DNA of 64,000 nucleotides from an uncultured Pseudomonadota bacterium (GTDB lineage: Bacteria > Pseudomonadota > Alphaproteobacteria > RF32 > CAG-239), in NCBI GenBank assembly GCA_949297185.1, contig CASFRM010000005.1:2368-66367 (forward strand). Reading direction: 5' to 3'. The position numbers and the translations under genes were made by a program. The notes under the pieces were generated by a model. It saw only the letters and a list, made by a program, of their open reading frames with translations, was not told the DNA's origin and did no database searches. This document shows positions 1 to 64,000 of the stretch, in pieces. Positions within the stretch are counted from its first letter, which is position 1. Each line of letters begins with the position of its first letter.

Positions 1-117
1 ATCAGGATTATACGGGGTTTTATTCCCGTCGGTATAAGTTTCTCTTAAAGATTTTTCGGTTTCCAAATATGAAAATTCCGATTTTTTTGCCACTACGGCT
101 TGACTGTATCTACTCAT
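1..117 (-). CDS. 5' part of an unidentified gene running off the window start (MSRYSQAVVAKKSEFSYLETEKSLRETYTDGNKTPYNPD...)
   Basis: ATG at 117 opens a stop-free frame to position 1. It lies downstream of a putative leader peptide and terminator. Confidence 0.6.
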   Translation of the reverse strand, partial: MSRYSQAVVAKKSEFSYLETEKSLRETYTDGNKTPYNPD

Positions 118-156
118 TTTATTCAATTCTCGATTATTCAATTAACACACGCGCAT

Positions 157-201
157 AAAAAAATAGCTTGTCGTTTATTATCCTCCAAGCACCCAAGCTA
201 T
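157..201 (-). terminator. Putative attenuator terminator
   Basis: Minus strand ATAGCTTG...CAAGCTAT stem followed by a T run. The loop is large. Confidence 0.5.
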
Positions 202-221
202 CTAAACTGTAATTGAAATGC

Positions 222-347
222 TCAGAGGACCATAATCAACAAAATCAAGTTGATAATCAAAATTTGAGCAGAAATCACAAAAGAACCACCCTGATTTAAA
301 TTCAGAGTTGCAAACAAATCAAATCTATTGCTTACAGAATGGTTCAT
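222..347 (-). CDS. Putative 41-aa Ile/Leu/Val-rich leader peptide (MNHSVSNRFDLFATLNLNQGGSFVISAQILIINLILLIMVL)
   Basis: AAGGA Shine-Dalgarno 5 nt before the ATG. 11 of the last 13 codons are Ile/Leu/Val. Followed by a terminator-like hairpin. Confidence 0.55.
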   Translation of the reverse strand: MNHSVSNRFDLFATLNLNQGGSFVISAQILIINLILLIMVL

Positions 348-422
348 ATCAATCCTTTTAACTAATCTCTTTGCAAATTTTTATATAATTTATCAAGCAT
401 GTCAATAATTTTTTTGTATTAT

Positions 423-453
423 AAAAAAGCCGCCACAATTTTCTTGCAGCGGC
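423..453 (-). terminator. Intrinsic terminator of fucO
   Basis: Minus strand GCCGCTGCAA...TTGTGGCGGC stem plus T6. Confidence 0.75.
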
Positions 454-477
454 CATTCAAGCAAAACAAACTATGTT

Positions 478-1638
478 TTATTTACCGTTATATGCTTTTT
501 CATAAACTTTTAAGACCAATTCTTTGGTGCAAGGACGGGGATTTCCGCCGGTGCAAACATCAGCCATTGCAGCCTCGGCCAAAGCTTCCAAATTTTCTTT
601 TTTAACACCGATTTCTTTCAAAGTTTTTGGAATTCCAACATCCTTTGATAACTTTTTAACTGCCTTTATTGCTGCTTCACGATATTCGGCTTGCTTCATA
701 TCATCAACATTTTTAACTCCCATGGCTCTGGCAATTTCTTTAAACTTTTTGCCGGTATTCGGAGCATTAAACTCCATAACATACGGCAACAAAACAGCAT
801 TTGCCACACCATGCGGGGTATCATAAAACGCCGATAACGGATGCGCCATTCCATGCACCACACCCAAACCGACATTAGAAAAGGCCATACCGGTTACATA
901 TTGTCCCAAGGCCATACCTTCACGACCGTCAGGATCATTATCTACGGCTTTGCGCAAATTTTTAGAAATCAATTCGATTGCTTTTAGGTTCAAGGTATCA
1001 GCAAGTTCCCAAGCTCCCAAAGTTGTATATCCTTCAATGGCATGAGTCAGAGCATCCATACCGGTTGCCGCAGTCAAACCTTTGGGCATTGAAGACATCA
1101 TATCCGGATCAACTATTGCCACCACCGGAATATCATGAGGATCAACACAAACAAACTTTCTGCGTTTTTTCTCATCTGTAATTACATAATTAATGGTTGT
1201 TTCAGCGGCTGTTCCGGCGGTTGTTGCCACAGCAATTACCGGCACACTTTTATTTTTGGTCGGAGCAACCCCTTCTAATGATACCACATCATCAAATTCC
1301 GGATTATTGATAATAATTCCGATTCCTTTTGCCGTATCTTGCGGTGAACCGCCTCCAATAGCAATCATATAATCGGCCTTAGCTTTTTTGAAAGCCTTAA
1401 CACCACTTTTAACCACATCGACACTTGGATTAGCTTTAACTTCATCAAAAATTTCATATGGCATTTTGTTTTTATCCAAAAGGTCGGTAACTTTTTTAAC
1501 TACCTTAAATTTCACCAAATCTTTATCGGTTACGATTAATGCCTTTTTAAATGCTCGATTTTTAATTTCGTTAACAATTTCATTAACGGCGCCATGCCCA
1601 TGATAACTTGTTTCATTCAAAATAAAACGATAAGCCAT
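478..1638 (-). CDS. fucO: Lactaldehyde reductase (iron-containing alcohol dehydrogenase)
   Basis: N-terminal RFILNETSYHG, GGGSPQD, DALTHAIEGY, GLGVVHGMAH, PHGVANA and CTGGNPR motifs. GGAGG RBS. Confidence 0.9.
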   Translation of the reverse strand: MAYRFILNETSYHGHGAVNEIVNEIKNRAFKKALIVTDKDLVKFKVVKKVTDLLDKNKMPYEIFDEVKANPSVDVVKSGVKAFKKAKADYMIAIGGGSPQDTAKGIGIIINNPEFDDVVSLEGVAPTKNKSVPVIAVATTAGTAAETTINYVITDEKKRRKFVCVDPHDIPVVAIVDPDMMSSMPKGLTAATGMDALTHAIEGYTTLGAWELADTLNLKAIELISKNLRKAVDNDPDGREGMALGQYVTGMAFSNVGLGVVHGMAHPLSAFYDTPHGVANAVLLPYVMEFNAPNTGKKFKEIARAMGVKNVDDMKQAEYREAAIKAVKKLSKDVGIPKTLKEIGVKKENLEALAEAAMADVCTGGNPRPCTKELVLKVYEKAYNGK

Positions 1639-1719
1639 GCTAACCTCCTTTTTTACAACATTAAAAAAACAACTGGGTGATATATTAAGCCCCTAATATT
1701 TAAGCTTTGGTAAAAAAAC

Positions 1720-1747
1720 AAAAAGCAGCCTGTCAAAAGCTGCTTTT
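1720..1747 (-). terminator. Intrinsic terminator after the NUDIX gene
   Basis: AAAAGCAGC...GCTGCTTTT inverted repeat. Confidence 0.65.
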
Positions 1748-1756
1748 CTAAAAATG

Positions 1757-2218
1757 TTACAAATCCTTAATCCCAATAACATGAAAATCATCATCGTAAA
1801 TGAACTGCCGTTTTACATATTTTCCGGAAATTATTTCCGGTAGGAAATTTCTATCAGCCTCTCGCATTTTATCATATGGTATTTGGTCCTCATCAATCCA
1901 AAACACCTCTGCCTCAGCCTTATTTTCATGAATTGAGCCACTGAACTTTGTACTTTTAAACACGTGAACATAAAAATTCTTGGTTGGAAACTCTATATAT
2001 CCAACTTCAACCGGATTCTCGATTTTCAAGCCGGTTTCTTCAAAAGTTTCTCTGATAACGCATTCTTCCATTGTCTCGTTTGGTTCTTTTTTTCCTCCCG
2101 GAAAATTAACACAACCTTGATTAATACCTCTTTGATGTTTAATCATCAAAAATTTGCGATTAACTTTATCTTCCACAATAGACAACGACGCTTCTTTTTT
2201 CATTTGTTTTTCTTTCAT
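1757..2218 (-). CDS. NUDIX hydrolase (8-oxo-dGTP diphosphatase-like)
   Basis: Nudix box GGKKEPNETMEECVIRETFEETGL. Confidence 0.85.
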   Translation of the reverse strand: MKEKQMKKEASLSIVEDKVNRKFLMIKHQRGINQGCVNFPGGKKEPNETMEECVIRETFEETGLKIENPVEVGYIEFPTKNFYVHVFKSTKFSGSIHENKAEAEVFWIDEDQIPYDKMREADRNFLPEIISGKYVKRQFIYDDDFHVIGIKDL

Positions 2219-2320
2219 AATAAAATCAGATGTTTATTTAATTTATGTAATAATTAATATTTTGCACAACATGCTAATCTTATTTTTCAATATTTTCAAG
2301 GTTATTTTACCAACACTTTT

Positions 2321-2791
2321 TTAAGCCGACAGCTTACAAACATCTACCCAATTAGAAGATTTTGTATATGTTTCCAATTCATCGGGTGTCAGCTCAATTG
2401 CACTGTTTGAACTGCCGCATGCCGGATATACAGTTTTATATTTTTTCAAAGACACATCCAAACAAATATCAACATTATCAGGCACACCGAACGGGCACAC
2501 CCCGCCAACTTCATGTCCTACATATTTAAGCACTTCGTCTGCCGTCAACATTTTTGCCTTAGCATGAAAAAAGGCCTTATATTTTGCGTTATCGATTTTG
2601 CAATCTCCAGCCATTACCACGAGCATAATTTTTCCCTTAACATCAAACGACAAAGTCTTGGCTATTTTTCCGGCTTCACAACCAAGAGCCTGTGCTGCCA
2701 AATCAACCGTTGCGCTTGAAACCGGAAATTCCAATATTCTGTTTTCTGCATTAAACTGACTTAAATATTTTCTAACACTATCCAAACTCAA
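2321..2791 (-). CDS. YbaK/EbsC family aminoacyl-tRNA deacylase
   Basis: SSATV..AA, IAKTL, GGVCPFG and YPACGSSNS motifs. TTG start with AAGGA RBS. Confidence 0.88.
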   Translation of the reverse strand: MSLDSVRKYLSQFNAENRILEFPVSSATVDLAAQALGCEAGKIAKTLSFDVKGKIMLVVMAGDCKIDNAKYKAFFHAKAKMLTADEVLKYVGHEVGGVCPFGVPDNVDICLDVSLKKYKTVYPACGSSNSAIELTPDELETYTKSSNWVDVCKLSA

Positions 2792-2875
2792 CTTCTAAAA
2801 TCCTTCATTTTGATATTTAACAAAACAAATAAAATATCACACGCCCCATCTCAAAAGTCAACAATACTCACCAAC

Positions 2876-2906
2876 AAAAAAAGCTCTCCGCAAGGGAGAG
2901 CTTTTT
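2876..2906 (-). terminator. Intrinsic terminator downstream of the tRNA
   Basis: AAAAAGCTCTCC-GCAAG-GGAGAGCTTTTT. Confidence 0.8.
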
Positions 2907-2909
2907 CAT

Positions 2910-2986
2910 TGGTGGGCCCTGATGGACTCGAACCAACGACCAGACCGTTATGAGCGGCCTGCTCTAACCAACTGAGCTAAGGGCCC
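2910..2986 (-). tRNA. tRNA with CAT anticodon, most likely tRNA-Ile2 (lysidine-modified)
   Basis: GGGCCCTTAGCTCAGTTGGTTAGAGCAGGCCGCTCATAACGGTCTGGTCGTTGGTTCGAGTCCATCAGGGCCCACCA: full cloverleaf, encoded CCA, ileX-like sequence. Confidence 0.93.
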
Positions 2987-3103
2987 GCCAGTTGACAACC
3001 ACGAAAATATGCTATTCGATTGTTATAGTCAAGAATTTATTTTCACAAAGCACAAAAAAAACACCTAAGAAAGATAGTTTCCTAAGTGCCATAATTAAAA
3101 ACA

Positions 3104-3322
3104 TCAAATTTTGCTGGATAACTCCTCTAATTTAGGCAAATACTTATTACAAAGAGCACATTCCTGTTTCTGCTCCTGCATAGTTGTCAATTTTACTCTC
3201 CAAATATCAACAATTCTACGGAAGCTCTTTCTGTCCTGAACTGAAAGAGAGTTTACACTGTCAACAAACTTTTCACCAAATCTACAAAAATCTGACAATT
3301 TCATTTCTAAATTTTTTTCCAT
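3104..3322 (-). CDS. Small hypothetical protein with CxxC
   Basis: 72-aa ORF with an upstream TTGACA-N17-TAGTTT promoter-like site and an AT-rich start without SD. Confidence 0.55.
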   Translation of the reverse strand: MEKNLEMKLSDFCRFGEKFVDSVNSLSVQDRKSFRRIVDIWRVKLTTMQEQKQECALCNKYLPKLEELSSKI

Positions 3323-3389
3323 AACAATTATATTTTTAAATAATAAAATAGCCGCGTCAAACTAGTTTTTTTTTATCCCCCTGTCAAGC

Positions 3390-3422
3390 AAAAACTCCGA
3401 TTTCAAGAAATCGGAGTTTTTT
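3390..3422 (-). terminator. rpoD terminator
   Basis: AAAAACTCCGATTTC-AA-GAAATCGGAGTTTTT inverted repeat. Confidence 0.8.
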
Positions 3423-3423
3423 A

Positions 3424-5538
3424 TTAATTATCCAAGAAAGAACGCAGCTTGCGTGACCTACTCGGATGTTTAAGTTTTCTCAACGCCTTGGCTTCAATCT
3501 GGCGAATACGTTCACGAGTAACATTAAACTGCTGTCCTACCTCTTCCAAAGTATGATCCGTATTCATGCCGATTCCAAATCTCATGCGCAATACTCTTTC
3601 CTCTCTTGGGGTCAAAGAAGACAATATACGGGTACAAGTCTCTTTCAAATTAGAATGTATTGCCGAATCCAAAGGTTGCAAAGCGCTCTCATCAGCAATA
3701 AAATCACCGAGCGATGAATCTTCTTCATCTCCGACCGGCGATTCCAAAGAGACTGGTTCTTTGGCGATTTTCATAACTTTACGAACCTTTTCCAACGGCA
3801 TTGACAATCTCTTAGCCAATTCCTCTGGCACTGGCTCTCTACCCATCTCTGCCAACATTTGTCTTGATGTTCTGACCAATTTATTAATAGTTTCGATCAT
3901 ATGAACCGGAATACGAATAGTTCTAGCCTGATCGGCAATAGAGCGAGTGATAGCTTGTCTTATCCACCAAGTTGCGTAAGTCGAAAATTTATATCCGCGA
4001 CGGTATTCAAATTTATCCACCGCTTTCATCAAACCGATATTTCCTTCTTGAATCAAATCCAAGAATTGCAAACCGCGATTTGTATACTTTTTAGCAATAG
4101 AAATAACCAAACGCAAGTTTGCTTCAATCATTTCCTTTTTAGCTCTTTCTGCTTCTCTCTCGCCTTTTTTAACGGTATCGACCATGCGGCGATATTCGCT
4201 TATCGGCAAGCCGCATTCTTGAGCCATTTGAGCAATACTGTCGCGCAATTCTGTAATTTCCAAACCATACTTAGCCACAAATTCTTGCCAATGTTTATCT
4301 TTGATTTGAGCAATTTCCTCCAACCATTTCGGATCGAGCTCGGCTTTTTGATATAATTTTAGAAAATCTTCACGTTTAATCTTACAACTCATGGCATAAC
4401 GCATTAATTTTCCTTCGAATCCCATGAGGCGTTTGTTGAGCTCATTCAACTGTTCAACCAATTGTTCTACTCTGCTGGCATTGAGGTGAATTGAACTCAT
4501 CAACTCGACCAAATCTTTCTTAACTTCCAGATATCTTTTTTCGACATTAGCCGAAACTTTTTTTCCGGCAATAATAGCAGCCACGCGCTGATTTTGAATT
4601 TTTTTCAACTCGTCGTAATAACCGGCGATTTTGTTCAATATATCCAATACAGGTTCTTTAAGAGCTTCTTCCATAGCTGCAATCGAAGCAGAAGATCTTC
4701 CGGCACCGCCTTCCTCATCTTCTTCGCCACCACTGCTCTCGCCATCTTCGCCTTCACCGCTCAAATCGTCGGATGTATCTTCTTCCGCATCTTCATCAAC
4801 CGGACCCTCAATTTCCATATCGTCATCGAGGTCATCGTCAATATCACCGAGGCTCTCTTTTTCATCCAACTCCTGTGCAACTTTGTCTAGGTCTTCATTG
4901 GCATTTGCATTAGGATCATCTTCTTCGAAAGCCATAGCATCGACATCATCGCCATACATCATTTCCAAATCGACGATATCTCTAAGTTGCATAGCTCCGT
5001 CTAAGAGCTCATCTCTCCAACCGGCGATAGCTTTAATTGTCATTGGGCTTTCACAAAGACCGTCGATCATAACGGTTTTACCGGCCTCAATTCTCTTAGC
5101 GATTGCAATTTCACCATCACGAGAAAGTAGTTCGACCGATCCCATTTCTTTCAGATACATTCTGACGGGATCATCGCTTCTACCCAACTCTTTCTCATCA
5201 AAATTGCCGCCCTCTTCATCATCTTCTTCATAATCGTCTTCTTCAATAGCATCGGCATCAAAACCTTCAGCATCGCTTTCCGAGATTATGCTAATTCCCA
5301 TATCGGATATTGAAGTCATGATATCTTCAATATGCTCCGAGGACTCTCTTTCCGACGGAAGAGCTCTGTTTAGTTCTTCCATGGTAATAAAGCCTCTGGC
5401 TCGTCCTTTGTCGATTAATCTTTTGACGGCACTTCCCAACGAATCAATTAACGGTGCATCTGCAGATGCACCCTCATACAAATCAGAATTTTCTATGTCC
5501 GACATTAATGTTCCTAATAAAAATCGATTTTCATTCAA
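3424..5538 (-). CDS. rpoD: RNA polymerase sigma-70 factor RpoD
   Basis: [47 protein letters not shown] and [13 protein letters not shown]. Start codon uncertain. Confidence 0.98.
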
Positions 5539-5636
5539 GCTTAAACTAACCTAAGTTAGTAATAATTTTTACTCTTTTTGTCAAGCATTAATATTTCGAT
5601 TCGCACCCAAAAAAACCTCGGTTTGCACCAAAACAA

Positions 5637-7430
5637 TCAAAAGCTGTCCGTTTCAACCAAGAGTTGATTAAATTCTTTTTTCAAGCTTTCAAACCTCATA
5701 TAATCTTCATCGGTAAAATTTCCGCTATCAATCACACTCTTAGCTTCACGCATATCAGCTTCTATTCTTTTAAGTTGTACCTCGACAATTCTTTCTTCCA
5801 AGTGCTTACGCATTTTTATAATATCCGGACACTGTTTTTTCAAGATACGCAGATCAACTTCTTTTTTCCACTCTTGCCCCAAAACTTCATCCAGTGAACT
5901 GACAAGTTTACTTTCCTCAGATATGGAATCATCATTATGAACGATTTCCAAAATTGTCTCGTACAAATTTTTTAGTTTGTCATCTTTTATTGCAAAATCA
6001 AATAATCTTTCCTCATACTCATCAACCAGTTCCGGGTACAAAACAAAAGCCGAAACGATGTATCTCGCGACCAGATCGTCCAAATCTGTTTTTACTTTTT
6101 TTATCTGCGATATTTTATCTTTTTTAGGCGGTAATTTATTATAAGAAACTATCTTTTCAAAATGCGGCATAAATTCAGATTTTATTTTATTTTTCATCTC
6201 TTGGACATAATAACCGCGCACGGTTTCATCCGTAATTTTAGCGATTTCCGCCTTAATTTCTTTTTCGATTCCTGCTTTCTGCTCCGGAGTTTGTAATTGT
6301 TTATTTTCTGTTGTTTTATGCCACAACAAATCTTTGAGTGGCATTGTGTCGGTAACAGTCTTCAAAAACTCATCAACACCTTTTGCCTTCAAAAACTCAT
6401 CAGGGTCCTGTTTATCGGGCAAAAAGGCATATTGCAAAGAATATGCAGGTTTTAATATCGGCAACACTCTATCAACCGAGCGCACGGCAGCTCTTATACC
6501 AGCCAAATCGCCATCAAAGCAACATATCGGTTCATTAACCACCTTCCAAGCCTCTTGAATTTGTTCTTCGGTCAAAGCGGTTCCCAAAGGAGCTACGGCG
6601 TAGCCTATGCCGTATTTATCCATGGCAATCACATCCATATACCCTTCACAAATAATCAACCTTTTGGCTTCATAGCCCTTTTCTCTGGCATTATTTAGGT
6701 TGTACAAGACTCGTCTTTTATTAAAGACCGGCGTTTCCGGAGAGTTAAGATACTTAGGCTGACTTTTATCCATAACCCTGCCGCCGAAAGCTATAACCTT
6801 TCCTCTTTTATCCATGATCGGAATCATAACCCGATTTCTAAAGAAATCATGCGGTCGATTATTTTCAGGAATAGTCAAGAGGCCTAATTCGGTCATCTCT
6901 GCATCGGTTATACCTTGTGACGACAGTTGTGCCTTTAATCCGTTATTATTTGGGGCAAATCCCAAGCGAAATTTTGTAATGATACTGTCATCAAAACCTC
7001 TGGCATACAAATAGTCCAGTCCTTCTCGCCCCACAGGAAGCCGTAAACACTTTTCAAAAAAGCGAGCCGCCATTTCCATAATATCATAAGCCGAAGCTCT
7101 TTTTTCTGCTTGTTCCTTGCTTTCCGGCGTCAATTTAGGCAACTGCATTCCGACTTTATGAGCCAGCTTTTCCACCGCCTCAATAAAAGTTAAGCCGTTT
7201 GCCTCCATCTCAAATTTAATAATGTCGCCATGGGCTCCGCAACCAAAACAATGGTAAAATCCTTTGGCTTCATTAACCGTAAACGACGGTGTTTTTTCAC
7301 TGTGAAACGGGCAGCAAGCTTGATACTCTCTGCCTTTACGCACCAATTTCACCTTAGAGCCGACGACATCAACAATTGATATCTTGGCTCTAAGTTCGTC
7401 ACAAAATCTCTGTAAATCGGTTGAAGCCAT
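5637..7430 (-). CDS. dnaG: DNA primase
   Basis: CPFH...CFGC zinc finger, FGGR, KYLNSPET, EGYMD, FDGD, DPD. Confidence 0.97.
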   Translation of the reverse strand: MASTDLQRFCDELRAKISIVDVVGSKVKLVRKGREYQACCPFHSEKTPSFTVNEAKGFYHCFGCGAHGDIIKFEMEANGLTFIEAVEKLAHKVGMQLPKLTPESKEQAEKRASAYDIMEMAARFFEKCLRLPVGREGLDYLYARGFDDSIITKFRLGFAPNNNGLKAQLSSQGITDAEMTELGLLTIPENNRPHDFFRNRVMIPIMDKRGKVIAFGGRVMDKSQPKYLNSPETPVFNKRRVLYNLNNAREKGYEAKRLIICEGYMDVIAMDKYGIGYAVAPLGTALTEEQIQEAWKVVNEPICCFDGDLAGIRAAVRSVDRVLPILKPAYSLQYAFLPDKQDPDEFLKAKGVDEFLKTVTDTMPLKDLLWHKTTENKQLQTPEQKAGIEKEIKAEIAKITDETVRGYYVQEMKNKIKSEFMPHFEKIVSYNKLPPKKDKISQIKKVKTDLDDLVARYIVSAFVLYPELVDEYEERLFDFAIKDDKLKNLYETILEIVHNDDSISEESKLVSSLDEVLGQEWKKEVDLRILKKQCPDIIKMRKHLEERIVEVQLKRIEADMREAKSVIDSGNFTDEDYMRFESLKKEFNQLLVETDSF

Positions 7431-7445
7431 AAGTTACAATCTGCC

Positions 7446-7898
7446 TTAAGATAACAAGCCCTTTATTATGGCGTTGGCTTTTCCCATATCCATTTGTCCG
7501 GCGTATTTTGCTTTTAATGCCCCCATAACTTTACCCATATCTTTCATTGATGAGGCACCTGTTTCGGCAATAATTGCCTTTATTGCGGCTTCGGCCTCTG
7601 CCTCAGACATTTGCTTGGGCAAAAACTTCTCAATAACTGCAATTTCGGCTTTTTCTTTTTCGGCCAATTCCGGACGATTACCTTCAATAAACATTTTGAT
7701 TGAATCATTGCGTTGTTTAATCATGCCTTGCATCATAGCCATCAATTCGGCATCGGTTGCTTTTTCCTGTCCCTTACCTCTGGCTTCGACATCTTTTTCT
7801 TTCTGTCCGGCAATAATCATTCTGATAGCACTGGTTGTTGCCGCATCTTTAGCAAGCATTGCTTCTTTTAGAGCTTTTTGCAAATCTTCTCTCAACAT
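7446..7898 (-). CDS. GatB/YqeY domain protein
   Basis: LKEAM.AKD, KQR..SI, FLPKQMSE and MKDMGKVM motifs. Confidence 0.92.
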   Translation of the reverse strand: MLREDLQKALKEAMLAKDAATTSAIRMIIAGQKEKDVEARGKGQEKATDAELMAMMQGMIKQRNDSIKMFIEGNRPELAEKEKAEIAVIEKFLPKQMSEAEAEAAIKAIIAETGASSMKDMGKVMGALKAKYAGQMDMGKANAIIKGLLS

Positions 7899-7974
7899 TT
7901 TTCATTCCTTTCTTATCAAAAAACTGCCTCAAGCATAAACACCTTGCCTCAAAAAATCAACAAGTTTATCAAGC

Positions 7975-9771
7975 TTAAAAATAATACCGTAAACCGAGCG
8001 AAAATTCTTCAGTATCATCGCCGTAATTATTTTCTGCAAGCACATTCCCGCCGATTGCCCAGTTGGTATCGAGCACATAATTTGCCTCAACCTTGTAGGT
8101 TATCTTTTGTCCCAATTTCTGACTTGCCCACTGTGGTTCAATTTCTGCCAATATTTTCCATTTTTCAAAATCAGCAAAAATTCCGGCATTTACATTCATT
8201 GCTAACCATGAATTATGCGGTATATCTCCGCCATATGTGATTTTGCTATTGATAATCATAAATCCCCACAGCCAATCACTAAAAGCATAAGTTCCGCCTG
8301 AACCGACACTTAGGTTGCTTAAATATCCGAATTTTTCATCTTTTGGATTTTGCCATCTTTCAACATTGGCTTTTATTTGAAAAGAAATCGGCCTAAACAT
8401 TTTATCAATCGGCGAGATTGAGCGAATGGTCAACAAATCAAAATTTTGCAACACAAAATTATCTTGATTATCGTAGTGACGTATTTTTGTTTCCAAAAAA
8501 TTTATCTCCGCGCCTTTAGGTAAACCAAAATTATTATCGGTCAACGATTGATATGCCGGACGATAAGCAATCTCTTGAAATGCTTCGCCGTTTCTAACTC
8601 CTGCTCCCGCAACGACACGCATTGAATCATGTGCTTTCAATGGCGAATTTCCATTTTCAAGCTCGGCAATACTTCCCTTTTCTTTTAATGCATTTCGGTT
8701 TCTCAAAGCATCAAAACTTTGTTTTCGATATTCTTTCAACTCCATTTTTCCGGCAACATATTGGTACTGCACAAATTGATAAGCCGTCTCATACACATCG
8801 ACTTGCTGTGCTTTACTCAAATTATTTTCCGCATCAAAATTTCCGCTTTCCAAAAACTGACTATAAGCTTTTTTTTGTTCATCATTCATTAGATTGTAGC
8901 GGTGCTTTATTTTATTTTGCCGTGACGGACGATAATTAATTCCTTTAACCAAATTATCAGCTTTATATGCTGCCTTAAAAGTATCCAAAGGAATTGCATG
9001 AACCGGAAATTGTTCGGCAAGTTTTAACGATGGTCTAACCGCATCAAGCATTTCCATCAGCATATAAGAACAATTACGCGATAAAAAATAATATTTTGAC
9101 TGTGTCTGCCCAATCTCCCACAAATGAGCTACAAAAAAATCCAACTCTTGCGGAGTTAGGTCTAGATTAAGTTCCCAGATATCGCGATTTTCAATATTAT
9201 TATAGGTATTGATAATGTCATAGTACGGTTTAACGGTAAATCCGCCATAATATCCTCCGGTTAAACCCAATATAGCATATAATGCCCCCGGATTTTCGCC
9301 GGTAAATGCGCCATAATTTGCTCCGTGTGCAAGCATTTGCGTCCCTTTTCGCTTAGTATCGATTCTAAGCAAAGTATGACCAAACATTGATGATGGATTA
9401 TTCATATAAGCATCGGTAAACAACAAAGTAACCCCGGCGGGTTGCAAATCTTGCCTAAATTTATCATACTCGGCACAATCCGGAAAATCTGTTTCGATTA
9501 ACCCGTTTTTTTCAAGCAAAATATAACGCGACGGAAACAAACATTTTTTTTCATTATCATCAGAATTAAAAAGTTCAATGGTAGCTTTAAGTTCTGCTTT
9601 CGGATTTGTTTTTCCGTCTTTCGCCAAAAAGAAGTTTTCGGAATCTATAGAGCTTTTGTTATCATGATAATGTCCTACGGCCAACCACTCGTCACTCATG
9701 GCAAAATCATCACTTGCCGCCCAAGCTTCATTTGACGCAAACAACATCAATATCAATAAGCTCCACCGCAT
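7975..9771 (-). CDS. DUF4105 (Lnb-N-like) domain protein with probable C-terminal beta-barrel
   Basis: Signal peptide, CLFPSR, PSSMFGHT and YYFLSRNCS motifs. Beta-strand-like C-terminus ending YYF. Confidence 0.8.
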   Translation of the reverse strand: MRWSLLILMLFASNEAWAASDDFAMSDEWLAVGHYHDNKSSIDSENFFLAKDGKTNPKAELKATIELFNSDDNEKKCLFPSRYILLEKNGLIETDFPDCAEYDKFRQDLQPAGVTLLFTDAYMNNPSSMFGHTLLRIDTKRKGTQMLAHGANYGAFTGENPGALYAILGLTGGYYGGFTVKPYYDIINTYNNIENRDIWELNLDLTPQELDFFVAHLWEIGQTQSKYYFLSRNCSYMLMEMLDAVRPSLKLAEQFPVHAIPLDTFKAAYKADNLVKGINYRPSRQNKIKHRYNLMNDEQKKAYSQFLESGNFDAENNLSKAQQVDVYETAYQFVQYQYVAGKMELKEYRKQSFDALRNRNALKEKGSIAELENGNSPLKAHDSMRVVAGAGVRNGEAFQEIAYRPAYQSLTDNNFGLPKGAEINFLETKIRHYDNQDNFVLQNFDLLTIRSISPIDKMFRPISFQIKANVERWQNPKDEKFGYLSNLSVGSGGTYAFSDWLWGFMIINSKITYGGDIPHNSWLAMNVNAGIFADFEKWKILAEIEPQWASQKLGQKITYKVEANYVLDTNWAIGGNVLAENNYGDDTEEFSLGLRYYF

Positions 9772-9847
9772 AAAAACCTCTTATTAAACAAAAGAGGAAA
9801 ATATCATCAATGACAATATTTTCCTCACTTCAAACAAATATCAAAAA

Positions 9848-10306
9848 CTATGCTTTTGCCAACTGCATAACCGACAAGGTCAAATCAACGGCATCAACAT
9901 CGTTGCTGGCAAACAAAGTACCGAAGTTATTTTGTACTTTATTTGAAAATTCGCCTTCATCAACATTCAAAATACCGGCAACGGTAGTCAAAGTCTCACC
10001 CTGACCTGCTGCGGCATCCATGGCAAACTGTTCCATATTGTTTTCCAAAAATGCCAAAAGCATTCTGCCTGTTCCGCCGGTAACACGACCGTTCGGATCA
10101 CAACCTGAAGTACCGGTAGAAATACCGAAAGTTTGTGTACCGAAAATACCGTTTGTTGTAGCAGCCAAAACTTGCGGCACAATACCGGATTGTCCTCTCC
10201 AGGCCATAGAGCCCAAACCGCAACCTGTTGAGTCATAAGCATTTGCATTTGTTGATAAAGCCATAGCTCCGGCAACAACCGCCGACAAAAGATATAATTT
10301 TTTCAT
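9848..10306 (-). CDS. DUF3015 family secreted protein
   Basis: Signal peptide, GCGLG, ATTN..FG.QTFGISTGTSGC and D.A.GQGE.L motifs. Usual neighbour of DUF4105 genes. Confidence 0.85.
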   Translation of the reverse strand: MKKLYLLSAVVAGAMALSTNANAYDSTGCGLGSMAWRGQSGIVPQVLAATTNGIFGTQTFGISTGTSGCDPNGRVTGGTGRMLLAFLENNMEQFAMDAAAGQGETLTTVAGILNVDEGEFSNKVQNNFGTLFASNDVDAVDLTLSVMQLAKA

Positions 10307-10463
10307 CTATCATCTCCACAATAGTTTTACTTAAGTTATTTCACGATAGCATATTTTTATGACATGTATAGCAATTTAGCCAAGTTTTCCCCTGCAAAGA
10401 AAAAAGCTTGATTTATTTTTCATCAGTGCTATATAGAGAATATATAAAGTTTCAATTATCGTT

Positions 10464-10499
10464 CTGTGAAGGAGTTTTCTCCCTCGCAGTTCTTTTTTT
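10464..10499 (+). promoter_or_regulatory. Terminator-like hairpin in the greA leader (putative attenuator)
   Basis: CTGTGAAGGAG-TTTT-CTCCCTCGCAG plus T7, between a promoter-like TTGATT-N16-TATATA (10408-10435) and the greA start. Confidence 0.55.
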
Positions 10500-10526
10500 C
10501 TAATATTTTTAAAGGAAGGTGAAGAA

Positions 10527-11000
10527 ATGGAAAAATTTCCTTTGACTAAAGTCGGCTATAACGCATTGGAAGCCGAACTAAAAAATTTAAAAGCGGTAGA
10601 ACGTCCGAATATTATTGCCGCCATATCCGAAGCTCGTGCCCAAGGTGACTTATCTGAGAACGCCGAATACTCTGCTGCCAAAGAAAAGCAAAGCTTTATT
10701 GAAGGCCGCATTCAGGATTTGGAAGCTGTTTTAAGCCGAGCCCAAGTAATTGACGTTCCTGCAATCAAAAGCGATGTCATTCGCTTTGGTGCTACCGTAA
10801 TTGTTGCCGATGAAGATGATGAGTTAGAACGCTCTTACCAAATTGTCGGTGATTATGAAGCCGATATTGCCAAAAACAAAATATCTTTGTCTTCACCCTT
10901 GGCAAAAGCTCTGATAGGCAAAGAAATTGGCGATGTTGCAGAATTTAACGCACCGTCTGGACGCAAATCTTTTGAAATTATTGATATAAAATATATTTAA
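10527..11000 (+). CDS. greA: Transcription elongation factor GreA
   Basis: GDLSENAEY, EGRI and SSPLAKALIGK motifs. Confidence 0.97.
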   Translation: MEKFPLTKVGYNALEAELKNLKAVERPNIIAAISEARAQGDLSENAEYSAAKEKQSFIEGRIQDLEAVLSRAQVIDVPAIKSDVIRFGATVIVADEDDELERSYQIVGDYEADIAKNKISLSSPLAKALIGKEIGDVAEFNAPSGRKSFEIIDIKYI

Positions 11001-11024
11001 AATTGCAAAAGAGATATTATAATC

Positions 11025-11053
11025 AGACTGTCACTAAATGGCAGTCTTTTTTT
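11025..11053 (+). terminator. Intrinsic terminator after greA
   Basis: AGACTGTCA-CTAAA-TGGCAGTCT plus T run. Confidence 0.7.
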
Positions 11054-11066
11054 AAGGAGAAACCTC

Positions 11067-11270
11067 ATGTGTAACAAAAATGAAGAAGTAGCCGATGTAA
11101 ACTCTTGTGATTGTGATGAAGACAATTCTTGCGGTTGCAGCTACCCCAACAACATGCAAGGCACCACTTGTAACTGCACCCCCGAACACAACTGCGGTTG
11201 CATTAAATATGATGAAGCAACCAAACAGTATTACCACGACGAAAGTGTTTGCACCTGCAACAAAAAATAG
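11067..11270 (+). CDS. Cys-rich microprotein, metallothionein-like
   Basis: 67 aa with 11 Cys (five CxC pairs), TAAGGAG RBS and a downstream terminator. Confidence 0.7.
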   Translation: MCNKNEEVADVNSCDCDEDNSCGCSYPNNMQGTTCNCTPEHNCGCIKYDEATKQYYHDESVCTCNKK

Positions 11271-11275
11271 GTATT

Positions 11276-11309
11276 AAAAAGCCCTCACTAATAATGTGAG
11301 GGCTTTTTT
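11276..11309. terminator. Bidirectional intrinsic terminator
   Basis: AAAAAGCCCTCAC...GTGAGGGCTTTTT between convergent genes. Confidence 0.85.
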
Positions 11310-12539
11310 TTATTCATACCTTAAAGCATTAATCGGATTTAAAAGAGACGCTTTATATGCCGGATAAAATCCAAAAAACAATCCTACCATACCGGCAAAA
11401 GAAAACGGCATTAAAACATAAATCAACGATACTTTGGTCGGCAAAGAACTAAATACTCCGACCAAATACGAGCCAAGCAACCCAATCACAACTCCGACCA
11501 ATCCGCCGATTAAAGACAGCACCAAAGATTCGGTCAAAAACTGCCATCTGATATCCCAAGCCTTTGCCCCTATTGCCATTCTGATGCCGATTTCTCTGGT
11601 CCGCTCGGTAACCGAAACCAACATTATGTTCATAATACCGATACCGCCGACAAGCAAAGATATCGAAGCAATCGAACCAAGTAAGATAGTCATAACTTTA
11701 GTTGAGCTTTCCATCATCTCCATCATTTGAGTCAAGTTTCTAATAACAAAGTCATCCTCTTTATTTACGCCCAAATTATGCCTTTGTCGTAACAATTCTC
11801 TGATCTCTTCTTGCGCGGTATATGTACTTTGTGAATCAATAGCCTGCAACATAATCATTTTCACTTGGTCTGGAAAAGAAATACCCATAACTTTTTTCTG
11901 AGCGGTTGTAATCGGAATATACACCACATCATCTTGATCCATACCGTTACCCGACTGTCCCCTGGGAATCAACACCCCGATAACCTGAAACGGAATTCCC
12001 TTAATTCTTACTGTTTTACCCAAAGGATCGACATCGCCAAACAACTCATTCACTACGGTCTGCCCCAAGATTGCGACCTTGGCAGCACTTCTGATATCGG
12101 TAGAAGAAAACATTCTGCCGTAAGATAGATTCCACTCTTTAATTTCAAACATTCTACGATCTGTTCCGGTCACACCGGTAGACCAGTTGGCGTTACCATA
12201 AACTATTTGTGCGGTTTCTTCCAAAACCGGAGCAGCCAGTTTAATTTCGGGAATTTTTTCTTGAATGGCATCACCATCGCTTTTTTTCATAGTAGGTTTA
12301 GAACCATGTCCGCTTCTGGCACCCGACGATGTCGCCACACCCGAACGGATTATAATTAAGTTTGAGCCCATTGTTTTCATTTCATTTTGAATAGATGTCT
12401 GAGCTCCATGCCCTACCGAAAGCATAACAATAACCGCAGCCACACCGATAATGATACCGAGCGATGTCAATATCGAACGCATTTTGTTTGCTTTGATTGC
12501 GCGAGTTGCGATAGAAAAAATTGTCCTTGCATCAATCAT
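11310..12539 (-). CDS. MacB/FtsX-type ABC transporter permease
   Basis: RS.LT.LGIIIGV, GGIGIMNIMLVSVTERTREIGIR and PINALRYE motifs. Confidence 0.93.
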   Translation of the reverse strand: MIDARTIFSIATRAIKANKMRSILTSLGIIIGVAAVIVMLSVGHGAQTSIQNEMKTMGSNLIIIRSGVATSSGARSGHGSKPTMKKSDGDAIQEKIPEIKLAAPVLEETAQIVYGNANWSTGVTGTDRRMFEIKEWNLSYGRMFSSTDIRSAAKVAILGQTVVNELFGDVDPLGKTVRIKGIPFQVIGVLIPRGQSGNGMDQDDVVYIPITTAQKKVMGISFPDQVKMIMLQAIDSQSTYTAQEEIRELLRQRHNLGVNKEDDFVIRNLTQMMEMMESSTKVMTILLGSIASISLLVGGIGIMNIMLVSVTERTREIGIRMAIGAKAWDIRWQFLTESLVLSLIGGLVGVVIGLLGSYLVGVFSSLPTKVSLIYVLMPFSFAGMVGLFFGFYPAYKASLLNPINALRYE

Positions 12540-13225
12540 TTTTCATTCCTCTCGTCAGAATGGATTTCGCCATCGACAATACGAATAATTCTCTTGGCAT
12601 AATGTGCAATATCGTCTTCGTGAGTAACCAAAATTATTGTGCGTCCCAAATCTTCATTTAATCTGGTAAACAGATTCATAATCTCAATACTCATTTTAGT
12701 ATCAAGATTTCCGGTCGGCTCATCGGCAAAAATAATCGGCGCCTCGTTCACCACGGCTCTGGCAATAGCCACACGTTGTTGTTGACCGCCGGAGAGTTGA
12801 TTGGGCATATGATGCATTCTTTCCTTCAACCCCACCTTAGCCAAAGCCTTTTGGGCTCTTTCCTCGCGTTGAGCAGCCGGCACATTGGCATAAACCATCG
12901 GCAGCTCCACATTTTCCAGAGCCGAAGTTCTGGAAAGTAAATTAAACCCCTGAAAGACAAATCCGATTTTTCTGTTTCTGATATCAGCCAACTCGTCAGC
13001 CGATAAATTTTCCACCCTTTGTCCGTCCAAGACATAAGTTCCCGAAGTTGGCTTATCCAAACAGCCCAAAATATTCATCAATGTAGATTTTCCGGAACCT
13101 GACGGCCCCATAATCGCCACAAAATCACCTTTTTCAATATTAAGATTAATCCCTTTTAAGATTTTAAGTTGCGTATCTTCCAAAGGGTAAGATTTGGTAA
13201 TATGTTTAAGCTCAATCAGGCTCAT
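12536..13225 (-). CDS. ABC transporter ATP-binding protein (MacB/LolD type)
   Basis: GPSGSGKST, LSGGQQQRV and DEPTGNLD. Confidence 0.95.
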   Translation of the reverse strand: MSLIELKHITKSYPLEDTQLKILKGINLNIEKGDFVAIMGPSGSGKSTLMNILGCLDKPTSGTYVLDGQRVENLSADELADIRNRKIGFVFQGFNLLSRTSALENVELPMVYANVPAAQREERAQKALAKVGLKERMHHMPNQLSGGQQQRVAIARAVVNEAPIIFADEPTGNLDTKMSIEIMNLFTRLNEDLGRTIILVTHEDDIAHYAKRIIRIVDGEIHSDERNEK

Positions 13226-13226
13226 A

Positions 13227-14381
13227 CTATCTTCTCCGCAATCTTAATTGTTCGGCTCTTTTAGCAGTCTCTTTTTTATCTTCCAAAATAACCTCATCAC
13301 CTTCTTTAATCTGTTCTGAAGTAATTTCGGTTTTATCATCATCGGCCAAACCGTCAATGATATTAAATCTTTGTGGTTTTCCGTCTTTAAGAATCCACAA
13401 TCCTTTATCCTGATATCTTTTTATGTTGCCGTTTTCATCGGTCACATAGAATCTTAATGCTTTATTTGGTACTAAAAGAACATCTTTTTTCTCAGCCGTA
13501 ACAATGCTTACATTAGCGGTCATGCCGGGCTTTAGGCGCAAGTCTTTATTATCAATGCTGATGATCACTTCATAGGTTACGACATTTGAGGTTGTAATCG
13601 GATTATTACGCACTTGCGTTACCACCCCCTCAAACACTTCATCAGGAAAACTATCGACCATAAATTCAACTTTTTGTTCTTCTTTTACCTTGGCGATATC
13701 GGCCTCCACCACAGATGCTTCAATTTGCATTTTGGTTAAGTCTTCGGCAACATTAAACAGGGTTGGAGTATTAAAACTTGCTGCCACGGTTTGACCAACT
13801 TCGACCTCGCGAGATATTACCACACCGTCAACCGAAGAAATAATTCTGGTATATTCCAAATCGATTTGAGCTTGTTTAAGAGCCGCCTCGGCCTGCTTTA
13901 TTTCTGCCTCCTTAAGAGCTTTTTGCGCCACAGCGTTACTGTAATCTCTTTGTGCCGACTCGAGTTCTTTATCGGTAGAATATTTCGAGCGATTAAGTTT
14001 TTTGGTTCGATCTAAGTGTTTTTTATAATATATTATATCATTTTTGGTAACTTCCAACTCAGCCTTTGCAATATCAAGAGCTGCCTGTCTTTGATCTACC
14101 GTAGCCTCAAAAGTCTGAGGATCGACCAAAGCCAACAACTGTCCTTTATCAACCTTAGAATTATAATCGACATAGATTTCGGCAATAATACCCGATATTT
14201 GGGTACCGATATTAACGGTAGAGATTGGATTGATAATACCGGTTGCGGTAATTTTTTCTACAATATCGCCTTTAACCACCTTAGCCGTAACAAAATTATC
14301 ATTCTTATCACACCCGCCCAAAGATGAAGCAATAATACCTGCCACAACAGCCAAGCTAGAAATTTTCCAAAGTTTTTGCAT
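13227..14381 (-). CDS. MacA-like periplasmic adaptor subunit
   Basis: TQISG, VDYNSKV, GQTVAAS and LKPGMTA. Start reassigned to ATG 14381 (AAGGA RBS). Confidence 0.9.
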   Translation of the reverse strand: MQKLWKISSLAVVAGIIASSLGGCDKNDNFVTAKVVKGDIVEKITATGIINPISTVNIGTQISGIIAEIYVDYNSKVDKGQLLALVDPQTFEATVDQRQAALDIAKAELEVTKNDIIYYKKHLDRTKKLNRSKYSTDKELESAQRDYSNAVAQKALKEAEIKQAEAALKQAQIDLEYTRIISSVDGVVISREVEVGQTVAASFNTPTLFNVAEDLTKMQIEASVVEADIAKVKEEQKVEFMVDSFPDEVFEGVVTQVRNNPITTSNVVTYEVIISIDNKDLRLKPGMTANVSIVTAEKKDVLLVPNKALRFYVTDENGNIKRYQDKGLWILKDGKPQRFNIIDGLADDDKTEITSEQIKEGDEVILEDKKETAKRAEQLRLRRR

Positions 14382-14584
14382 GTTTTTATCCTTATGCCAA
14401 ATATATCTAAGATATAATAACGACAAAACCTTAAAAAAAGTTTTAAAAAAAATTCTTGCTTCTGCATTTTTTTTGTCTATAATTGACAATGCATATTCTT
14501 ATTAGTTAAATAATATTATTAAACCGTCGAACTTTCCCGCACCCGAATATGCATGCGGCAAATATTAGACACAAAAAAAATCAT

Positions 14585-14860
14585 ATGGAAAAAAATTTAA
14601 ATTGCTGTGACGAAAAAGTAGTCGTAATGAAAAAAATCCAAGCTCTTTTGCCGGAGGGTACACGCACCATTAATAAATATCCGGTACAAAAGGAAATCAG
14701 AAGAAAAAACTCTTATGATTCTTTTACGGCCTGGACTTGCTGGGTCAAAAATGCCGGGAACCAAACCTTCTTGGCTATTTTAAGCCATAGCGAAATAAAA
14801 CTCATTTCTGAACAAGAAATAAGGGACAACTTTAGTTCTCGCAGCATAAAATTGATTTAA
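14585..14860 (+). CDS. Hypothetical protein, paralogue of 56716-57375 (SF.AWTCW motif)
   Basis: ORF track plus shared motif. Start uncertain (14549 or 14585). Confidence 0.6.
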   Translation: MEKNLNCCDEKVVVMKKIQALLPEGTRTINKYPVQKEIRRKNSYDSFTAWTCWVKNAGNQTFLAILSHSEIKLISEQEIRDNFSSRSIKLI

Positions 14861-14871
14861 ATCAAATTATT

Positions 14872-15660
14872 ATGGCAAAAAAAGAAAAATTGAAACTCAC
14901 GAAAGACCAGTACTTGCAGCTGCAAGGACTGGATCTGCAACAGAAATTAGACCTGTTGCATGACTGGAAGAAAAGTAATGAAGTAACCGCTCAACAGTTC
15001 AACCACTTTTCGAATCTCTGGATTAGCCGAGAGACGAAAAAAATTATGGACATAAAAAATCCTTTGCGAAAAAGCAAGGATGAGGACCGTCCCAGCTCAA
15101 GTATGAGAACCGTGATTGAAGGCGATATAGAGCTTTTTTACAACCGCCTTCAGGGAAAACTCAACTACTATCTGGCCAACCGGACAGCGATAGGGTTGAG
15201 TGAACGCGAGCTGGAATTATTCAAAACCTACACCAGCAAATACAGGCTCTATAAGAGTTTAATAAACAATTTGCTGGTGATTGGACTAAGGTTCCCCGAT
15301 AAAAACCTCAACAAATATTGTGAGGAATTTATCAGAGAAAATAAAATGTACAAAGACTATACCGATGTACATTTCTGGTCCTCGCTCTGGGCCGACAGCA
15401 ATCTGGTTCCCATGGATGCCATACGCTTGATGCTCACAAAGTCAAACGACGGATACCAAATAAATCCTGTGTTTGATAAAGGACTAATCGGATTGTTGGT
15501 TCCTATGTTTGAAGTCCAAAGGGACAAAGAAGTTCAGCGGCTCAAATGGGCTCAAGCATTGGAAAATGATACCGAGAGAGAAAAAGAGCTCGCCCGCAAG
15601 ACAAAAAGGCTCAATGCCTTCAACATCTTGCTCCAAGCGGCACAAGAGTATCTGAAATAA
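14872..15660 (+). CDS. Hypothetical protein
   Basis: 262-aa ORF followed by a terminator. No family recognised. Confidence 0.75.
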   Translation: MAKKEKLKLTKDQYLQLQGLDLQQKLDLLHDWKKSNEVTAQQFNHFSNLWISRETKKIMDIKNPLRKSKDEDRPSSSMRTVIEGDIELFYNRLQGKLNYYLANRTAIGLSERELELFKTYTSKYRLYKSLINNLLVIGLRFPDKNLNKYCEEFIRENKMYKDYTDVHFWSSLWADSNLVPMDAIRLMLTKSNDGYQINPVFDKGLIGLLVPMFEVQRDKEVQRLKWAQALENDTEREKELARKTKRLNAFNILLQAAQEYLK

Positions 15661-15666
15661 CATAGC

Positions 15667-15705
15667 AAAAAAACCGAAAGCTTTTCATTGAGCTTTCGGT
15701 TTTTT
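15667..15705 (+). terminator. Intrinsic terminator
   Basis: AAAACCGAAAGCT...AGCTTTCGGTTTT. Confidence 0.85.
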
Positions 15706-15718
15706 GTCTAAAAACAGC

Positions 15719-15747
15719 TTGCCAACAATCGTTTTTTGGTGTATTAT
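15719..15747 (+). promoter_or_regulatory. Sigma70-like promoter
   Basis: TTGCCA-N17-TATTAT. Confidence 0.55.
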
Positions 15748-15780
15748 TGATAATTGGTTGAATATTAAAAAAAGATTATT

Positions 15781-16707
15781 ATGGAAAAGAAAAAATTATT
15801 AAAATCGGCCCGCCCGATTACCAGAAAATGGCTTTTTGCCAAGTTGCAAAACCAAAAAGTTGATGCAGAGATTCAAAAATCATTTTTCTATCTTAACACT
15901 GTAGAAGGAAATATTATCACTAAATGGCACCAAAATGTTCTTCACCGTATGGTTGCCGTAAAGTTGCACGCTTACGAGCCTGAACTTTTTGAATATATTT
16001 CCAAACCGGAAGTAACGGTGGCTCAAGCTCTGGCCAAGGCACGCAAAAGCTACGCCAAAGCCATTAGCAAACAGCATCAAAAGCAGATAGCCAAAATTAT
16101 TGCTATCCTGCAACAACTGTTTGACAGTGAGAAAGAACTATATGACAAAGCCGGAGAACAACTGTCTCTCGGCAATGTCGAAAATGTTCTGGAAAACATT
16201 GCCGCAAAGATAGAAGCTAAAGATGAGGTTAGTGCCGAATACTTGCTATATACCAAGCAAAGCATCAAGCACTATAACCGCTTACTAAAGCTCAAAATCA
16301 ATCCGAGCATTCATGAACTGTATCAGGCTCTTGACCCTCGTTTTGCCGGTGATCCCGACATCTACACCAAACAGATAAGTGTCGTCTTATCAACTTATCG
16401 CGAAGGCGAAGATGTTGACAAAGCTGTGAAAGACATTTGTTTCGATTTCATCAAAGACAGTATTAAATATTGTGGATACATACATGTTAATTTAATGGAG
16501 TATATATTCAAAAATGATGAAATCAGCGAACGCGCCTATCAGCTTTTCTGCGATGCGGAAAAACAGATTAGATCCAAAAGCATGTCGGTTTTGCCGGCGG
16601 CATTTGCTGATCGTATAGCCAAGAAAAAAGGGCTGTATGAGAAAACACCCGAAGATTTGACGGCTGCCGAAATTCGCATTCTTAAAATCAAAGAAATGTT
16701 CTCTTAA
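15781..16707 (+). CDS. Hypothetical helical protein
   Basis: 308-aa ORF with its own promoter-like site and terminator. Confidence 0.75.
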   Translation: MEKKKLLKSARPITRKWLFAKLQNQKVDAEIQKSFFYLNTVEGNIITKWHQNVLHRMVAVKLHAYEPELFEYISKPEVTVAQALAKARKSYAKAISKQHQKQIAKIIAILQQLFDSEKELYDKAGEQLSLGNVENVLENIAAKIEAKDEVSAEYLLYTKQSIKHYNRLLKLKINPSIHELYQALDPRFAGDPDIYTKQISVVLSTYREGEDVDKAVKDICFDFIKDSIKYCGYIHVNLMEYIFKNDEISERAYQLFCDAEKQIRSKSMSVLPAAFADRIAKKKGLYEKTPEDLTAAEIRILKIKEMFS

Positions 16708-16753
16708 AAAAACACCCAAGCAGGATTTTTCAAACTCTGCTTGGGTGTTTTTT
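16707..16753. terminator. Bidirectional intrinsic terminator
   Basis: AAAAAACACCCAAGCAG...CTGCTTGGGTGTTTTTT. Confidence 0.85.
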
Positions 16754-16763
16754 CATCTTCTGC

Positions 16764-17663
16764 TTAATTAAAAGAATATCCTCTTAGCAATTCTTCTGCC
16801 GTCATGGCTTTTTTACCTTGCCTTTGTATCTGCAAAACTTGCAAACACCCATTCTCACATCCGATAAACAGCTTATCTTTTTCTGCTCTGATTTCCCCGG
16901 CTTTCAAACCATAAACATTCTCTATCGCATTACATTTTAACAACTTAAATCTTTCGCCGTTATGCTCAAAAAATGTTGCCGGATACGGATTAAATGCTCT
17001 GATTTTGCGTTCCAACACCTCGGCAGATTGCAAAAAGTCCAAACGACTCTCTTCCTTATCAATTTTTGCGGCATAAGTTACCAAGCTCTCATCTTGTTCT
17101 TCCGGCACTATCTTATCTAAATCAGCCAAAACCTCAATGATAAGTTTTGCCCCCAACTCAGCCATTTTATCGTGCAAAATTCCAACCGTCATATCCTTAT
17201 CAATAATAATTTCGCCCTTTTTATACATTGCACCGGCATCCAATGCTTCTACCACCTGCATAATGGTAATACCGGTTTTGTCATCTCCTGCTTCAATAGC
17301 TCTTTGCATCGGAGCAGCTCCACGCCATCTCGGCAACAAAGAACCATGCACATTCAAAGATTTTTTGGGGCATGCCTCAATAATTTCTTTAGGCAATATA
17401 AGCCCATACGCTGCCACGATTGATATATCGGCATTAAGCGCGGCAAACTTGGCTTGTTCTTCGGCATTTCGCAAAGTTTTGGGAGTCCTAACCTCAATTC
17501 CGTGATTTTCCGCCCAAATATGCACCGGAGATTTTTGCAACTCTTTACCACGACCGGCTTCTTTCGGAGCTCTGGTGTAAACGCAAACCACTTCATGATT
17601 TTTATACAAAGCTTCCAAAGTCGGCACCGCAAATTCCGGTGTTCCCAAAAACACTACTTTCAT
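16764..17663 (-). CDS. fmt: Methionyl-tRNA formyltransferase
   Basis: F.GTPEFA, AYGLILP and NVHGSLLPRWRGAAP. Confidence 0.96.
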   Translation of the reverse strand: MKVVFLGTPEFAVPTLEALYKNHEVVCVYTRAPKEAGRGKELQKSPVHIWAENHGIEVRTPKTLRNAEEQAKFAALNADISIVAAYGLILPKEIIEACPKKSLNVHGSLLPRWRGAAPMQRAIEAGDDKTGITIMQVVEALDAGAMYKKGEIIIDKDMTVGILHDKMAELGAKLIIEVLADLDKIVPEEQDESLVTYAAKIDKEESRLDFLQSAEVLERKIRAFNPYPATFFEHNGERFKLLKCNAIENVYGLKAGEIRAEKDKLFIGCENGCLQVLQIQRQGKKAMTAEELLRGYSFN

Positions 17664-17686
17664 AATTACCCTCTTTTATTTATAAA

Positions 17687-18589
17687 TTATGCTCTGAAAT
17701 CCAAGCCCCAAACATTATAACGACCGGCATCTTCCTGCCAGTTTTCTCTAACCTTTACAAACAAGAACAAATGCACTTTATCTTCAAACAAATCTTCAAT
17801 TTCGCGTCGAGCCGCCTGACCTATTTTTTTAATCATGGCTCCGCCCTTACCCAAAACAATAATCTTTTGGCTGTCACGCTCAACATAAATGGTCATTTCT
17901 GCTCTGATTGAACCGTCATCTCTTCTTTCCCAAAGCTCGGGTTCAACGGTTGTTGCATATGGAATTTCATGTTGCAAATACAAAAACATTTTTTCTCTGA
18001 CAATTTCTGCCGCCAGTAGTTTAAGCGGCATATCAGACATCTGTTCTTCGGGATAATACCAAGGACTTTCCGGCAAATTATCAGCCAAATACTTATAAAA
18101 TTCTTCAATATTTTTTCCGTTTGTAGCCGAAACAAAAAAAGTCTCTTCAAACTTATAAAAATCATTAAGCTCTTTGCTCAAAGACAACAAATCTTTTTCT
18201 TTAACCAAGTCGACCTTGTTGATGAGCAAGACAGCTTTAGTATTTTTCTTTTTCAAACCATTGATAATAGCTTTGGTTTCTTCATCAAAACCTTTTTTTG
18301 CATCTACCACCAACACCACGATATCGGCATCTTTTGAGCCATCCCAAGCCGAAGCCACCATAGCCCTGTCGAGCCTTCTTTTAGGTTTAAAAATCCCCGG
18401 TGTATCCAAAAAAATTATTTGGGTATTTTCAAATATTCCAATACCTTTAACGGTAGTTCTGGTTGTTTGGACTTTTGGCGAAACGATAGATACTTTAGAA
18501 CCGACAAAATTGTTGGTAATGGTAGACTTTCCGGCATTTGGTGCTCCGATAAGAGCCACAAACCCGCATCTGGTTGCATTTTCACTCAT
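17687..18589 (-). CDS. era: GTPase Era
   Basis: GAPNAGKST, KVQTTR, DTPG, NKVD and KH domain GKGG. Confidence 0.97.
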   Translation of the reverse strand: MSENATRCGFVALIGAPNAGKSTITNNFVGSKVSIVSPKVQTTRTTVKGIGIFENTQIIFLDTPGIFKPKRRLDRAMVASAWDGSKDADIVVLVVDAKKGFDEETKAIINGLKKKNTKAVLLINKVDLVKEKDLLSLSKELNDFYKFEETFFVSATNGKNIEEFYKYLADNLPESPWYYPEEQMSDMPLKLLAAEIVREKMFLYLQHEIPYATTVEPELWERRDDGSIRAEMTIYVERDSQKIIVLGKGGAMIKKIGQAARREIEDLFEDKVHLFLFVKVRENWQEDAGRYNVWGLDFRA

Positions 18590-19236
18590 TACTTTAACAT
18601 CTCCAACATAGCCGCAGCCGCCGCAAACTCGGCAGCCTTTTTGCTGGTTCCGCTGCCGGAAGCTTTCTTACCGTTTTCCAATATCACTTCCATTTCAAAC
18701 ATTGGCTTATGTTCGCTACCCGAACGTGACAACAACTCATACCTCGGAGTACCCAATTTCAAGTGATGTGACAGCTCCTGCAACTCGGTTTTACTATCCT
18801 TTGGCGGCGCAACATTTCTATCAATCAACTCTCTCCAGTGATTGTTCACAAATTCGATTGCGGCATCAATTCCGGCATCTATATAAATAGCCCCGATAAT
18901 GGCTTCCGTAACATCACACAGCACATTTTCATTTTTGCGCAAATCATCTGATGCCACATTCATATATCTGTCGAGTTCCAATTTTCGTGCCACATCCGCC
19001 ACGGTTTCTTTACATACCAAACCGACAAACCTTTGCGACAAATTACCTTCCGGTTCTTTAGGAAACAGATTGTAAAGCAAAAAAGCAACCGCTACACCTA
19101 AGACTCTGTCGCCCAAAAATTCCAATCTTTCGTAGTTATTAGCCACATCGGCATCAATACTGCCGTGTGTAATGGCTTTTTTGAGCAGTTTTTCGTCTTT
19201 GAAATTATATTTAAGTACCTGTTGCAAAGTTTGCAT
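18589..19236 (-). CDS. rnc: Ribonuclease III
   Basis: NYERLEFLGD, EAIIGAIY.D and C-terminal dsRBD. Confidence 0.97.
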   Translation of the reverse strand: MQTLQQVLKYNFKDEKLLKKAITHGSIDADVANNYERLEFLGDRVLGVAVAFLLYNLFPKEPEGNLSQRFVGLVCKETVADVARKLELDRYMNVASDDLRKNENVLCDVTEAIIGAIYIDAGIDAAIEFVNNHWRELIDRNVAPPKDSKTELQELSHHLKLGTPRYELLSRSGSEHKPMFEMEVILENGKKASGSGTSKKAAEFAAAAAMLEMLK

Positions 19237-19244
19237 CAAATCAC

Positions 19245-19973
19245 CTATTCAATACCGTTAAACAAGCGAGACCATCTTATTTTTTTAGGCCAAGTCCAAG
19301 GCATATACCAAGCTTTTTGATCATTATGAGAAAAGAATAAGAAACGAGCCTTACCTACCAAATTTTCTTCCGGCACAAAACCTACATTTACTCTACTGTC
19401 ATCAGAACGATCGCGATTGTCACCCATCATAAAGAACATTCCATCGGGAACGGTAACTTCTTCAAAATTATCATTATCTTCCTGATCTGATACCTCCAAA
19501 ATGAAGTGTTCTTTACCCTCGGGCAATACCTCAACATATTTACGATATCTTTCTGCACTTCCGAAACGGCTACGGATTACAAATTCTTCTTCATTTTTGC
19601 GTTCCAACATCTTGCCGTTAATAAACAAACGACCGTCTTCCAATTTTATTTTATCACCCGGCAAGCCGATAACTCTTTTAATATAGTCCGTAGAATTATC
19701 TCTGGGATTTTTAAACACTACCACATCGCCTCTTTGCGGTTCATCATACCAAATTCTTCCCTCAAACAAAGGCAAACTGAACGGAAAAGAATGTTTTGAA
19801 TAACCATATGTATATTTCGAAACAAACAAATAATCGCCCACGTAAAGCGTCGGATACATCGAACCGGAAGGTATCTTAAACGGTTCAAACCATAAACTTC
19901 TGATAACTAAGGCTATTAATACGGCATAGATAATGGTTTTTATGGTATCAACAAAACTCTCTTCTTTTTCCAT
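19245..19973 (-). CDS. lepB: Signal peptidase I
   Basis: IPSGSM, YIKRVIG and GDNRD.S.DSR. Confidence 0.96.
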   Translation of the reverse strand: MEKEESFVDTIKTIIYAVLIALVIRSLWFEPFKIPSGSMYPTLYVGDYLFVSKYTYGYSKHSFPFSLPLFEGRIWYDEPQRGDVVVFKNPRDNSTDYIKRVIGLPGDKIKLEDGRLFINGKMLERKNEEEFVIRSRFGSAERYRKYVEVLPEGKEHFILEVSDQEDNDNFEEVTVPDGMFFMMGDNRDRSDDSRVNVGFVPEENLVGKARFLFFSHNDQKAWYMPWTWPKKIRWSRLFNGIE

Positions 19974-20035
19974 TTTAACCCCAAACAACACTATAATTTT
20001 GCAAAATCTAAGCCATCATACAGCATATTTTGAAA

Positions 20036-20434
20036 TTAACAACTACATTTTTCAATAATAACAACTGCTTGAGCATAACCATCATCATCACTGATAGAAA
20101 CCAAAACATTTATATCATCTTTTTTTGTCTGATTATGCAAAATTTCAAAAGCCTTACCGTAAAACTCCAACATCGGTCTACCGTTTTCATCGTGGATTAA
20201 TTCCACATCTCTAAACCTTATACCTTTAGCAAAGCCAACACCCAAAGCCTTAACTGCAGCCTCTTTAACCGCCCATATTTTGGCAACTTGTTTTGCCTTA
20301 TTTTTATTTTGCCCGTTGATATATTTTTTTTCTTCATCGGTACAAATTTTTTCCACAAAATCATCACCGCATTTTTCCAGTAAAGCGGCAATTCTTTTGA
20401 CAGCCACAACATCACAACCAAGCCCTGTTATCAT
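20036..20434 (-). CDS. acpS: Holo-ACP synthase
   Basis: GLG.D.V, AVKEAAVKALG and VSIS motifs. Position in the alpha-type operon. Confidence 0.9.
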   Translation of the reverse strand: MITGLGCDVVAVKRIAALLEKCGDDFVEKICTDEEKKYINGQNKNKAKQVAKIWAVKEAAVKALGVGFAKGIRFRDVELIHDENGRPMLEFYGKAFEILHNQTKKDDINVLVSISDDDGYAQAVVIIEKCSC

Positions 20435-20444
20435 ATCATTTTCC

Positions 20445-22589
20445 TTATTGATTGGCTCTTGCTACATAAGATACCGATTTTGAAGCCCTTAATGTTGTTA
20501 TAATATCGGTCAGATGCTTCAAATCCCTAACCTCAATATCGACAATAAGTTCAAAATAAGTCATTGTTCTGTTGGTTATGTTTAGATTTGCAATATTACC
20601 TTCACAACGAGCAATCATATTTGACAAATCGCCCAGAGTTCCGGGTTCATTAAGCAAAATAACCTTCAATCTACCGATATGCGATCCTTCTGTTGCACCG
20701 TCACCCCAAGAAATATCAAGCCATCTTTCCGGCTCAGAGGCATATCTTTCCAGTGCCTTACAATCAATTGAGTGCACTGCCACACCTTTTCCGGTTGTAA
20801 CAATACCGACAATTCTGTCCCCGGGCAACGGATGGCAACATCCGGCAAAATGCACCGCCATCCCCGGAATAAGTCCTTTAATTTGCACCGGATCGGACTT
20901 TGTTTTTTTATCAGATTTTCCAAAACCTCTAACCTTAAAGGACTTCACGACTTTTCCGAGTTTTGATTGTTTATAGCTTGGATATACGGCCTTCATCACA
21001 TCCCAAGCGCTAACCAATCCCTCACCGACTTTTGCATAAATATCTTCAACCGATTCGGCTTCAAAATTCGGCAATACACCGACCAATCCTTTTTCGCTGA
21101 ATTCTAAGTTTTCTCCCTTAAAAGTGCGTTCCAACATCTGCTCGCCCAAAGCGACAAATTGCTCGCGTTTATTGGCTCTGACATAACGTCTGATAGCGGC
21201 TTTTGCCTTACCGGTAACTACAAATCTGTCCCACTCCGGCGACGGATGTTGTGCTTTGGAGGTCAAAATTTCGACCTGATCACCATTTTGCAATACCGTA
21301 CGCAAAGGCTTTATTTCACCGTTAATTTTAGCCCCCACACAAGTGTTGCCAACCTTTGAGTGTACGGCATAGGCAAAATCGACCGGAGTTGAATTAATCG
21401 GCAAACCTATCAAATCGCCCTTAGGAGTAAAACAAAATACCTGATCGTTATACATCTCAAGCTTTGTATTTTCCAAAAACTCTTCAGGATTTGAGGCCTC
21501 TTCCAAAATCTCCAACAGCTCTTGTATCCAGCGGAAATTTTTACCGACCACTTTCTCGCCTTGTTTATATGCCCAGTGAGCTGCCACACCTTTTTCATTA
21601 ACCTCGTGCATTTCCTGAGTTCTGATTTGAATCTCAATACGAGTATTTTCAGGCCCGATAACACCGGTATGAATTGATTTATAACCATTGGGTTTCGGGG
21701 TTGAAATATAATCTTTAAATCTTCTCGGAACCATGTGATACTTGCTGTGAACAATACCCAAAGCCTGATAACAAGCCGCCACATCATCAACAATAATTCT
21801 AAAAGCCATAATGTCGGAAAGTTGCTCAAATGAGGCATTTTTCTTCTGCATTTTACGCCAAATCGAATAAGGCGATTTTTCTCTTCCCGAAATTGTAGCC
21901 TTAACTCCGCCTTCCTCCATATCTTTTTCAAGTTGTTTGATAATGGCCGGAACCAAATTGCTGCCTTGTTCACGCAAAAAATTCAATCTCGCGGTAATAG
22001 ATTCGTATGCTTCTTTATGCAGTTCCTTAAACGCTATTTCCTCTAATTCGGTCTTAATTTCCTGCATACCGATTCTCTCGGCCAAAGGAGCATAAATATC
22101 GAGAGTTTCTCTGGCAATTCGCATTCTTTTTTCGGGAGCACAAAAATGCAAAGTACGCATATTATGCAATCTGTCGGCCAATTTAATCAGCAACACCCTG
22201 ATATCTTCGGACATTGCAAGCAAGAGCTTTCTAAAATTTTCTGCCTGTTTGGTATCTTTTGACTTAAGCTCAATCATTGCCAACTTTGTTAACCCGTCAA
22301 CAATCTGAGCCACTTGCGGCCCAAACAATTCTCTGATTTCTTCAACCGTTGCATCGGTATCTTCCACGGTATCGTGCAACAAACCGGCAATAATTGATGT
22401 TGAATCAAGTTTAAATTTTGTAAGAATACCGGCAACTTCCACCGGATGAGAATAATACGGGTCTCCCGAAGTTCTTAGCTGTGCGCCATGCTTTTTCATG
22501 GCATAGACATATGCTCTATTCAACGCATCTTCATCTGCATCGGGATCATAAGATTTGACTAAATCAACAAGTTCGTACTGTCTTAACAT
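20445..22589 (-). CDS. spoT: Bifunctional (p)ppGpp synthetase/hydrolase (RSH)
   Basis: LHDTVED, KLADRLHNMRT, KDYI..PK.NGY.S.H, EIQIRT, TGS and ACT domains. Confidence 0.97.
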   Translation of the reverse strand: MLRQYELVDLVKSYDPDADEDALNRAYVYAMKKHGAQLRTSGDPYYSHPVEVAGILTKFKLDSTSIIAGLLHDTVEDTDATVEEIRELFGPQVAQIVDGLTKLAMIELKSKDTKQAENFRKLLLAMSEDIRVLLIKLADRLHNMRTLHFCAPEKRMRIARETLDIYAPLAERIGMQEIKTELEEIAFKELHKEAYESITARLNFLREQGSNLVPAIIKQLEKDMEEGGVKATISGREKSPYSIWRKMQKKNASFEQLSDIMAFRIIVDDVAACYQALGIVHSKYHMVPRRFKDYISTPKPNGYKSIHTGVIGPENTRIEIQIRTQEMHEVNEKGVAAHWAYKQGEKVVGKNFRWIQELLEILEEASNPEEFLENTKLEMYNDQVFCFTPKGDLIGLPINSTPVDFAYAVHSKVGNTCVGAKINGEIKPLRTVLQNGDQVEILTSKAQHPSPEWDRFVVTGKAKAAIRRYVRANKREQFVALGEQMLERTFKGENLEFSEKGLVGVLPNFEAESVEDIYAKVGEGLVSAWDVMKAVYPSYKQSKLGKVVKSFKVRGFGKSDKKTKSDPVQIKGLIPGMAVHFAGCCHPLPGDRIVGIVTTGKGVAVHSIDCKALERYASEPERWLDISWGDGATEGSHIGRLKVILLNEPGTLGDLSNMIARCEGNIANLNITNRTMTYFELIVDIEVRDLKHLTDIITTLRASKSVSYVARANQ

Positions 22590-22706
22590 TTTTCTGCTTC
22601 ACCAAATAAAAAATCAGCTATTTTTTTAAACTTATATCAAAGATTACTTAAATTAAGTTTAAATAGCTGATTTTTTTCTTGCAAGATTTTTTTTAAGAAT
22701 CAGAGC

Positions 22707-23189
22707 TTATTCATCAAAGTCATCGACATCATCAAATCCGTCATCGACCGAAATATCATCCAAGCCTTCATCATCTAAATCATCAGACATTTCATCGCCT
22801 TCTGCATCGGCATCCATATCCAAGCTGTCATCCTCGCCGTGTATCTGCATGGAATCTTTCAATTCATCTTGTGACAAAAGTCCGGAGAATTGTTCATCCA
22901 AATCAGCCAATTCTCTTTCGGCTGCCATAATTTCCAACTCTTCCTCTTCAGGCTCTTCAACCTCAACAAATTTCTGCAATCCCATAACCAAAGAACGTTG
23001 TAATTCTTCAATACTAACGGTTTCGGCGGCAATTTCACGTAAAGCCACTACCGAATTTTTATCATTATCACGATCGACGGTTAACGGAGCACCTGCGGCA
23101 ATATCTTTAGCTCTCTGAGCAGCCACCATCAACAATTCATAACGATTAGGAATTTTATCAATACAATCTTCCACCGTAACACGAGCCAT
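22707..23189 (-). CDS. rpoZ: RNA polymerase omega subunit with acidic tail
   Basis: [14 protein letters not shown] and [11 protein letters not shown]. Confidence 0.95.
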
Positions 23190-23307
23190 TTTATCCAATC
23201 CTCATAAAAACAATTAACAAAAAAACGCGATTCGCCAATGGTATAAACACTTCATTTGCAAAAAGCAACAAAAAAATTATTTTTTCATTAAAAAACAGAT
23301 GGTTATT

Positions 23308-24555
23308 TTAATACCTCACTATTGGGTAACCAAACAGATTATAATTATGCTTTTGCAATTTTTCTTTAATCTGTTGCCGATTCTTTTTTACTTCCATAAC
23401 ATCTGATAATGGAGCCTTATGCGCCTGAATAATCGACTGCATTGTTGCAAGACGAACATTTTGTGTATACTCGCTCAACATACTCAATTTTTTATCATAC
23501 ACGCCGCTTCTGTACTCTCTGATTGCTCTGACCACACCGCTTCTAATATTTGCCAAACGATATGCTTTCAAGGTTTTATCGCAAGTATAAGCCCATTCAT
23601 TTAGGGTAAATCCTTCCTCTGCAACAATCTGAGCCAATTCACGCTCCTTATTTAATATTCTTGCTTTTTGTACCAATCTTGCACAAGGATTAACCATATC
23701 TTTCAATCCTGACGGAACATATTTGCCGATACCCTGTTCTTTTTCATACATCATCCACATAATGCCGATTCGCGTAAGCAAAAACTCATTTTGCGGTTCT
23801 TTAGCCCATTTATCAACTGCATCAATGGTTGCCACAAAGGCTTTTACATCTGCAGATGTCAGCAAAGTATTTTTATCTGGATTAAGTGTCCTCAAATCAC
23901 TCTTCGAGGCTTTTTCTTTTTCCTTATACCCCGGCATATATTTTTCGGGTTTTACCAATTTTTTAATAGCAGCATAAAACTCAGGATTATATTTTACTTT
24001 GGGATAATAAGGAGTTATTTGCGGTTGCTCTATATTCATTTCATACCCAGGCCAAGCCTCCGGCATCAGCAAGAAATACAACGAAGGCGACATAAATTCC
24101 AAATTTTCTACATCTTTGAGTTGCTCGGCAATTCTGGTCGGAAACTTATTTTTGGTTTCTTTAATCCCCGGCAGATTCAAAATTTTTTCCGACATATTCG
24201 GCACTTCAAAAAGCATAGGTCCCAAATACTGATAATATTTTTTAGGAATCATGGAAAGAAATTCAAGATAAAGATCTTCGCTCTCACCCTTAATTCTTTT
24301 TTCTTGAGTTCCATAAGTAGCAATAGTTACATAAAATTCTCTATCAAAATCGCCTAGAAGATCATAAAAATTACTGTATTTTTTGTTATAGTTATCATAC
24401 TTTGCCAAAGATTTTTCCAAATCTTCCGCACTAGGCAATTTATCTGTTTCGATATTGATATCAAAAAAATCGGCAAAATCAGCCACTCCCAGAGCCGATA
24501 CATTTCTGCTCCACATAATCAGGCATACGATTACCAATATTTTTAATAACTTCAT
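23308..24555 (-). CDS. Hypothetical exported protein
   Basis: About 415-aa ORF with a signal peptide from ATG 24555. Confidence 0.75.
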   Translation of the reverse strand: MKLLKILVIVCLIMWSRNVSALGVADFADFFDINIETDKLPSAEDLEKSLAKYDNYNKKYSNFYDLLGDFDREFYVTIATYGTQEKRIKGESEDLYLEFLSMIPKKYYQYLGPMLFEVPNMSEKILNLPGIKETKNKFPTRIAEQLKDVENLEFMSPSLYFLLMPEAWPGYEMNIEQPQITPYYPKVKYNPEFYAAIKKLVKPEKYMPGYKEKEKASKSDLRTLNPDKNTLLTSADVKAFVATIDAVDKWAKEPQNEFLLTRIGIMWMMYEKEQGIGKYVPSGLKDMVNPCARLVQKARILNKERELAQIVAEEGFTLNEWAYTCDKTLKAYRLANIRSGVVRAIREYRSGVYDKKLSMLSEYTQNVRLATMQSIIQAHKAPLSDVMEVKKNRQQIKEKLQKHNYNLFGYPIVRY

Positions 24556-24713
24556 TCTACCTAAACTCCGCACACTTATTTAAATAAAAATAGCACAGTA
24601 AACTCTAAAAAATTATAAACAAACCAAAAATAAAAAAAATATGCTAGACTCTGATTTATAATTACCCTATTATGCGGACATAGATTGAATTTAATGTTTT
24701 AAGGAGATATCAC

Positions 24714-25316
24714 ATGCCCTGGACAGATGAAATGGTCGAAGAGTTAAAAAGATTGTGGGCCGAAGGCGTTACAACCGGGGAGATCGGCCGCCGTCTTAAC
24801 ATATCCAAAAACTCTATTGTCGGAAAGGTTCACCGCTTAGGACTTTCCGGTCGTCCTTCTCCGATAAAAAGAAAAAATGAGACAGATAACAGCAAACCGG
24901 CTGCCAAAAAAGAGGCTGCACCTAAAGAGAAAAAATGCTGCAAACAAAAAGAAGCCCCTAAGAAAGAACCAAAGGCTGAAGAAAAAGCAGCACCCAAAGC
25001 ACAAAAGCCGGAAGCTCCCACCAAACCGGAAGTTAAAGCTGAGGAAGCTCCGATAAAGAAACCAGCTCCGGCAAAAGCCTCAATTTCTCAAGATGATGAA
25101 GACATCAAGTTAGCCAAGAGCATGAATATCACCTCAGATACTCCTGCTCACAAAGGTCATTTTTCATTAACCGATCTAGACAATCACACCTGCCGCTGGC
25201 CGATAGGCGATCCCAAAGATGAAAACTTCCATTTTTGCGGCAAAAAAGTTCGTATCGGACAAACCTATTGTGAAGAGCATGCTGCAATAGCTTATGTAAG
25301 AAACAATAAGAAATAA
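24714..25316 (+). CDS. gcrA: Cell cycle regulator GcrA
   Basis: WTDE...L..LW..G, NSIVGKVHRLGL and CRWPIGDP...FHFCG...YCEEH. Confidence 0.93.
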   Translation: MPWTDEMVEELKRLWAEGVTTGEIGRRLNISKNSIVGKVHRLGLSGRPSPIKRKNETDNSKPAAKKEAAPKEKKCCKQKEAPKKEPKAEEKAAPKAQKPEAPTKPEVKAEEAPIKKPAPAKASISQDDEDIKLAKSMNITSDTPAHKGHFSLTDLDNHTCRWPIGDPKDENFHFCGKKVRIGQTYCEEHAAIAYVRNNKK

Positions 25317-25323
25317 AAAAAGC

Positions 25324-25358
25324 AAAAAGGCGAAATCAAAAAATGATTTCGCCTTTTT
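25324..25358. terminator. Bidirectional intrinsic terminator
   Basis: AAAAAGGCGAAATCA...TGATTTCGCCTTTTT. Confidence 0.85.
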
Positions 25359-25359
25359 C

Positions 25360-25695
25360 TTATTCCCATATAATTGCTACCTCACCTTTGTGAGTTGTAA
25401 TTTTGCCTGTGCGTCCACAGTCATTCACCAGTACTTTTTTTCTGCCCTTTTCCGGAACAACATTCCGCCACGGAAATTTCACCGGACATACATAAGCATG
25501 ACGAGAAACAGCTTCCAATATAAAGCATACTTCTTCTTTCCGCTTTTTTCCGATTACTACCCAGATCGGGCCGTCAGTAACTTCATCGGTTTCCACCAAC
25601 TCTGCTTGAGGAGCAAATTCGACACCTTGCCAATCATTTTCAAAACATGACTTTAACATCAAAGCCACGCTAGTTTGGGTTTCAATTTTTTTCAT
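25360..25695 (-). CDS. Hypothetical protein
   Basis: 111-aa ORF with an AT-rich SD-less start, ending at the terminator. Confidence 0.6.
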   Translation of the reverse strand: MKKIETQTSVALMLKSCFENDWQGVEFAPQAELVETDEVTDGPIWVVIGKKRKEEVCFILEAVSRHAYVCPVKFPWRNVVPEKGRKKVLVNDCGRTGKITTHKGEVAIIWE

Positions 25696-25852
25696 AATAA
25701 TTAATTAAATTAAACAAAATATAAGATTATCTAAGTAAATAGATAGCACATTTTAGACAAAAGTAAACAAATTTTTTATTCTTTAAAAATATTTAACTTT
25801 TATTACATATATTAATGCGTGTATTTATCAACCTTAATTAAGGAATATTATC

Positions 25853-27058
25853 ATGAGCAGCCTCAAGCCATACCTTTTTGCCGTATCAGCACTTGTTTTA
25901 GCATCTTCGCAGGCCTTTGCCTCATCAAACAACGAAGACCAATTTTTACAACCCGACAACTATCGTTTTCCTCGTCTTCGCGGCATAGGAGCCGATTATC
26001 TGAAATTCAAAAAAATACTCAAAGAAAAATATGGCTTTGATTACTCTTTTACCACATCTTTTACCGGTCAATACGGCGCCCCCGGAGGTCATGTAACATC
26101 ACTACAAACAGCTCTCTTTCCGTCATTTAGTTGGCAATTCTTAAACAACGAGCATGGTAAGGCATCACTCAATTTTGCCTATAACATAGTGCAATATACC
26201 GGAGCCAATTCCGGCACCATAGATAACAATATCGGCGTAGTATCATCAATTAACGACTTTGATGAAAAAACACACGAACTCCCCAAATTCTATATTGACT
26301 ACACTCTTCCCGCATCAGCAGATTGGCTTACTATCGGTTTTGGTCAATATCCGATATCAATGTTTGATTCCATATCCTATGCCTCCTACAAATCTGAAAA
26401 TTTTGTAAACTGGAATTTTTCGACCAATGCCTCTGCTTCTTATCCTTCGGCCGGTGTCGGTACATACTTTCGTATAAATCCCGAAGATACCTGGAATCTT
26501 GTTTTAGGCTTTCAAGATGCCACCAATGTTGACGGCAATGACTTATCCGTTTCCAACCTAGGTGAAGGCCACTATGCCACTTTTGGAGTAGCTTCCTATA
26601 CCCCAACATTCACAAACCTCGGTGCCGGACAATACTCACTTATGCTCTACCACCAACCATGGGTCAAAGCCCAACCCCAAACCACTCAAGGCTATTCTTT
26701 TAGCATGGCTCAAAATCTGGGGGATAAATGGACCGTGTTTGGCCGCATAAATGGGGTAAGCGGCAATGTCGAAGATATTAACCGAGCTTACCTTTTAGGT
26801 GTTGCCGTAAACAATCCATTCAACCGCAATCCGCTTGACCAAATAGGCTTTGCCGGAGCCCTCAACCATATAGATAAAGACGCTCTGTCAACTCCAGCCA
26901 CACACAACTACGAAAAAGTATTCGATACATATATGACCTTTGGCGTATCACAGTGGATGACCATAACACCTGATTTTCAATTTTATCTTGATCCGGCAGC
27001 TAATCCGACATCAGATACCGCCTTTGTCTTTTCGCTTGATGTCTCGTTATTCTTTTAA
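25853..27058 (+). CDS. Carbohydrate-selective porin (OprB-like)
   Basis: Signal peptide, beta-strand pattern, R..DQIG, ITPDFQ...DPA and terminal F. Confidence 0.75.
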   Translation: MSSLKPYLFAVSALVLASSQAFASSNNEDQFLQPDNYRFPRLRGIGADYLKFKKILKEKYGFDYSFTTSFTGQYGAPGGHVTSLQTALFPSFSWQFLNNEHGKASLNFAYNIVQYTGANSGTIDNNIGVVSSINDFDEKTHELPKFYIDYTLPASADWLTIGFGQYPISMFDSISYASYKSENFVNWNFSTNASASYPSAGVGTYFRINPEDTWNLVLGFQDATNVDGNDLSVSNLGEGHYATFGVASYTPTFTNLGAGQYSLMLYHQPWVKAQPQTTQGYSFSMAQNLGDKWTVFGRINGVSGNVEDINRAYLLGVAVNNPFNRNPLDQIGFAGALNHIDKDALSTPATHNYEKVFDTYMTFGVSQWMTITPDFQFYLDPAANPTSDTAFVFSLDVSLFF

Positions 27059-27174
27059 AAAAAAGATAAAAATCTTGTATAAAACCAGGTCGGTTTTAAA
27101 AGTTTAACTTTACAACAAGTTTTGATTCGCGTTAAATTATGGCAAGTTTGATTATCGAGGAAAAGGCTTAATTT

Positions 27175-27696
27175 ATGAAGAGAATTTTTTTATTTATAGC
27201 CTCTTTGGCATTAGCCTCTTGCCAAAGCAAGATTGAGGAGGCACCGATGGTAACAACTCCCGAACCGCAAACAAAACAAACCGTAAGCGACTTAAAAATA
27301 ATCGGCGGAGTCGAAACCTTATATGTCTTGCCCATAAATATGCCTTTTCAAGCTCGCATTGACACCGGAGCCGAAACATCTTCCATAGATGTGCAAAACA
27401 TGCGTCCTTTTGAAAGAGATGGCGACAAATGGGTTTCTTTTGACATCATAAACCGCAAAAACGGCGAAAAACACCACTTTGAGAAGCCGGTAATACGTCG
27501 CACCAACATAGTTCGTATAGAAGATAAAGAACACCGCTATGTAGTAAACATGAGTATCAAAATGGGTGATGAAATCATCAGCACCGAATTCACTTTGGCA
27601 GAACGCGAAAAATTTACCTATCAGGTACTAATCGGCCGCAACATCTTAAACGGTCGTTTTATTGTTGATTCTTCCCAACAAAACACTCTGCACTAA
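27175..27696 (+). CDS. RimK/ATP-grasp-associated putative protease (Zn_protease family, retropepsin-like DTG), lipoprotein
   Basis: LALASC lipobox, IGGVE, ARIDTGAETSS and LIGRN.L. Confidence 0.85.
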   Translation: MKRIFLFIASLALASCQSKIEEAPMVTTPEPQTKQTVSDLKIIGGVETLYVLPINMPFQARIDTGAETSSIDVQNMRPFERDGDKWVSFDIINRKNGEKHHFEKPVIRRTNIVRIEDKEHRYVVNMSIKMGDEIISTEFTLAEREKFTYQVLIGRNILNGRFIVDSSQQNTLH

Positions 27697-27710
27697 AGGT
27701 CTTTAGACAC

Positions 27711-29240
27711 ATGAAAAAACTTATATCTGTCCGCTTACTCTTATCAATCGGCTTAATATTATCAATGATTTTTGCCGGCTACAGCATATACTACAAAGTT
27801 AAGTATTGGGGTTTCAGCATATCACCCAAACAAAATGCCAATGTCTGGGCAATTGAGGCCAACATTAACTTTATTGCCGATGGCACTCCCATCAAAGTAA
27901 GCTTGGGCATTCCGACCAAAAACAAAGGCTTTAAGATATTGGAAGAAAATATTATTGCCAACGGCTATAAGACCCAAAAACATGCCGACAGAATAGTTTT
28001 TTCTACCCACAACATGATTGGCGAACAAAATCTTTATTACAAAATTATAGTTTTTGACAACATCAATACTAAAGACAAGCTAAAAGACAAAGCTCCCAAG
28101 GCTCCGTTAATGCCTCAGTTTGACGAGCAAAAGATGGCTCAAGCCCGCCAGATATTAGAAATTGCCGATAAATTATCCGGCAAAGACAAAGTCGAAAAAC
28201 TAATCAAACTATTCAATGAAGAACCCTTAAATCCGGCTCTCAAATCTTATATTCCGGTACAAAACACCACCAAGAGCAAAATAAACCAAATGCGTGAGCT
28301 TTTGGCTATTGAAGGAATTTCCACCCGCATTGCTCGTGGTCTAAAGTTAGAAGAAGGACAAAAAGTAACTCCTGATATGATGCTCGAAGCATACAATAAC
28401 GGAGCGTGGAGAATATATGATGTAACAACCGGAAAGATTGGTTTACCCGATAACTTCTTACTATTCCAACGCGGCGGCGATTCTCTGCTTGATGTTGAAG
28501 GCGGCACGGATTCTTCGGTTAAGTTTTCGATTGCCAAATCCATCACCTCGACCATGAATCTGGCCAGTCAACGAGCCAAACAAGCTAAAAAAGCCGGTTG
28601 GTTTGACCACTCGATTTACAACTTGCCCTTAGCACAACAAAACACCCTAAAATGGTTGTCGGTATTTCCGATAGGCATTCTATTGGTTGTCCTCATGCGC
28701 AACATTGTCGGTGTACAAACCATGGGTACCTTTACCCCGATGTTAATATCCATGTCTTTGGTCAAGACCGGATTTATCACCGGACTGGTTTGCTTTTTAG
28801 CCATAATTCTGCTCGGATTGGGTATCCGCTTTATCATGTCTAAACTCAACCTTTTATTGGTTCCGAGAATTTCGGCAGTGGTAATTTTTGTAATATTGAT
28901 AATCCACGGCCTAACCTTTGTCGGTTATAACTTTGACATCAAGATAGCTCAAGCCTCGGTATTTTTCCCGATAATCATTACCGCTTGGGTTATTGAAAGA
29001 GCTTCCATTACTTGGGAAGAAGACGGACCGCTTAATGCCGGAACCGAATTGTTAAACAGTTTATTGGTAGGTATTATTGTCTACTTTATAATTGCCAACG
29101 ACTATGTTCGCCATATAATGTTTGTATTCAACGAACTCAACATCGTAATCTTGTTTATAGTCATGTTGCTTGGTACCTATACCGGCTATCGTTTAACCGA
29201 GTTAAGAAGATTTGCGCCGTTGGTAAAAAAGGTAAAATAA
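27711..29240 (+). CDS. Inactive transglutaminase domain fused to a 7TM domain
   Basis: SIYNLP, G..T.GTF.P.L, L.LLLVPRISAV, FP.II.AW.IER and LGTYTGYRL.EL.RF. Confidence 0.88.
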   Translation: MKKLISVRLLLSIGLILSMIFAGYSIYYKVKYWGFSISPKQNANVWAIEANINFIADGTPIKVSLGIPTKNKGFKILEENIIANGYKTQKHADRIVFSTHNMIGEQNLYYKIIVFDNINTKDKLKDKAPKAPLMPQFDEQKMAQARQILEIADKLSGKDKVEKLIKLFNEEPLNPALKSYIPVQNTTKSKINQMRELLAIEGISTRIARGLKLEEGQKVTPDMMLEAYNNGAWRIYDVTTGKIGLPDNFLLFQRGGDSLLDVEGGTDSSVKFSIAKSITSTMNLASQRAKQAKKAGWFDHSIYNLPLAQQNTLKWLSVFPIGILLVVLMRNIVGVQTMGTFTPMLISMSLVKTGFITGLVCFLAIILLGLGIRFIMSKLNLLLVPRISAVVIFVILIIHGLTFVGYNFDIKIAQASVFFPIIITAWVIERASITWEEDGPLNAGTELLNSLLVGIIVYFIIANDYVRHIMFVFNELNIVILFIVMLLGTYTGYRLTELRRFAPLVKKVK

Positions 29241-29243
29241 ACA

Positions 29244-30191
29244 ATGTTTGATTGGTTCAAGAAATTTACATCTCCCAAGCTGTTACGAGCCAAAGGCGTA
29301 CTTGGCATGAACGCCCGCAACTTTCATATAATAAGCCGGTACAATCCTCGCCGATTATATCCTCTGGTAGATGATAAAGTCCAAACCAAAGCACTGGCTC
29401 TGCAATATGGAGTAAACACCCCCAATTTGATTGGTGTCATTGAGCACCAGTTTCAGGTAAAAAACATCTTAAAGATGGTCGAAAATCATAGCGAATTTGT
29501 AGTTAAACCCTCACATGGCTCCGGCGGCAAAGGAGTGTTGGTAATTAAGGGCTACGCGGAAAATTCTTTTACCCTTCCCTCCGGCAAGACCATAACCTAC
29601 AACGAGCTATACCAACATATTTCCAATATTTTAAGCGGCTTATATTCACTTGGCGGTCGCTACGACAGTGCCTTAGTTGAAGAAGTCGTCCATTTTTCAG
29701 ACATTTTTAAGGACTATAGTTATCAAGGGGTTCCCGATGTCAGAGTTATCGTCTACAAGGGCTATCCGATAATGGCGATGAGCCGCCTGTCAACAGCCGA
29801 ATCCGGCGGTCGCGCCAACCTGCACCAAGGTGCCGTAGGAGTAGGATTGGATATTAAAACCGGCAAAACCCAAAAAGCCGTCCAACACAACATGCCCATA
29901 ACCTACCACCCCGACACTAAAGCCGATTTAAGAAAAATTGTCGTACCTTTGTGGCGCGAACATTTGCTGATAGCCGCCAAAGCTTACGAAATGACCGGAC
30001 TGGGATATTTCGGAGCCGATATTGTGCTTGACGCCCAAAAAGGCCCAATGATGTTGGAACTCAACGCCCGCCCCGGCTTAGCCATTCAAATAGCCAACGG
30101 CTTAGGATTAAAAAAGGCAATTAAGCGGGTTGATAAAAAATATCCTTCCGGATTAACCGCCGAGCAACGCGTTGATTATGTATTGGCTTAA
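29244..30191 (+). CDS. Alpha-L-glutamate ligase-like ATP-grasp protein
   Basis: GMN.RN, YPLVDDK..TK, FVVKP..GSGG.G, GVPDVR, ANLHQGA.G and LELNARPGLAIQIAN. Confidence 0.92.
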   Translation: MFDWFKKFTSPKLLRAKGVLGMNARNFHIISRYNPRRLYPLVDDKVQTKALALQYGVNTPNLIGVIEHQFQVKNILKMVENHSEFVVKPSHGSGGKGVLVIKGYAENSFTLPSGKTITYNELYQHISNILSGLYSLGGRYDSALVEEVVHFSDIFKDYSYQGVPDVRVIVYKGYPIMAMSRLSTAESGGRANLHQGAVGVGLDIKTGKTQKAVQHNMPITYHPDTKADLRKIVVPLWREHLLIAAKAYEMTGLGYFGADIVLDAQKGPMMLELNARPGLAIQIANGLGLKKAIKRVDKKYPSGLTAEQRVDYVLA

Positions 30192-30260
30192 AAATTTGCA
30201 TTTAGGCTTTTGGATACCTATATATAATATCAGACAGAATAATAAAATTAGGAGGCAAAT

Positions 30261-30872
30261 ATGTCAGAAGTAAAACAAATCAAAAATTCCGAAGCCAAAA
30301 AGATAAGTGACAAAAAGACCAAGAGTTTAGCCGAAGGCAATACCAAAAAACTCACTCAAAGCAAGACCAGATCCAAAAAGATAAAACATTCCTACAAAGT
30401 CAAAGATGCCGAAAACTCTCTGGTTCTAAAACTAAAAGACGGCGATGTCGTAATTGAAATGTACCCTGATGCCGCTCCCAACCATGTTGCCAGAATTAAA
30501 GAGTTGGTTCGCCAAGGATTTTATAACGGCTTAAAATTTCACCGTGTTATAGACGGCTTTATGGCTCAAACCGGATGCCCCTACGGTACCGGAACCGGTG
30601 GTTCGGGCAAAAAATTAAAAGCCGAATTCAACCGCAATCCGCACAAACGCGGCACGGTTTCGATGGCTCGTTCCATGATGCCTGATTCTGCCGACAGTCA
30701 ATTTTTTATCTGCTTTGCCGACTGTCCGTGGCTTGACGGACAATACACCGTTTGGGGCGAAGTCACTTCGGGCATGGAATATGTTGATATGATCAAAAAA
30801 GGTGACGGAGCCAACGGTGAAGTCAAAAACCCCGATGAGATTATATCAATGGTAGTAGTTGCCGATATTTAA
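30261..30872 (+). CDS. Cyclophilin-type peptidyl-prolyl isomerase with Lys-rich N-terminal extension
   Basis: FHRVIDGFMAQTG, SMAR, SQFFI and LDGQYTVWG. Confidence 0.93.
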   Translation: MSEVKQIKNSEAKKISDKKTKSLAEGNTKKLTQSKTRSKKIKHSYKVKDAENSLVLKLKDGDVVIEMYPDAAPNHVARIKELVRQGFYNGLKFHRVIDGFMAQTGCPYGTGTGGSGKKLKAEFNRNPHKRGTVSMARSMMPDSADSQFFICFADCPWLDGQYTVWGEVTSGMEYVDMIKKGDGANGEVKNPDEIISMVVVADI

Positions 30873-30942
30873 AATATTAAATACCCCAACACCCAAAAAG
30901 ACCGCTTTTTAAGATTTTGCAATCTCAAAAAGCGGCCTTTCT

Positions 30943-31329
30943 TTATTCTTTGGTTTCCGCATTAAACGGCATGCAGAAAGCAAATACAACTGCGGGAACC
31001 ATCATCCACCAAAACGGATTACATCCGAACAAGTCGGCTATAACCCACTTTGCGATAATTAGTATAGCCAAAGCTATACCCATTATCATGTGGACTGGAG
31101 TCCCAATTTTTTGAGACTGGTGATATGGTATATCCCTACCTGCACACATCAGGCAAGCAATCACCACGAACCCCAGTCGCCACCAACCGCTTTCGGCTGA
31201 TATGCAAAACATACCAACGATAAAGACAGCGATGGTCAATAACTTATTAACGGTATCACCCTTAATGAAAAAGGTAATAACGGCTGCAATAAGCAATAAC
31301 GCATACGGCAGCAAATTTAATATATCCAT
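30943..31329 (-). CDS. Small multi-pass membrane protein
   Basis: 128-aa hydrophobic ORF. Confidence 0.6.
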   Translation of the reverse strand: MDILNLLPYALLLIAAVITFFIKGDTVNKLLTIAVFIVGMFCISAESGWWRLGFVVIACLMCAGRDIPYHQSQKIGTPVHMIMGIALAILIIAKWVIADLFGCNPFWWMMVPAVVFAFCMPFNAETKE

Positions 31330-31389
31330 ATCTATAATCTTTAGAACTTTATTATATCACAAATTTAGCCCATAAGCAAAACAAAAAAC

Positions 31390-33135
31390 TTACTCTTCTC
31401 TTTCAATCACCGGCCATTTACCATCGGCGATCTGCTCCAAAGTTTTGTTAGGCTTGCCAAACCGCAAATTATAAATCCAATAATTTGCCATCACTCTTTC
31501 AATATAAATTCTGGTTTCTGCCGCCGGTATTACCTCAATAAACAATAGCGGATCCCCGCCATACTTGGCATTTTTTTGCCATTTTACCAAATTTGTCGGT
31601 CCGCCGTTATAAGCCGTCAGCATATAAAACAAATTTCCCTCAATAAACGGCTTGTTTAACAAATAGTCCACATACATCTGCCCCAGCTGCAAATTATATT
31701 CCGGATTAAGCAATTTATCCTTATTTTGTTTTACCGACTTATCACCACTGACATGATATGCCGTATTCGGCATCAGCTGCATCAATCCTCGTGCACCGGC
31801 TCTGCTGGTCGCATTGTCCTTAAATGCTGATTCCTGCCTGATTAAAGCCAACACCAAAGCCTCATCAACTTTTAGGTCTTGCTCATCATACCACTTTGGC
31901 AACGGATAAAGCTCTTTATCATATTTTCCGGCCGGCAACGCTTCCCTCTTACTTCTGGCAATGGCAATCACCAACGAATGCATTCCTTCTTGTGTTGCAA
32001 TAAGAATCACCGCTTCTTTTTGCTTATCACTCAAGTTCTCATACACATTCCAAATTTCTCTCTCTGCCAACTCCTTCTGCTCAATTTCAATCAAGAGCAA
32101 AAATCTGACCATAGCTTCCGATTGTGTAATTTCATCAATATAATCATAAGTATCAAAGTCATTAATATAGCTGTCATCATCAAAAGCAAAATCCAAATTA
32201 CCGCTTAATTTATAAGCCGCCAATATCCCGTAAAAAGTATATTTGTATTTAGCCGCCTGTTTTAACATTTCTTGCGCTTTAAGGATATTCCCCGTTTTTT
32301 CATAAGCTCTTGCCGCCCAAAAAGCACCGGCAGCTACCAACCACTCATCTGAATTTTTAGAATTTCCCAATCTGGCAAAATAACTCGCCGCCTTTTTATA
32401 ATTTTTCAACTTCCACGAGGCCAAACCGGCTACCCAAGTTGCCGTTCCCGAATTATGCCTTTTTGAGGCTTTAATTCCCCATTCCAAAGCCTTTTTATCA
32501 TAATTGTCTACTAAATATTTAAGCGCCAGTGTCGCGGCCAATCCATCCCAATAAGGCTTTGGCGCCAATTTTTGAAACCTTTTATTTTCCAAGATTTGCC
32601 TTGCCGGCAAAGTTTTTCCTTTGGCAATATAAGAGCGGAATTTTTTACTCTGTTTAACCAAAAAGTTTCTATCAGAGGCACTCAATTTTTCTAAATATTT
32701 CAATGATATCTTTTTGGTTTCATCAACCTCCGATTCAAGATTTTTTTCACCTTGTATGTATGCGCATTTTTTGCGTTTACTCAATCGATAAAGCCTTTTT
32801 GCCTGCGGAAAATCTTCATAACCGAGCAGCCAATCCACCAATTCATCACAAGAAGTTTTATATTTGGCATGCAAATATTTTTCGGCCAACACATGCCCGA
32901 GCAAAATTTGATTATCAATTTTTGGAGTTAACTTATCAACTTTTTCAAAATCGCCTTTTTCAATATAATCAAACAGTTGTTTATATTTTTTAATATCGCT
33001 CTTTGACAAATCAAATTTTTCGGTAATTTTATCATATACTTCAGGCGTCAACACATTGACGGCAGCACGCCCATCACTTGCCAAAAACGAGCAAAGCAAG
33101 AACTGGATAAAGATTAAAAAGCTAAAGTGTTTCAT
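31390..33135 (-). CDS. Soluble lytic transglycosylase (SLT domain with TPR-like superhelix)
   Basis: IRQESAF, GARGLMQLMP.TA, AYNGGP and ETR.YI.RV. Start probably 33135. Confidence 0.92.
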   Translation of the reverse strand: MKHFSFLIFIQFLLCSFLASDGRAAVNVLTPEVYDKITEKFDLSKSDIKKYKQLFDYIEKGDFEKVDKLTPKIDNQILLGHVLAEKYLHAKYKTSCDELVDWLLGYEDFPQAKRLYRLSKRKKCAYIQGEKNLESEVDETKKISLKYLEKLSASDRNFLVKQSKKFRSYIAKGKTLPARQILENKRFQKLAPKPYWDGLAATLALKYLVDNYDKKALEWGIKASKRHNSGTATWVAGLASWKLKNYKKAASYFARLGNSKNSDEWLVAAGAFWAARAYEKTGNILKAQEMLKQAAKYKYTFYGILAAYKLSGNLDFAFDDDSYINDFDTYDYIDEITQSEAMVRFLLLIEIEQKELAEREIWNVYENLSDKQKEAVILIATQEGMHSLVIAIARSKREALPAGKYDKELYPLPKWYDEQDLKVDEALVLALIRQESAFKDNATSRAGARGLMQLMPNTAYHVSGDKSVKQNKDKLLNPEYNLQLGQMYVDYLLNKPFIEGNLFYMLTAYNGGPTNLVKWQKNAKYGGDPLLFIEVIPAAETRIYIERVMANYWIYNLRFGKPNKTLEQIADGKWPVIEREE

Positions 33136-33139
33136 TAAT

Positions 33140-33904
33140 CTATTTAGACAACCAAACAATTTTATTTGCACATTCGACTGCAGTCATTCCCTTAACCCGA
33201 CAACGATTTACTATAATATTCGGAGCCTTGTCCATGTTATAGCAACCATCACCGATTAAGGCATAGTTATAATAAGTCTGAGTATTTGGCATAACATCAG
33301 AAAAAGAAAGGGTTGTTGTCATATCCGGCCATACCAATTTTACATCTAAGCTGGTAATCTTTTGATCCAAATTTGAGAGTATATTAAACCTAACATTACA
33401 ACCGGCCGCAGATGAAATATAATTAGTGATTTCAAACTGATCATAAAACAAAAAGATATTTGAAACCTTCTTCATTCGCCCTTTTTCATCGACCTCAACA
33501 AAAGCCTGCCCACCTCTTTGCGAACCATCTACTGTCGGTGTATTCAGTCGATAAAGTTCGCCTTCGGGAATAAAAACATCTTCCTCTTCATTTTGCGGCA
33601 AAACCGGCCTAGGCGGCTCGGCATTGCCAAACCTCATTTTAGCATTAAACAAATCCTCTGGGTTAACTCTTTCTGTTTCATCGGTAACAAACGCATTTTG
33701 CACATCTAAAACAGTTTTATCAACAACTTCGGGCTCCTCTTTCTTTTCAGGTGCTGCGCTTGGTAGCTTCATTGCCGGCGCAATCTTTTGCGGAGCAGAC
33801 AAAGTATGTGCCGAGAATGTCTGCGCATAGGCTAAAGTTGCCGCCATAAAACCGCAGGTTAACGCCACTCCGCCAAGCAGATAGGATTTCACCACCTTTT
33901 TCAA
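33140..33904 (-). CDS. Exported hypothetical protein with a 4-Cys domain
   Basis: Signal peptide. C-terminal domain resembles 33905-34663. Confidence 0.7.
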   Translation of the reverse strand: MKKVVKSYLLGGVALTCGFMAATLAYAQTFSAHTLSAPQKIAPAMKLPSAAPEKKEEPEVVDKTVLDVQNAFVTDETERVNPEDLFNAKMRFGNAEPPRPVLPQNEEEDVFIPEGELYRLNTPTVDGSQRGGQAFVEVDEKGRMKKVSNIFLFYDQFEITNYISSAAGCNVRFNILSNLDQKITSLDVKLVWPDMTTTLSFSDVMPNTQTYYNYALIGDGCYNMDKAPNIIVNRCRVKGMTAVECANKIVWLSK

Positions 33905-34663
33905 CTAGTTTCCCTCATTTGTAGAAGTTGTAGTCTGACTTTCGGAAGCACTGTTTTTATCTTCCTTAGTCGTAATACTTTCAATAGTTGCAGAAGCATC
34001 GGCAATCATTTTATCAACTTCTTTTCTCATATTTGCCATTTCTTCGTCTTCAATGACGATTTGTTTATCATAAGAAGTTTCTTTAAACTCGGTATAATAC
34101 TCCGGCATTTTTGGACTTACATATTGGAAGATATTGGCGCACTGATCTTTACTTGTTTTTCCGCTCACGGCCAAAGTACCGCAATTATTTACCGTAACTT
34201 CCATATCATTAAGCAACAAGAAGCATCTATCGGTATCGACTTGAGTTTTCATAGATATTTGTTGCATTGATTTAATCGGTGGCAACTTAACATTAAGATC
34301 GATTGTTTTAGAATTAAAGCTTGCCGTAGAATATCTTGAACGAGCAGCTCTCGGAGCGATTCTTCTTTTTTCTTTATCTTCTCTTTCTTCCAAATCTATC
34401 ATATCAGAAACGACTTCGTCTTCCCAACGCAAAGTAATTGACATATTTGAAACATCGGCATTGGTACGATTAAAGAAGGTAGCACCTATATTGCAATGTA
34501 AAACTTTTCCGTCGGCATTTTTTTCAGGAATGACATCATGAATTTTAAACAAAATCTCTCCGACGCCAGTATCTTCTTTTTCTGCAGCCAAAGCCGGATT
34601 AACCATCAGCACGGCAGCAGACACGCCCAACATTTTCACAAAAGAATCAAACCCTTTAATCAT
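33905..34663 (-). CDS. Exported hypothetical protein with a 4-Cys domain
   Basis: GGAG RBS and signal peptide. Paralogous domain with 33140-33904. Confidence 0.75.
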   Translation of the reverse strand: MIKGFDSFVKMLGVSAAVLMVNPALAAEKEDTGVGEILFKIHDVIPEKNADGKVLHCNIGATFFNRTNADVSNMSITLRWEDEVVSDMIDLEEREDKEKRRIAPRAARSRYSTASFNSKTIDLNVKLPPIKSMQQISMKTQVDTDRCFLLLNDMEVTVNNCGTLAVSGKTSKDQCANIFQYVSPKMPEYYTEFKETSYDKQIVIEDEEMANMRKEVDKMIADASATIESITTKEDKNSASESQTTTSTNEGN

Positions 34664-34760
34664 ATTTGCGTCAACTCCTTAAACTATAAAAGACCCATTA
34701 CAAACATAATATAAGAAAAAATCTAAAAAACCATTAAATATTAAAAAAAATGCTATCTTG

Positions 34761-35531
34761 TTAATTGTTTTTATCAATTTCGTTTTTAAGCCGCAACACA
34801 TCTGCCCACATTTTAGCCTTTTGAGCAGGTGTTCTCAGCAAATAAGCTGGGTGATATCCGACCATGACCTTAATATTTCTGCCGTCATCAGCGGTATAAT
34901 CCATCCATTTTCCTCTTAGTTTTGAGACAGTCTCCGAAATTTCCAACAGTGAATTAGCGGCAACCGCTCCCAAAGTAAAAATATAATTAGGCTTAACAAT
35001 CTCGATTTGTTTTTTCAAAAACGGCAGGCATATTGCAATTTCGGCATCAGAAGGAGCTCTGTTTCCTGGCGGACGCCAAGGCAATATATTGCATATATAG
35101 CAATGTTCTCTATCCAAACCTATGGCCGCCAAAATTTTATTTAACAACTGACCGCTTCTGCCCACAAAAGCCTTTCCTATCATATCTTCTTCGGCTCCGG
35201 GAGCTTCACCGATAAACATAATTTTTGCCTTTGGATTACCATCGCCGATAACTGTATTTTTAGCATTATATTTCAAAGCGCATCCGTCAAAATTTTCGAC
35301 AATTCTTTTAAGCTCTTCCATAGATGATATATTTTGACACAATGCCGCAGCGCTTTTAACCGATTCGATACCAGCCACCGCAGAATAAGGAATTTTATTT
35401 TTTGCGATTTCGATTTTTTCTTCCGGAACAGGCTTCATACAAGTATACGGCTCATCACCGCAAGTTTCATCAACTCCGGACAAAATATAAAAATCCAAAC
35501 AATCTTTCAAATTCAATGTATTCTCACTCAT
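34761..35531 (-). CDS. Uracil-DNA glycosylase family 4
   Basis: GEAPG, FVGRSG.LL, RPP.NR and HPAYLLR. Confidence 0.93.
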
Positions 35532-35684
35532 GCGTTAAATTTAAGTCAAATATAAGCCATAAGCAAGAATAAACATTTATTTGCACAAATTTAATGATAT
35601 ATTTATAAAGGTATTGTATGATTGCAAAACATTTGTAATAATAGTTGACTGTAAACAATCAGAAAATCACGAGAAATTTTGACA

Positions 35685-37487
35685 ATGAGCAAAATAAGTT
35701 TTTTATCAATTTTAATGGTCTCCACGGCTCTTTTTGTATCATGCTCACCGATTGTAAATGAGCATGACACAACTGTACCGGTAAAACAAGAAACGACAGC
35801 ACAACTAGATTCCAATTCTTACGGTGCCTATCTATCCGGAATGGTTGCTCAAATACGCAAAGATTACGACGGCGCAGCCGATTATTACAAAATTGCCAGC
35901 GACAAAGATCCCGACAACATAGAATTGATAAATCGCCTCTACATTTTGCTAACATCAAAAGGACGCGTTGAAGAAGCTGCCGTCTACGCCGACAAAGCCA
36001 TAGCCCTAAACACGGACAATAATTTTGCCCACATTCTTGTTGCAGCCAAACAACTCCATGACGGCAACTATAAAGCTTCATTGACAACGACAGAAAAGAT
36101 TAAAGAACCCACCTACAGTGCTCTTATGGTACCTGTTATAAATGCGTGGAACTATGCCGGCATGGGCGAAGAGAACAAAGCTTTTACTGAGCTCAAAAAA
36201 CTAAAAAAAGAAAAAGGCTTTATTCACTTATACAACCAACAACGAGCCATGCTCTTAGACTATTTCAATCAAACTACTGAGGCCGAAAAGGCATATGAGA
36301 AAATGCTACAAGACAAAAACGGCGAAATATCGGTAAGGATGCTTGAATTAGTAACCAATTTCTATATCCGCAACAATCAAAAAGACAAAGCCGTTGTTAT
36401 GATGAACACAATGGTTAATGGGCAATATCTCGACAACCTTCTGGGAGCTCTCAAAAATAAAGTAAACAAGGCCGAACCTGAGAATACCAAACCCATACTA
36501 AACAGTGCTCAAATTGGTGCTGCCGAAGCTCTGTTTTCCATTGCATCTTCTTACTACCAAGAAGAATCTCTTGATGTTGCACACCTATATACCGCCCTTA
36601 CCATATACATGAATCCCGACTACCACACTGCCAAAATTTTAATGGCTGATATTTATGAAACGAGGGAAATGTACGATGATGCCAACAAGATATACGACGG
36701 CATTAACTCCGATGACATTGCATATTATCCGGCGCAACTAAAAAAAGCCCGCAACATGATTAAGCAAGACGACTACAAAGGAGCCGAGATATTACTTGAG
36801 AGTCTAAACGAGGACTACGACGATATCAACATATATATGGAACTTGGAGATGTTCTAAGACTAAACGGTCGCAATACCGAAGCCATAGAATACTATGATA
36901 AAGCCATAAGCAAAGCCGACAACAATGTCACCCTATGGGTTCTATACTATGCCAAAGGCATCTCGCTGGAAAAACTTGGTCGCATGGAAGAAGCCGAAGA
37001 ATATCTGCTCAAAGCCTACAATATAAATCGCCACTTTTTAGTACTAAACCACATAGGTTATAGCTGGATAAAGCAAGGCAAAAAAGTAAATGAAGCTTTT
37101 GAAATGATAGTTTCGGCATACAACCAAGCTCCTTTTGACCCCAACATAAACGACAGTCTGGGTTTTGCTTTATATAACCTAGGCTATTATAACATGTCGC
37201 TAAAATATATGGAAAAAGCAGCCGATATGTATCCATCTTCTGCAGTTATCAACTCACACTTAGGCGATGCTTATTGGTTAGCCGGTCGTAAAAACGAGGC
37301 CAGATTCCAGTGGCAACATGCTCTTCAGTTAAAAGACGATACCGGTGAATTAGACCGCAAAGAAACAAAAAATAAACTCCGCAACGGCATAAAAAAAGCT
37401 CCGGAATTGAACTACGATAAAGACAAGATCGAACAGGCCATAAAGAAGATTCGAAAAACCGGCAAACAATCATCCGTAAAACTGTAA
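35685..37487 (+). CDS. Tetratricopeptide-repeat lipoprotein
   Basis: LFVSC lipobox, YGAYL.G, LN.IGYSW, DSLG and HLGDAYW..GRK.EARFQW. Confidence 0.88.
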   Translation: MSKISFLSILMVSTALFVSCSPIVNEHDTTVPVKQETTAQLDSNSYGAYLSGMVAQIRKDYDGAADYYKIASDKDPDNIELINRLYILLTSKGRVEEAAVYADKAIALNTDNNFAHILVAAKQLHDGNYKASLTTTEKIKEPTYSALMVPVINAWNYAGMGEENKAFTELKKLKKEKGFIHLYNQQRAMLLDYFNQTTEAEKAYEKMLQDKNGEISVRMLELVTNFYIRNNQKDKAVVMMNTMVNGQYLDNLLGALKNKVNKAEPENTKPILNSAQIGAAEALFSIASSYYQEESLDVAHLYTALTIYMNPDYHTAKILMADIYETREMYDDANKIYDGINSDDIAYYPAQLKKARNMIKQDDYKGAEILLESLNEDYDDINIYMELGDVLRLNGRNTEAIEYYDKAISKADNNVTLWVLYYAKGISLEKLGRMEEAEEYLLKAYNINRHFLVLNHIGYSWIKQGKKVNEAFEMIVSAYNQAPFDPNINDSLGFALYNLGYYNMSLKYMEKAADMYPSSAVINSHLGDAYWLAGRKNEARFQWQHALQLKDDTGELDRKETKNKLRNGIKKAPELNYDKDKIEQAIKKIRKTGKQSSVKL

Positions 37488-37497
37488 GTATTTTACC

Positions 37498-37544
37498 GCC
37501 TTAAATGGGTTTTCTGTATTAGTTCCCCTTTATACGCCGTTTTA
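37498..37544 (+). repeat. Right-arm fragment of the ~122-bp hairpin element
   Basis: GCCTTAAATGGGTTTTCTGTATTAGTTCCCCTTTATACGCCGTTTTA closely matches the 3' arms ending at 57817 and 62162. Confidence 0.8.
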
Positions 37545-39404
37545 AAACAAACTCAAGACACTGCGTGCTGATTGCGAGGCTAGAGATAGTGAATTAATCG
37601 CCAACTGTTGACGAGTCTGTAAGGTTAAGTATTCGGCGCTGGCTTCATTCATATCGGCCAAGGTTAAATTATCGGCTCCGGTTTCCAATACATCGGTCAT
37701 AGCTTCAGTAAAATTAATACGGGTTTTAATTACCGAATAATGATTGCCAAATTCTTCTTGAAACGAACGGATTGAACTAACCGCTTTGGTTATTTCTTCC
37801 AATGATTTTTTGATTGCCGACATATCGGATAATGTTCTCGTTTCTAAACCAAGCGACACACTGTCTACCAAAACACCGGCAATGCTGTATTTACTAGAAC
37901 GACTTTCGTTAAAAGTAACTTCCAAATTTCCACCCTTGAGCAGATTAATTCCCTGATACGAGCTATCGCTCAATAAGTTGTCATATTCTTCCAATATCTT
38001 TTTATATTGCTCGGAATATTTTTTATTTGTTTTATCGGCTTGATACTCCATCACTCGCGAGCTGTTTTCCGCCAACATATCCGCAAGTCCTTCCGGCTGT
38101 GCTACACCAGTCGCAATCACAGTCGAATTAGGCGGTTCTTTTATTGCAGATGCTGTAATATTATCATTAACATCATCATTTATTTCATAAACTTTTCCGT
38201 TTACCGTAATTTTAGCTCCTTTAACTGCCTGAAAATTTGTTCCTCCCGATGGTGGGCTAGCAACAAAAATATTAGAAATGTTTAATTTAACTTTTGATGA
38301 AGTTAAATTTATATTCTTCACACCATAAAAAGCCCAAGTAACATTCATTTCAGCAGATGACTTATCATAAAAACTTATACTTTTATATGCAACACCCGCA
38401 CCACTTGATTTTAAAAACAATTTGCTATTATCATAAAAATTAGAAGTACATCTCACCAAACACCAACGACCAGCCGAAACTTTTAACTGCCCATCATTAT
38501 AAGCATTAACAGTACAACTATTTAATCCATAAGCATCCTGTCCGCGCAAATCAATTTCCAAACTACCTTCAACATTTACAACTGCCGAATTTAACCCTTG
38601 CGAAGTTGCTCGCACATTACTTTTTTCATAAATAGAATTATTTCCAGTAAAGGTCAATTGTCCTGCATATATTCCTGTAGTATTACTATTAGTTTCCATC
38701 ATCAAATCAAGATTATGAATAGCAATTTCAGCATTATAACTATTTGCTTGCAATACCTGTAAAGCTTTACCAGCCGCCGATACAGCCTTAACCGATAAAT
38801 CACTGATTTGATTATTACCATTAAGTCTTATGGCATAGTTTGTAGTAATATTATTTGCCGCAATATCAAAACTAAGCTGCGAGTATTTATCTTTATCGGG
38901 TTGAGCAATACCGAATTTACCAACCCCAACTAAGTTTTGCCCATCTTTTAGGGTAAAGCTTTCTTCGCATTCTATATTGCCGTAAATAACAATATCGCCC
39001 TTAACACCGGAATTAATCGCGGCTTTTAGCTCTTGCCAGTTAGATACCACCGCCGCCACTCCATCTTGAGCTGCAAACCATTCTTTTTCCGGCACCGCAA
39101 CCGTCATCGCCTCATTAACTACCGCGGTTGCTTGCTCCAAAAATTCCGCTCCCGAGGTCAATCCTTGGGTCGCCGCTTCGATAGTTTGGATACCTTGGCT
39201 CATGGCGTCGAGCAACGCGGTTAAATCAGCCGCCCGATTGGTCAGAGAACGAGCTTGGTAATAGGCGGACGCATTATCTATCGCCGAGTTCACTTTCTTT
39301 CCCGTCGCTAATATCAGCTGAGTTTTATCCATTTGTTTGGAGATATTTCTCAAACTTAGCAAATTATTGCGCATTGAGGCGTTTAAGGTGATATTGTTAT
39401 TCAT
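37542..39404 (-). CDS. Flagellin-like protein with a ~350-aa central insert
   Basis: N-terminal ITLNASMRNNLLSL...LATGKKVNSAID; C-terminal DSSYQGINLL...GADNLTLADMNE...RQQLA..SLSLA...SVLSLF. GGAGG RBS. Confidence 0.85.
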   Translation of the reverse strand: MNNNITLNASMRNNLLSLRNISKQMDKTQLILATGKKVNSAIDNASAYYQARSLTNRAADLTALLDAMSQGIQTIEAATQGLTSGAEFLEQATAVVNEAMTVAVPEKEWFAAQDGVAAVVSNWQELKAAINSGVKGDIVIYGNIECEESFTLKDGQNLVGVGKFGIAQPDKDKYSQLSFDIAANNITTNYAIRLNGNNQISDLSVKAVSAAGKALQVLQANSYNAEIAIHNLDLMMETNSNTTGIYAGQLTFTGNNSIYEKSNVRATSQGLNSAVVNVEGSLEIDLRGQDAYGLNSCTVNAYNDGQLKVSAGRWCLVRCTSNFYDNSKLFLKSSGAGVAYKSISFYDKSSAEMNVTWAFYGVKNINLTSSKVKLNISNIFVASPPSGGTNFQAVKGAKITVNGKVYEINDDVNDNITASAIKEPPNSTVIATGVAQPEGLADMLAENSSRVMEYQADKTNKKYSEQYKKILEEYDNLLSDSSYQGINLLKGGNLEVTFNESRSSKYSIAGVLVDSVSLGLETRTLSDMSAIKKSLEEITKAVSSIRSFQEEFGNHYSVIKTRINFTEAMTDVLETGADNLTLADMNEASAEYLTLQTRQQLAINSLSLASQSARSVLSLF

Positions 39405-39660
39405 CTCTCACCTCCCGCCCATTCGCGATAAATCATATCATTTTGGCTAAGTCGATTCGCATGTATTTTAAACGCAACAAAACTTTCCGCCATATCATAG
39501 CAGAAAGCCCACAATTCCTCATTACAGAGGCTATGTCTCAATCCTTGTGACAACATTCTTGTTGCGTCCTTATATCTTATTTCCTTAAGAAAATCCCGTA
39601 TGGATAGCTACTCCATACGGGTCAATTATACCAAATTTTTATTTAAAAAGATATTAATTT

Positions 39661-40101
39661 TTATACCATTTTAGCCATCAAATCCTTTGGTATTCTAACC
39701 GGCTTTTTAGTAGCAAGCGACAAATGCGCCGCCTTAACATCAATACTTACCAAAAGCTCGTTATTTCTGGTAATTTCTTGATGCATAATTACCGTAACTC
39801 CACCCATATTCGTAATCTTGCAACTAACCAACAATTCGTCATCAAGTACCGCAGGTTTCAAATAGTCTACTTCACAATGTCTGACTACCCAACCTGTCTT
39901 TTCTTCTTGTTGCAAATCTTCTTGTTGCTTAGCCCCCAAATAACGCAAATATTCCGATCTTGCCCGCTCGGCAAATTTAAGATAATTTGCATAATACACA
40001 ATTCCGCCGGCATCGGTATCTTCATAATATACCCTAACCGGAAACAAAAAAACTCCGTCAACCAATTCGCCGGTAGTCGGCATAAGCGGTTTTACTATCA
40101 T
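39661..40101 (-). CDS. ybgC: YbgC/FadM acyl-CoA thioesterase
   Basis: RVYYEDTDAGGIVYYANYLKFAERAR, downstream of ruvB. Confidence 0.9.
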   Translation of the reverse strand: MIVKPLMPTTGELVDGVFLFPVRVYYEDTDAGGIVYYANYLKFAERARSEYLRYLGAKQQEDLQQEEKTGWVVRHCEVDYLKPAVLDDELLVSCKITNMGGVTVIMHQEITRNNELLVSIDVKAAHLSLATKKPVRIPKDLMAKMV

Positions 40102-40105
40102 ATCT

Positions 40106-41155
40106 CTAACCTTCCAACAAATCTAACTGTGGTGAATATTTTTCTTTTTTCAATTTCGGTACACCCAAATATTGGCATCCCAAATCAGAAATAACTCTGC
40201 CGCGGGGTGTTCTTTGCAAGAAACCAAGTTTTAGCAAAAACGGTTCGATAACCTCTTCTATAGTATCTCTTTCCTCAGACAATGCCGCCGCCAGAGTATC
40301 AGCTCCCACCGGACCACCGCCGTAATTTTGCAAAATACAATTCAAGTAGCGCCTATCAAAAGCATCAAGACCGTAATCATCAACATCAAGCCGCTTCAAT
40401 GCATTATCGGCAATTTTATTATCAATTTCTTTAGCTCCGCACACCGCACCGAAATCACGCACTCTCCTAAGCAAGCGTCCGGCCACACGCGGTGTTCCTC
40501 TGGATCTTTTTGCAATTTCCAAAGCCCCAATATCCGAAAGCGGCATATTCAAAAGCCTTGCTCCGCGTAATACGATTTTTTGCAAATCTTCCGGAGAATA
40601 AAAATCCAATCGCAACGGAATTCCAAACCTTTCTCGCAAAGGTGTCGACAACATTCCCGAACGCGTTGTTGCCCCCACTAAAGTAAAAGGTTGCAAGTCG
40701 ATTCTAACCGAACGAGCCGAAGGCCCTTCCCCGATAATCAAATCGAGTTGAAAATCTTCCATTGCCGAATACAAAACTTCTTCAATTGCCGGATTAAGTC
40801 TGTGTATCTCATCAATAAACAACACATCATTGCGTTCCAGATTGGTCAATATTGCCGCCAAATCACCGGATTTTGAAATCATCGGAGCCGATGTTGCTCT
40901 AAATCCAACTCCCAACTCTTTGGCTATAATCGAGGCCAAAGTAGTTTTTCCCAACCCTGGAGGACCAAACAGTAAAACATGGTCCAAAGCCTCTCCGCGT
41001 TCTCTGGCTGCATCGATAAACACTTTCAAGTTTTCGCAAGTTGCCCTTTGTCCCACAAAATCACTCAGCGAATTAGGACGCAAACTCACCGGATTAGCAC
41101 CATTTTGCTCATCTTCGTTTTGTTTTTTAGGGCTCACAATTCTTTCATCAATCAT
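40106..41155 (-). CDS. ruvB: Holliday junction branch migration helicase RuvB
   Basis: [20 protein letters not shown] and RGTPR. Confidence 0.98.
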
Positions 41156-41161
41156 TTTATC

Positions 41162-41833
41162 TTAGTTCCTTGCCGCAAATTCCTTTAGTGCCAGCCTGAT
41201 AAGTTCGCTCATATCGGCATCCGGTGCCTTAATCAAAGCCTGATTAACTGCCTTATAGGCCTCCAATCTTTGATATCCCAAATTAACCAAAGCCGAAATT
41301 GCATCTTCAATCTTGGTCGGATCATCATCACGAGCAGCTAAATTATCTTCATAAGCTTCCGCCTCTTCTGTTGCCTGTAGTCCATTATCGTCTAATGCCA
41401 TATTAATATCCTTTGCAACTTCAACGATTGGTACGGTTACGATTTTATTCTTAAGCTCGGTCACAATACGAGCCGCCAACTTTGGTCCCACGCCATTGGC
41501 TCTGGTAAAAGAGTTCTGATCTTGTGCGGTAATTGCTTGAGAAAGTTGCATTGGAGTTAAAGCAGACAATATACTCAAACAGACCTTGGCTCCTACTCCC
41601 TGCACTTTGGTTAAAGTAATAAACCATTCTTTTTCCAACGCGTCTGCAAAACCAAACAAAGTAATACTGTCCTCTCTGACCACGGTTTCAATCAACAACG
41701 CTGCCGGAGATTTTAGGGTAAGTCTGCCCAACGTTTTTGCCGAAGCAAACACCAAATATCCCACACCGTTAACATCAATAATGCAGTAATCTTCGCCTAT
41801 TGTATCGATTATACCTTTTAATTTTGCAATCAT
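41162..41833 (-). CDS. ruvA: Holliday junction branch migration protein RuvA
   Basis: DVNGVGY, VRED, GVGAK/GVGPK HhH motifs and SALVNLGY. Confidence 0.96.
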   Translation of the reverse strand: MIAKLKGIIDTIGEDYCIIDVNGVGYLVFASAKTLGRLTLKSPAALLIETVVREDSITLFGFADALEKEWFITLTKVQGVGAKVCLSILSALTPMQLSQAITAQDQNSFTRANGVGPKLAARIVTELKNKIVTVPIVEVAKDINMALDDNGLQATEEAEAYEDNLAARDDDPTKIEDAISALVNLGYQRLEAYKAVNQALIKAPDADMSELIRLALKEFAARN

Positions 41834-41926
41834 CTTATCTATCCGCTGTTTTTTGTTTTTAAAATATACAATAAAGCATTTGCTTTCAAGCTTATTTTTG
41901 CACTTGCGGACAATAATAAATTGATA

Positions 41927-42634
41927 TTATTTTATTTCACCGGCCAAAAAACTACGCAAAAATTCCAACCAGTCTTGAGCATCATTTTCGGCAAAAAAAC
42001 CTTCCAAAAAGTCAACCATTCTATTATGACGCACCAAGGCTTCTTTTTTACCGGTTTCCGTCAGCATCAAATCCTTGAGCAACAAGGTCTTTTCAAAAAA
42101 ATGGTTAATACAATTATCTGCCTTACGCCCTTTTCTTTTATATTCCTCTGCCGACAGATTAAGTTCTGGCCAAACATCTTTGTCAAAAATTTTAATTCCG
42201 TATTTTTGTTCTCTGAAAAATGCATAATTCAAAGTACGGACAATTCCATTAACCCCGAGAGCATCGAGCATATCGGCATCAGAAACGATTTTTCCTTCCA
42301 AATTTTTGGGTCTTACGCCGGCCAATAATTTAGAATATCCCATATTGGCAATTATATCGCAAACTGCATTTTGCACCTCAAGCGAAACATTGCAATCTGC
42401 CATAATTCCTTTGGCATTAGTTAAATTATCGGCGACTTCTTGCCCAAATATTTTATAGTCATCAACATCGTGCAACAACGCACTCAACGCAACAATTTCT
42501 TTATCTCCGCCTTCTTGGGTTGCAATTTTTTCAGCCATTTTTTGCACTCGACATGCGTGATCGAATCCATGTCCGGAACAATCGCGCAATAAAAACTCTT
42601 CCACCTTTAAGGCAACTTTATCAGCTAAACTCAT
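41927..42634 (-). CDS. HD-domain phosphohydrolase
   Basis: GH..DH..RV, LLHDVDD, DAD.LDALG and HF.EK. Confidence 0.88.
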   Translation of the reverse strand: MSLADKVALKVEEFLLRDCSGHGFDHACRVQKMAEKIATQEGGDKEIVALSALLHDVDDYKIFGQEVADNLTNAKGIMADCNVSLEVQNAVCDIIANMGYSKLLAGVRPKNLEGKIVSDADMLDALGVNGIVRTLNYAFFREQKYGIKIFDKDVWPELNLSAEEYKRKGRKADNCINHFFEKTLLLKDLMLTETGKKEALVRHNRMVDFLEGFFAENDAQDWLEFLRSFLAGEIK

Positions 42635-43119
42635 TTATATTTTATCCCATAAGCACCACGATATTGAAAATGACACAATGCGATTGCCAACGCATCGGAG
42701 GCATCATTATTTTTAGGCTTACACCCTGGAAGCAAAATTTTCACCATGGTTTCAACCTGAGTTTTTTCTGCTTTTCCCACCCCGACCACGGCTTTTTTAA
42801 CTTTATTCGGTTCATACTCGGTAACGCTTATGCCATACAAAGCCGGAGCCATTATTACCACTCCTCTGGCCATACCGAGCTTAATGGTTGAGGTTGGATT
42901 AGAGTTCAAAAACACTTGCTCAATAGCTGCTTCGTCAGGATGATAAGTTTCTATCACCTCACCCAAGGTTTTATTTATCATAACCAATCTTTCGGCAATC
43001 GGGGTTTTGGTATCTGTCGGAATAAAACCGTCAGCCACATATCTGACTTTATTATTTTCCACCTCAATCACACCCCATCCGGTAGAAGACAAACTAGGAT
43101 CCAAACCTAAAATTCGCAT
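42631..43119 (-). CDS. ruvC: Holliday junction resolvase RuvC
   Basis: ILGLDP, AIEQVF, VKKAVVG and DASDALAIALCH. Confidence 0.96.
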   Translation of the reverse strand: MRILGLDPSLSSTGWGVIEVENNKVRYVADGFIPTDTKTPIAERLVMINKTLGEVIETYHPDEAAIEQVFLNSNPTSTIKLGMARGVVIMAPALYGISVTEYEPNKVKKAVVGVGKAEKTQVETMVKILLPGCKPKNNDASDALAIALCHFQYRGAYGIKYK

Positions 43120-43137
43120 ATTGCGCCCCCGCAAAAC

Positions 43138-43172
43138 AAAAAAATCTCCGCTTATTATAAAGCGGAGATTTT
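43138..43172 (-). terminator. Intrinsic terminator after yebC
   Basis: AAAATCTCCGCTT...AAGCGGAGATTTT. Confidence 0.75.
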
Positions 43173-43194
43173 AATTTACAAGCTATCAGGCAAA

Positions 43195-43950
43195 CTATTC
43201 ACCTTCCAAAGCTTTCAATACCTCGGCAGAAAATTCTGCATTGTGATAAACTTTTTGAACATCGTCATCATCTTCTAAAGCATCAACAAAATCCAAGAAT
43301 TTCTGAGCTGTTTCCAAATCGGTAACATCGGTTTTAACCATCGGTTTCCAATCCAAACGCGAAGCTGACGGAGTACCGTATTTTGCTTCCAAAGCCTCGG
43401 TGACTGCATTCAAATCATCTGGCAAGGTCTCAATATCATGATACTCTTCATCACTAACAACATCATTGGCACCGGCTTCCAAAGCGGCTTCAAACATGGC
43501 ATCAGCCTCTGCTGCGGCCAACGGATATTGAATAAAGCCGATTCTCTCAAAGTTAAAAGTAACCGAACCGCTCTCCCCCATAGCTCCGCCGCGTTTACCA
43601 AAAACAGTTCTGACATTACCTGCAGTGCGATTTTTATTGTCGGTTAAGCATTCAACGATAACGGCAACTTTTCCGGGACCAAAACCTTCGTAACGAGTTG
43701 CTGTATAATCATCACCTCCGGCAACCTGTGTAGCCTTAGCAATAGCTCTTTCAATGTTATCTTTAGGCATACTCTCAGCTCTGGCGGCAGCTATTGCCAA
43801 ACGCAAGCGAGGATTTTTATCAGGATCGGGCATACCGGACTTTGCTGCAATGGTAATATCTCTGGCCAACTTTGCAAAAACTTTAGCTTTTTTGGCATCT
43901 TGAGCACCTTTACGGTACATAATGTTTTTAAATTGGGAATGTCCTGACAT
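43195..43950 (-). CDS. YebC/PmpR family protein
   Basis: MSGHSQFKNI, NPRLR, YEGFGP, TDNKNRT and DDDDVQ. Confidence 0.95.
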   Translation of the reverse strand: MSGHSQFKNIMYRKGAQDAKKAKVFAKLARDITIAAKSGMPDPDKNPRLRLAIAAARAESMPKDNIERAIAKATQVAGGDDYTATRYEGFGPGKVAVIVECLTDNKNRTAGNVRTVFGKRGGAMGESGSVTFNFERIGFIQYPLAAAEADAMFEAALEAGANDVVSDEEYHDIETLPDDLNAVTEALEAKYGTPSASRLDWKPMVKTDVTDLETAQKFLDFVDALEDDDDVQKVYHNAEFSAEVLKALEGE

Positions 43951-44046
43951 TTGTAAAAACTCCTTACAATTTTAAATTTTATCAAAAATTTTTAAGGTCT
44001 TATACAACAATGCCGTCACTTGTGCAAGATTTTTTTTACAGCTCTG

Positions 44047-46650
44047 CTACATCTCAATTAAATTTTTAAAATCATTAATATCTATCTTGTCAGACAAAGC
44101 AATTCCGTTTGGATATTTAGGCGAAAATAAAATATATAGAGGCAAAGAGTTTTTCATAAAAGTTTTTTGTAATTTTTTTGCCAAAGTACTATTAGGCTCA
44201 ATATCATACTCCCGCACCTGATTTTTCTGCATTCTTTCTTTAGTATCTGTATCATCAAAAACCATCAGATCATTATACATACAAACCAAACACCAGTCAC
44301 TGTCTATTTTTACCAAAACTTTATTTGTCAACCTTACTTCGTTTTCTATATTAAGCATAGTTGCCGATATTTCTTTTTGAGCAAATATCTCATTTGATAA
44401 TTTTCCTGTTTTTAATATAGTATACAAAGCAACCAAGCTTATCAAAACAGCTACTACAAGTTTTGCTCTTTTCACCAATACGACCGAAATTTTGGCGCTA
44501 TAAGATTTTCTGATTTCTTGCTTAAATATTTTATAGGTATACAAAATCAACCACACTACGCAAAAATATCCCAACCAAGCAAATTTTATTCCGCAATTAA
44601 GCACTCTTCCCAAAATCGATACAGTCAAGAAAATATTTATGATAAGAACAGCGACAGCAGCATTTTTAAACATTGCTTGCCACTTATCAGGATCTGCAAA
44701 ATAAGATGCAAGTTTTTTATACTTTAGCACCATAAAATAAGGTAACGCCGCACATACTCCCAACAATGCCAATGTAAATGGCATCATCCACGGTTTTTGA
44801 TTTAATATGACAACAATATCTTCCATATAAGGAGGTGTATAAACCAAAGCTAAAATTGCCGTTAATAAACCACTTAAGACAGCTGCCGTTTTTTTGTATT
44901 TATGCAGCAATAATGTCAAATCAAATAATTTCCAAAAACCAAGCAACATAAAAATTTCGACCCAAATTATTGCTGTCAAAAAATATGGATTTTCAAGATG
45001 TGCACCCCATACAAAACTATATCCGCTCAAGTTTAAAATGCTTAGCGATACAATTACGGCACCAAAAAATGTCAATACGCCCAAAGCCGCATATCCAAAC
45101 TCATATTTTACACTTTTTGCCCCCCCAAACTCCGATAGCTTCATCATTTTTGCAATGGTTATAGGTAATGCTCCCGGCATGATAAACAAAGCCAATCCAC
45201 AAACAACAACCATCAGCACAAGGCCAAACATATTATCGGTTTTCGGCATAATGCCATCACCTGCAACAACAGTCTTCTCAACGATGCATTGATTAACCCC
45301 GCTATCGCCGACCCACATTTTCAGTGTTTTTCCTAGAGGATTAAATGATTTGTTTTTTAGCACAAAACTAGCCGTAACAACATTCCCGTCAATCTGTAAT
45401 TTAGGTTGAGAAAAATTATCTGCTTTATCGCCATAAATAAATATTTCAAATTGAGATGCTCTGCTGCTTTTGGCCCTTAGTGTCAAGATATCATTTTTTT
45501 CATCAAATTCTAACTCGCTAAAGTCAAAATTTCTAATATTCTTGTCTTGCGGTACATTTCCCCTCACTAAAGCAACATGAGCCGAAAAAGTTGTTTCGTA
45601 TATATTTTCGGTTACCGGAATTTCAGTAACAAGTTTCAAATTTTCTTCGCTGCACATATAATCTCGACAAACATTAAGCTGTATTTTGCAATCTAACTTT
45701 AATGGCTTTGTCACATCGTTAACTTCAGCTTCAAAATAAACAGGAAAACTATTTGCATATCCCAACAATAAAGAATCATCTTTGGTTTTAACCATAAGCG
45801 GAGCCGTAAATTTTACTTCTGCTTTTTTCAAATTTTCCGAAGCCGAAAAATCGACTTTTATCCCTTCGTAATTTTTATATTTTTGCAACAAGACCAAAGT
45901 CTTTTCTTTTGGCTTTATTTCAATTGTTCCCGCAAACTTTCCATCTTTTCCGACACCGGTATACTCTGATAAAATTACAGCTTTAACATTTTCATTTTTG
46001 CTGTCGGTTGCTAATTTCTTACCGTTAAACCTTTCGGGTAAAAGATCACGCCAATCAAAATTAAAAACAGCAGCCCAATCTTTATTTACAAAAGCTTTCT
46101 TAAGCTTAGCCATTGCCTCTGATGGTCTCTCAGAATTACTATCTATAGCCAACTTTTCTTTTACTGCTAATCTATCTTTCGGAGAATTTGAATAAGACAC
46201 AACTTTTTTAAAATCGTGAATGACAAGTGGATTATCGGCTGGAATATATTCCTCGTTTTCCCCCATCTCATACTGACTATCATCAAACCGTAGCGGTGTT
46301 TCTACACTAGCCACCCAGTCCACTACCTTTTTTTTGGCCTTTTCATACCACGCATAAACTTCTGCACCATTTTTCAAATACTCCTGCCATTTTTTTGCGT
46401 GTTCCTCATCAAAATACGGATATTTATCCATAAGCTCTTCTGTAATATCCGCTTCACTGTTTTCATCAAAAGTTTTAATATATTTTTTCAAATCATTAAC
46501 ATAATTTGCACTGGTTTCCAATACGCCTACATTTTCCGGATAATAAACATCATCGTTTTCCGCATTCAAAATCACCCGTCCCTGAGCTTTTGCGGTGACC
46601 GGCGTAAAAACAAGAAGAAACAAAATTAAAAAACAAACATACTTTTTCAT
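44047..46650 (-). CDS. DsbD/ScsB-like protein, divergent
   Basis: Periplasmic Ig-like domain with CRDYMC, multi-TM domain, C-terminal thioredoxin DWCLVC. Divergent from yqgE. Confidence 0.7.
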   Translation of the reverse strand: MKKYVCFLILFLLVFTPVTAKAQGRVILNAENDDVYYPENVGVLETSANYVNDLKKYIKTFDENSEADITEELMDKYPYFDEEHAKKWQEYLKNGAEVYAWYEKAKKKVVDWVASVETPLRFDDSQYEMGENEEYIPADNPLVIHDFKKVVSYSNSPKDRLAVKEKLAIDSNSERPSEAMAKLKKAFVNKDWAAVFNFDWRDLLPERFNGKKLATDSKNENVKAVILSEYTGVGKDGKFAGTIEIKPKEKTLVLLQKYKNYEGIKVDFSASENLKKAEVKFTAPLMVKTKDDSLLLGYANSFPVYFEAEVNDVTKPLKLDCKIQLNVCRDYMCSEENLKLVTEIPVTENIYETTFSAHVALVRGNVPQDKNIRNFDFSELEFDEKNDILTLRAKSSRASQFEIFIYGDKADNFSQPKLQIDGNVVTASFVLKNKSFNPLGKTLKMWVGDSGVNQCIVEKTVVAGDGIMPKTDNMFGLVLMVVVCGLALFIMPGALPITIAKMMKLSEFGGAKSVKYEFGYAALGVLTFFGAVIVSLSILNLSGYSFVWGAHLENPYFLTAIIWVEIFMLLGFWKLFDLTLLLHKYKKTAAVLSGLLTAILALVYTPPYMEDIVVILNQKPWMMPFTLALLGVCAALPYFMVLKYKKLASYFADPDKWQAMFKNAAVAVLIINIFLTVSILGRVLNCGIKFAWLGYFCVVWLILYTYKIFKQEIRKSYSAKISVVLVKRAKLVVAVLISLVALYTILKTGKLSNEIFAQKEISATMLNIENEVRLTNKVLVKIDSDWCLVCMYNDLMVFDDTDTKERMQKNQVREYDIEPNSTLAKKLQKTFMKNSLPLYILFSPKYPNGIALSDKIDINDFKNLIEM

Positions 46651-46744
46651 AAGCAAAATACAAAAGCAAATTGATTTTAAGGCCAATATATCCTATATTA
46701 TAATATAGATATTGTATACATAAAGTTAAAACAAAGCAGGGACT

Positions 46745-47311
46745 ATGGATAAAATTGATATTAAAAACCTCACCGGCAAATGCTTGATATCACTAAACGA
46801 TTTTAGTGATGAATTTACTAATGCATTGATATATATTTGTGCTCACAATTCAGACGGAGCTATGGGATTTATAATCAACAAAAGAATCAAAGATTTCATG
46901 CCGTCAGATTTAATTGCCGATTTAAACTTTAATGTGCCAAATCTTTCGCTTCCGGTTGGCCTATATAATGGCGGTCCGTTGGAGAAAGCCAAAGGTTTTA
47001 TCATTCACTCAAATGAGTACCACCGCCACGACAGCATCGACAACGGCGGCGGTATCGCCATATCCTCATCATTGGAAGTTTTGCAAGACATCTTTACCGG
47101 TCAAGGCCCGCAAGAAAAAATGATTGCCTTAGGTTATGCCGGTTGGGCTCCTCTGCAATTAGAAAAAGAGATTGCCGAAAACCGCTGGCTGGTAACCGAA
47201 GCAACACCGGAGCTAATTTTTGCTCACGATGATGCCTCCAAACGCAACCTTGCACTGTCTTATTTGGGCATTGATTACGAAAATTTCACCCCTAATATCG
47301 GCAGAGCATAA
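46745..47311 (+). CDS. YqgE/AlgH family protein
   Basis: H..DGAMG.IIN, GGP, GF..HS and LGYAGW...QLE.EI..N.W. Confidence 0.9.
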   Translation: MDKIDIKNLTGKCLISLNDFSDEFTNALIYICAHNSDGAMGFIINKRIKDFMPSDLIADLNFNVPNLSLPVGLYNGGPLEKAKGFIIHSNEYHRHDSIDNGGGIAISSSLEVLQDIFTGQGPQEKMIALGYAGWAPLQLEKEIAENRWLVTEATPELIFAHDDASKRNLALSYLGIDYENFTPNIGRA

Positions 47312-47317
47312 ATAAAG

Positions 47318-48685
47318 CTATATTTTTTTCCAGGTTGTACCTTGCGGTGAATCTTCAAGAATAATACCTTGTTCTTTCAAATCATTTCTGATTTTATCAG
47401 CCAAGGCATAGTCTTTATTTTTCTTAGCTTCGGCTCTTTGGGCTATAAGTTTTTCAATTTCTTGAGCCTCATCACCTACTGAACCCTTAAACCATTCTTC
47501 CGGATTCTGCCACAATATTCCCAACAACTCTGCAGACTTCAACAAAGTAGTTTTAGCTTTTGCCTTATCAGCATCGCTTTCGGCCTTATTAAGGGTATTA
47601 ACCAAGTCATGGATGTAGCTCAAGGCTAATGGCGTATTAATATCATCTTCCAAAGCATTAACGATTCGCTCATCAGCCACAGAGCTGTCACAAGCCACAT
47701 CTTTTACTCTGAGTAAAGCATTATAGAACTTATCCAAAGTTTGTTTGGCTGCTTCTAATCCTTCAAAAGTAAAGTTAAACGGCTGATGATAATGAGTTGT
47801 CAAAAACAACAAACGCAAAGCCTCTGCCGGAGCTTTTTCCAATACCTGATCTATAGTATAAAAGTTGCCCAAAGATTTAGACATTTTAACACCGTCAACC
47901 ATCAACATACCGCCATGCACCCAATAGTTGGCAAACTTTTCTCCCGGATGAGCGCAAAGCGATTGAGCACATTCATTTTCATGGTGCGGAAAGATTAAAT
48001 CAGACCCGCCGCCGTGAATATCAAAAGAGTTACCCAAGAGTTTTGAGCTCATTGCCGAGCATTCCAAATGCCACCCCGGACGCCCATATCCCCAAGGGCT
48101 GTTCCACCCCGGTTGATCAGCATCAGAAGGCTTCCACAAAACGAAATCGGCCGGATTTTTCTTATAATCAGCCACTTCGATTCTGGCACCTGCAATCATC
48201 TCTTTCATGCTTCGCCCAGATAAAAATCCATAATTAGGCATTGAGTCCACATCAAACAAGACATGACCTTGCGCTTCATACGCATGCCCTTCTTTCAGCA
48301 ACAGTTCAACCAACTCTATCATCTCGTTGATATACTCGGTTGCTCTGGGGCGATAATTCGGAGAAAGCACATTAAGTTTAGCCATATCATCAACATACCA
48401 CTGATATGTTTGCTCGGTAATTTCTCTGATAGACTTACCTGTTTCCTTATGCTTGTTTAAGATTTTATCGTCGACATCGGTAATATTTGACACATAAGTA
48501 ACATGGTCTTTTCCGTACTTATTACACAATACTCTAAACAACACATCAAACACCACCGGTGTTTTGGCATTTCCCAGATGAGCTCTGTCATAAACCGTAG
48601 GTCCGCAAACATACATTCTGACATTATTCTCATCAATCGGAACAAATTCTTCTTTGCGTCGTTTCAGGGTATTAAACAAATACAT
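47318..48685 (-). CDS. cysS: Cysteine--tRNA ligase
   Basis: CGPTVY, HLGN, GRPGWHLECS and KMSKSLGN. Confidence 0.98.
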   Translation of the reverse strand: MYLFNTLKRRKEEFVPIDENNVRMYVCGPTVYDRAHLGNAKTPVVFDVLFRVLCNKYGKDHVTYVSNITDVDDKILNKHKETGKSIREITEQTYQWYVDDMAKLNVLSPNYRPRATEYINEMIELVELLLKEGHAYEAQGHVLFDVDSMPNYGFLSGRSMKEMIAGARIEVADYKKNPADFVLWKPSDADQPGWNSPWGYGRPGWHLECSAMSSKLLGNSFDIHGGGSDLIFPHHENECAQSLCAHPGEKFANYWVHGGMLMVDGVKMSKSLGNFYTIDQVLEKAPAEALRLLFLTTHYHQPFNFTFEGLEAAKQTLDKFYNALLRVKDVACDSSVADERIVNALEDDINTPLALSYIHDLVNTLNKAESDADKAKAKTTLLKSAELLGILWQNPEEWFKGSVGDEAQEIEKLIAQRAEAKKNKDYALADKIRNDLKEQGIILEDSPQGTTWKKI

Positions 48686-48699
48686 TTTAATTTTCTCCG

Positions 48700-50022
48700 T
48701 TAAGCGGTTATTCCCATAAGGCGATTATATGCTTTATTGCGTCCGATTAAAGGCAGCAACAATTTCAATTCCGGTCCGTTTTCTTGTGCTGTCAAAGCTT
48801 TACGCAACGGATGGAAAAGCTCTTTACCTTTCTTTCCGCTGACATTTTTAACTTCATTTACCCACTGACTATAGGTATTTTCGTCCCACGGCTCCGGAGG
48901 TAATAATTCAGCAGCCTTTTTGGTTAGGTCTGCATCTTCAATCAGCGGAGTAATTTCTTGGCGGCAAATTTTTTCCCACTCATGCACTTCATCAACGGCA
49001 TTTAAGTTGCCTCTGACAGCATCCCAAAAACTTTCGTCAACATCAACTCTGGATTTCACATTTTCATAAGGCATCTGTCTGACAAATTTATGATTAAAGA
49101 GCTTGAGTTCTTCTTCGTCAAACTTTGGTTGGGCTCTGCCGATTTTTGCAAAATCAAGCGATTCGGCAAGAGTTTGCAAATCATAAAACGGCTCAATTGC
49201 TTCCGATGTACCGAGCTTTGCCAAGAACGAGCAAATAGCCATAGCTTCCACACCTTCGGCTCTCAGTTCACGAACACCGAGCGAGCCCAATCTTTTAGAA
49301 AGTTTTCCTTCCTTACCGGTCAACAGCGGTAGGTGTGCAAACTGCGGTACTTTTCCCCCCAGAGCCTCAAACATTTGAATCTGAGTTGCCGTATTGGTCA
49401 CATGGTCTTCGCCTCTGATAATATGAGTAATCTTAAAATCAAAATCATCTATCACCGAAGGCAAGTGATAAAGATAACTGCCGTCTTCTCTGATGATTAC
49501 GGGATCTGCCAAATTAGCGGCATCATAATGGATTTTGCCTCTGACCAGATCGTCCCATTCAATAACCCCCGGATTAAGCTTAAAGCGGTAGTGAGGCTTG
49601 CGACCTTCGGCTTCATATTTTTTAATATCTTCGGCTGTGAGTTTCAAAGCACCTCTATCATAGATTGGAGGTCTGCCCTGAGCCATTAATTTTTTACGCA
49701 TTACCTCAAGTTCCTCGGCTGTTTCATAGCATGCGTAAACTCTACCCTCAGCCTTGAGCTTGGCAACCACTTCGTCATATCTGGCAATTCTTGCAGATTG
49801 TCTGGCTTCTTCATCCCATTTAAGACCGAGCCACACCAAGATATCAAGAATAGCATCTTCATATTCTTTTTTCGAACGCAAAACATCGGTATCATCAATT
49901 CTCAACAAGAATTTTCCGCCCAACTTTTTAGCCAACAACCAGTTAAACACGGCAGTACGGGTATTACCGATATGCATAAAGCCTGTGGGGCTCGGAGCAA
50001 ATCTGACTTTCACATCACTCAT
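48700..50022 (-). CDS. gltX: Glutamate--tRNA ligase
   Basis: RFAPSPTG, HIGN, IIRGEDH and KLSKR. Start reassigned to 50022. Confidence 0.95.
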   Translation of the reverse strand: MSDVKVRFAPSPTGFMHIGNTRTAVFNWLLAKKLGGKFLLRIDDTDVLRSKKEYEDAILDILVWLGLKWDEEARQSARIARYDEVVAKLKAEGRVYACYETAEELEVMRKKLMAQGRPPIYDRGALKLTAEDIKKYEAEGRKPHYRFKLNPGVIEWDDLVRGKIHYDAANLADPVIIREDGSYLYHLPSVIDDFDFKITHIIRGEDHVTNTATQIQMFEALGGKVPQFAHLPLLTGKEGKLSKRLGSLGVRELRAEGVEAMAICSFLAKLGTSEAIEPFYDLQTLAESLDFAKIGRAQPKFDEEELKLFNHKFVRQMPYENVKSRVDVDESFWDAVRGNLNAVDEVHEWEKICRQEITPLIEDADLTKKAAELLPPEPWDENTYSQWVNEVKNVSGKKGKELFHPLRKALTAQENGPELKLLLPLIGRNKAYNRLMGITA

Positions 50023-50077
50023 ATAAAAACAACCTCTGTAAAAAAAATAAAACAAACTTCTGACGAGAGTAGCTTTT

Positions 50078-50749
50078 TTAGTTTTGAATTTCAAGGGATT
50101 TTTGCTGATTAACAGCTTTTTCCCGCAAATTTAATTCCATTGAGGCGGTTATATCGCTCAAATCTTCCAAAAACCAATCAATTTCACCATCATCTTGGGC
50201 AATCATTTCATAAAATTTTCCTCTGTAAGCCAAAAGCAAGCTGCTTTCTGCCACTTTTACATCCACCGCCTTTATTTTGCCATCAACTTTGTGCAGCCTA
50301 AACACCAAAGTAATTACTTGCTTTTCTTCACCCAAATTTACTTTTACATTAGTTATGACATTGGTAAAATTTCCATCAATTTCGGCATTTTTGATTTCGT
50401 ACTCCACATTTTGGGCATAATCAAGCGGCAAAGTTTTATAATAAGCCAGTCCGTATCGCAAAAACAACTTTTGATAAGCTTGTTTTTGCTCTTCACTCAT
50501 CTGCCGCCAATATTTTCCCATTACAAAGCGGCTCACATAATCCACATCGATATAAGTTACAAAAAGCTCATCAAGCTTTTGAAAACGCAAGTTTAAATCC
50601 GGCTCCTGAAAAGCCATCAGCAATTCTTCGCCTTTGGTCGCGGCAAAATTTAAGGCTTCATCTTTACTCAAAATCTCCGCAGAATTAGCATTTGCCGCAA
50701 AAATCAAAAACAGAGCTGTGATAACTTGCAAAATTTTGTTACTTTTCAT
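50078..50749 (-). CDS. MlaC/Ttg2D-like phospholipid-binding protein
   Basis: Signal peptide, D...VSRFVMGKYWR, and DVKVAESSLLLAYR..F. Confidence 0.78.
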   Translation of the reverse strand: MKSNKILQVITALFLIFAANANSAEILSKDEALNFAATKGEELLMAFQEPDLNLRFQKLDELFVTYIDVDYVSRFVMGKYWRQMSEEQKQAYQKLFLRYGLAYYKTLPLDYAQNVEYEIKNAEIDGNFTNVITNVKVNLGEEKQVITLVFRLHKVDGKIKAVDVKVAESSLLLAYRGKFYEMIAQDDGEIDWFLEDLSDITASMELNLREKAVNQQKSLEIQN

Positions 50750-50807
50750 AAAAAACTTTCCTATAATCCAAATATCTTTTTTATGGTATATACAAATGGT
50801 TAAAAAA

Positions 50808-51818
50808 ATGACTCTAAAGTCTTTGTTTTTTATTTTTTGCGGAGTTCTGCTCAGCGGTCAAGCTTTCGGAGCTCAAGCTTTCTCTCAAATTAAAGAGCGG
50901 CAATATGTTGCCTGCGGCACCAGTCGCGATTATCAGGCGCTTGCCTACATCAAGGACAAAGAGCTCAAAGGCTTTGACGCCGATTTGTGTCGGGCTTTTG
51001 CAGCAGCCTTTTTAGGCGACCCCGGCAAATTTAAGCTTATCCCCGTTGCCAAATCAAATATCGGTCAGGCTCTAAACTCCGGCAAAATAGATGTTATGTT
51101 AGGCCACAGTTCGCTCACCTCATCAGAAGAAGCCAAACAATTTGTAACACCTGTCGACACCTTGTTTTTTGACCGCCAAGTTTTTGCTTCAAGAACCGCT
51201 AAAGATGCCACATCAATGCGAGATTTTGCCGATACCAAAGTCTGTGTTTTACGCAACTCCGAAGCCAAAACATTTTTAGGTGAGTACAATCAAAAATATG
51301 CCCTTGGATTAAATATCATAGAATTTCCCAATCTCACCAAATTAAAAGAAGCTTTTTACCTAAAAAGATGTGACTTAATCACCGGTGACGAAATATTTGT
51401 AAAGAACATAGTTTCATCACTCAAAGCAAAAGAACCGGCACAAGTATTGCCCGAAGAAATAGCCTACATCCCGATAAAAGCCTATTCTGCCGGTAACAAT
51501 CCTTCTATCAATATTGCCATGAGATGGATTATCAATGCCCTAAAATTAGCCTCGGCATCAAAAATAACTTCGCAAAACATAAATACCTATGCAGCAACCA
51601 AAAGCCCGTCGATACAAAACCTGCTCGGAATAAAACCGCAAGCATGGCAAAAACTGGGGCTTACCCCGTCTTGGGCCGATTACTACATTAAATCCTATGG
51701 CAACTACACCGAGATACTTGACCGCAACATTGGCCAGAACTCTGAGCTAAAGCTCGATATTAAACAAAATGATTTAATAGATAACGGTGGATTTTTGAGC
51801 TACCAGCAATTTATTTAA
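50808..51818 (+). CDS. Amino acid ABC transporter substrate-binding protein (AapJ/BztA-like)
   Basis: I..R..V.CG, GFDAD.CRA.AAA..GD, VC and GNY.EI..RNIG. Start 50796 or 50808. Confidence 0.8.
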   Translation: MTLKSLFFIFCGVLLSGQAFGAQAFSQIKERQYVACGTSRDYQALAYIKDKELKGFDADLCRAFAAAFLGDPGKFKLIPVAKSNIGQALNSGKIDVMLGHSSLTSSEEAKQFVTPVDTLFFDRQVFASRTAKDATSMRDFADTKVCVLRNSEAKTFLGEYNQKYALGLNIIEFPNLTKLKEAFYLKRCDLITGDEIFVKNIVSSLKAKEPAQVLPEEIAYIPIKAYSAGNNPSINIAMRWIINALKLASASKITSQNINTYAATKSPSIQNLLGIKPQAWQKLGLTPSWADYYIKSYGNYTEILDRNIGQNSELKLDIKQNDLIDNGGFLSYQQFI

Positions 51819-52498
51819 ATTCTTGCTTTTATAAATTCTGCGGCCTTCTGCACCGACGAGGAGTCGATTCGGTGAGAGCAATCCTCAGCCACAAATTTTT
51901 GCACACAACACCCCAAATCTTCCAAGGCTTCACTTGTAAACTCCAAAGCCCTAAACCTAACCGTATTGTCAACATTACCATGAATTAGCAACATATCCGG
52001 AGTCGATTTCAAATGTTTTTCAACATATCCCTTAGCGGCCAATATTCCGCTAAAACTAACCACTCCGGCCATTTTATATGGGCACATCAATCCCAAATGA
52101 ATGGCGAGCATCGCTCCTTGAGAAAATCCGCACAAAAACAAATCTTCATAACTCAATCCATATTCATTTAACAGGTTATCAATATAATCCAACAAATAGG
52201 ACGAAGCTTCTTCCAAGCCTATAGTCATTCGATTATAATATTCAATAAACTCATCCCAAGAATTTGTAGAACGACGGCAATCATCAGGATCAAATTGGTG
52301 CATGGAATACCACTGTCTTTTGGTAGCATCAATTTCATTCCAATATGGAGCCTGAGGAATATGCAACGCAACATCTTTAATCTCGAGCAGAGCTTGAGAT
52401 TTTTTATCTATATGTTCGGCGGTATCCTGATATCCGTGCAAAAAGACGATTAATTTTTTAGGGATACCGTTTATATGAACAATTTCTTCCGAGATCAT
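51815..52498 (-). CDS. Phospholipase/carboxylesterase (alpha/beta hydrolase)
   Basis: LHGY, GFSQGA and HG..D..V. Confidence 0.9.
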   Translation of the reverse strand: MISEEIVHINGIPKKLIVFLHGYQDTAEHIDKKSQALLEIKDVALHIPQAPYWNEIDATKRQWYSMHQFDPDDCRRSTNSWDEFIEYYNRMTIGLEEASSYLLDYIDNLLNEYGLSYEDLFLCGFSQGAMLAIHLGLMCPYKMAGVVSFSGILAAKGYVEKHLKSTPDMLLIHGNVDNTVRFRALEFTSEALEDLGCCVQKFVAEDCSHRIDSSSVQKAAEFIKARI

Positions 52499-52619
52499 TA
52501 GCTTATTCCGATTCCCAAATCAACTAGTCCTTCTCATAAAACAAATAGTTAAATAAATCGTTAAACCCTCGTTACATAATTGCAACGAGGGTTTGTTTTT
52601 TTAGATTAATAAACTGAAG

Positions 52620-53393
52620 TTATTCGTCGGCAGTCAAAATCATATAGGTTAAAGCATCATCAGAAGCTTCCAAGATTCTAAAGCCATTACCGTTAATCAT
52701 AATCAACCCCGGTTTATTAGGAAAACTTATTTTTTCAAATTCTCCGACATCTTCATCATCTTCAAAAGCCAAGTAGTCGAACCATACTCTATCCAACTTC
52801 ACGCCGGCATATTTTATCTCATAGCCGCCATATGCTTTACCGGAACTTGTAGAAGTTTTGATTACCTTTTTCATCTTCAAGTCCGACGGATAAACAAACA
52901 CCGGCTCATCAAGCAGTTTAAGAGTTCCGTCATCAATCCAACCGGCCTTATTATAAAAGTTTCCCTGATTATCAAACAAGAAAACATAATCATCCAATCC
53001 GCTCGGCAACAAATTATATTCCTCACCGTCTACCGACACCGTTCCCCAAATTTTATACTCTTGTCTGTTAGACAACCTTGTAGGAACTGTTGTTGTTTGC
53101 AAAGTACCTTTTTTGCTGGGAACATAAGCTATTGCTTCATACATATCCACGACAAAAAACTTATCACTCAATACCGTCTCACCTTTTTTAACGGTCAAAG
53201 CTTTATTCAACACAAAATTATGCTCTCTTCTGTCTTCACTTCTAAGCAACATTTTTTCGGTATCGGCAAAATTAATGGTATAACCGTTAACCATATTAAG
53301 GATTTTTTTTCTAACCGGAACCAAATCATAATCACCGGCTCTGATGCATCCGGATACCAAAAGCAAGCAAATCAACGACAAAATTTTTTTCAT
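52620..53393 (-). CDS. Hypothetical lipoprotein
   Basis: LLVSGC lipobox. Confidence 0.7.
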   Translation of the reverse strand: MKKILSLICLLLVSGCIRAGDYDLVPVRKKILNMVNGYTINFADTEKMLLRSEDRREHNFVLNKALTVKKGETVLSDKFFVVDMYEAIAYVPSKKGTLQTTTVPTRLSNRQEYKIWGTVSVDGEEYNLLPSGLDDYVFLFDNQGNFYNKAGWIDDGTLKLLDEPVFVYPSDLKMKKVIKTSTSSGKAYGGYEIKYAGVKLDRVWFDYLAFEDDEDVGEFEKISFPNKPGLIMINGNGFRILEASDDALTYMILTADE

Positions 53394-53502
53394 TTCAGCA
53401 ATCTTTATATATAAAAAGCGGTTGTATAAATTTATTTTTAATTATTATATCATAAAGTCGATTTAGTAAACAAAATTATAACAATATACAGGATAAAACG
53501 CC

Positions 53503-54369
53503 ATGACTTCTACTTGTTGGCAAATAACCTTTCAGGCACAAGAACAATATGATGAACGATTCTCCGATTTTATGGAAGAATTTTTTGAAGTTACCGCCCA
53601 AAACTATACCCCTGATAATTTAGACCAATACATTGGCTACACTTCCGGAAGTTTTGATGAAGAAGGCATGAAAAATCTTGCCGCAAGTTACGGCATAGAG
53701 TTGCCTGCTTATGATGCCAGCGAGCTCAAAAGCGAAAACTGGCTCAAAGATTATGTAATAGAATTTCCGCCTTTTGAGGTAGGCAATTTTTGCATCTACG
53801 GCATTCACGAAAAAACAGCCCCTCAAAGCGACAAAACCTTGCTTCAAATTTATGCTGCCACCGCCTTTGGCTCCAATCACCAAACCACCAGAGGCTGCAT
53901 TGAGGCCTTGTGCGATTTAAGCTCTGACGGTTTTGCACCTAAAAAGATTTTAGACATTGGTACCGGCTCCGGCATTTTATCATTATGCGCCGGCAAGTTG
54001 TGGCCAAATTGCAAAATCATAGCCTCCGACATTGATGACGAAGCCGTAATCGTAACCAACGGCAATGCTCAAACCAACAAGCTCGAGGCTCAAATAACCG
54101 CCGTATTAAGCGACGGCTACCAAAACAAAATAATCAATGATTTTGCCCCCTGCGATTTAGTTTTGAGCAATATATTAGCCAATCCGTTGATAGCTTTTGC
54201 CCCCGATTTAAGTTCTCATCTAAAATCCGGCGGTTATTGTATACTTTCCGGTTTTGTAGACAATCAGGTCTCCGATGTCATCTCGGCTCACGAAGCAAAC
54301 GGACTAAAGCTAATCAAACTTTATTCTCACGATAATTGGCGTGCAGCTCTTATGCAAAAAAAGGATTAA
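53503..54369 (+). CDS. prmA: Ribosomal protein L11 methyltransferase
   Basis: ENW, AFGS.H.TT, LDIGTGSGIL, NILA and LSG. Confidence 0.9.
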   Translation: MTSTCWQITFQAQEQYDERFSDFMEEFFEVTAQNYTPDNLDQYIGYTSGSFDEEGMKNLAASYGIELPAYDASELKSENWLKDYVIEFPPFEVGNFCIYGIHEKTAPQSDKTLLQIYAATAFGSNHQTTRGCIEALCDLSSDGFAPKKILDIGTGSGILSLCAGKLWPNCKIIASDIDDEAVIVTNGNAQTNKLEAQITAVLSDGYQNKIINDFAPCDLVLSNILANPLIAFAPDLSSHLKSGGYCILSGFVDNQVSDVISAHEANGLKLIKLYSHDNWRAALMQKKD

Positions 54370-54373
54370 TAAT

Positions 54374-56050
54374 ATGACTTCGATATCATCTGTTCAACAA
54401 TACCTAACCCAACACAAAATCGATGCCTACATCGTCACCCGCAACAACATGTTTTTAGGGCAAGATGTTTTAGACGAAGAAAACAAGATAAAAGAGCTCA
54501 GCGGATTCACCGGCTCTGCCGGCAACATGATAATATTCCGCGACAAAGTTTTTTTACTGGTCGACGGCCGGTACGATATTCAAGCCCGACAACAGACCTC
54601 AGGACAAAATATCGAAGTTGTCTGCACACGCGATTCGATAGGTTCGTTTATCCAACACAATATCGAAGAACCCTGCAAATTTTTGTATGATTCGTGGTGT
54701 CATTCCATTTCCGAAGTAGACTACTGGAAACGCGCTCTGCCCGACCACGAATTTATAGAAGACAAAGACAACATTTTAGGCTCAAGAATAAGCTCTCGTC
54801 AGGGCGAAATTTTCGAACTTGAAGAAAGCTTTAGCGGCATATCATCGGAAGAAAAAATTTCTTACCTGACCAAATTTTGCCTTGATAACAAACTCGACGG
54901 TTATTTTTTAAGCGAATGCGATTGTGTATCATGGCTGATGAATTTGCGTTCCGATTTAATAAAATACACGCCGATTATCAGAGCCTTTGCCCTGGTTTCC
55001 GCAAGCGGTGAAGTAAGTTTATTTATCAACGACTTTTCCAAACTTGAGCAAGAGTTAGAACTTTGGAAAGGCAAAAAAATCGGTTTGAGTTACAACCGCA
55101 CCTCCAAAAAACTACAAAGTTTAATGAAAACCCATCGCATTTGGCTAAGCAATATAAACAACCCCGTAAACGAATGGAAAGCTTGCAAAAATCCGGTTGA
55201 GATTACGGGAATAAAATCGGCACACTTGCGTGACGGTGTAGCAATGTGCAAATTTTTATCTTGGCTTTCAGCCAACTGGCAAGGACAAGACGAACTTTCC
55301 GTCGCCGCCAAGTTAGAAGATTTTAGAAAACAAGGAGATAATTACTATTCTTTGAGTTTTGCCACCATTGCCGGCTGTGGAGCCAACGGGGCGATAGTCC
55401 ACTATCAAGCCGACGCCAAAAGCAACCGCGCATTGACCGAAGGCTCACTTTTGTTGCTTGACAGCGGAGCCCAATATTTTGACGGCACCACCGACATAAC
55501 CCGCACTATTGCTTTAGGAAAGCCGAGAGCCGAATGCAAATCAAGCTACACTCAGGTTTTGAAGGCTCACATAGCCGTATCTTCGAGCCTGTTTCCGCTT
55601 AATACTCCGGGACTTTCGCTTGATGCGGTATCAAGAGCGGTTTTATGGCGCTATGGCAAAGACTATGCTCATGGTACCGGCCATGGGGTCGGACACTTTT
55701 TGAGCGTTCACGAAGGACCGCAGTCACTATCGCTAAAGAGTTTGGCTCCTTTGCAAAAAGATATGATTGTTTCGATAGAACCCGGATTTTATAAAGAAGG
55801 CGAATACGGTATCAGAATTGAAAATCTGGCTATGATTGTTGAGACCTCAACCGAATTTATGTCGCCGATGCTAAAGTTCGAACCTTTGACTCTGGTTCCG
55901 TTTGACCAAGCCTTGATTGATAAAAGCTTGCTAAATGCCGAAGAAATACAATGGCTCAATAACTATCATCAAAAAGTTTGGCAAGAGGTATCTCCTCTTT
56001 TAGACCCCGAAAACAAAAATTGGCTACAAAAAGCCTGTGCCGAAATTTAG
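54374..56050 (+). CDS. Xaa-Pro aminopeptidase (M24)
   Basis: SGFTGSAG, DGRY, DSGAQY.DGTTDITRT, HGTGHGVG, HEGP, EPG.Y and GIRIEN. Confidence 0.93.
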   Translation: MTSISSVQQYLTQHKIDAYIVTRNNMFLGQDVLDEENKIKELSGFTGSAGNMIIFRDKVFLLVDGRYDIQARQQTSGQNIEVVCTRDSIGSFIQHNIEEPCKFLYDSWCHSISEVDYWKRALPDHEFIEDKDNILGSRISSRQGEIFELEESFSGISSEEKISYLTKFCLDNKLDGYFLSECDCVSWLMNLRSDLIKYTPIIRAFALVSASGEVSLFINDFSKLEQELELWKGKKIGLSYNRTSKKLQSLMKTHRIWLSNINNPVNEWKACKNPVEITGIKSAHLRDGVAMCKFLSWLSANWQGQDELSVAAKLEDFRKQGDNYYSLSFATIAGCGANGAIVHYQADAKSNRALTEGSLLLLDSGAQYFDGTTDITRTIALGKPRAECKSSYTQVLKAHIAVSSSLFPLNTPGLSLDAVSRAVLWRYGKDYAHGTGHGVGHFLSVHEGPQSLSLKSLAPLQKDMIVSIEPGFYKEGEYGIRIENLAMIVETSTEFMSPMLKFEPLTLVPFDQALIDKSLLNAEEIQWLNNYHQKVWQEVSPLLDPENKNWLQKACAEI

Positions 56051-56126
56051 ATTATAGCTATTTAAATTTTCGATAAATGTATTATTTTGATTCTTGCAAT
56101 AACAATCACTCCAAGGAGAAAAAGAA

Positions 56127-56576
56127 ATGAAATACTTTTTATGTTTAGCGGCATTTTTAGGTTTTTGCAACTTTGCTTATGCTCAAGACGGCAACCAAAT
56201 GTTACAAACCGAGGTCGAAGAAGAATACTACCAACAAGAAAATCAAAGTCCCGAAAAGTCTAACATATATATTTTCTTCAACAACCAACCCTGTCAAAAT
56301 TGCCCGCAAGCCATTGCCATGATAGAAGAAGCATACAATCAAAACTTTTTGAATCAATACAATCTCTACACCATTGACTATGCCGATGACACCAATTCCG
56401 GATTTGTACAAATGTTTGCATTGAGCAATCCCCTAGAAGTCGTAATGGTACAAATGAACAATGGCGAAATGCAAGGCTACCAAAAGATAGAAGGCATTAC
56501 CGACATGGTACCCGACCCGATGGCTTTCAACGAATATTTTGTTTCGCAGGTTAACGGCTACTTAGGCGGCGAATAA
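56127..56576 (+). CDS. Exported thioredoxin-fold-like protein (CQNC)
   Basis: AAGGAG RBS, signal peptide, and YIFF...CxxC. Confidence 0.7.
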   Translation: MKYFLCLAAFLGFCNFAYAQDGNQMLQTEVEEEYYQQENQSPEKSNIYIFFNNQPCQNCPQAIAMIEEAYNQNFLNQYNLYTIDYADDTNSGFVQMFALSNPLEVVMVQMNNGEMQGYQKIEGITDMVPDPMAFNEYFVSQVNGYLGGE

Positions 56577-56598
56577 TAAATAATTCGAAAAAACATTC

Positions 56599-56629
56599 AA
56601 CTCCGCACAAAACTTGCGGAGTTTTTTTT
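56599..56629 (+). terminator. Intrinsic terminator
   Basis: AACTCCGCA...TGCGGAGTT plus T run. Confidence 0.8.
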
Positions 56630-56715
56630 GCTTTACCTGCTTGACAAATTTTGCCAAATACATCATTAATAGAAACAAGCAAATATTTTTATTAAACTAT
56701 TAAAAAAATAATAAT

Positions 56716-57375
56716 ATGGAACTAAAAAATTTAACTTTAGATGAAGCAAAACAAGCCTTATGTTCTGCTCTCCCGTTTGGAGATGATTTTATAAAACTTT
56801 GTAACGAAATCGGCATCTCCGATGTCCAATTACAAAAACTGGAGACAATCAATCCGGTGATTACCGAAAAGAGAGCCTTTTCCAGAGGACAAAGCTTTTA
56901 TGCGTGGACCTGCTGGCACAAACGAAAAATATATTTCGTTATCCCCGGAGAAGATGAGGTTTCCATTTCCGGTGAGCAAAACTTTCGGATAAGCCACCTC
57001 AAGTTTGGCGAAAGTGTTCCGGTGGTTATTAAAAAAGATGTTTTGCAGACCCAAACTGCAAATTATCAGCTTATAGCCGACAGGTTTGGCAGCAAAAGAT
57101 TAGTTCCCGAATGGTGGCTTGACGCAGAGAGGGTTAATGCCTACTACTCGTCAAACCCTAAAAAGACTAAACATTGCCTGCAAGAGATCGTAATCGGAGA
57201 TGATAAATTTCTTGCCTGGCGCTTTGCATCGGCAAAACCATGTGCCGTGCATTGGTTTATCATCGAAAACGGAAGCTTTGTTTCCGCCTGTGACAGCCAA
57301 CGGCATCATTTTGCCCTGCCGCAAAAGCAAAAAAATGCTTTTGTCTTAAGCGGCAGCATTTTACGGTTTAAGTAA
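56716..57375 (+). CDS. Hypothetical protein (SF.AWTCW motif family)
   Basis: 219-aa ORF with upstream TTGACA and a downstream terminator. Confidence 0.72.
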   Translation: MELKNLTLDEAKQALCSALPFGDDFIKLCNEIGISDVQLQKLETINPVITEKRAFSRGQSFYAWTCWHKRKIYFVIPGEDEVSISGEQNFRISHLKFGESVPVVIKKDVLQTQTANYQLIADRFGSKRLVPEWWLDAERVNAYYSSNPKKTKHCLQEIVIGDDKFLAWRFASAKPCAVHWFIIENGSFVSACDSQRHHFALPQKQKNAFVLSGSILRFK

Positions 57376-57419
57376 AAAAAACACCTGCAAAACTATTGAT
57401 AGTTTTGCAGGTGTTTTTT
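57374..57419 (+). terminator. Intrinsic terminator
   Basis: AAAAAACACCTGCAAAACTAT-TG-ATAGTTTTGCAGGTGTTTTTT. Confidence 0.85.
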
Positions 57420-57421
57420 AT

Positions 57422-57905
57422 TGTCATTCTCGGGCTTGTTTTTCTTCTTTGTCATTCTCGGGCTGTTTTTCTTCCTTCTTTGTCATTCTCGGGCTTGTCC
57501 CGAGAATCTAATAAAACAATATGCCGTAGCTTCTGAGACCCTCGGAATAAATCCGAGGGTGACGGTATAGAACAGACCCTCGGGTCAGAGCCCGAGGGTG
57601 ACGGGGTGTGTGGTGGTCGAGGGTGACATAAAAAGAAGTGTCATTCTCGGGCTTGTCCCGAGAATCTCTTTCCACATCTCAACACAAATTTTTTCAAAAC
57701 GGTGGAGAATGAGTCAAATAATAAGAAAACTTTTTTAAGGCGACGGGAGTGTACTGGCGGTACATGACCTAGCCTTTAAGAAGTTTTCTGTATTAGTTGT
57801 CCATTATACGCCGTTTTACTGTCATTCTCGGGTTCGTGTTTTCCTCTTTGTCATTCTCGGGCTTGTTTTTCTTCTTTGTCATTCTCAGGCTTGTCCCGAG
57901 AATCT
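57422..57905. repeat. Cluster A of TGTC-tagged REP-like palindromes (7 forward, 3 inverted units) with an embedded long hairpin
   Basis: TGTCATTCTC(G/A)GG at 57422, 57450, 57481, 57639, 57820, 57849 and 57877. Full unit is TGTCATTCTCGGGCTTGTCCCGAGAATCT. Inverted ...CGAGGGTGAC units at 57536, 57574 and 57617. Confidence 0.9.
57696..57817. repeat. ~122-bp imperfect palindromic element (RPE/MITE-like), copy 1
   Basis: AAAACGGTG...CGCCGTTTT termini, nested complementary arms, and a central TGTAC-TGGCG-GTACA hairpin. Confidence 0.8.
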
Positions 57906-57936
57906 ACCTCAACAAACAAGAAAATAACTTTTAAAC

Positions 57937-57973
57937 AAAAAAACGGGGAACGCGCTTCACAGCGAATTCCCCG
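57937..57973 (-). terminator. Terminator of the beta-barrel gene
   Basis: Minus strand CGGGGAA...TTCCCCG plus T7. Confidence 0.75.
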
Positions 57974-57995
57974 AAAAAGAGTCTTTTTACGCATT

Positions 57996-59174
57996 TTAGA
58001 AAGAAAATGCATATCCAGCAGTCAGGCTGGCATTTAAGCCGAACCCATTGCTAGACTTACCACTATAATCGGCACGTCCGGTAAAAGACGTTCCAAAATT
58101 ATAATGGCCACCGAAGTTACCAGTTATTTTAATCTGGTGTCTTCCGAAATGGAAGTTTACTCCGATGAATGCACCTCCTTCAACTCCCAAGGTATAGGCT
58201 GCGGCAGCCATCTGGAAGTCTCCAGACTCTGTGCTGCCGCGCTCTATCTTAGAGTATTCACCGAGTCCGGCTTTCGCTCCAAACTCGAACTCCACGATAG
58301 AGCTAGCCCCCCATGGGAGTATTCTATAACCACATTGGCCGTAGATATGGCTTGTGGTTATCTTATCAGACCCAAAGATCTGATAAGCACCCAAGCCATA
58401 TACAGCGCCGCCGAATGCGCCACTCCTGTTAAAATGCAGGAGTTCTGCACCGGCGATCCACCCCTCGTTTCCAAGGAATGAATATCCACTATAGGCTCCT
58501 CCCTGCCAACAATTATCCCCCGAAACTTGTGTTTCGGTGAATATATTGTATGACAAGGAAAGCCCTACAGCCAAACGGTTATTTGCCCACTGGGTTGGGG
58601 TTACGTTCCAACCTTCCGGCATCTCCACCTTGTGGTTGCCGGAATTGTTGAAAGCATACAAGTAACGTCCCCAAACGGACAACGTTACTTGTTTTCCAAC
58701 CATCACGCCTAGGCTGAGCTGTGCTCCAGCCTTAAAACGCCACAAACTATTATAATAGTCGTGGGTTTTTTCATCTTTCCACGCGTGATCATGGAAAGAC
58801 AATTGACCGGCTCCGGCCATTGCGTCCAGTCCGACGTGGACTGTGCTACCGAGGCGAACCCCGATAAGCGCCAGCACGTCGGAAGTCGCGCCATAATGAT
58901 TGGCGTAATCTACACCAACCATCCCACCCCAGCGCCAAGCAAATGCCTGGGTTGGGGTGTATACGCGAGTTGCGGACAGCTCAGCGCCGCCGGAGATATA
59001 TCCCCCAAACGACGCGTGCCCACCGACCGCAACTTCGGTGTGCACTTTTTCAGCTTCGGTAAACCGCAAGTTGCGGTTACCGAAGTGGTGCCCGTAGGCG
59101 GTTGCTATTGGATCTGTAGCAAATGATGCCACAGATACCAATAGCATAAATGCTATATTTAATATTTTTTTCAT
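57996..59174 (-). CDS. Putative outer-membrane beta-barrel protein, possibly two tandem barrel domains
   Basis: Signal peptide, Gly/aromatic alternating strands, internal GLSLSYNI and terminal TAGYAFSF. Confidence 0.72.
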   Translation of the reverse strand: MKKILNIAFMLLVSVASFATDPIATAYGHHFGNRNLRFTEAEKVHTEVAVGGHASFGGYISGGAELSATRVYTPTQAFAWRWGGMVGVDYANHYGATSDVLALIGVRLGSTVHVGLDAMAGAGQLSFHDHAWKDEKTHDYYNSLWRFKAGAQLSLGVMVGKQVTLSVWGRYLYAFNNSGNHKVEMPEGWNVTPTQWANNRLAVGLSLSYNIFTETQVSGDNCWQGGAYSGYSFLGNEGWIAGAELLHFNRSGAFGGAVYGLGAYQIFGSDKITTSHIYGQCGYRILPWGASSIVEFEFGAKAGLGEYSKIERGSTESGDFQMAAAAYTLGVEGGAFIGVNFHFGRHQIKITGNFGGHYNFGTSFTGRADYSGKSSNGFGLNASLTAGYAFSF

Positions 59175-59390
59175 ACCCTAAAGGTTTTTAGGGACCTTAC
59201 TCATTGAGATATTTACCGCAATCAATCGACTGTACCGGGCAGGCCTTTCATCCTAGATGAAAGTCAGAGCCCTAGCAAAGCTCACCCACTATCTGCAAAG
59301 CATCCTCCGATCTTTGCTCCCACCACAGTCAATCTCTTGCGATATCTCAATTTTCAGGCATCCCCTAAAACCTTTTCAGGCTCTCGGGGA
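59175..59390 (-). ncRNA. Candidate structured cis-regulatory RNA
   Basis: Multiple nested inverted repeats forming a three-way junction, plus competing pairings next to the start codon. Confidence 0.45.
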
Positions 59391-59395
59391 TTAAA

Positions 59396-61334
59396 TTAAA
59401 CAAAATACCATGTGAACCCGCCGTAGCTGATGGTCCACACGCTATTAGCTTGGCTACCGGTTGCCTTCAACGGTTCCGCAAAAGAAACACCATTTAAAGC
59501 TGCTTCAGCATCGCCAAGTATGTTCATCAACACCCCACCAAAAGAGTGGTAGCTGATAACATAACCGGTTGATGCTTTGTTTGCCGTTATGTATGAAAGC
59601 ACTCCTATTTCATAAGAGCCACCGTTCCATACCCACGCCGGAGCCTTGCCCGCTTCCATTAACGCCATAGCGTTGGAAGCAGAGATCTCGGTTGCAGTCC
59701 AAGATGTCGAATTTACCGGACGAGAATAAACGGTATATGTTCCGTTATTATTCGTCAGCACATGCAAGTCAGTACTTGTCAAAGTTCTGCCTTGATATGC
59801 ATCGGTAATCCATACACCGAGGACTTCACCGTTAAGATCTTCCGCTTCGATTATGTTTATAGAAATAATAGCTTCCGAATAATCAGAAGAATTATTTTTA
59901 TCTTCGAAGCGGACTGTGGCCGTCGTCACACTTGTGATAGTGATTGTTTTTGCAACCACCTCACAAGCCGGAGCATTTGCACGGTAGTCCTTGCCGTTGT
60001 GCATAATCGCACTACCCTGACGGTTAGCTAAACTTATGCTAACGTTTTTCCCTTCAACAATGGCACTGCCATTGTTGAAGTTGTATGACTGACCGAGCAT
60101 ATTGGAAATGTTGTTGACAACGAATGTTGGCACAACATAGCTGAAATTATTAACTACACTGTAGTTAACATTTGCAGTTTCTGTTGTGTTGTCATTATAG
60201 TTGTCAACGAAAGTTGCCAAATTATCGCAGGTAACTGCGATATTAGCTCCAGAAACCTCAGCATTGCGACGATAAGCTACATGATTGTAGCTTTCATCGG
60301 TGCTGACAAGACGACGGTTTTCTTCCACCGTAACGATAACGGTTGTCTCTGCATAGTCGTTGGCGTCGTTGTCATAAAATTTGACAACTGCCTCAGATGC
60401 AGAAACAAAGGTAATGGTTCTGGCTTCAACTTTGCAAGGAACGATTTCGCTTGCGTAGTCTTTTTCACCATGCATTACCTTATCGTCAACAGCTGCAGAT
60501 TTCCAAACAGCAGAAACTGTTTGATCGGCAACCGTAACAACACCGTTTTCAAACGAGAAAGTCTTACCCACAACAGTATTAACATCCTCCACTTCTATTA
60601 CCGGAGCAGTAAAAGTAAATTCGTTAGATACGGTGTAAGCAACTTCCTCTACATTCTTTCTGCTACCATCGCTGTAGATATCAGCGAAGTTTGCAACATT
60701 GTCACAAACCACGGTAATGATATCATCATTAACGGAAGCAGCACGGCGGAATGCCTTGTGAGCGTAGTCCCACTCGGTTCTATCCAAAACCGGCGGAACA
60801 TAGCCTTCCTCAACCACGAATACTTGAGTAGCCGAAGCTAGCTCAATTCCATCGAAATCGAGGATATACTCTGTCTCCGACAATTCATAGTACGGAGACT
60901 CAACAGAGTCTATCGCACTATGACTGCCAGAAACAGTCATCATGTCCGCCTCAAGGCAGTTGAGGTGTCTTACCGTTGTAGACATAGTCCACAACGATAT
61001 TTGCCTTAACTACGTTTTTAATACCGTAGTTATAGGCAAAAGCCACTACCTCCTCTGCCTTTTTGCTCAACTCCTCGGCAGGGGCAACAGGCTGATTTCC
61101 ACCAACTTTGATGGTGTCTTCAACCGTGAGACGGAATTTCCATTCCATCTCTTCTTCAGTTTCATCGTCAAAGACGATGAATACTGAATTATCTCCCACT
61201 GGGATGTACCCAAGTGGGATCTTTTTGTTCTCCACTTGGGGTATGTCTTCCCCAAGTAAGAGACTTTCACTGCAGCTGGTAAAAGCTGCAGCAAAAGTTA
61301 ACATCATAGCTATGGTTTTTAAAATTTTTGCCAT
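59396..61334 (-). pseudogene. Lipoprotein with two ~157-aa tandem repeats, split by a +1 frame change (60951-61334 and 59396-60994)
   Basis: FTSC lipobox in the upstream ORF. The frames join at CCT-TGA-G near 60953. The downstream ORF lacks its own signal peptide. Confidence 0.65.
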
Positions 61335-61801
61335 AACTTTAATATCTTTTCCCTTTACTCATAAAAACAATTCTTGTTACTCAATTACTTTTCCGGCAGG
61401 CAAGATATCATCAGATATCCAGACGGGATAGTAGCTACTCCTATCCGCTCCACTTACTGTATCGCATCTTTTCATGACCGATACTCCTTACTCAGTAATT
61501 TTTGGCAAAAATCATTTTTTCTGAAGGGCGGGCGTACAGCATCATTATTCATGATGGTCACCCCTTATTTTGTTTAATTTTTTTTAGTTTTATTCACGCT
61601 AGAATAAATCCGGCAGAAGAGTATCTCCTTACGGCTGGCGTGGCATTCGTATAATTTCCCTGAAAACATTATTAAGATATGAAAATCAAAACATATAGAG
61701 GCAATTTAAAACGAAAACGTTATTTCGTTACACAAAAAACCCTTTTTTTAATCATCAATAATTTAAATAATGGCTTCCAACGATAATACTTTTGCAATTC
61801 T

Positions 61802-61830
61802 AATATAGCACAATATCTTTATTTTAGCAA
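61802..61830 (-). promoter_or_regulatory. Sigma70-like promoter for the lipoprotein cassette
   Basis: Minus strand TTGCTA-N17-TATATT with extended TG. Confidence 0.5.
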
Positions 61831-61956
61831 GCAAAATCACAAAAAAAATCGTCAGCTAACCAACTGATTTGTATATATTTTTTAAATATTTTTTAACCAA
61901 TTCATTTTGCGTGACAAAAATTTGTCAATTTTCGTCCCTCACATCAACGCCGCTTA

Positions 61957-62194
61957 TGTCATTCTCGGGCTTATTTCTCTTCTTTGTCATTCTCGGGCTT
62001 GTCCCGAGAATCTCTTACCATATCTCAATACAAATTTTTTCAAAACGGTGGAGAATGAGGCAAATAATAAGAAAGCTTTTTTAAGGCGACGGGAGTGTAC
62101 TGGTGGTACATGACCCAGCCTTAAAGAGGTTTCTGTATTAGTTGCCCATTATACGCCGTTTTACTGTCATTCTCGGAATAAATCCGAGGTTGAC
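61957..62194. repeat. Cluster B of TGTC-tagged REP-like palindromes with an embedded long hairpin
   Basis: TGTCATTCTCGG units at 61957, 61985 and 62165. 61985-62176 is a direct repeat of 57639-57831. Confidence 0.9.
62042..62162. repeat. ~121-bp imperfect palindromic element, copy 2
   Basis: Near-identical to 57696-57817. Confidence 0.8.
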
Positions 62195-62257
62195 TACAAA
62201 AAAAGCACCTGCCCATCACGACAAGTGCTTCCTTTTCTTTAACCTAAATTTTTTATT

Positions 62258-62866
62258 CTAGAAAGTAAACCTGATACCGCCATACCATTCGTGAGCATTG
62301 ACCTCTGCCCCTTCAATCTTACCCAAAGTATGGTATCTGTAACCGGCATCAATATTCAAACAACGATTAATTCTCAAGGTCAACCCTGCACCGATTTGCC
62401 AAGAGAACTTACTCTCTTCCCATTTTTCGTCGCTGGTTGCAGCTGCCACATTATCATTAACCATCTCAAGTTCAGTATAACCGATACCACCGCCAAAATA
62501 CGGGCTAATCCAATAATTTGGCATCAAATCAACATACATATTCAACATATATGATTTTGATGAAACAGTCATAGATGAAGTATGCACACCGGAACTAACA
62601 ATGTCTTCTTCGGCATCGTCTCTGGAAATATACTCCAATTCTGCTCTAAAATATTTGTACTTATAACCGATAGCTCCCGAGTACATGCCCACACTATCCA
62701 AATCACTTATTTTTGCCGCAGTAATCGAATCGTCTTTTGTATTAAGATTATTCCAGGTCATACCGCCTCTGGCCGTCAAATAAAACCCGTCTCTGGCTTC
62801 TGCCACATTGCTCAAACCAAGCACCAAAGCTACTGCCGAGCAAGCTGTTACTATAGTTTTTTTCAT
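62258..62866 (-). CDS. Eight-stranded outer membrane beta-barrel protein (opacity/OmpA-like family)
   Basis: Signal peptide, AIGY..RAELEY, PYFGGGIG, WQIGAG, DAGYRY and terminal GIRFTF. Confidence 0.85.
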   Translation of the reverse strand: MKKTIVTACSAVALVLGLSNVAEARDGFYLTARGGMTWNNLNTKDDSITAAKISDLDSVGMYSGAIGYKYKYFRAELEYISRDDAEEDIVSSGVHTSSMTVSSKSYMLNMYVDLMPNYWISPYFGGGIGYTELEMVNDNVAAATSDEKWEESKFSWQIGAGLTLRINRCLNIDAGYRYHTLGKIEGAEVNAHEWYGGIRFTF

Positions 62867-62978
62867 AAAATCGTCCTCTCGATAGAGTTATCTCATTGTC
62901 ATCAATTTAACATCTAATTCTTATTTATTGGTTAACATTTTTACATAAGCGCACAAAAAATCAACCAACTGAAATAAA

Positions 62979-63007
62979 TTGACAATCAACAATAAAAAGA
63001 ATACACT
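62979..63007 (+). promoter_or_regulatory. Sigma70-like promoter
   Basis: TTGACA-N17-TACACT. Confidence 0.6.
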
Positions 63008-63039
63008 CACATTAGTTTAACAATTAAAAATAAATTATT

Positions 63040-63384
63040 ATGAAAACAAAAAAATTTTTATCAGCATGCTTTCTTGCCATAGCTTGCAGTATCATTATCG
63101 GGTGTTACGCAATAATAACAAATTTTGTTAACAAGCAGTTGACTCAAATCAAAACCATTACAATTGTTTCGGTACGTGCTGATACCGAAATAAAGTATTT
63201 TGAAAACACCCGCGGAATCATTGATCCCGACACTATAGTTAACTTCTACGAGGTTATCTACGTAGACGAAAATGGGCACAAGTCCGACTGGACAAAATGC
63301 CCCAAACCGCCCAAACCTCAAATAGGCAAAACAAAGGCCTATTTTTATAATGACGAGATCGTCTGGCAAACTTCACTGGAGTGA
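63040..63384 (+). CDS. Small membrane-anchored protein, paralogue of 63671-63979
   Basis: MKTKK, a TM segment, then Y.V.Y.D..G. Confidence 0.7.
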   Translation: MKTKKFLSACFLAIACSIIIGCYAIITNFVNKQLTQIKTITIVSVRADTEIKYFENTRGIIDPDTIVNFYEVIYVDENGHKSDWTKCPKPPKPQIGKTKAYFYNDEIVWQTSLE

Positions 63385-63420
63385 AAAAAAAGCGCCCGTT
63401 TATAAAAACGGACGCTTTTT
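63384..63420 (+). terminator. Intrinsic terminator
   Basis: AAAAAGCGCCCGTTT...AAACGGACGCTTTTT. Confidence 0.75.
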
Positions 63421-63609
63421 CTTTTTGCTAAAGAGCTATATTAGCATGCTTTTTTTAAGCAGCAATCAGCACCGCTGACAACCATTTCACTGTTGAATTT
63501 AAAGCAATAAAAGCACCAATCTGTATTGGTTAATAGCCATTAAAACCAACCTTTAGTAAGTATTTTTGCGCAAAATCAATAAATTTTACCAAAAACTTAC
63601 AAAAAGAAT

Positions 63610-63638
63610 TTGACAAAATAAACAAAATATTTTACCTT
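63610..63638 (+). promoter_or_regulatory. Sigma70-like promoter
   Basis: TTGACA-N17-TACCTT. Confidence 0.55.
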
Positions 63639-63670
63639 CAATACAAATACCAACTTTTAATTTTATAATT

Positions 63671-63979
63671 ATGAAAACAAAAAAGATCTTATTAAACATT
63701 ATGTGGGGAGTCCTGTTCGTCATTCCTGTTTCTGCTGCCATCTTAAACGATGCCCGCATAAATAAGATGAAACAGGAAGTGGAAATCACCCAAATAACTC
63801 CCGCGACAGCAAACAGAAACGGGAAAGTTATAACCTCATACTCCGTAGTCTACAAAGACAGCCTCGGAGTACTATCCAACCAAATTCCTGTCAAATTGGG
63901 TATTGAACCCAAAACTGGCACCGCAAAGATAATCGTAAAAGATAATAGGATTATCTTGTTGGAACCAGTCGAAGAATAA
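63671..63979 (+). CDS. Small membrane-anchored protein, paralogue of 63040-63384
   Basis: MKTKK, a TM segment, then YSVVYKDSLG. Followed by the same terminator arm. Confidence 0.7.
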   Translation: MKTKKILLNIMWGVLFVIPVSAAILNDARINKMKQEVEITQITPATANRNGKVITSYSVVYKDSLGVLSNQIPVKLGIEPKTGTAKIIVKDNRIILLEPVEE

Positions 63980-64000
63980 CCCAAAAAAGCGCCCGTTTAT

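Follow-up and report, generated by a model that had tools for sequence, protein, structure and literature searches.

SRM-type repeat arrays on both sides of a lipoprotein and predicted double-barrel operon in an uncultured alphaproteobacterium

The window analysed here, a stretch of 64,000 nucleotides from an uncultured alphaproteobacterium (genome G000), contains an operon for two surface proteins set between two direct repeats. A sequence-only reading had taken this arrangement for a cassette of about 4.1 kb that is gained, lost or exchanged through its repeats, and had proposed it as a candidate for an undescribed system. The question raised by the locus is whether the repeats move the operon as a unit, or whether they belong to dispersed families that settled on either side of it.

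Direct repeats within larger arrays

The two repeats (57639..57831 and 61985..62176, both on the plus strand) are 94% identical and share the same orientation. Alignment with blastn matched 182 of 193 positions, with 10 mismatches and one gap (E 3e-81), which gives the 11 differences that had earlier been counted by eye. The anatomy proposed then also holds, with a REP palindrome followed by a linker of about 28 bp, a 122-bp hairpin and the head of a further REP. The repeats are real, but a "193-bp repeat" as a bounded unit is not, because both copies belong to larger REP arrays at 57422..57905 and 61957..62195. The left array contains full REP copies on both strands as well as truncated heads, with the hairpin as one spacer, and the right array also has the hairpin as a spacer. 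The appearance of direct repeats arises because one hairpin copy lies in the array on each side. As noted before, no transposase or integrase is present among the ORFs of 50-64 kb in the window.

The REP is a hairpin similar to the NTS/dRS3 of Neisseria. The published degenerate SRM (Ssn-related motif) is matched 28 times, while 20 shuffles gave 0-4 matches, and the copies at 57603 (-) and 57639 (+) are among those that fit. About 58 copies were identified in 18 clusters. The stems start with ATTCTC or with ACCCTC/ATCCTC, and do not match the dRS3 consensus ATTCCC-N8-GGGAAT. The CGTC REP superfamily (Di Nocera et al. 2013, PMC3733652), which includes dRS3, RPE-4 and RPE-6, has in common with these repeats the TGTC/CGTC tag, a stem of 8-9 bp with a leading AT, a 5-nt loop, head-to-head heterodimers and an alphaproteobacterial host. 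The repeat-spacer-repeat mosaics at the operon vary in composition among close genomes. The content of the left array in G065 and in G068, the two closest relatives, is unlike that of the window; on the right, G065 shares the unit of the window, G068 has an array of REPs only, and G015 has none.

The 122-bp hairpin has a history of its own. Its left copy (57696..57817, +) scores 133.8 bits with our model R1 and has a folding z of -8.3; the right copy (62042..62162, +) has 131.4 bits and a z of -8.0, and z is about -8 whether the element is folded as DNA or as RNA. The family is present in 53 of the 56 genomes of the genus and its structure is conserved, with 93.4% of cells paired and two-sided changes at 29 of 40 pairs (0 of 500 shuffles). 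One strand folds better than the other. The hairpin adjoins a REP in 11 of the 12 clade copies examined. At the operon it is found on both sides only in G000, on the right only in G065 and on neither side in G068. The window copies have 8 differences from each other, and each has 4-7 differences from four of the five G068 copies at other loci. The two copies reached the flanks separately, as an alternative in the sequence-only reading had allowed. The direct repeats are members of dispersed repeat families settled either side of an older surface-protein operon.

ERIC and RPE-1-like elements are comparable in being dispersed, imperfect long hairpins of about 125 bp. The best match to the hairpin model in a test region of 10 kb from E. 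coli was full-length and shared the central motif, and it was weak (15.6 bits, E 0.024); we take this site to be ERIC. The model had no match in the whole E. coli chromosome, and RPE1/RPE3 HMMs gave nothing over cut-off. Plasmid and viral contig searches with the hairpin gave no match. The REP gave two single matches in viral contigs, and the one inspected was GC-rich and unrelated.

The operon and its flanking genes

All the components previously described between the repeats were recovered, all on the minus strand. The promoter-like site (61830-61802) is conserved in 15 leaders and opens a long structured leader (61335..61830; z -3.4) with a clade-specific structured extension. The first gene (59396..61334) encodes a putative all-beta, multi-domain surface lipoprotein with repeats of about 160 aa. 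Compared with G065 and G015, the window lacks 5 nt near 60967, which splits the gene; contigs of the metagenome runs X1 and X2 are 5 nt longer over this site. Regarding phase variation, no simple repeat was found at the frameshift. Intact orthologs have 650-1,485 aa, and the model of the G004 ortholog reaches a pLDDT of 85.7. Fold searches revealed weak Ig-like matches only (best Z 6.5), with atlas matches below 0.9, and the searches made did not support a Bacteroidota origin.

The intergenic spacer (59175..59395) is strongly structured (z -8.5), with a long stem around a multi-hairpin junction, and is 95-96% identical in G065 and G068. Long spacers have z values of -3.4 to -9.3 in 14 of 14 cases. 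The spacer had no Rfam match at E<=1, and nothing reached gathering level in 56-64 kb. Homology between spacer and leader was not found: the consensus fold of 12 spacer cores has no pairs, and a spacer-only profile missed the leader copy.

The second gene (57996..59174) encodes a 392-aa outer-membrane protein. It had been described as a beta-barrel gene, which stands for the barrel itself; the structure model (pLDDT 73.9, 16 long strands) predicts two tandem 8-stranded barrels instead of one. Residues 41-212 and 218-392 of the predicted structure each align to 8-stranded OmpA/NspA/OprF barrels with Z 16-18. The protein would thus resemble the 8-8 multibarrel OMPs (PMC8346858) in having two concatenated 8-stranded barrels per chain, and it differs from them in matching no Pfam or NCBIfam family. 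Among 1.84 billion representatives, 59 relatives were found, and the named carriers are uncultured Alphaproteobacteria or proteobacteria. A terminator-like hairpin (57933..57979) closes the operon; it was recognised by eye, is absent from the program scan and is of the resident type found in G065 and G068. In G068, 82 of 82 bases of this terminator-side DNA are identical.

The operon lies between two markers. On the left, a gene for a thioredoxin-like exported protein (trx; 56127..56576, +) is present in 56 of 56 genus genomes and is 99-100% identical in G065 and G068. On the right, the outer-membrane protein gene that had been placed immediately outside the repeats was confirmed as an OMP_b-brl gene (omp202; 62258..62866, -; PF13505, E 3e-17). 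It encodes a conserved 8-stranded protein of 202 aa, occurs in 54 of the 56 genomes and represents a vertically inherited flank. A search of JGI metagenomes with the omp202 terminator motif gave no match.

Whole cassette or replaced gene segments

If the operon were added, removed or swapped as a 4.1-kb unit by recombination or integration at the 193-bp repeats, it should be tied to them. Direct repeats of 94% identity could indeed allow RecA to delete the segment, and the site between trx and omp202 is empty in G042, G049 and G069, which have the operon elsewhere, and is filled in G008, G051 and G052 by a distant, inverted lipoprotein-barrel pair. However, the three empty sites (55-209 bp) contain no copy of either repeat, so that the predicted empty site with a single repeat was not encountered. 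Every other genome examined has the operon without the composite repeat, and in 12 of the 16 barrel-bearing genomes this REP has no copy at all; the operon is older than the copies of either repeat family at its flanks. In addition, the window copies resemble unlinked copies at least as closely as they resemble each other, and there is no recombinase nearby. The proposed search for excision or circle junctions revealed neither a joint of 57638 to ~62177 nor a circle joint in contigs of four of the ten listed runs, a negative that is not proof of absence because contigs drop rare forms. Overall, the cassette model is largely refuted at the level of the genus, we consider it very unlikely for this locus, and the claim of a new cassette system does not hold.

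Three other joints were observed. The joint 57564-62174, a "skip" of 4,609 bp, was rejected as an excision product, being another REP array (G000:C6). Both X1 and X2 cover the joint 62162-57423 at single-copy depth; it is absent from the assembly, is unlike the expected recombination product and is most likely an unassembled copy. In X5 there is a weak joint that skips the whole left array (a single contig of depth 5, with 29 letters on its shorter side).

The exchange of surface-antigen alleles had been rightly anticipated, at the scale of gene segments and not of the whole cassette. The barrel is only 52% identical to that of G065, against a median of 95.3%, and ranks ninth lowest of 630 reciprocal pairs; the flanking genes of the sister species are 89-100% identical. 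In the barrel tree the window groups with G018, G004 and G069 (support 100/100), whereas the tree of omp202 and trx places G000, G065 and G068 together (100/100), a conflict with an AU p of 2.9e-47. These trees show that the barrel allele was acquired from another lineage. Around the replaced barrel, the spacer is 95% and the terminator-side DNA 100% conserved. The lipoprotein gene shows a similar pattern in run X2, with no differences over 1,451 and 1,269 flanking bases, in contrast to 94 and 78 in two pieces of the gene; X1 and X2 come from a single study, the genome may itself derive from the X1 sample, and strains can be mixed in metagenome contigs. The allele breakpoints map inside the operon, so that crossover sites are not apparent in the arrays. 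Comparison within the genus revealed clock-like barrels in the array-free trio G015, G057 and G060 (81-84%, with trx at 85-92%), in contrast to 52-53%, 31% and 65-67% in three groups that have arrays of one subfamily or another (trx 92-100%).

A Neisseria-like arrangement and its explanations

The comparison with Neisseria NIME arrays was well founded. A 95-aa single-domain GIY-YIG protein (PF01541, E 4e-16) is encoded at G000:C6:50891-51178, inside the largest array of the genome, with repeats on both sides and 12 REPs around it; the same is found in G065. Its Y7/Y18/E65, matched by spacing and not by an alignment with SsnA, correspond to the catalytic Y6, Y17 and E64 of SsnA, a nuclease active only on ssDNA (Chenal et al. 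2025, PMC11893778). It is predicted to be an SsnA-like nuclease, and NCBIfam gave sub-threshold matches only. G068 has 68 REP copies and no ssnA match. Genes of this type occur in 19 of 56 genomes with differing neighbours, and different SRM-like subfamilies, as well as ssnA itself, recur at this operon in the genus; for instance, the locus in G004, G002 and G003 lacks this REP subfamily and has other SRM-like hairpins (by eye only in G002). The genome also encodes ComEC and DprA, which are present in five of five genomes.

The SRM-Ssn system (PMC11893778) shares the GTC-tagged hairpin with C after the palindrome, the clustered arrays, a 95-aa single-domain GIY-YIG gene between repeats, clusters at surface genes and competence genes. 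It differs in having hundreds of copies and another stem sequence; the present case is known from sequence alone, in an uncultured host, and one close relative has an array without the gene. As at tbpAB, lbpAB and porA (Bentley et al. 2007, PMC1797815), variable REP-spacer-REP mosaics flank a lipoprotein and barrel operon whose genes are far more divergent than their neighbours. Here, however, one spacer belongs to a structured 122-bp hairpin family of separate history, the barrel is predicted to be an 8+8 double barrel instead of a TonB-dependent receptor, and the mapped breakpoints fall inside the operon, while in 13 of 19 tbpB fragments an end falls within or close to an array (PMC1797815).

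We therefore favour, with a probability of about 0.68, an array system of the NIME/NTS-Ssn type at surface genes whose diversity comes from allele exchange. On this view one branch of the genus, alphaproteobacteria with small genomes, would have had an old lipoprotein and double-barrel operon between trx and omp202. The SRM repeat, tied to its small ssDNA nuclease gene, would have expanded in the lineage of G000, G065 and G068 and formed dynamic arrays that flank the operon and follow many flagellin genes; the separate and older hairpin would have entered them as a spacer, in the way that RS elements do in NIME. The operon itself would diversify as gene segments are replaced with DNA of relatives. 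We infer uptake by natural transformation and cutting of ssDNA at the repeats by the SsnA-like protein, and the arrays may have some influence on allele exchange.

What the arrays do is more doubtful. Arrays and nuclease could form a recombination window, in which incoming ssDNA cut at the arrays is left to cross over inside the operon, producing gene mosaics and sparing the flanks, with unrelated SRM subfamilies and ssnA having colonised the borders several times in the genus; we hold this to be unlikely. If true, the arrangement known from Neisseria would have arisen here a second time on its own, array-free sister lineages would serve as natural controls, and SRM-ssnA-SRM would behave as a mobile unit. 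It is likewise improbable that the arrays are selfish passengers at gene ends or terminators, carried along with the hairpin by surface-gene recombination while selection by immunity or phages would be enough to account for the allele swaps. The same anatomy would result, the sole difference being that the arrays would play no part. The differing neighbours of ssnA-like genes are expected of a mobile unit; many arrays begin directly at a stop codon, 12 of the 16 array neighbours that could be measured are conserved at 89-99%, and the breakpoints lie within the operon. On the other hand, barrels are clock-like in the array-free trio and replaced in three array-bearing groups, although these are few and non-independent, and differing subfamilies with ssnA recur here. 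An action as RNA downstream of omp202 and orf219, tuning mRNA stability or termination with an incidental position at the operon, is extremely unlikely. The hairpin is structure-conserved and folds better on one strand, and CGTC REPs are found mainly downstream of genes (PMC3733652), but both arrays are outside the promoter and terminator of the operon and lie past the terminators of its neighbours, covariation cannot separate RNA from ssDNA, and the action of SsnA is limited to ssDNA (PMC11893778).

NIME/NTS arrays might favour surface-gene variation, restrain it or simply go along with it; one paper proposed that they promote exchange, and a later one found that SsnA lowers transformation at arrays. 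As a second example at a great distance from Neisseria, the genus includes lineages that have arrays at this operon or lack them, several SRM subfamilies that have ssn genes of their own, and one site that has lost the gene and kept the array. It also offers new candidate nuclease-repeat pairs and an uncharacterised, strongly diversified lipoprotein-double-barrel pair. A literature search, with most subscription papers outside its scope, found no paper on the arrays of this lineage.

A REPIN/RAYT system was also considered and rejected, as no RAYT (Y1 HUH transposase, PF01797) was found in G000 (94% complete), nor in G068 or G004. Matches to PF01797 are present in G015 and G065.

The association of the repeats with variable surface genes, suspected earlier, is strong at this locus and at flagellin ends and weak across the genome. 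Array-adjacent genes have a partner in 16 of 32 cases, with a median identity of 94.3%, and four of the 16, including the window barrel, are less than 80% identical, compared with 8% (p 0.042). Arrays follow 7 of 14 flagellin ends and 20 of 1,320 ORFs (Fisher p 1e-8), a count in which the flagellin paralogs are not independent and could have arrays in common by gene conversion.

The surface operon and its repeat families

The surface operon lies on the minus strand between two direct repeats (57639-57831 and 61985-62176), with a thioredoxin-like gene (trx) to the left and a 202-aa OMP gene (omp202) to the right. Between the repeats, on the minus strand, there are a promoter-like site, a leader, a lipoprotein gene (59396..61334), a structured spacer and a gene for a 392-aa double-barrel OMP (57996..59174, "barrel"). 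The sequence-only reading had described repeats of ~193 bp with ~11 differences, and alignment agrees, giving 182 identities, 10 mismatches and one gap. In each copy, a linker joins a REP palindrome to a 122-bp hairpin (z about -8), which is followed by a REP head, and larger REP arrays (57422-57905 and 61957-62195) enclose both copies. The barrel region has a GC content of 49-52%, against about 39% for the source genome (G000; 44 contigs, 1.51 Mb).

A one-mismatch pattern identified 58 REP copies in 18 clusters in G000. The degenerate Ssn-related motif (SRM; PMC11893778) has 28 REP matches, both window copies included, compared with 0-4 in 20 shuffles. The exact window REP occurs in 14 of 56 genomes and is abundant in G000 (45) and its closest relatives G065 (43) and G068 (68); other SRM-like subfamilies adjoin the operon in G004, G018, G069, G003, G008 and G013, in G069 on both sides. 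G000 yielded no RAYT-type transposase. The largest REP cluster encloses a 95-aa GIY-YIG gene (G000:C6:50891-51178), whose residues Y7, Y18 and E65 have the same spacing as Y6, Y17 and E64 of the Neisseria nuclease SsnA (PMC11893778). G065 has the gene and arrays as in G000. At the site of this SRM-ssnA-SRM unit (G000:C6:50572-51620, L187), G068 has an array without the gene (G068:C15, L248), and G057 (an empty stretch of about 30 bp), G042 and G049 lack both array and gene. It is this unit, not the surface operon, that is bracketed by repeats and has an empty site; from motifs, we take its neighbours to be phosphoglycerate-mutase-like and patatin-like genes. Genes resembling ssnA are present in 19 of 56 genus genomes with varied neighbours, often alongside other hairpin types, and adjoin the surface operon on the omp202 side in G003 and G008. 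A second such gene in G000 (C14:7937-8215, L207) has a different hairpin pair, and its neighbours resemble restriction-modification genes.

The 122-bp hairpin is a separate family, and an alignment of 38 distinct copies shows sharp ends. Paired cells reach 93.4%, with two-sided changes at 29 of 40 pairs, exceeding every one of 500 shuffles and every slid control. A covariance model finds the hairpin in 53 of 56 genus genomes and in 15 of 151 drawn from the class, a tally that includes G000 and one genome flagged as unpublished, which is used for no other claim. Because 11 of 12 copies examined in the G000/G065/G068 clade touch a REP, the hairpin is an array spacer there; kinship with ERIC or RPE elements is no more than a lead. 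Partial or internally deleted copies (window 37498-37543; G000:C39:5601-5700) provide the TAA stop of flagellin-like genes, and three divergent tandem members lie behind an smpB-like gene (G000:C13:47458-47832; covariance model, E 4e-15 to 8e-4).

Allele replacement within the operon

Comparison of G000 with G065 yielded 630 reciprocal best pairs (1392 ORFs against 719 in 793,502 bases, roughly half the G065 genome). Against a median identity of 95.3%, the barrel (52.3%) is ninth lowest and the lipoprotein (69%) 23rd, while trx is 99-100% and omp202 89-93% identical; the terminator side of the barrel is conserved at 100% and the spacer at 95%. In trees of 14 taxa, omp202 and trx place G000, G065 and G068 together (100/100), whereas the barrel of G000 groups with those of G018, G004 and G069 (100/100; AU p 2.9e-47). 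The barrel N-terminus looks resident and the remainder donor-like, which puts one crossover in the early part of the gene and the other close to the stop codon. The lipoprotein has a mosaic makeup (45-98% identity per 100 bases), and its length, between 650 and 1485 aa, changes by about 160 at a time. Contigs of metagenome run X2 show flank differences of 0/1451 and 0/1269 to the window, whereas 94 and 78 were counted in two pieces of the lipoprotein, the second with zero window-type letters at the listed sites. Over the lipoprotein frameshift, contigs of X1 and X2, runs from one study, are 5 nt longer (4155 over 4150; 1208 over 1203). The population therefore probably carries an intact gene, with the break due to an assembly error or a minor variant.

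Other loci also vary. Adjacent genes at G000:C3:33406-39557 (orthologs, L148), 60-64% identical to G065, appear to form another replaced block, and a pair of small, exported-looking paralogs upstream of omp202 (63040-63979; 35% and 76% identical to G065) seems to be another fast-changing spot. Additional or relocated copies of the lipoprotein (967 and 1485 aa) lie off the main locus in L014 (G004:C2), L240 (G056:C1) and L229 (G069:C8).

Separate arrival of the repeat copies, and a possible role of the arrays

The sequence-only reading proposed a repeat-bracketed cassette gained, lost or exchanged as a unit. In its favour, trx and omp202 are only 55-209 bp apart in G042, G049 and G069, where the operon lies beyond omp202 or on a different contig, and a distant, inverted lipoprotein-barrel pair occupies the site in G008, G051 and G052; the operon therefore moved on the genus time scale. 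Nothing links this movement to the 193-bp unit: all three empty sites have neither repeat, where a single one had been expected, and the different cargo, although present as anticipated, also comes without the repeats. The barrel family occurs in 16 of 56 genomes; 12 of them lack the window REP, and in another this REP is present once, on a different contig. The operon stands between trx and omp202 or, at contig breaks, next to just one of the two, in G065, G068, G015, G057, G056, G002, G003, G004, G060 and G018 (an interval with 6 kb extra). The contigs of four runs contain no deletion or circle joint; one candidate is another array and one is unexplained. It is thus very improbable that the repeats are mobile-cassette ends. 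They are younger than the operon, and independent insertion of the two copies, the alternative already raised, is borne out: G065 has the hairpin on the right side only, the arrays on either side in G068 consist of REPs alone, and no tagged hairpins were found at the operon in G015, G057, G060 and G056. The two window hairpins differ from one another at 8 sites, and each differs at 4-7 from four of the five G068 copies at other loci, which rules out a duplication upon integration.

A general test for excess divergence of array neighbours is weak (p 0.042; partner available for 16 of 32). Arrays are enriched at flagellin ends. Seven of 14 Flagellin_C matches, one of the seven being under the Pfam cut-off, have an array directly past the stop, against a background of 20 of 1320 ORFs (Fisher p 1.4e-8 in a conservative table, paralogs not being independent); two more have a hairpin. 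In the part of G065 covered, there are matches at two of four flagellin ends and a decayed copy at a third. At the operon, barrels are 81-84% alike in an array-free trio (trx 85-92%) and 52-53%, 31% and 65-67% in array-bearing groups (trx 92-100%), a contrast of one array-free group against three that is suggestive only.

We favour, at roughly two chances in three, a NIME/Ssn-type array system at surface genes; that the arrays are mere passengers is unlikely. ComEC and DprA are present in five of five genomes, and DNA would be taken up by transformation. Homologous recombination may then swap gene segments, anchored in the leader, spacer and conserved coding stretches, with variants kept by selection on exposed proteins. 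The arrays would be Ssn substrates. Neisseria SsnA cuts ssDNA beside NTS and lowers integration (PMC11893778); such cutting would shorten incoming fragments and could drive crossovers into the operon.

The comparison with Neisseria NIME arrays is thus supported, while the cassette model is not. The operon resembles tbpAB in NIME arrays, which PMC1797815 reports as unseen outside Neisseria, and the arrays show the testable marks of the SRM-Ssn system, although the REP departs from the dRS3 consensus. SRM repeats are reported in Wolbachia and Rhizorhabdus (PMC11893778), so the kind is already known in Alphaproteobacteria. Our literature search found nothing on this lineage; the supplements of that paper (SRM counts, ssnA homologs) may already include genus relatives.

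A 219-aa ORF of unknown family (56716-57375) between the left array and trx is 99.5% identical in G068 and 73% in G065; the other relatives examined gave no copy at this position. Directly beyond the operon terminator in G065 there is presumably an IS200/IS605-like insertion (L062:8222-8343 and L061:1-121), assigned from its hairpin ends, that breaks the contig. The spacer (59175-59395) and a leader extension (61378-61510), neither with an Rfam match, are each predicted to form three hairpins enclosed by a long stem, and they have short loop motifs in common. This fold, whose spacer form is retained in 14 genomes, is a possible undescribed RNA element, any homology between the two forms being putative.
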